Assembly: GCF_000008565.1 (NCBI RefSeq)
Contig: NC_001263.1
Span: 2,128,660 to 2,160,659 of the forward strand
Source: Deinococcus radiodurans R1 = ATCC 13939 = DSM 20539
GTDB taxonomy: Bacteria > Deinococcota > Deinococci > Deinococcales > Deinococcaceae
Direction of reading: 5' to 3'
Length of the DNA stretch: 32,000 nt
The position numbers and the translations under genes were made by a program. This document shows positions 1 through 32,000 of the stretch, in pieces. The notes under the pieces were generated by a model that did not search any database, was not told the origin of the DNA, and saw only the letters and a list, made by a program, of their open reading frames with translations. The stretch's first letter is position 1, and each line of letters begins with the position of its first letter.

Positions 1-125
1 AACAGCGACACATTGCTCGTTTGCGCTACCGCCACGCCCAGCGAAATAGGCGCGGCCTTCTGAGCGGAAGCGGCAGAAGCCAGACCCAGCGCGGCCCCCA
101 GCAGCAATTTCGTCGCGTTTTTCAT
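1..125 (-). CDS. N-terminal end of a secreted solute-binding protein (probably ABC-type); the gene continues beyond the window
   Basis: The reverse strand from ATG (comp. 123-125) reads MKNATKLLLGAALGLASAASAQKAAPISLGVAVAQTSNVSL, a typical signal peptide. A GGAGGG Shine-Dalgarno lies about 5 nt upstream (comp. ~130-135). Confidence 0.5.
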   Translation of the reverse strand, partial: MKNATKLLLGAALGLASAASAQKAAPISLGVAVAQTSNVSL

Positions 126-238
126 ATGACCCTCCTGGCCTCGAAAGATGAGGCCCACTTCAAAGCAAACTAAAAGGTGTGCTCACTATGAAAAGCAGAG
201 CACCTGAAGTCAAGCCGCTGCGCCGACCGTTCTAAACG

Positions 239-267
239 TTGTCTGGAATGGTCGTGTCCCGTATAAT
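239..267 (+). promoter_or_regulatory. Sigma-70-type promoter upstream of infA
   Basis: TTGTCT (239-244), a 17-nt spacer, then a perfect TATAAT (262-267). This implies a ~130-nt leader before the infA ATG at 407. Confidence 0.6.
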
Positions 268-395
268 GAGACACTGACCCGTGAAACAGCACAGGCACGC
301 GCATCTCCCCGCAAAATGTGCTGGTCAAGGTTGCCGGAACAGCCGATGGGTGGTACTTTTATGTTTGGCTTGTATCAGGCCTGGAGGTTGCGTGG

Positions 396-649
<254 letters not shown>

Positions 650-766
650 GCGCGGACCGACAGGTTCTGAGGACACCAAACAGATTCCCGGTCCGGGCCT
701 TGCCCGTCGGGGGTCGAGTGCAGCCGCCGCATTCCTTTTGGGAACAGGGCTGCACGAGGAGGAAGC

Positions 767-880
767 ATGAAAGTTCGTAGCAGTGTCAAGAAAATGTGCG
801 ACAACTGCAAAGTGGTCCGCCGCCATGGTCGCGTGCTGGTCATTTGCTCCAACGTCAAGCACAAGCAGAGGCAGGGTTAA
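767..880 (+). CDS. rpmJ: 50S ribosomal protein L36
   Basis: Not in the ORF track because it is only 37 aa. Translation is [37 protein letters not shown], with GAGGAGG just upstream and TAA at 878-880. Confidence 0.9.
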
Positions 881-882
881 GC

Positions 883-1263
883 ATGGCGCGTATTGCTGGC
901 ATTGACCTTCCCCGCGAAAAGCGCGTCGAGATCGCGCTGACTTACATTTACGGCATCGGCCTGACCCGCTCCAAGGAAATCCTGGCGCGTACGGGCGTGA
1001 GCCCCGACACCCGCGTCAAGAACCTGTCGGAAGCCGAGCAGTCTACCCTGCGCGAGGCCATCGAAAAGACCTACAAGGTCGAAGGCGACCTGCGCAACGA
1101 AGTCGGTCAGAACATCAAGCGTTTGATGGACATCGGCGCTTACCGTGGTCTGCGTCACCGCCGCGGCCTGCCCGTGCGCGGTCAGCGCACCAAGACCAAC
1201 GCCCGCACCCGCAAAGGTCCGAAAAAGACCGTTGCCGGGAAGAAAAAGGCCACGAGGAAGTAA
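883..1263 (+). CDS. rpsM: 30S ribosomal protein S13
   Basis: [34 protein letters not shown]... is the canonical S13 N-terminus. The start is 3 nt after the rpmJ stop. Confidence 0.95.
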
Positions 1264-1266
1264 GCC

Positions 1267-1662
1267 ATGGCGAAACCCACCAAAGGCAAGGCTCCGCGCC
1301 GCTCCCGGCGCAACATCAGCGCTGGTCGCGCCTACGTGCACGCCAGCTACAACAACACTATCGTCACCATCACCGACCTCGACGGCAACTCGGTGGCGTG
1401 GTCTTCGGGCGGCACCATCGGCTACAAGGGCAGCAAGAAGGGCACCCCCTACGCTGCTCAGCTCGCCGCCGCCGACGCCGTGAAGAAGGCCCAGACCTCC
1501 TTCGGCATGGCCGCCGTGGACGTGATCGTGCGTGGGAGCGGCTCGGGCCGTGAACAGGCGATCCGCGCCATCCAGGCTTCGGGCATCGAAGTCCGCAGCA
1601 TCATGGACGACAGCCCCGTGCCTCACAACGGCTGCCGCCCCAAGAAGAAGTTCCGCGCCTAA
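1267..1662 (+). CDS. rpsK: 30S ribosomal protein S11
   Basis: 131 aa. Contains ...AYVHASYNNTIVTITDLDGNSVAWSSGG...GSKKGTPYAAQLAA..., typical of S11. Confidence 0.95.
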   Translation: MAKPTKGKAPRRSRRNISAGRAYVHASYNNTIVTITDLDGNSVAWSSGGTIGYKGSKKGTPYAAQLAAADAVKKAQTSFGMAAVDVIVRGSGSGREQAIRAIQASGIEVRSIMDDSPVPHNGCRPKKKFRA

Positions 1663-1685
1663 CGCGCACGCGCGCGCCCACCTGC

Positions 1686-1739
1686 CCCGTTTCCGTTGCT
1701 GCTTAGCAGCGTAAGCCCCACCACAGGCGAGGAAACGGG
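1686..1739 (+). promoter_or_regulatory. Structured leader element in the 147-nt rpsK-rpsD spacer
   Basis: A 9-bp stem CCCGTTTCC (1686-1694) / GGAAACGGG (1731-1739) encloses a GCTGC-tta-GCAGC hairpin (1698-1710). No T-tract follows, so it does not look like a terminator. It could be an S4 autoregulatory target. Confidence 0.3.
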
Positions 1740-1809
1740 CACCAGAGGGCCGCAAGACCCAGTGCTGCTGACCCCGTAAGGGCAGCGCACTGTGACAAGG
1801 AGTTATGAC

Positions 1810-2427
1810 ATGGGTCGTTTCCGTGGTTCCATCACCAAGCAAAGCCGCCGCGAAGGGATTAACCTCGCGGAGACTGAAAAGGTTCAGAAGTACCTGGACC
1901 GCCGCCCCTACGGCCCCGGCCAGCACGGTCAGCGCCGCAAGGGCCGCCCCAGCGACTACAGCGTGCGTCTGCGCGAAAAGCAGAAGCTCGCCCGTCTGTA
2001 CGGCATGAACGAAAAGCAGTTCCGTAACCTCTTCGAGGAAGCGTCGAACGTGCCCGGCGTGACCGGCACCGTGTTCCTGCAACTGCTGGAGCGCCGCCTG
2101 GACAACGTCGTGTTCCGCATGGGCTTTGCCAGCACCCGCCGCCAGGCCCGTCAGTTCGTGGGCCACGGCCACATCCTGGTCAACGGCAAGAAAGTGGACA
2201 TCGCCAGCTACCGCGTGAAAATCGGCGACGAGATCAGCGTGGCTGAAGGCAGCCGCAGCATGGGCTTCATCCAGGAAAACATGGACGCCCAAAAGCGCCG
2301 CCGCGTGAGCCCCTGGATCGAAATGGATCAGGACAACTTCAAGGGCACCTTCTCGCGCCTCCCCGCACGTGAAGACCTCGCCCTGCCGATCAACGAAAAC
2401 TTCATCATCGAGTACTACTCGCGCTAA
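1810..2427 (+). CDS. rpsD: 30S ribosomal protein S4
   Basis: [19 protein letters not shown]...[10 protein letters not shown]... I placed the start at ATG 1810, which is preceded by AAGGAG (1797-1802). The GTG at 1792 in the ORF track is unlikely. Confidence 0.95.
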
Positions 2428-2441
2428 ATCAGGAGGTTCCA

Positions 2442-3467
<1,026 letters not shown>

Positions 3468-3552
3468 GCCTTCACGATTGACGCTCCACGCGAGCTGACC
3501 TTCCCCCACTTTCACCGGCCCCCGCAGGGCCGCCGAACCAAGGAGAACCACC

Positions 3553-3903
<351 letters not shown>

Positions 3904-3920
3904 GCTTCAGACCCAGTGCT

Positions 3921-3948
3921 CTCCCCTGCTGCGGCGGGGGAGTTTTTT
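3921..3948 (+). terminator. Rho-independent terminator of the alpha operon
   Basis: CTCCCCTGC / GCGGGGGAG stem with a 4-nt loop, followed by TTTTTT (3943-3948). Confidence 0.8.
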
Positions 3949-3959
3949 ATGATGTAAAA

Positions 3960-3994
3960 GGGGCGCCTTTTCTTTTAGCGAAGAAAGGCGCCCC
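3960..3994 (-). terminator. Hairpin terminator for the convergent U32 gene
   Basis: Perfect 11-bp inverted repeat GGGGCGCCTTT (3960-3970) / AAAGGCGCCCC (3984-3994). It has A/T runs on both sides and lies 6 nt beyond the U32 stop. Confidence 0.65.
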
Positions 3995-4000
3995 TGTGCT

Positions 4001-6601
<2,601 letters not shown>

Positions 6602-6609
6602 AACGGGTC

Positions 6610-6615
6610 AGTGTA
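6610..6615 (-). promoter_or_regulatory. -10 box (TACACT) 8 nt upstream of the U32 ATG; leaderless-type promoter
   Basis: The reverse strand reads ccgcgtTACACTgacccgttATG. There is no Shine-Dalgarno. Confidence 0.4.
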
Positions 6616-6719
6616 ACGCGGAGAAGGGAAAAGCGGTGTGGTCCACCTCCCCCTTGAGCCTCAATCTTTTCTCCGCTGTCCCTCGTAAGGCCGGTACTTC
6701 AGGTTGCCTGCCACCTCTC

Positions 6720-6854
6720 ATACGGTTTCAAATTGAGTCCCGAACATGTTCGGGCGCAATTTTGCGCGGAGCGCATGGAAAAAATACGGTTTTAAGGAGA
6801 TGGATGGGCATCCGGCGCCTTTCCGGATGTTCGGGAATCGGATTAAAGCCGTAT
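6720..6854 (+). repeat. MITE-like small non-coding repeat, family A, copy 1 (131-bp core flanked by AT)
   Basis: About 96% identical to 13142-13276, with 5 differences. Imperfect terminal inverted repeats ACGGTTTCAAAT.../...GATTAAAGCCGT. Internal hairpins are CCCGAACATGTTCGGG, GCGCAA..TTGCGC and CATCCGG-cgccttt-CCGGATG. Confidence 0.9.
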
Positions 6855-6989
6855 AACGCGAGGGCTTCAAAGGCGGCCTGCCTGAGTCGGGCATTGTGTT
6901 CCAGTCGGGCCTGAGCAGGGTTCATGCGTCAGTTTAAGGAGCGAGAACAACATCGGGGCCAGACGGCTGACCTCATTCCCATTCCATTC

Positions 6990-7019
6990 AAAAAAGCCGC
7001 CAGCCTGAAGCCAGCGGCC
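6990..7019 (-). terminator. Probable terminator of the usp gene
   Basis: On the reverse strand a GC-rich imperfect hairpin (GCCGC...GCGGC) is followed by TTTTTT (comp. 6990-6995). It lies 15 nt after the stop. Confidence 0.45.
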
Positions 7020-7034
7020 CCCCACACGCGATCC

Positions 7035-7487
7035 TTATTCCCGCCAGTTCGTGACCGGCTGCTCGCCGCGAATCAGGACCACCGGCACGTGGGCGTGGTG
7101 CAGCACCGCCTCGGCCACGCTGCCGAGCAGGGCGCGGCCCAACCCGGCGCGGCCATGGGTGGTCATCACGATCATGCTGACGCCTTCTTCCTTCGCCACG
7201 TCGATGATGGTGCGCGACACGGGCCGGCCGGCGGCACGTTCGACGCGGGAGCGCGCGCCCTGCACCTTTTGCCGCAGCAGCGCCAGCGCCTGGTCCTGCT
7301 GCAGGATGAAGTCTTCGGGATTGGCGGGCGCGACGTAGCCGAATTCGCCGGTCACGGCGGGACTGGGATCAGCCTGCACGCTCAGGGCGACCAGTTCGGC
7401 CCCCAGCGCCTCCGCCAGCGCGCGAGCGTGCTCGGTGGCCTGCCAGCCGAGGTCGCTTTGATCCGTCGTGACCAGAATTTTCTTCAT
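7035..7487 (-). CDS. Universal stress protein (UspA family)
   Basis: 150 aa: MKKILVTTDQSDLG...VMTTHGRAGLGRALLGSVAEAVLHHAHVPVVLIR, which includes the typical USP ATP-binding motif. Confidence 0.9.
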   Translation of the reverse strand: MKKILVTTDQSDLGWQATEHARALAEALGAELVALSVQADPSPAVTGEFGYVAPANPEDFILQQDQALALLRQKVQGARSRVERAAGRPVSRTIIDVAKEEGVSMIVMTTHGRAGLGRALLGSVAEAVLHHAHVPVVLIRGEQPVTNWRE

Positions 7488-7549
7488 ACCTGAGGATAAA
7501 TCCTGCGTCTCAGACTTATGTCATGGGGTGCATGGGGTAGGCAGTCGGC

Positions 7550-9513
7550 TCAGGGGCCGCGCGCATACAGGTCCACGCGGGTGCTGGGCCGCACGTCCTC
7601 CCGCGCCGCGATGCTGATGACCGCCGTGCTGCCGCCCTTGTCACGCAGGCCGGTGAGCAGCGTCAGCAGGTCGCCCACGTCGAGCCCCGGATTGGCGATG
7701 TACTCGCCCGGCACGCCGCGCAGCGTCAGTTCGAGGACGGTGTCCTGCATCAGTTCGGTGATCTGACTCTGGAGCACACTCTGATTCTGAAGGTTGATGG
7801 TCGCCTGACGAATCGGCTGCCCGGCGCGGTAGAGCAGCGTGTTGGCGCGGGCGTCGCAGGTGAGCTCGACCGGCAGGCCCGCCACACTGTTTTGCGCGGC
7901 GCGGCAGATGACGAACGCGCTGGTGTTCAGGCCACGCAATTTGGTTTCCAGCGAGGCGCGTGCCGAGGGCCCCAGCCGCGCCGCCGGGCTGTCGGCTCCG
8001 GGCCGGGCCCCACGCGCGGCGGCGGTGCCCCCGGCGACCTTGAGGAAGGTGTCGAGGCTGCGGACCGAGGGCACCACCCCGGCGTAGACCAGTTCGTTTT
8101 TCGGGTAGGTGAGTTCGGCGGTGCGGCTGAGGCTGAGTTCGCTGCGGGCGCTGGAATAGTCGGCCTGGAGGCGCGAGAGGCTCTGGCGCGTCTGGGCGAG
8201 GTCCTGGGCGAGCGCCGCGTTGCTGCCCTGCAACTGCCGCTGCTGGGTCCGCAGCGTGGCGAGGTCCTGCCGCACCCGGTCGCGGTCCTGCACCGCTTTG
8301 TCGCGCGCCTGCACCGCCTGGGTGCGCTCAGCCTGCAACCGGTCGCGCTCGGCCACCAGCCGGTCACGGGCGTCGAGGGCCTCCTGCCGCTCGGCGACGG
8401 CCTGGTCGCGGGCCGCCGCCGCCGCGTCACGTGACTGGATGGCCGCGTCACGGGCCGCTGTCGCCTGCCGCGCCTGGGCTTCGAGCGCCTGCACCTGAAC
8501 GCGCAGGGCCGCCGCGCGCTGCTGGGCCTGTGCGCCTGGGCCTGCGCCTGCTGCTGGGCCTGCGCAACCTGCTGGGCGGCACCCGTCCGCACCTGCCCGA
8601 GCTGGGTCTGGGCGGCCTGCTGCGCCTGACGGACACTCGCCTGCGCGGCGGCCTGGGCCTGGGCCTGCACCTGTTCAGCCCGTGCCTGGGCCTGTTCGGC
8701 GCGGCGCTGGGCTTGCCGGGCCTGCTCGCGGACCTGTTCGGCGCGCGCACTCGCCTGCTGCGCCTTTTGCGAAGCCTGCGCGGCGCGGGTCTGCGCGGCT
8801 TGGGCTGTCGCCTGGGCCGCCGCCGCCCGCCGCTGCAACTCCTCGGTGCGGGCCTGGGCGGCGTTGGCGCGGGTCTGGGCGTTCTGGGCTTCCTGCTCGG
8901 CCTGCGCGCTGCGGAGCTTGAGATCAAGCACCTGCGAGTCGAGCTGGGTGGCGCGGTCCTCACTGGCCTGAAGCTGCTTTTGCGAAGCCTGGAGTTTCTC
9001 GCGGCTGGCCTGTGCCTGGGCTTCGAGCTGACGGCGCTGCTCGGCCAGGGTCTTGAGGCGCGTTTGCAGGTCCTGCGCCTGTTTCGTCAGCCGGGCCTGT
9101 TCCTGCTGGGCCGAGGCGAGGTTCTGGCGGGCAGCCGCGAGTTCCTGCCGAGCGGCCTCGCGCTCCTGCCCCGCCTTCTGCGCTTCGCTGCGGGCGGCTT
9201 CACGCTCGGTCCGGGCGGCGCGCAGTTCGCCCTGCACGGTGCCGACTTCGGTACGCAGCGCCTCGATCTGAGGCCGCAACTGGTCGGCCTGGGCAATGGT
9301 GGACACGGCGTTGCGGTTGAGCAGCAAAAACGCTGCCAGGCTCGCCGCGCTGATCGCCATGCCCGAGAGCACCGCCACGATGGTCGCCGTCTGCTTGGGC
9401 CGCAGCCCGAACCAGCGCAGGTGCTTGCGGCCCGCTTTCTTGGCGATGGTGTCGGCGGCGTAGGCCACCACGCCCGAAAGCACCACCACGAAGGGCAAAA
9501 ACAGCCACAGCAC
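7550..9513 (-). pseudogene. DUF3084-like membrane-anchored coiled-coil protein, interrupted by a frameshift near 8529-8532
   Basis: The N-terminal frame (from GTG 9513) gives a transmembrane anchor plus a long Q/A/R-rich coiled coil. It turns into Arg/Pro-rich nonsense after ...[11 protein letters not shown]. The sensible sequence continues in another frame (...[23 protein letters not shown]...) down to the globular C-terminal domain ending at 7550. Confidence 0.75.
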
Positions 9514-9532
9514 GCCTCAGTCGCCTCCCCGC

Positions 9533-10309
9533 TCAGAGCTCGAAGTCGTCGCCGAGGTAATGACGCCGGGCGTCCTCGTCCTGCGCGAACTGCTCGGGGG
9601 TGCCGTCGAACCGGATCTGCCCGTCGTACATCAGGTACACACGGTCGGTCAGCGCAATCGTTTCGCGCACGTTGTGGTCGGTGATGAACACGCCGATGCC
9701 CCGGCGGTCCCGCAGCTCGCGAATCAGGCGCTGAATCTCACGGATGCTCTTGGGGTCCACGCCGGTAAACGGCTCGTCGAGCAGCAGGTAGTCGGGGTCG
9801 GTGGTCAGGGCGCGCGCGAGTTCCAGCCGCCGCCGCTCGCCGCCCGAAAGCTGGTAGGCGTAGGAGTTCGCCAGATGTGTCAGCCCGAATTCGGCCAGCA
9901 GCGCGTCGGCGCGGGCTTCCTGCTCGGCGCGGGTCAGCTTCTGATATTCCAGAATCGCCAGCAGGTTGTCGCGCGCGGTCAGCTTGCGAAAGGCGCTCGG
10001 CTCCTGCGGCAGATACCCCAGCCCCAGCCGCGCCCGCTCGTGCATGGGCAGCCGGGTCAGGTCGCGGCTCCCGAGGGCGATACGGCCCCCGCCAGGGCGG
10101 ATAAAGCCGACCACCATGTAAAAGGTCGTGGTCTTGCCCGCCCCGTTCGGCCCGAACAGCGCCACGATTTCGCCGGGCGACACCCGGAAATCCACGCCGC
10201 GCACGACCTGCCGCTTGCCGTAAGTCTTGCTCAGGCCCGTCGCCGTCAGTTCCGGGCGGGCGGGCGTGGGCGCAGGGGCAGCGGCGGGCTGGGCGGCAAG
10301 GGCAGTCAC
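9533..10309 (-). CDS. lptB: LptB/YhbG-type ABC transporter ATP-binding protein
   Basis: 258 aa: [32 protein letters not shown]...[22 protein letters not shown]...[15 protein letters not shown]...[15 protein letters not shown] start. The stop is 19 nt before the next gene. Confidence 0.8.
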
Positions 10310-10316
10310 GGTTTTC

Positions 10317-10322
10317 AGCGTA
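10317..10322 (-). promoter_or_regulatory. -10 box (TACGCT) 7 nt upstream of the lptB-like GTG; leaderless-type
   Basis: The reverse strand reads gtgcTACGCTgaaaaccGTG. There is no Shine-Dalgarno. Confidence 0.4.
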
Positions 10323-10375
10323 GCACGGGCTTTTTAGCGGCCTGTGAGTGGGGTTACCGGGTGCCCGGCGCGCAT

Positions 10376-10381
10376 TACACT
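10376..10381 (+). promoter_or_regulatory. -10 box (TACACT) 6 nt upstream of the deoB ATG; leaderless-type
   Basis: gcgcatTACACTctccccATG. There is no Shine-Dalgarno. Confidence 0.45.
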
Positions 10382-10387
10382 CTCCCC

Positions 10388-11554
<1,167 letters not shown>

Positions 11555-11578
11555 CAGAGCCGCTATGAAGGGACCGCT

Positions 11579-12199
11579 ATGACTCTGCCCGCCGCCGAAC
11601 AGTTTGCGTTCACCCTGACGCTGGGCGGACGCTACGCCGGGCAGCAGGAATGGGCGCTGCACAGCGAGCGCGGCACCGTGACCGCCCGCGTGCAGACCGA
11701 GTTCGGCGGCGTGCTGCCCGAAGTGCGCCGCGTGCAGACCAGCCGGATGCACGCCCGGACGCTGAGCAGCCTGCACTACGCCGAGGGCGACGGCGGGGGC
11801 CGGGCGAGCTTTGAAACCGGTTTCGACCGCAAGACTGGCGTGGTCACCCTGCGCCAGGGCCGCGAGGAGGCTGAGGTACCGCTCACGGTGGATTACTACG
11901 ACCCGGTGAGCCTGCTGCTGTGGCTGCGGACGCTGGACGGCCAGGAGCGTGCCGAGGCCCAACTGACGGGCGGCAAAGCGCTGATTCAACGCCTCGCGGA
12001 TATGGAGGTGGACGGACAACTCGCTTACGTCTATTTTTTGCGGCCCGGCGGGGCTTACGTGTACGTGGAGCAGGCCGCCCCGCACCGGCTGCTGCGCCTG
12101 ATTCAGCCCACCGACTTCGGCCCCATCGAGGCCAACTTGGGCGGCTCGGCTCCGGGCCGACGGCAGGGTGGTCCGAAGGGTCGGCGGCGAGTCGGATGA
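11579..12199 (+). CDS. Hypothetical protein (possibly DUF3108-like)
   Basis: 206 aa with strong GC3 coding bias. The YDPVSLLLWLRTL motif resembles DUF3108. Its stop overlaps the next start (ATGA). Confidence 0.6.
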   Translation: MTLPAAEQFAFTLTLGGRYAGQQEWALHSERGTVTARVQTEFGGVLPEVRRVQTSRMHARTLSSLHYAEGDGGGRASFETGFDRKTGVVTLRQGREEAEVPLTVDYYDPVSLLLWLRTLDGQERAEAQLTGGKALIQRLADMEVDGQLAYVYFLRPGGAYVYVEQAAPHRLLRLIQPTDFGPIEANLGGSAPGRRQGGPKGRRRVG

Positions 12200-12966
12200 A
12201 CCGGCAGCTGTTTGCCGCGCTGCTGAGTGTCTGCTCGCTGGCGACGGCAGCACCGGCCACCCTGCGCGACCCCCGCGTGGACGTGCCGCGCCAGATGTTT
12301 ACCTCAGCGCAGCAGCGCATCCTGGACGCGCTGGCAACCCGGATTCAGGCCCGCCCGGCGGCGGTTCCGGCCTTGCAATGGCGGGGCGGCGGGCTGGACG
12401 GTGGCGCGGCGTGGCTGTCGTTCAGTGCGCCTTTTCGCACCCGGACCCCCGAACGGCTGGACGTATTTTCGGTGGGGCAGACGGAAGGTCTCCACTTCCT
12501 GCTGGTTCTGACCCGGCCCGGCGAGCGCGAGCAGGTGTGGCTGCTGGAGCCGACCGACATGGGCAACTGGGCCAATTACTACGCCCCCAAAACGATTTAC
12601 ACGGCCCGTGACCTCAATCTGGACGGGCGGCGCGAACTGGTCATCGAGTACGCGGGGGGCATCGGTGACGGCGGGGGTAGACAGTCCAGCACGTCCCTGC
12701 TGCTGCTGGATTTCAATGCCCAGGGGCCGAAAATTTGGGGCAGTCTTCCCGTGAACGACGCCGCATTCGGCCCCGACGGTGAAGTGTTCCGGCAGGCGGC
12801 CTACGTGGTGCAGGTCGAGAAGGGCAAAACGCCCCGCTTTCAGGGCCTCTTTCTCAAGACGCTGAGCAAGCCCTTTGCCGAGCGTGAGCAATACGCCGCG
12901 ACAGGGAAAGTCGTCCCGCTCAAGCTGGACCCCACCCCCCCCTTCAAGTTGACGCGGCTGTGGTAA
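12196..12966 (+). CDS. Secreted hypothetical protein
   Basis: MNRQLFAALLSVCSLATAAPA is a signal peptide. A DLNLDGRRELV (FG-GAP/VCBS-like) motif is present. The start overlaps the upstream stop. Confidence 0.65.
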   Translation: MNRQLFAALLSVCSLATAAPATLRDPRVDVPRQMFTSAQQRILDALATRIQARPAAVPALQWRGGGLDGGAAWLSFSAPFRTRTPERLDVFSVGQTEGLHFLLVLTRPGEREQVWLLEPTDMGNWANYYAPKTIYTARDLNLDGRRELVIEYAGGIGDGGGRQSSTSLLLLDFNAQGPKIWGSLPVNDAAFGPDGEVFRQAAYVVQVEKGKTPRFQGLFLKTLSKPFAEREQYAATGKVVPLKLDPTPPFKLTRLW

Positions 12967-13577
12967 GGGCAGGCGGCACGACCTCTGCCACCTCGTCCTC
13001 CCCCAGCGGCTCGAACTGCGACCTCAGCACCCGGTACGTGTTTTCCGCGACGTACAGATGCCCCGGCTCGCGCTCGTTGCGGGCCAGCACGCGGGCGAGG
13101 GCTTCTGCGTCGGGCAGCGTCAGGGCGTAGAGGCGCACCTCATGCGGTTTCAAATTGAGTCCCGGACATGTCCGGGCGCAATTTTGCGCGGAGCGCATGG
13201 AAAAAATACGGTTTTAAGGAGATGGACGGGCATCCGGCGCCTTTCCGGATGTTCGGGAATCGGATTAAAACCGTATCAGCACCAACTTCTGCCGCCACCG
13301 CCCGCAGGTGGTCACGCTCCGAACGCCGCCACACGCCACTGTCCAGAATCACGTGCCCACCGAGTTCGAGGCAGCGCCGCCAGCAGCCTTCCATCACCCC
13401 GCGCACCCGGTCCTGGGCGGCGCGGTACTCGCTTTCGGGCGGGTCCTCACCGGAGAGAGCCACCATCCACTCGTCCTGCGAGAAGCGGATGCCGGGCAGC
13501 TCGCGCTCCAGCCGCCGCGCCAGCGTGGTTTTGCCCACGCCCATAAAGCCGTGAAGAAGGTGGAGGGTGCCGGGCAT
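12944..13577 (-). pseudogene. P-loop kinase (AAA_33 / gluconate-kinase-like) gene disrupted by a family-A repeat insertion
   Basis: The N-terminal part is MPGTLHLLHGFMGVGKTTLARRLERELPG...AAEVGAD (13577-13275). The C-terminal part is EVRLYALTLPDAEALARVLARNEREPG...FEPLGEDE... (13141-12944), in a different frame. The two parts are separated by the repeat. Confidence 0.8.
13142..13276 (+). repeat. MITE-like small non-coding repeat, family A, copy 2 (inside the kinase gene)
   Basis: Same orientation and length as 6720-6854. The 131-bp core (13144-13274) is flanked by AT on both sides. Confidence 0.9.
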
Positions 13578-13583
13578 GGAGCA

Positions 13584-13589
13584 AGTGTA
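13584..13589 (-). promoter_or_regulatory. -10 box (TACACT) 6 nt upstream of the kinase ATG; leaderless-type
   Basis: The reverse strand reads gggcgtcTACACTtgctccATG. Confidence 0.4.
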
Positions 13590-13650
13590 GACGCCCTGTC
13601 CCTGCGGCGGCTGGAATAGACGCCGGGCCTTTTCCCCTCTTCCCGCCGCC

Positions 13651-13656
13651 TATCCT
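13651..13656 (+). promoter_or_regulatory. -10 box (TATCCT) 6 nt upstream of the hisD ATG; leaderless-type
   Basis: cgccgccTATCCTctccccATG. There is no Shine-Dalgarno. Confidence 0.45.
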
Positions 13657-13662
13657 CTCCCC

Positions 13663-14969
<1,307 letters not shown>

Positions 14970-14973
<4 letters not shown>

Positions 14974-15524
14974 CGCAGGGCGCCGTGCAGACCGACCCGG
15001 TCAGCCTCGTCATTCGCCGCCGCATCCGGCCCGGCAAGGAGGCCGAGTACGAGGCGTTGCTGAGCGAAGCCATTGCCATGCTCGCCGGGGTGCCTGGGCA
15101 CCGGGGCACCGGCATCGTCCGGCCCGGCGCGGGGGACCGCGAATACACGCTGATGGCCCGCTTCGACAACGTGGACAGCGCCGCTGCCTGGGAACACTCG
15201 CCGCAGCGCCTCGCCTGGCTGGACCGGGTGGGGGCGGTGGTGGACGAACACGTCAGCTTCGAGCGGCAGCCGGGGCTGGACTTCTGGTTCACGCCGCCCG
15301 CCGCGCCGACCTTACGGCAGCCGCCGCGCTGGAAAATGACGCTACTGACGCTCTCGGTGCTCTATCCGGTCAGCCTCGGCCTGAACTGGCTGCTCGGCCC
15401 CCACATCGGCCACTGGGCGCTGGCCCCACGGGTGCTGGTGCAGTCGGCGCTGGTGGTCACGCTGATGACTTACTTCTTCATGCCGCTGGCGACACGGACG
15501 GCGGCGGGGTGGCTGGCGAAGTAG
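14970..15524 (+). CDS. ABM (antibiotic-biosynthesis-monooxygenase-like) domain protein with C-terminal transmembrane segments
   Basis: 184 aa. The ATGA overlaps the hisD stop. The N-terminal ABM-like fold is SLVIRRRIRPGKEAEYEALL...ARFDNVDSAAAWEHSP. Two hydrophobic helices sit at the C-terminus. Confidence 0.7.
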
Positions 15525-15537
15525 GGGCAGCCAATGG

Positions 15538-15570
15538 AAAAGCCCCCACTGTGGACGTGTGGAGGCTTTT
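15538..15570 (+). terminator. Hairpin terminator after the ABM gene
   Basis: AAAAGCC(C)CCAC / GTGG(A)GGCTTTT stem with a 9-nt loop. The T-run is at the 3' side. Confidence 0.5.
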
Positions 15571-15604
15571 GGCTGGGGGTGGCGGGAGGGTTGGTCTGCA
15601 CGCC

Positions 15605-15656
15605 CCCTCACCCCTTTGCTTCGCAAAGGCCCTCTCCCACAAGGGGAGAGGGTCAG
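15605..15656 (+). repeat. Small structured repeat, family B, copy 1
   Basis: CCCTCACCCCTTTGCTTCGCAAAGGCCCTCTCCCACAAGGGGAGAGGGTCA. It is closely similar to the reverse complement of 20202-20250. Two hairpins: CCTTTGC..GCAAAGG and CCCTCTCC..GGAGAGGG. Confidence 0.75.
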
Positions 15657-15702
15657 AGGCGGAACCTATTTTTTACGAAATACCTAAGCAGAGGGGCCTT
15701 TC

Positions 15703-16182
15703 TTAACCCGCCTCCACCAGCCGCTTTTCTTCCTGCACGACCAGAGTGGCGCCTTCCACGCCGACAATTCGCACCGGGGTGCCGGCGGGCAGCTCCGGCC
15801 CCCGCGCCCGCCAGTCGCTGTCGCCCACCCGGACGCGGCCCACACCGTGTTCGATGGGGGTCACGACGGTGACGGTGCGCCCGATGAGGCGCTGAGCGCC
15901 GGTGTTGAGCTGCTCGCCCTCACTGCCGCCGAGGACGAGGCGCGACACGTAGCGGCGGCCCAGCCACACGGCGGCCACGCTCAGGCCCGCAAAGAGCAGC
16001 AACTGCCCCGGCACGTCCAGAAAGGGCAACACGAAGGTCAGGAGGCCCACGCCGAAAGCCGAGAGCGCGAGCCACACGAAAAACACGCCGGGGGCCAGAA
16101 TTTCCAGAATCAGCAGCAGCGCCCCGAACACCCACCAGTGCCAGGGGTGGACCGCTTGCCAGGTGGGGAGCCAGTCAGGCAC
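15703..16182 (-). CDS. NfeD-family membrane protein (short YbbJ type)
   Basis: 159 aa. Transmembrane helices are followed by a C-terminal OB-like domain [49 protein letters not shown]. Confidence 0.85.
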
Positions 16183-17209
16183 GGCTCACCCCTGCCGCTT
16201 GGGAGGCATGGCGCCGACGGTGACCGGCTGGGCGACGGGCACCGTCGTGCCCCGGGCGCGTCATCTGCGGCATGGCGGGCATCGGCGCAGGCTGGCTGCC
16301 GGGGGTAAAGGCTTCCTTCGCCACTTCCGCAATCCCTTGCAGGCTGCCGAGAATGCTGGTCGCCTCGATGGGCAAAATGAGCGTCTTCTGGTTGGGGGCC
16401 GAGGCCACGTCGCGCAGGGCTTCGACGTACTGCTGGGCGATGAAGTAGTTCACGGCCTGCACGTTGCCCCCGGCAATCGCCTGGCTGACCACGCGGGTCG
16501 CTTCGGCTTCGGCCTGGGCGCGGCGCTCCCTCGCCTCGGATTCCATGAACGAAGCCTGCTTTTCACCCTCGGCCTTGAGCACGGCGGCCTGTTTCTCGCC
16601 GTCGGCCTTCAGAATCGCGGCCTGCCGGAAGCCCTCGGCGTCGAGGATGTTGGCACGCTTTTCGCGCTCGGCCTTCATCTGGCGGGCCATGCTGGCGACG
16701 AGGTCGGCGGGCGGCTTGATGTCCTTGACCTCGATGCGCGTGACCTTGACGCCCCACGGCTCGGTGGCCTCGTCCACCACGACGAGCAGCTTGGCATTGA
16801 TGGTGTCGCGGTTGCTGAGCAGTTCGTCGAGGTCCATGCTGCCCGTCACCGTGCGGATGTTGGTCATGGTGAGGTTGAGCACGGCCTGTTCGAGGTTGCG
16901 GACTTCGTAGCTCGCCTTGGCGGCGTCGAGCACCTGATAAAAGACCACCGCGTCCACCGTCACGAGCGCGTTGTCCTTGGTGATGATTTCCTGGCTGGGC
17001 ACGTCGAAGACCTGCTCCATCATGTTGACCTTGCGGCCAATACGGTCAATGTAGGGAATGATGAGGTTGAGCCCGGGCTTGAGCGTGCGCTGGAACTTGC
17101 CGAAGCGTTCCTGCGTCCACTCGTTGCCCTGCGGCACGCTCTTGATGCCCGCCAGCAGCGTGATGATGACGAGCAGCACCAGCACGACCACGAAGATGGT
17201 AAATCCCAT
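16175..17209 (-). CDS. SPFH/band-7 (stomatin/QmcA-like) protein
   Basis: 344 aa: N-terminal transmembrane segment, then [32 protein letters not shown]...[18 protein letters not shown]. Strong AAGGAGG Shine-Dalgarno. It overlaps the nfeD start by 8 nt. Confidence 0.9.
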
Positions 17210-17241
17210 AGGTTGCCTCCTTAGTTCCGTCTACGCGGCAT

Positions 17242-17814
17242 TCACCGGGAAGGTTCCCGCAGCCGCAAGGTGCCGGCGTCCAGCGTCAGCAGGTCCAGGC
17301 AGCGCAGACTTTCCCACAGCGTGAAGGCGTCCAAGCCATTTGCCCGCGCCGCCAGCAAGCTGATGACAGTGCCATGCGCGACGACGGCGAGCGTGGGGTG
17401 CGGATTGACCGTCAGCACGGCGTTGATGGCGTTGGCAAAACGGCGCCAGGCGTCGTCCGCGCTTTCCTCACCGACCACCACTTGCCCCGGCTCAGCGAAG
17501 AAGCGGCGGAAGCGGTTCTGAAACTCGTCCGCCGATACGAGTTCGTTGCCGTAGCGCAGGTGCTCGTGCAGCCCCAGCATCGGGCGGCAGGGCACGCCGA
17601 GCGCGGCGGCGAGGGCCTGCGCGGTGGCTTTCGCCTTGGGTTCTTCGCTGCACACCACGAAATCGGGGCGCGGGTCGAGGCGGGCAAGGAGGTCAGGCAA
17701 CCCGTCCAGAGCGTCCGGCGCGAGGTGCCACTCGTGGGCCGGCACGTCGGGAACGAGGGTCGGCTGGCCGTGTTTGATGAGGTGCAGAGTCCGTGGCATG
17801 GCCCATGCAAGCAC
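17242..17814 (-). CDS. Histidine phosphatase (phosphoglycerate-mutase-like) family protein
   Basis: LHLIKHGQPT (a Lys sits where the RHG arginine normally is), and VVAHGTVISLL is the second His motif. The start is uncertain: GTG 17814 or ATG 17799. Confidence 0.7.
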   Translation of the reverse strand: MLAWAMPRTLHLIKHGQPTLVPDVPAHEWHLAPDALDGLPDLLARLDPRPDFVVCSEEPKAKATAQALAAALGVPCRPMLGLHEHLRYGNELVSADEFQNRFRRFFAEPGQVVVGEESADDAWRRFANAINAVLTVNPHPTLAVVAHGTVISLLAARANGLDAFTLWESLRCLDLLTLDAGTLRLREPSR

Positions 17815-17977
17815 GGGAGAGGGCGGGAAGCATCGGTCAAGTGGCGGACTAGAGGCTCCCGACTCCAGTTTCGCGTATCCGGGAAAAGCACCCGAATCCG
17901 CTTCACTTCCACCGAGAGCCTCTTTTGCCTGCTCGCTCCGCTCGGGTTGACGATTGCATCATCAACCGGCAGCTTCA

Positions 17978-17983
17978 TACACT
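17978..17983 (+). promoter_or_regulatory. -10 box (TACACT) 6 nt upstream of ATG 17990; leaderless-type
   Basis: cttcaTACACTcgtcggATG. This supports 17990 rather than the ORF-track start at 17954. Confidence 0.45.
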
Positions 17984-17989
17984 CGTCGG

Positions 17990-18769
17990 ATGTCGCTGCT
18001 ACCACCGCCGCCCCTCGTCCACCTGGAACACGTCACCGTCATCGCCGGGGGGCAGGCGCTGCTCCGCGACCTTTCGCTGACGGTCCGGCCCGGCGAGGCG
18101 CTGCGGCTGGCGGGGCCGAACGGCGGCGGCAAAACCACGCTGCTGCGGCTGCTCGCCGGGCAAGTTGCGCCCGTGAGCGGCACCCGGACGTATGCGCTCG
18201 GCGGACAGGTTCAGCCTTCCGCCGTGCAGGCGCGGCGTACCCTGAGCGTGGTGGGGCCGGACGCCGAGGCGTTTTATCTCACTCGCGACTGGGAACTGAC
18301 CGTGCGCGACGTGCTGCTGGCGGGCGCGGAGGGCGAACACCTGCGGCTGTGGGAAGCGACGCCCGAACAACTCGCCCGGTTGGACGAGGTGACTACACTG
18401 ACCGGCGTGGAGCCCTTGCTGGAGCGCGACTTTCGCACCCTCTCGCACGGGCAGCGCCGCCGGGTGATGCTGGCCCGCGCCCTGATGCCCGCGCCGCCCC
18501 TGCTGCTGCTCGACGAATTCACCGATGGCCTGAGCGAAGCGGCCCGCGCCGACCTCGGCGACGTGCTGCGCCGGGTCCATGCGGCGGGCACGGCGTTGGT
18601 GCTGGCGACCCACCGGCCCGAGGAAGCCCCGACGCTGAACTGGCGCACGGTGTACGTAGCGGGCGGCGAACTGAGCGACGAGCCGCCCGCCTTCCCATCC
18701 GCTCCCCTCGCTATTCCGGCGGCGCTTCCACTGGCCCCCTCTGCGGCACTGCGGCCCTCGTGGAACTGA
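17990..18769 (+). CDS. ModF-like ABC ATPase, first nucleotide-binding domain
   Basis: LAGPNGGGKTTLLRLLAG (Walker A), LSHGQRRRVMLARAL (signature), LLLLDEFTDGL (Walker B), LVLATHRPEE (H-loop). Confidence 0.8.
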   Translation: MSLLPPPPLVHLEHVTVIAGGQALLRDLSLTVRPGEALRLAGPNGGGKTTLLRLLAGQVAPVSGTRTYALGGQVQPSAVQARRTLSVVGPDAEAFYLTRDWELTVRDVLLAGAEGEHLRLWEATPEQLARLDEVTTLTGVEPLLERDFRTLSHGQRRRVMLARALMPAPPLLLLDEFTDGLSEAARADLGDVLRRVHAAGTALVLATHRPEEAPTLNWRTVYVAGGELSDEPPAFPSAPLAIPAALPLAPSAALRPSWN

Positions 18770-19440
18770 CGGATGCCGAGGTCTTCCGCAACGGCCACCG
18801 CGCCCTCGGCCCGCTGAGTTGGACCTGGGCAGCGGGGCAGCATTGGCTGGTTACGGGCGAAAACGGCAGCGGCAAAAGCACCCTGGCACGCCTGATTGCC
18901 GGCGAGTTGCACCCCGCGCTCGGCGGCAGCGTGGCGCGGCCTTTTCTGGCGCGGGACGTGCAAAGCGAGCGCCGCCGCACGACCGGGCTGGTGTCGGCGG
19001 AGGTGGGCATCCGGCAGCGCTCCGGCGTCTCCGGGCGCGAGTGGCTGGGCCGCGACGTGATCGCGAGTGCCTTTGCTGGAACGGAAGGCTTTACCGGGGA
19101 CGTGACCGCCGAGCAGTGGGACGCGGTAGGCACGCTGGCCGAGCGGCTGGAACTGGGCGAGCTGCTGAGCCGCGACGTGCAGGCCCTGTCGCAGGGGCAA
19201 CTGCGGCGGCTGCTGCTCGCCCGCGCCGCCGTGCACCGGCCCCGGCTGCTGCTGCTCGACGAAGGGCTGGACTTCGTGGACGATCACAACCGCGCCCTGT
19301 TTCTGAACCTGCTGCCGGAACTGGTCGCGGGCGGCACCCACCTGCTCGTCGTCGCGCACCGGGAGGCCGATGCGCTGCCGGGGCTGACCCACCACTTGCG
19401 GCTGGCGGGCGGGCGGGTGGCTGGACAACAGAAGCTCTGA
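18760..19440 (+). CDS. ModF-like ABC ATPase, second nucleotide-binding domain (a separate ORF or a frameshifted continuation)
   Basis: VTGENGSGKSTLARLIAG, LSQGQLRRLLLARAA, LLLLDEGLDFVD, LLVVAHREAD. The only plausible start is GTG 18760, which overlaps the upstream stop by 10 nt. Confidence 0.7.
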   Translation: MELTDAEVFRNGHRALGPLSWTWAAGQHWLVTGENGSGKSTLARLIAGELHPALGGSVARPFLARDVQSERRRTTGLVSAEVGIRQRSGVSGREWLGRDVIASAFAGTEGFTGDVTAEQWDAVGTLAERLELGELLSRDVQALSQGQLRRLLLARAAVHRPRLLLLDEGLDFVDDHNRALFLNLLPELVAGGTHLLVVAHREADALPGLTHHLRLAGGRVAGQQKL

Positions 19441-19513
19441 AAAGCAAACGTGGCGCCCGTCTTCCCTCCCCCGGCCCCCCGCACCCCGTCAGACTCGGCT
19501 CACCTTCAGGCCC

Positions 19514-19519
19514 TAGTCT
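19514..19519 (+). promoter_or_regulatory. -10 box (TAGTCT) 7 nt upstream of ATG 19527; leaderless-type
   Basis: ggcccTAGTCTgacgggcATG. Confidence 0.4.
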
Positions 19520-19526
19520 GACGGGC

Positions 19527-20111
19527 ATGAAGTTTGCTGCCCCCGCCTCCTCTGTGCTGGCCCTGTCCGTGCTGCTGCTGGCGGCTCCCCTCACGTCCGC
19601 GCAGGCGGCCCCGGCGGCCTCCGCGCCGACCGTCGCCAAGTCGAACCTCGTGACCATGCCCGGCTACAGCCTGACGGCGGCGGGCGGCTGGATCATGCTC
19701 AAAAACACCTACCAGGGCGACGCCGCGCTCGCCGGGGTGGCGCTGGCAGGCCCGGCGGTTAAGGGCAAACTCAACCCGAGTTTCATCGTGACTGTGACCG
19801 ACGTGAGCAACGTCCCCAAGGCCAACCGCACCCTCGGTGTGGCGCGTGACGTGCGCGCCGACGAACTGCCCACGGTGGTGCAGGAGTTCAAGTGGCTCGG
19901 CGAGCGCACCGTCAAGGTCGGCGGCAGCAGCACCCTGGGCGTGCTGTGGAGCTACAGCGGCAAGGAAGAAGGCGTGAGCCACCGCTGGTCGCAACTGATG
20001 ACCCTGCGCGGCGACAAGCTCTACACCGTGACCCTCGCCCTCCCTGAAGGCACCCGCCCCGAAGTGGCCGCCGCCGGGCGCGACATGCTCGATTCGTTCA
20101 AACTGCGCTGA
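19527..20111 (+). CDS. Secreted hypothetical protein
   Basis: MKFAAPASSVLALSVLLLAAPLTSAQA is a signal peptide and the rest is 194 aa of globular sequence. The upstream part of the 430-aa ORF-track call is Arg-rich nonsense. Confidence 0.7.
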   Translation: MKFAAPASSVLALSVLLLAAPLTSAQAAPAASAPTVAKSNLVTMPGYSLTAAGGWIMLKNTYQGDAALAGVALAGPAVKGKLNPSFIVTVTDVSNVPKANRTLGVARDVRADELPTVVQEFKWLGERTVKVGGSSTLGVLWSYSGKEEGVSHRWSQLMTLRGDKLYTVTLALPEGTRPEVAAAGRDMLDSFKLR

Positions 20112-20127
20112 AAACAGACAAAAGTAG

Positions 20128-20162
20128 AGGGCGCCTCGGCAAAAGCCGGAGCGCCCTTTTCT
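20128..20162 (+). terminator. Rho-independent terminator
   Basis: GGGCGC..ctcggcaaaagccgga..GCGCCC stem followed by TTTT (20157-20160). Confidence 0.6.
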
Positions 20163-20169
20163 CTGGTCT

Positions 20170-20272
20170 AAAGCATTTGACAAAGGAATGCCCTGCATTT
20201 TTGACCCTCTACCTTGATGGGAGAGGGCCTTGCGAACAAGGGGTGAGGGTGTCTTTTTCTGTCAAATGCTTT
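20170..20272. repeat. 103-bp MITE-like element with perfect 13-bp terminal inverted repeats; contains family-B repeat copy 2 (20202-20250, reverse orientation)
   Basis: AAAGCATTTGACA (20170-20182) and TGTCAAATGCTTT (20260-20272) are exact reverse complements. The interior carries hairpins CCCTCT..AGAGGG and CCTTG-cgaa-CAAGG, homologous to 15605-15656. Confidence 0.75.
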
Positions 20273-20284
20273 GGAAGGGAGCTG

Positions 20285-21090
20285 TTACAGCCTTTCCAAC
20301 CCGTCCGCCACCCCATTCAAATAAGCCGCGAGCGCCTCGTGGTCCGCCACCTGCTCATCGGCGTGCCGCGCCAGCAGCGGCAGGGTGCCCACCTGCACCG
20401 CGTACCCGGCGGTTTCGAGCATCACCTCGTCGTTGTCGCTGTCGCCGAACGCACCGTGCGTTCCAGCGGCACCTCCAGCAGCTCGGCAATACGGGTCAGC
20501 GCCGCCGCCTTGTGCGCTCCGGTAGGGGTCACGGTCAGGAAATGGGGGTACGGCTCCTGCCCGCCCGTCACGACGAGGTGAGGACGGGTCTTACGCAGCC
20601 GCCGCGCCAGGGTCGCCACCTCGGGGTGATAAAAGCCCGCCTTGACGATGCCGGTTTGCGGGGCCTCGGACAGCGGGTGGTAGCCCCGAGCGACCATCCA
20701 GGGTTCGGGCTCGCGGCCCGGCGGCAGGTCCACGTAAATCGCCTCCGGGGTAAACAGCACCAGTCGGGCGCCCTGCAACTCGTGGGCGAGCACCGCCTGC
20801 ACGTCTTCCAGCGAGAACTCGGCCTGCGCGTGGAGTTCGCCGCCCGCCTCAATGCGCCCGCCGTTGTTGGTGGCCGTAGCGTCGGCCTGCACGCCCTCGC
20901 GCACGCTGCGTGGCGGGGTGTCGCGCCCGGTGATGATGGCGAGCTTGACCCCCAGCGAGCGCAGCCGGGCCAGGGCCTGCGCCGTCGCGGGAGGCAGTTC
21001 GGTGCCGCCGTCACGAATCAGGGTGCCGTCGAGGTCGAAGGCGAGCAGCAGCGGCAGGCCACGGGGAAAGGAAGCGCGGGCGGCGGACAT
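20285..21090 (-). pseudogene. HAD-IIB (Cof-type) hydrolase with a 1-nt frameshift just before the GDSxND motif
   Basis: LLLAFDLDGTL (motif I) ... AELLEVPLERTV, then the frame breaks at ~20450-20451. Shifting one base gives FGDSDNDEVMLETAGYAVQVG...GLERL with a stop at 20285-20287. Confidence 0.8.
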
Positions 21091-21097
21091 ACGGCCC

Positions 21098-21103
21098 AGC
21101 ATA
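21098..21103 (-). promoter_or_regulatory. -10 box (TATGCT) 7 nt upstream of the HAD ATG at 21090; leaderless-type
   Basis: The reverse strand reads cccccTATGCTgggccgtATG. The ORF-track ATG at 21102 lies inside this box. Confidence 0.4.
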
Positions 21104-21139
21104 GGGGGCGGCGGCGCACTCCGGGCGCGGGGAGTCGCT

Positions 21140-21145
21140 TATGAT
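21140..21145 (+). promoter_or_regulatory. -10 box (TATGAT) 7 nt upstream of GTG 21153; possible leaderless start of the TetR gene
   Basis: cgctTATGATgggcgctGTG. It sits back to back with the HAD promoter, 36 bp apart. Confidence 0.35.
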
Positions 21146-21755
21146 GGGCGCTGTGAGTTTGCCCCCGCCCAGTTCCCGCGCTTCCTTTTCCTCGCAAGAG
21201 ACGACCCGTGAACGTATCCAGACCGAGGCGGCGCGGCTCTTTGTCGCCAGCGGCTACCACGGCGTGAGCATGCGCGAGGTGGCCGAGGCGGTGGGCGTGA
21301 CCAAGCCGGCCCTCTACCACCACTACGCCGACAAAGAAGCCCTGTTTCTGGCGATGCTCGACGGCGCCCTCGCCACCCTGGCGCGGCTGGTCGAGCACGC
21401 CGGGCAGCAGCAGGGCATCCGGGCGCAGCTCGACACCCTGATTCGCGACCTGCTCGACACCGCCCCCGAACAGCGGGTGGGCCTGCAACTCGCTTCCGAA
21501 CTGCGCCACGTCTCGCCCGAGCGCCGCGCCGCCTTCGAGACGGAGTACCGCCGGGTGTGGATGGGCGGCCTGACCGCGCTGATCGAGGCGGCAGTCGAAC
21601 GCGGCGAACTGCGAACCGACCTCTCCCCCGCCACGCTGACCCTGGCGCTGCTCGCGGTGCTCTACCCGCTGGTGAGTGGCCCCGGCGCCCGGCAGCCGCA
21701 GCAGACCGCGCAGGCACTGCTCAGCGTGTATTTCGACGGCGCTGGCCCGCGCTGA
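21141..21755 (+). CDS. TetR/AcrR-family transcriptional regulator
   Basis: TRERIQTEAARLFVASGYHGVSMREVAEAVGVTKPALYHHYADKEALF is the helix-turn-helix. The start is either ATG 21141 or GTG 21153. Confidence 0.9.
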   Translation: MMGAVSLPPPSSRASFSSQETTRERIQTEAARLFVASGYHGVSMREVAEAVGVTKPALYHHYADKEALFLAMLDGALATLARLVEHAGQQQGIRAQLDTLIRDLLDTAPEQRVGLQLASELRHVSPERRAAFETEYRRVWMGGLTALIEAAVERGELRTDLSPATLTLALLAVLYPLVSGPGARQPQQTAQALLSVYFDGAGPR

Positions 21756-21785
21756 CCTCGACAGGGCTGACCTCCACAAGGAAAG

Positions 21786-21827
21786 CCGCCCCCCTCATAC
21801 CGATACCGAGGTGGGGCGGTTTCTGTT
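21786..21827. terminator. Hairpin terminator between the convergent TetR and yidC genes
   Basis: CCGCCCCCCTC / GAGG(T)GGGGCGG stem with an 11-nt loop, followed by TTTCTGTT. Confidence 0.6.
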
Positions 21828-21851
21828 GGGACGCACTTAATTGATGAGCGC

Positions 21852-23458
<1,607 letters not shown>

Positions 23459-23462
<4 letters not shown>

Positions 23463-23749
23463 GAAGGTTGGTCCGTTGGGGGGTGGTCCGTAGGGGGGGA
23501 GCCCTGGGGGCGCGGGTGACGGGCGGGAAAGTGCTCGGGCACCGGATCAAAGCCGCCCGGCACCAGCGGGTTGCAGCGCAGGACGCGCCACAGGGCGAGC
23601 CAGCCGCCCTTGAGCGCACCATGTCGGTCGAGTGCCTGAGCAGCGTACTCCGAACACGTCGGGCTAAACCGGCAGGTCGGCGCGGGCTTGCGCGGCGAAA
23701 GGACGCGCTGATACCAGCGCACCGCCCGCACCAGCGGCGCCGCGCTCAT
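23459..23749 (-). CDS. yidD: Membrane protein insertion efficiency factor YidD
   Basis: [31 protein letters not shown]...[18 protein letters not shown] overlaps with both rnpA and yidC. It has an unusual Pro/Thr/Asp C-terminal tail. Confidence 0.9.
23466..23497. repeat. Two tandem ~16-nt G-rich units at the yidD 3' end
   Basis: GGTTGGTCCGTTGGGG followed by GGTGGTCCGTAGGGGG. On the reverse strand they encode [11 protein letters not shown]. Confidence 0.6.
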
Positions 23750-24246
23750 GACTTTTCCGCCGGGGACGCCGGGGAAGCGGAAGTGGGGTTCACCTCAGCG
23801 GATACGCGCCCGCTCCCCGATTCGTTCCCGGCCCGTTCGCCCGCCACCTGGCCACCGCCCTTTTTGCCGCCCTTGCCCTTGGCGCCGCCGCGTTTGGTGG
23901 CCCCGGCCCCGCGCTGCAAGGCCTGGGCGAGCGCGGCCTGCAACTCGGGAAAAGGCACCGTCAGCACGCCGGGGTTGAGCATCAGGATGGCGCGGCAGGC
24001 GGGCAGGCCCCCCGGCAGCAGTTCCGGCGGCATGGTCCGCAGCGCCTCGCGAACGCGGCGGCGGGCGCGGTTGCGCTTCACGGCGTGCTTGAGCGTCTTT
24101 TTGGAGACCACCAGCCCGATGATGGCGCGGGGGTGCCAGCGCTCGCCGTAGCGGGGGCGATAGTCGGTCAGGCGCAGGGTAAAGAGCGGGTCGCGCACTG
24201 CGGCGCCGTGGGCGCGGACCTTGCGGAACTCGCGCTCGCCCCGCAA
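23746..24246 (-). CDS. rnpA: RNase P protein component
   Basis: [21 protein letters not shown]...[28 protein letters not shown] is the RNR motif. The start appears to be TTG. A Gly/Lys-rich C-terminal extension follows. Confidence 0.85.
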
Positions 24247-24339
24247 TGGAGCCAGCGCCAGCGGGCGGCGAGGTTTGGCCTCTGTGCCCGTGGCGCTGGT
24301 GGTGGAAAGCTGAGAAATAAGTGGCTCCCGAGCCGGGAC

Positions 24340-24483
<144 letters not shown>

Positions 24484-24781
24484 GGTGGTTACTCCTTGGG
24501 TGGTCTTTGCTCGTCTGCCTCCGGCGCAGCCTGCCCAGGAAATGGTGCCTGTCTGAAGCCGCCGTGCCGGTGCCACGATACGCCCCGGACGCGGGGCAAA
24601 CTCGCCCAGTGTATCACGCCATGCGCCGGGGTGGTAAAGCCCGTAGGACGGACGCGGGCGGGCGCTATGCTGCGTTTTGTCCGCACGGCAACAGCGTAAG
24701 CAGCAGGTTTCTCACCCGGAACCCCGGTTCCCCGACCCCTCATTCACGGGGAAGAGCAGGGGCGGCGAAGGAGTAGGCGTC

Positions 24782-26044
<1,263 letters not shown>

Positions 26045-26068
26045 GGGCCGCCGCAACCCATGACCTGC

Positions 26069-26096
26069 CGGGAGGTCTCCATCAGGGGGCCTCCCG
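26069..26096 (+). terminator. Probable terminator hairpin
   Basis: CGGGAGGTCTCC-atca-GGGGGCCTCCCG stem (includes G-U pairs). The T-tract is weak (cTTTg). Confidence 0.45.
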
Positions 26097-26142
26097 CTGC
26101 CTTTGTCGGGCGGCCTGCAACCCACCCGCAGGGCCGCCGAAC

Positions 26143-26180
26143 TTGGCAGACAGAAGGTGATTTCCCAGATTGTCTGGCAA
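26143..26180 (+). promoter_or_regulatory. Candidate operator in an AT-rich promoter region
   Basis: TTGGCAGACA, 18 nt, then TGTCTGGCAA form a 9/10 inverted repeat. A third TTGGCA follows at 26181-26186. This is the most AT-rich stretch near the binding-protein gene. Confidence 0.35.
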
Positions 26181-26221
26181 TTGGCAATTTCTCATCATCC
26201 CATGAATTACAAAGGAGCGCC

Positions 26222-26977
<756 letters not shown>

Positions 26978-27148
26978 GCCGTGACGCGGGGCGGAAGGCC
27001 TCAGGCTCGCCGCCCCCTGACCCGACCACCTTTCCCACTTTCCCAGCGGCAGGAAAAATGAGGCCCAGCAGGCGCCGGTATAGTGTCCCGCGATGCTCAG
27101 GGTCTTTCCTCCGCTGTTCTCAGCCGCTTGCCACATCTGGAGCCGCCG

Positions 27149-27958
27149 ATGACCACCTCTGCCCCGCCTCCCCCGCCCCGACTTCCCGGCAAAGGCCCGC
27201 AGGGCGCCGGCACCCTCGCGCTGTGGCTGCTGGGGGCCGCCGCCGCCTTCACGGCGCTGTTTTTCCTGATCACGCTGGTGCTGCGCCAGATGCCCGAGCC
27301 GGTGGGGCAGTACGCCGACCTGTTCGTGGAAGGCGCCCAGATGACGCTGAAACTCACCCTGGTCAGCGGACTGATCGGGTTGCTGGTGGGGATGATCGCT
27401 GGAATCATGCGGAGCAGCCCGAGCGCGCTGGTGCGGGCGCCCGCCAGTTTTTTCATCTGGCTGATTCGCGGCACGCCACTGCTGGTGCAGATTCTGTTCG
27501 TGTACAACGCGCTGCCGCCACTGCTCAAGACCATCGGGATTAACTTAGAGCTCAACGAGTTCTGGTCGGCGGTCATCGCGCTCGCCCTGAACGTGGGCGC
27601 CTACAACGCCGAGGTCATTCGCGCCGGGATTCTGGCAGTGCCGCGCGGTCAGAGCGAGGCCGCCCGCAGCCTGGGCCTGAGCGCCGGGCAGACCATGAAC
27701 GCGGTGGTGCTGCCGCAGGCGCTGCGGATCGTGGTGCCGCCGCTGGTGAACAACCTGGTGGCGCTGCTCAAGGATTCCTCGCTGGCGTCCACCATCGCGC
27801 TGCTTGAACTCACGCTCTCGGGCCAGCGCGTGAGCAGCGAGAGCTTTCAGCCGGTGCCGGTGCTGACCACCGTGGCCGCCGTGTATCTGGCGCTGACCAC
27901 GGTGCTGACCCTCTTTACCGACCAACTGGAAAAGCGGGTGAAAATCGCCAGCCGCTGA
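27149..27958 (+). CDS. Amino-acid ABC transporter permease (HisM/GlnP family)
   Basis: RGTPLLVQILFVYNALP...NVGAYNAEVIRAGILAVPRGQSEAARSLGLS is the EAA loop. I placed the start at ATG 27149 (GGAG upstream). The ATG at 27083 is also possible. Confidence 0.85.
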   Translation: MTTSAPPPPPRLPGKGPQGAGTLALWLLGAAAAFTALFFLITLVLRQMPEPVGQYADLFVEGAQMTLKLTLVSGLIGLLVGMIAGIMRSSPSALVRAPASFFIWLIRGTPLLVQILFVYNALPPLLKTIGINLELNEFWSAVIALALNVGAYNAEVIRAGILAVPRGQSEAARSLGLSAGQTMNAVVLPQALRIVVPPLVNNLVALLKDSSLASTIALLELTLSGQRVSSESFQPVPVLTTVAAVYLALTTVLTLFTDQLEKRVKIASR

Positions 27959-27985
27959 CCCGGAGCGCGGGGAGCGCAGAACAAG

Positions 27986-28021
27986 CGGAGGAAAGAGAGA
28001 CGCGCTGCTCTCTGCCCTCCG
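27986..28021 (+). terminator. Probable terminator hairpin after the permease
   Basis: CGGAGG-aaa-GAGAG-acgcgctg-CTCTC-tgc-CCTCCG, followed by a T-rich ttctctgcttt. Confidence 0.45.
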
Positions 28022-28031
28022 TTCTCTGCTT

Positions 28032-28037
28032 TATGCT
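28032..28037 (+). promoter_or_regulatory. -10 box (TATGCT) 7 nt upstream of GTG 28045; leaderless-type
   Basis: gctTTATGCTgtgacgcGTG. Confidence 0.4.
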
Positions 28038-28044
28038 GTGACGC

Positions 28045-28431
28045 GTGAGTGCTGCTGAACCGCCTGCCGGGGGACGAGCCGCCGTTCGGCTGCTGCAAGG
28101 GTACCTCTGGTACCCCGAGGGAGCCGACGTGGACCTGGAATCGTTCCTCCCGCGTGAGCTCGACCTGTCGCAGGCCCCCAGTCTGTCGGAAGAAGACGCG
28201 CACGTGCTGTGGGATCAGGTGCAGCCGCCCTTCGCCTTTTTCGAGAACGGCGAGCCGACCGCCAGCCAGACCTTTTACCAGTTCACGGTGCTGCGGGTGT
28301 ACGACGAGCGCCCCAGCAACGAGGAACTGCACGACGACGCGACCATTGCCAGTCAGGCCCTGAACCCACTGCTCGAAGGCACCCCGCAGGGCGTGGGCTG
28401 GCAGATCTGGGAAGACCTGCGCGACCTGTGA
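28045..28431 (+). CDS. Small acidic hypothetical protein (128 aa)
   Basis: Strong GC3 bias. Asp/Glu-rich. I recognise no motif. First gene of a tight three-gene cluster. Confidence 0.6.
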   Translation: MSAAEPPAGGRAAVRLLQGYLWYPEGADVDLESFLPRELDLSQAPSLSEEDAHVLWDQVQPPFAFFENGEPTASQTFYQFTVLRVYDERPSNEELHDDATIASQALNPLLEGTPQGVGWQIWEDLRDL

Positions 28432-28447
28432 GCGGCTGGAAAAGGTC

Positions 28448-28651
28448 ATGATCGCCTGGGTGGACCTGCTGATCGAGGGGGACCCGCACCCCCGCCGCTT
28501 CGATTCCTACGCCACGCTGCGGGCTTACGTCCTCAAGCTTGAGCGCCTGAGCGAGGACGCCGCCGACGAGCTGATGATGGCCGGTGTAGTGCGCCCGCCC
28601 CTGGCCCGGCGCGAGTACCGCATTCAGCGCCTGCCGCTGCCCGAGGAGTAA
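28448..28651 (+). CDS. Small hypothetical protein (67 aa)
   Basis: Good GC3 bias. It starts 16 nt after the previous stop. I recognise no motif. Confidence 0.5.
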   Translation: MIAWVDLLIEGDPHPRRFDSYATLRAYVLKLERLSEDAADELMMAGVVRPPLARREYRIQRLPLPEE

Positions 28652-28657
28652 AGCGCG

Positions 28658-28888
28658 GTGGCCTCGGAACTCGTGACGCTGCCCGTCGCGCCCGCTGAGG
28701 ACGTGCTGACCCGGCTGCTGGCCGGCGAAACGCTCGCCACGCTCACCACGCACCGGGGCCGGGACGCCGCCGGGCGGAAGCGGGTGCAAATCACCGTTTC
28801 GCATCCCGACCCGGAAGTGGTGGCGGGGGCGCGGCAAGCCCTGCTGCGGCGCTGTCAGGCGGAGCGGGTGCGGGCCTTCGTCGTGTAG
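28658..28888 (+). CDS. Small hypothetical protein (76 aa)
   Basis: GTG start with GAGGAG 9 nt upstream. Good GC3 bias. It starts 6 nt after the previous stop. Confidence 0.5.
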   Translation: MASELVTLPVAPAEDVLTRLLAGETLATLTTHRGRDAAGRKRVQITVSHPDPEVVAGARQALLRRCQAERVRAFVV

Positions 28889-28920
28889 AGCCTGTCTTCA
28901 CGGGCCGTCACGGGCCACCC

Positions 28921-28926
28921 TAGACT
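28921..28926 (+). promoter_or_regulatory. -10 box (TAGACT) 6 nt upstream of ATG 28933; leaderless-type
   Basis: ccaccCTAGACTggggccATG. Confidence 0.45.
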
Positions 28927-28932
28927 GGGGCC

Positions 28933-29700
28933 ATGTCGCTTCTTCTCCCCCGCTCCGCCGCGCTGGGCGCCCTGCTGCTGACCTCGGCGGCCTTCGCTGC
29001 CGCCACGCCGCAGGATGTCGAACGGGCCGCCGACGCCGCCGCGCTCGCGGTGGACGGCCTGATTGCCCCCTGCCCCGCCAGCGTGCGGCAGGCGTCGGCC
29101 TCGGCCCGCTGCGTGACTTCCGACCTCAACCTCGCCGCGACCCGCAAGGCGCTCTCGGCGGCAAGCAAACTCAACCTCTACGGCGCGTGGCGCACCGATG
29201 GGCAGGGCCGGGTCTACAACTGGGTCACGTTGCCGAACGGCTACGTCAACATCGGCATCGTGCCCGACAGCACCAACGCCGAGGCGTCGTTGATTTTGCT
29301 GACGCCCTCGGTGCAAAAGCCTGCGCCCGCGACGCCAGCACCCACCACGCCCGCCGCTCAGACGCCCGCGCCCACCACACCCCCGAAGACTGAGACTCCG
29401 GCGGCCAGCGCCGTTCCCGCCTTCAAGCGCTCGCTGCGTCTCACCACGCCGCGCATGAACGGAGCGGACGTGAAACAACTTCAATTGCGCCTGATGGACC
29501 GGTCCCACGTGGACCCCGGCAAGGGCGGCGACGGCTGGTTCGGCCCGGTGACCGAGGCGAACGTCATCGTCTTTCAGCTTGCCAACGGGCTGAAACCGAC
29601 CGGCGTGGTGGACCGGGCGACCTGGACCACGCTGTTTTCGCCGGGTGCCAAATACTTCGACGCGCAGGCGGCGCAGGAGCTGTCCAAGCGGCGGCGCTGA
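28933..29700 (+). CDS. Secreted protein with a Pro/Thr/Ala linker and a C-terminal peptidoglycan-binding (PG_binding_1-like) domain
   Basis: Signal peptide MSLLLPRSAALGALLLTSAAFAAA. Linker PAPATPAPTTPAAQTPAPTTPP. C-terminus GADVKQLQLRLMD...DGWFGPVTEANVIVFQLANGLKPTGVVDRATWTTL. Confidence 0.75.
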   Translation: MSLLLPRSAALGALLLTSAAFAAATPQDVERAADAAALAVDGLIAPCPASVRQASASARCVTSDLNLAATRKALSAASKLNLYGAWRTDGQGRVYNWVTLPNGYVNIGIVPDSTNAEASLILLTPSVQKPAPATPAPTTPAAQTPAPTTPPKTETPAASAVPAFKRSLRLTTPRMNGADVKQLQLRLMDRSHVDPGKGGDGWFGPVTEANVIVFQLANGLKPTGVVDRATWTTLFSPGAKYFDAQAAQELSKRRR

Positions 29701-29750
29701 GCGGCGGCCAGGAGTGGGCATCCGTCACAGCCCGCCCTGCGTGAGCGGCC

Positions 29751-29756
29751 TATGCT
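29751..29756 (+). promoter_or_regulatory. -10 box (TATGCT) 7 nt upstream of ATG 29764; leaderless-type
   Basis: cggccTATGCTctcccccATG. The ORF-track ATG at 29752 lies inside the box. Confidence 0.4.
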
Positions 29757-29763
29757 CTCCCCC

Positions 29764-30756
29764 ATGACGCCTCTGCCCACCCAGCGCCCCCGCCGCCTGC
29801 GCCGCACCCCCGGCTTGCGGGCGCTGACCCGCGAAACCCGCCTCAGCCCCGAGCAGTTCATCTTCCCGATGTTCGTGCACGAGGGCCAGAGCGATTCCGA
29901 GATTTCGACCATGCCCGGCGTGCTGCGCCACTCCATTCCCAGCGCGGTGGAAAAGGCCCGTGAGACACAGGGGCTCGACATCCCCGCAGTCATTTTGTTC
30001 GGCATTCCCGACGTGAAAGACGAGGTGGGCACCCAGGCGTATGCCGATGAGGGCGTGGTGCAGCGGGCGACGCGGGCGATCAAGGAGGCGCTGCCCGACC
30101 TCGTGGTCATTGCCGACACCTGCCTGTGCGAGTACACCAGCCACGGCCACTGCGGGCACCTGCACGAGGTGAGCGGGCAGTGGACAGTGGACAACGACCC
30201 GACGCTGGAGCTGCTGGCGCAGACCGCCGTGTCGCAGGCCCGCGCGGGGGCCGACATCATCGCCCCGAGCGCCATGATGGACGGGCAGGTGGCGGCCATT
30301 CGCGCCGCGCTCGACGGGGCAGGCTTCGCACACATTCCGGTCATGAGCTACGCGGTGAAGTACGCCAGCGCCTACTACGGCCCCTTCCGCGAGGCGGCGG
30401 GCAGCGCCCCGAGCAAGGGCGACCGCGCCAGCTACCAGATGGACCCGGCGGGCGGCTACCGCGAGGCCCTGCGCGAAGCCCGGCTCGACGTGGAGCAGGG
30501 CGCCGACTACCTGATGGTCAAGCCCACCCTCGCCTACCTGGACGTGATGCGGACGGTCCGCGACGCCTTCGACCTGCCGATGATTGCCTACAACGTCAGC
30601 GGCGAATACTCGCTCATCAAGGCCGCCGCTCAGCTCGGCTACATAGACGAGCGCCGCACCGTGCTCGAAACCCTGACCGGGATGGTCCGCGCCGGGGCCG
30701 ACGCCATCATCACCTATCACGCGCTGGACGCGGCGCGCTGGCTGCGGGAAAGCTGA
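29764..30756 (+). CDS. hemB: Porphobilinogen synthase (delta-aminolevulinate dehydratase)
   Basis: [31 protein letters not shown]...[14 protein letters not shown] (Zn-type Cys cluster)...SAMMDGQV...YLMVKP. The alternative start is 29752. Confidence 0.95.
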
Positions 30757-30804
30757 AGGAAACTCTGATTCTCTCCCGGAAGGCTTTTGAAAAGGCCTCT
30801 CCCC

Positions 30805-30810
30805 TAGACT
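30805..30810 (+). promoter_or_regulatory. -10 box (TAGACT) 6 nt upstream of ATG 30817; leaderless-type
   Basis: ctccccTAGACTgcccctATG. Confidence 0.45.
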
Positions 30811-30816
30811 GCCCCT

Positions 30817-31350
30817 ATGACCGACAACCCCATTCGCGTGGACTGGATTCCTACCGCCCTGTGGCCCGGACAGCTCGGCCTGACCTTCGCGCCCGGCAAG
30901 AAGGGTGAGAGCCTGCTGCAACCCGGCGTGACGCACAACCGCAGCGTGGAGGCCGACATGCAGGAACTGGCCCGGCAGGGCGCGACGGTCGTGGCCCCGC
31001 TCATCGAGGACTTTGAGTTTGAGATGCTCGGCATGGCCGGCTACCACGACTTTGCCGGGCAAAGCGGCATCAGCGTGAGCGCGTGCCCCATCGTGGACGG
31101 ACAGGTGCCGAGCGACCGGGCGCGTTTCGGTGAACTGCTCGATGAACTGACCGACGCGCTGCTCGACGGCAAAAACGTGGTCGTTCACTGCCGGGGAGGC
31201 CTGGGCCGCGCCGGGCTGACCGCCGCCTGTTTGCTGGTGCAGGCGGGCATGAAGCCGGACGACGCGATTGCCCTGGTCCGCAAGACCCGCCGGGGCGCGA
31301 TTGAGAATGCGCGGCAGGAGCAGTTTATTCGCGAATTCGCCGAGCAATGA
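30817..31350 (+). CDS. Dual-specificity/tyrosine protein phosphatase (CX5R)
   Basis: VVVHCRGGLGRAGLTAACLLV is the HCX5R P-loop. 177 aa. Confidence 0.8.
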   Translation: MTDNPIRVDWIPTALWPGQLGLTFAPGKKGESLLQPGVTHNRSVEADMQELARQGATVVAPLIEDFEFEMLGMAGYHDFAGQSGISVSACPIVDGQVPSDRARFGELLDELTDALLDGKNVVVHCRGGLGRAGLTAACLLVQAGMKPDDAIALVRKTRRGAIENARQEQFIREFAEQ

Positions 31351-31892
31351 TTCTCGCCGCCGACGTGCAGTACGGCGACACCGGAGCGCAGGCCGCCGGG
31401 GTCCTCTTCACCGACTGGCCGGACGCCGCGCCCGAGCGCACGCTGCTCGTCCATCTGCCCGAGGTGGCCGAGTATGTTCCGGGCGAGTTCTACCGCCGCG
31501 AGTTGCCGTGTCTGCTGCGGCTGGTCGAGGTCGTCGCCGTGCCACTTTCCGCCGTCGTGGTGGACGGCTATGTCACGCTGGGCGAGGACGCCCGGCCCGG
31601 CCTCGGCTGGAAACTGTGGGAGGCGCTGGGGCGCGCGGTGCCGGTGGTCGGGGTCGCCAAAACCGCCTTTGCCGGCACGCCCGCCGAAACAGAAGTGCGG
31701 CGCGGAGGCAGCCACAGTCCGCTGTATGTCACCGCCGCCGGGCTGCCCCTCGCGGACGCCAAAGCGCAGGTCGCGGCCATGCACGGCCCTCACCGCTTGC
31801 CGACCCTGTTGAAGCAGGCCGACCGGCTGGCGCGGGGGCTGGAGGCCGCCTCTACCTTTGGACTGACGACGGCAGGTCAGGCAGGAAAGTAG
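31347..31892 (+). CDS. Endonuclease-V-like protein (divergent)
   Basis: ILAADVQY (catalytic Asp context), VPGEFYRRELP (PGxxxFRE-like), VVVDGY (DG) and VVGVAKT (GVAK) are present. The usual HPR..G.A.H.G segment is absent. The ATGA overlaps the phosphatase stop. Confidence 0.55.
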   Translation: MILAADVQYGDTGAQAAGVLFTDWPDAAPERTLLVHLPEVAEYVPGEFYRRELPCLLRLVEVVAVPLSAVVVDGYVTLGEDARPGLGWKLWEALGRAVPVVGVAKTAFAGTPAETEVRRGGSHSPLYVTAAGLPLADAKAQVAAMHGPHRLPTLLKQADRLARGLEAASTFGLTTAGQAGK

Positions 31893-31925
31893 CCTGAGCC
31901 TGTGCCCCGGTTCCTGCCTGCCCTG
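31873..31925 (+). terminator. Long hairpin spanning the stop codon of the EndoV-like gene
   Basis: CAGGTCAGGCAGGAA (31873-31887) pairs with TTCCTGCCTGCCCTG (31911-31925), 14/15 bp, with a 23-nt loop. A weak T-rich tail follows. Confidence 0.4.
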
Positions 31926-32000
31926 AAATTTGCGTTCTGGACGTATGTTTGGACACTGGGGACGTTTTCGGCCTCTGTCCTGGCTTTGAGATATAGCGAA

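Follow-up and report, generated by a model that had tools for sequence, protein, structure and literature searches.

The question raised by this locus is whether two adjacent open reading frames (ORFs) on the reverse strand are the halves of one gene split by a small repeat and, if so, what kind of insertion split it. The locus lies in the window, a 32,000-nt stretch of chromosome 1 of Deinococcus radiodurans R1 (NC_001263.1, positions 2,128,660–2,160,659). The ORF listing of the window contains a 145-aa ORF (13140–13577, minus strand), which starts with MPGTLHLLHGFMGVGKTT, and an 84-aa ORF (12944–13198, minus strand) in a different frame, as described in the initial annotation. The 145-aa ORF corresponds to AAF11693.1 of D. 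radiodurans R1, which carries the public label "AAA family ATPase", and the 84-aa ORF corresponds to DRO_2110, which is labeled a hypothetical protein and has its start codon within the repeat. Public annotations treat each of the two as an ordinary gene and label neither as a pseudogene, and the truncated ORF is found across several independent R1 annotations. The product of the neighboring hisD gene is identical to AAF11684.1. A scan of positions 12700–13800 for promoters and terminators detected no signals of either type.

The two ORFs are the halves of one predicted AAA_33 kinase. The N-terminal 100 native codons (13278–13577, minus strand), which end in ...EVGA, contain the Walker A sequence GFMGVGKT and match AAA_33 positions 1–97 with 72.8 bits. 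The C-terminal 65 native codons and stop (EVRLYALTLPD...TTAAST; 12944–13141, minus strand) are now out of the frame of the N-terminal half and have zero Pfam matches by themselves. Deletion of 136 nt joins the halves into a 165-aa protein that covers the AAA_33 profile from end to end (1–143 of 143). AAA_33 assignment was based on a score cutoff of 27 bits, full-length profile coverage and the GxxGxGKT (Walker A) motif; the rebuilt kinase contains the motif and scores 94.9 bits, compared with 95.1 and 98.1 bits for orthologues. The earlier proposal that a MITE-like repeat splits a single AAA_33 kinase gene is thus borne out. No PDB entry matched the sequence of the rebuilt kinase at E ≤ 0.01.

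Intact versions of the gene exist in relatives. A search of a large protein collection identified uninterrupted relatives of 156–177 aa with 81–90% identity, four of which are 165 aa long with 100% query coverage; the intact 165-aa orthologues have 83–90% identity. Many further Deinococcus homologues are present at 40–60% identity, and three truncated relatives at 98–99% identity each carry a repeat-encoded tail. The two halves align colinearly with 15 intact homologues across the junction (...GA/E...). The empty-site DNA was obtained from contigs encoding three of the closest orthologues, which were aligned to the window gene and differ from it by a single clean 136-nt gap. Two of these contigs (L001 and L003) also share the downstream neighbors of the window gene, which are a convergent gene of ∼256 aa, a DUF3108 gene and a Metalloenzyme-family gene. 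Uninterrupted orthologues that run colinearly across the junction, which the initial annotation had named as the confirming observation, therefore exist in the same downstream setting.

The empty and filled sites define the boundaries of the insertion at single-base level. The empty sites read GGGGC/CGAG (or CGGA or CGAA after the slash), and the filled site reads GGTGC[TGA]TACGG...CCGCA[TGA]GGTG. The sole direct repeat that flanks the insert is TCA on the plus strand, and the 133-bp element at 13143–13275 is bounded by this 3-bp duplication. The upstream copy of the duplication (13276–13278, minus strand) is TGA on the gene strand and TCA on the plus strand, and its T occupies the third position of the GCT codon for Ala100. 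The closest orthologues use GCC where R1 uses GCT, and the T of the TGA target is therefore absent in them. The downstream copy (13140–13142, minus strand) is likewise TGA on the gene strand and constitutes the stop codon of the 145-aa ORF, which consists of 100 native residues followed by 45 residues whose codons lie in the duplication and the element. The truncated ORF retains the P-loop and has lost the last third of the AAA_33 domain (positions 98–143). Given this truncation, the kinase has likely lost its function.

The inserted segment is a non-autonomous element of the SNR/MITE-like type with the ends TACGGTTTYAA...TTAAAACCGTA. Its length is 133 bp rather than the 131 bp first assigned to it. 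The element has 11-bp imperfect terminal inverted repeats (TIRs), TACGGTTTCAA and TTAAAACCGTA, which are complementary at 10 of 11 positions. The kinase-gene copy deviates from the family consensus at one of 133 nt, an A to G change at plus-strand element position 2, and its gene-strand end consequently reads CCGCA. As single-stranded DNA, the element folds with a free energy of –30.7 kcal/mol (z = –4.7). The element is non-coding and multicopy: the window contains it twice, and a BLAST search of 940 kb of Deinococcus DNA gave 138 full-length hits. An Rfam scan of the window returned no family match. A 71-nt hairpin module within the element (TACGGTTTTAAGG...CCGTA; 13205–13275) also occurs as a stand-alone unit, as seen on D. 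radiodurans chromosome II (L008:1500–1570), where the module (TACGGTTTYAAGG...CCGTA) has its own TGA/TGA duplication. The 133-bp element looks like this 71-nt module extended by 62 nt, within which the terminal repeat occurs a third time.

The second copy in the window (6721–6853) is intergenic and sits between an 866-aa ORF (4001–6601, minus strand) and an ORF at 6924–7493 (plus strand). Over positions 6717–6854 it is 96% identical to the kinase-gene copy, and a 31-mer from the repeat has two exact sites in the window against zero expected. The repeat that the initial annotation had placed inside the gene as a member of its family A is thus a true repeat. The second copy is probably older, because its duplication is imperfect (TCA at 6718–6720 and TAA at 6854–6856) and it differs from the consensus at four positions. 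A 117-aa ORF (6561–6914, plus strand) that crosses the second copy is probably spurious. The TTATACGG sequence at window positions 259–266 was considered as an element and rejected; it lies in a –10-like TATAAT context.

The 3-bp duplication at the kinase gene recurs across the family. Other Deinococcus genomes were scanned, one per species, with the conserved right end as the query, and at least 120 blocks of 8 kb were listed, nearly all from D. taklimakanensis and six from D. antarcticus. Duplication statistics were compiled for 124 full-length copies among the matches listed, which came from three Deinococcus species other than D. radiodurans. Within this set of listed matches, 101 of the 124 copies are exactly 133 nt long and 100 are flanked by a perfect 3-bp T-N-A duplication (TGA, 39; TCA, 37; TTA, 16; TAA, 7), with one mismatch in 23 more. 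Among the matches listed, 106 of 122 copies have identical middle bases in their left and right flanks, compared with 30% expected (binomial tail, 1.5e-38). Copies on D. wulumuqiensis plasmids and on D. radiodurans chromosome II also have T-N-A on both sides, with a middle base that is matched within each copy and varies between copies. Among the matches listed, C predominates immediately before the duplication and G immediately after it, and C...G flanks occur in 27% of these copies versus 6.7% of background TNA sites. The preferred target is thus the palindromic C-TNA-G, and the C-TGA-G site in the kinase gene agrees with it.

The same insertion is found in independent assemblies. A metagenome contig with several substitutions in the flanks (L130) contains the identical insertion, duplication and end mutation. 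A second contig (L129:429–845, JGI metagenome 3300005397) contains the same insertion and an extra 137-nt deletion in an allele that is otherwise identical to R1. This deletion extends from inside the element (after TTTTTTCCA) to ...GGGG/CATCTG of the gene, has a short CAT microhomology at its ends and reflects either further decay of the pseudogene or an assembly artefact. Because the identical insertion occurs in independent assemblies, it has been inherited. Both gene halves are open, with nucleotide identities to orthologues of 84–89% in the N-terminal half and 86–92% in the C-terminal half. The insertion is real and inherited in the D. radiodurans lineage, is young relative to species divergence and took place after the split from the lineages with an intact gene.

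Two alternatives concern how the segment entered the gene. The initial annotation had envisaged a 131-bp core with a 2-bp AT duplication and a 166-aa ancestor reading ...GADEVRLY.... AT is present on both flanks, and deletion of 133 nt (13142–13274) does give a 166-aa ORF with an AAA_33 match, as anticipated, while the 131- and 135-nt deletions leave the frame broken, in agreement with the initial annotation. However, 133 and 136 leave the same remainder on division by three, and frame restoration alone is therefore unable to separate these two deletions. The 166-aa product scores 87.4 bits, 7.5 bits below the 165-aa product, its extra Asp residue is absent in 15 of 15 intact orthologues, the gap in orthologous DNA is 136 nt, and the middle base of T-N-A co-varies between the two flanks across the family among the matches listed. 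An AT duplication is accordingly rejected. A TA duplication of the IS630 type was rejected by the frame after a 131-nt excision, by the 136-nt gap and by the co-varying middle base. Because the duplication is a 3-bp TNA, the flanking AT represents the last base of the duplication and the first base of the element, mirrored on the opposite side; the central idea of the initial annotation was right and its insertion geometry wrong. Mobilization without a DDE enzyme, through a REP/RAYT-like or IS200/IS605-like single-strand route or through copying by recombination or repair, would make TNA a motif instead of a duplication. The strong hairpin-forming capacity of the element, the active IS200/IS605 element of D. 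radiodurans (ISDra2) and the failure to find a cognate transposase in 940 kb of Deinococcus DNA speak for such a route. It is nevertheless unlikely, given that the TNA position holds one triplet in the empty site and two in the filled site and that the middle base co-varies in most of the copies listed. Moreover, insertion of IS200/IS605 elements takes place 3' of a fixed motif and generates no direct repeats (PMC8944449).

The remaining alternatives concern the reality and the consequence of the insertion. Sequencing or assembly error deserves consideration because many sequence errors are known in the 1999 R1 genome, and the 136 nt could in principle have been lost by the orthologues instead of gained by R1. 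These are the least probable readings of all. The truncated ORF recurs in several independent records of R1 and relatives and in metagenome contigs, and insertion is the parsimonious direction because the matches listed include more than 120 copies of the segment's family, with duplications. It is also improbable that the split is tolerated or functional, with the 145-aa product or both fragments retaining kinase or ATPase activity or with the element acting in regulation. Walker A is intact, neither half has acquired further stops or frameshifts, the halves are equally conserved relative to orthologues and the insertion has been inherited in diverged lineages. However, the N-terminal fragment lacks AAA_33 positions 98–143, the absence of decay is equally explained by the youth of an insertion whose element is 1 nt from the consensus, a further 137 nt are already missing from one allele, and the scan around the locus detected no promoter- or terminator-like signals.

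The best explanation, with a probability of roughly 0.87, is that a 133-bp non-autonomous SNR/MITE-like element inserted into a 165-aa AAA_33 kinase gene, duplicated TGA and left a gene that is now a young pseudogene, as follows from its split into two ORFs. On this explanation, the C-TGA-G target arose in the D. radiodurans lineage through the synonymous GCT codon for Ala, and the allele before insertion is predicted to have read GGTGCTGAGGTG. The element then entered the kinase gene at codon 100/101 in this lineage through a 3-nt staggered cut, with duplication of TGA. The insertion leaves the 145-aa hybrid ORF and an orphan 84-aa ORF that holds the last 65 native residues.

The fixed-length 3-bp duplication at a palindromic target, the TIRs, the lack of coding capacity, the high copy number and the strong hairpin potential are together characteristic of a non-autonomous element whose integrating transposase cuts with a 3-nt stagger. 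The element was presumably mobilized in trans by a DDE transposase of a type that generates TNA duplications. Such duplications are made by IS5-family elements of the ISL2/IS1031 type. The element would thus work like an IS5-type MITE, with putative membership of the IS5 family. The duplication type is the one basis for naming a transposase family, because the TIR of the IS5-family element ISDge6 (AGACC...) is unrelated to the TACGGTTT ends of the element, no partner element was seen, and PMC11219805 assigns ISDra3, ISDra4 and ISDra6 of R1 to IS630. Searches for an autonomous element with TACGGTTT ends found none in 940 kb of Deinococcus DNA and no further matches on Deinococcus plasmids. Paired TNA+TACGG ends separated by 250–5000 bp yielded four candidates, and the one inspected proved to be a fortuitous 8-mer within a lysine aminomutase-like ORF. 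When the 940 kb were compared with themselves by megablast, no repeat of at least 500 bp emerged. The search for the transposase is now narrowed to enzymes that make TNA duplications.

The element family extends beyond D. radiodurans. Massive amplification is seen in D. taklimakanensis KCTC 33842 (blocks within L009–L128), where the family is far more abundant than in the window, and copies with 96–99% identity occur in D. taklimakanensis, D. antarcticus and D. wulumuqiensis (plasmids L005–L007). The D. taklimakanensis copies have a mean pairwise identity of 96.5%, and 10 are identical to the consensus among the matches listed. The kinase-gene copy of R1 matches the consensus at 132 of 133 positions, whereas ordinary genes of R1 and D. 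taklimakanensis are 71–84% identical. Such near-identity across diverged species suggests a recent horizontal spread.

Some 133-bp copies carry another element inside their TTTTAAGG sequence (L044:469–736 and L012:2564–2832). This sister element is ∼130 nt long and has the ends TACGGATTCC...GGAATCCGTA. It shares the terminal pentamers of the 133-bp element and likewise consists of two modules, with CCGTA-TCTTTTCC at their junction; in L044, a TAA/TAA duplication surrounds the sister element. Nested TNA insertions may explain the "mosaic" architecture of SNRs. A more comprehensive proposal is tentative and somewhat less than evenly favored, namely that a single C-TNA-G transposase system recently spread the element among distant Deinococcus species and that sister elements (TACGG...CCGTA) nested in TTA/TAA sites generate the SNR mosaics.

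A rough screen for other copies inside genes gave six candidates, and only one, a D. taklimakanensis copy on the minus strand of L017, looked real. Removal of this element (reverse-complement positions 7582–7715) together with one TGA copy yields an ORF with an AAA_31 (ParA-like) match (59.8 bits, profile positions 76–170) that spans the junction. L017 is a probable second gene interruption by the element family. The gene may already have been damaged earlier, because the N-terminal part of the AAA_31 domain is missing. Outside the window in D. radiodurans, at DR_0609/DR_0610, a further "AAA family ATPase" is given lengths of 162, 156 and 88 aa by different R1 annotations and precedes a 73-aa hypothetical protein (PMC11219805); it might be another split small-ATPase gene.

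Small repeats of this kind have been known in D. radiodurans since 1999. The SNRs (or SREs) are 60–215 bp long and "mosaic" and comprise nine types with 295 copies (PMC1978522); they were described by Makarova et al. in 1999 and 2001, as summarized in PMC1978522 and PMC11276467. The element shares with them the organism, the 60–215 bp size class, the non-coding, interspersed and multicopy character and the mosaic build. No SNRs were found in D. geothermalis (PMC1978522), yet the element family is found in three other Deinococcus species. SNRs are treated as mobile, and the copy number of SNR4 differs between R1 genome versions according to a 2024 report (PMC11276467). The initial annotation fairly regarded the locus as direct evidence that these repeats were mobile, but the general claim of mobility is not new because SNRs were already regarded as mobile. 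The locus is a clear but ordinary transposon-made pseudogene, a new documented instance of a known phenomenon that leaves the general picture of SNR mobility unchanged. It provides a base-exact pair of filled and empty sites for a Deinococcus small repeat, which fixes the chemistry as a 3-nt stagger at C-TNA-G, and it flags AAF11693.1 and DRO_2110 as a single pseudogene mis-annotated as two genes.

The bacterial MITEs derived from IS630/Tc1-mariner elements, including Correia elements and RUP, make 2-bp TA duplications. The Deinococcus element is likewise short, TIR-bounded and non-coding and lies in or beside genes, but it duplicates a 3-bp TNA. Insertions of the REP/RAYT or IS200/IS605 type lack a target duplication, whereas the element has one and its empty site is at hand. 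A 3-bp direct repeat, TCA, is documented for ISDge6 of D. geothermalis, an element of the ISL2 group of the IS5 family (PMC7674623). With ISDge6 and the ISL2 and IS1031 groups of the IS5 family, the element shares the 3-bp T-N-A duplication, with TCA among the commonest forms, the presence of TIRs and the genus. The element is short, non-coding and multicopy and combines TIRs with a fixed 3-bp duplication and an empty site, which are features of a MITE.
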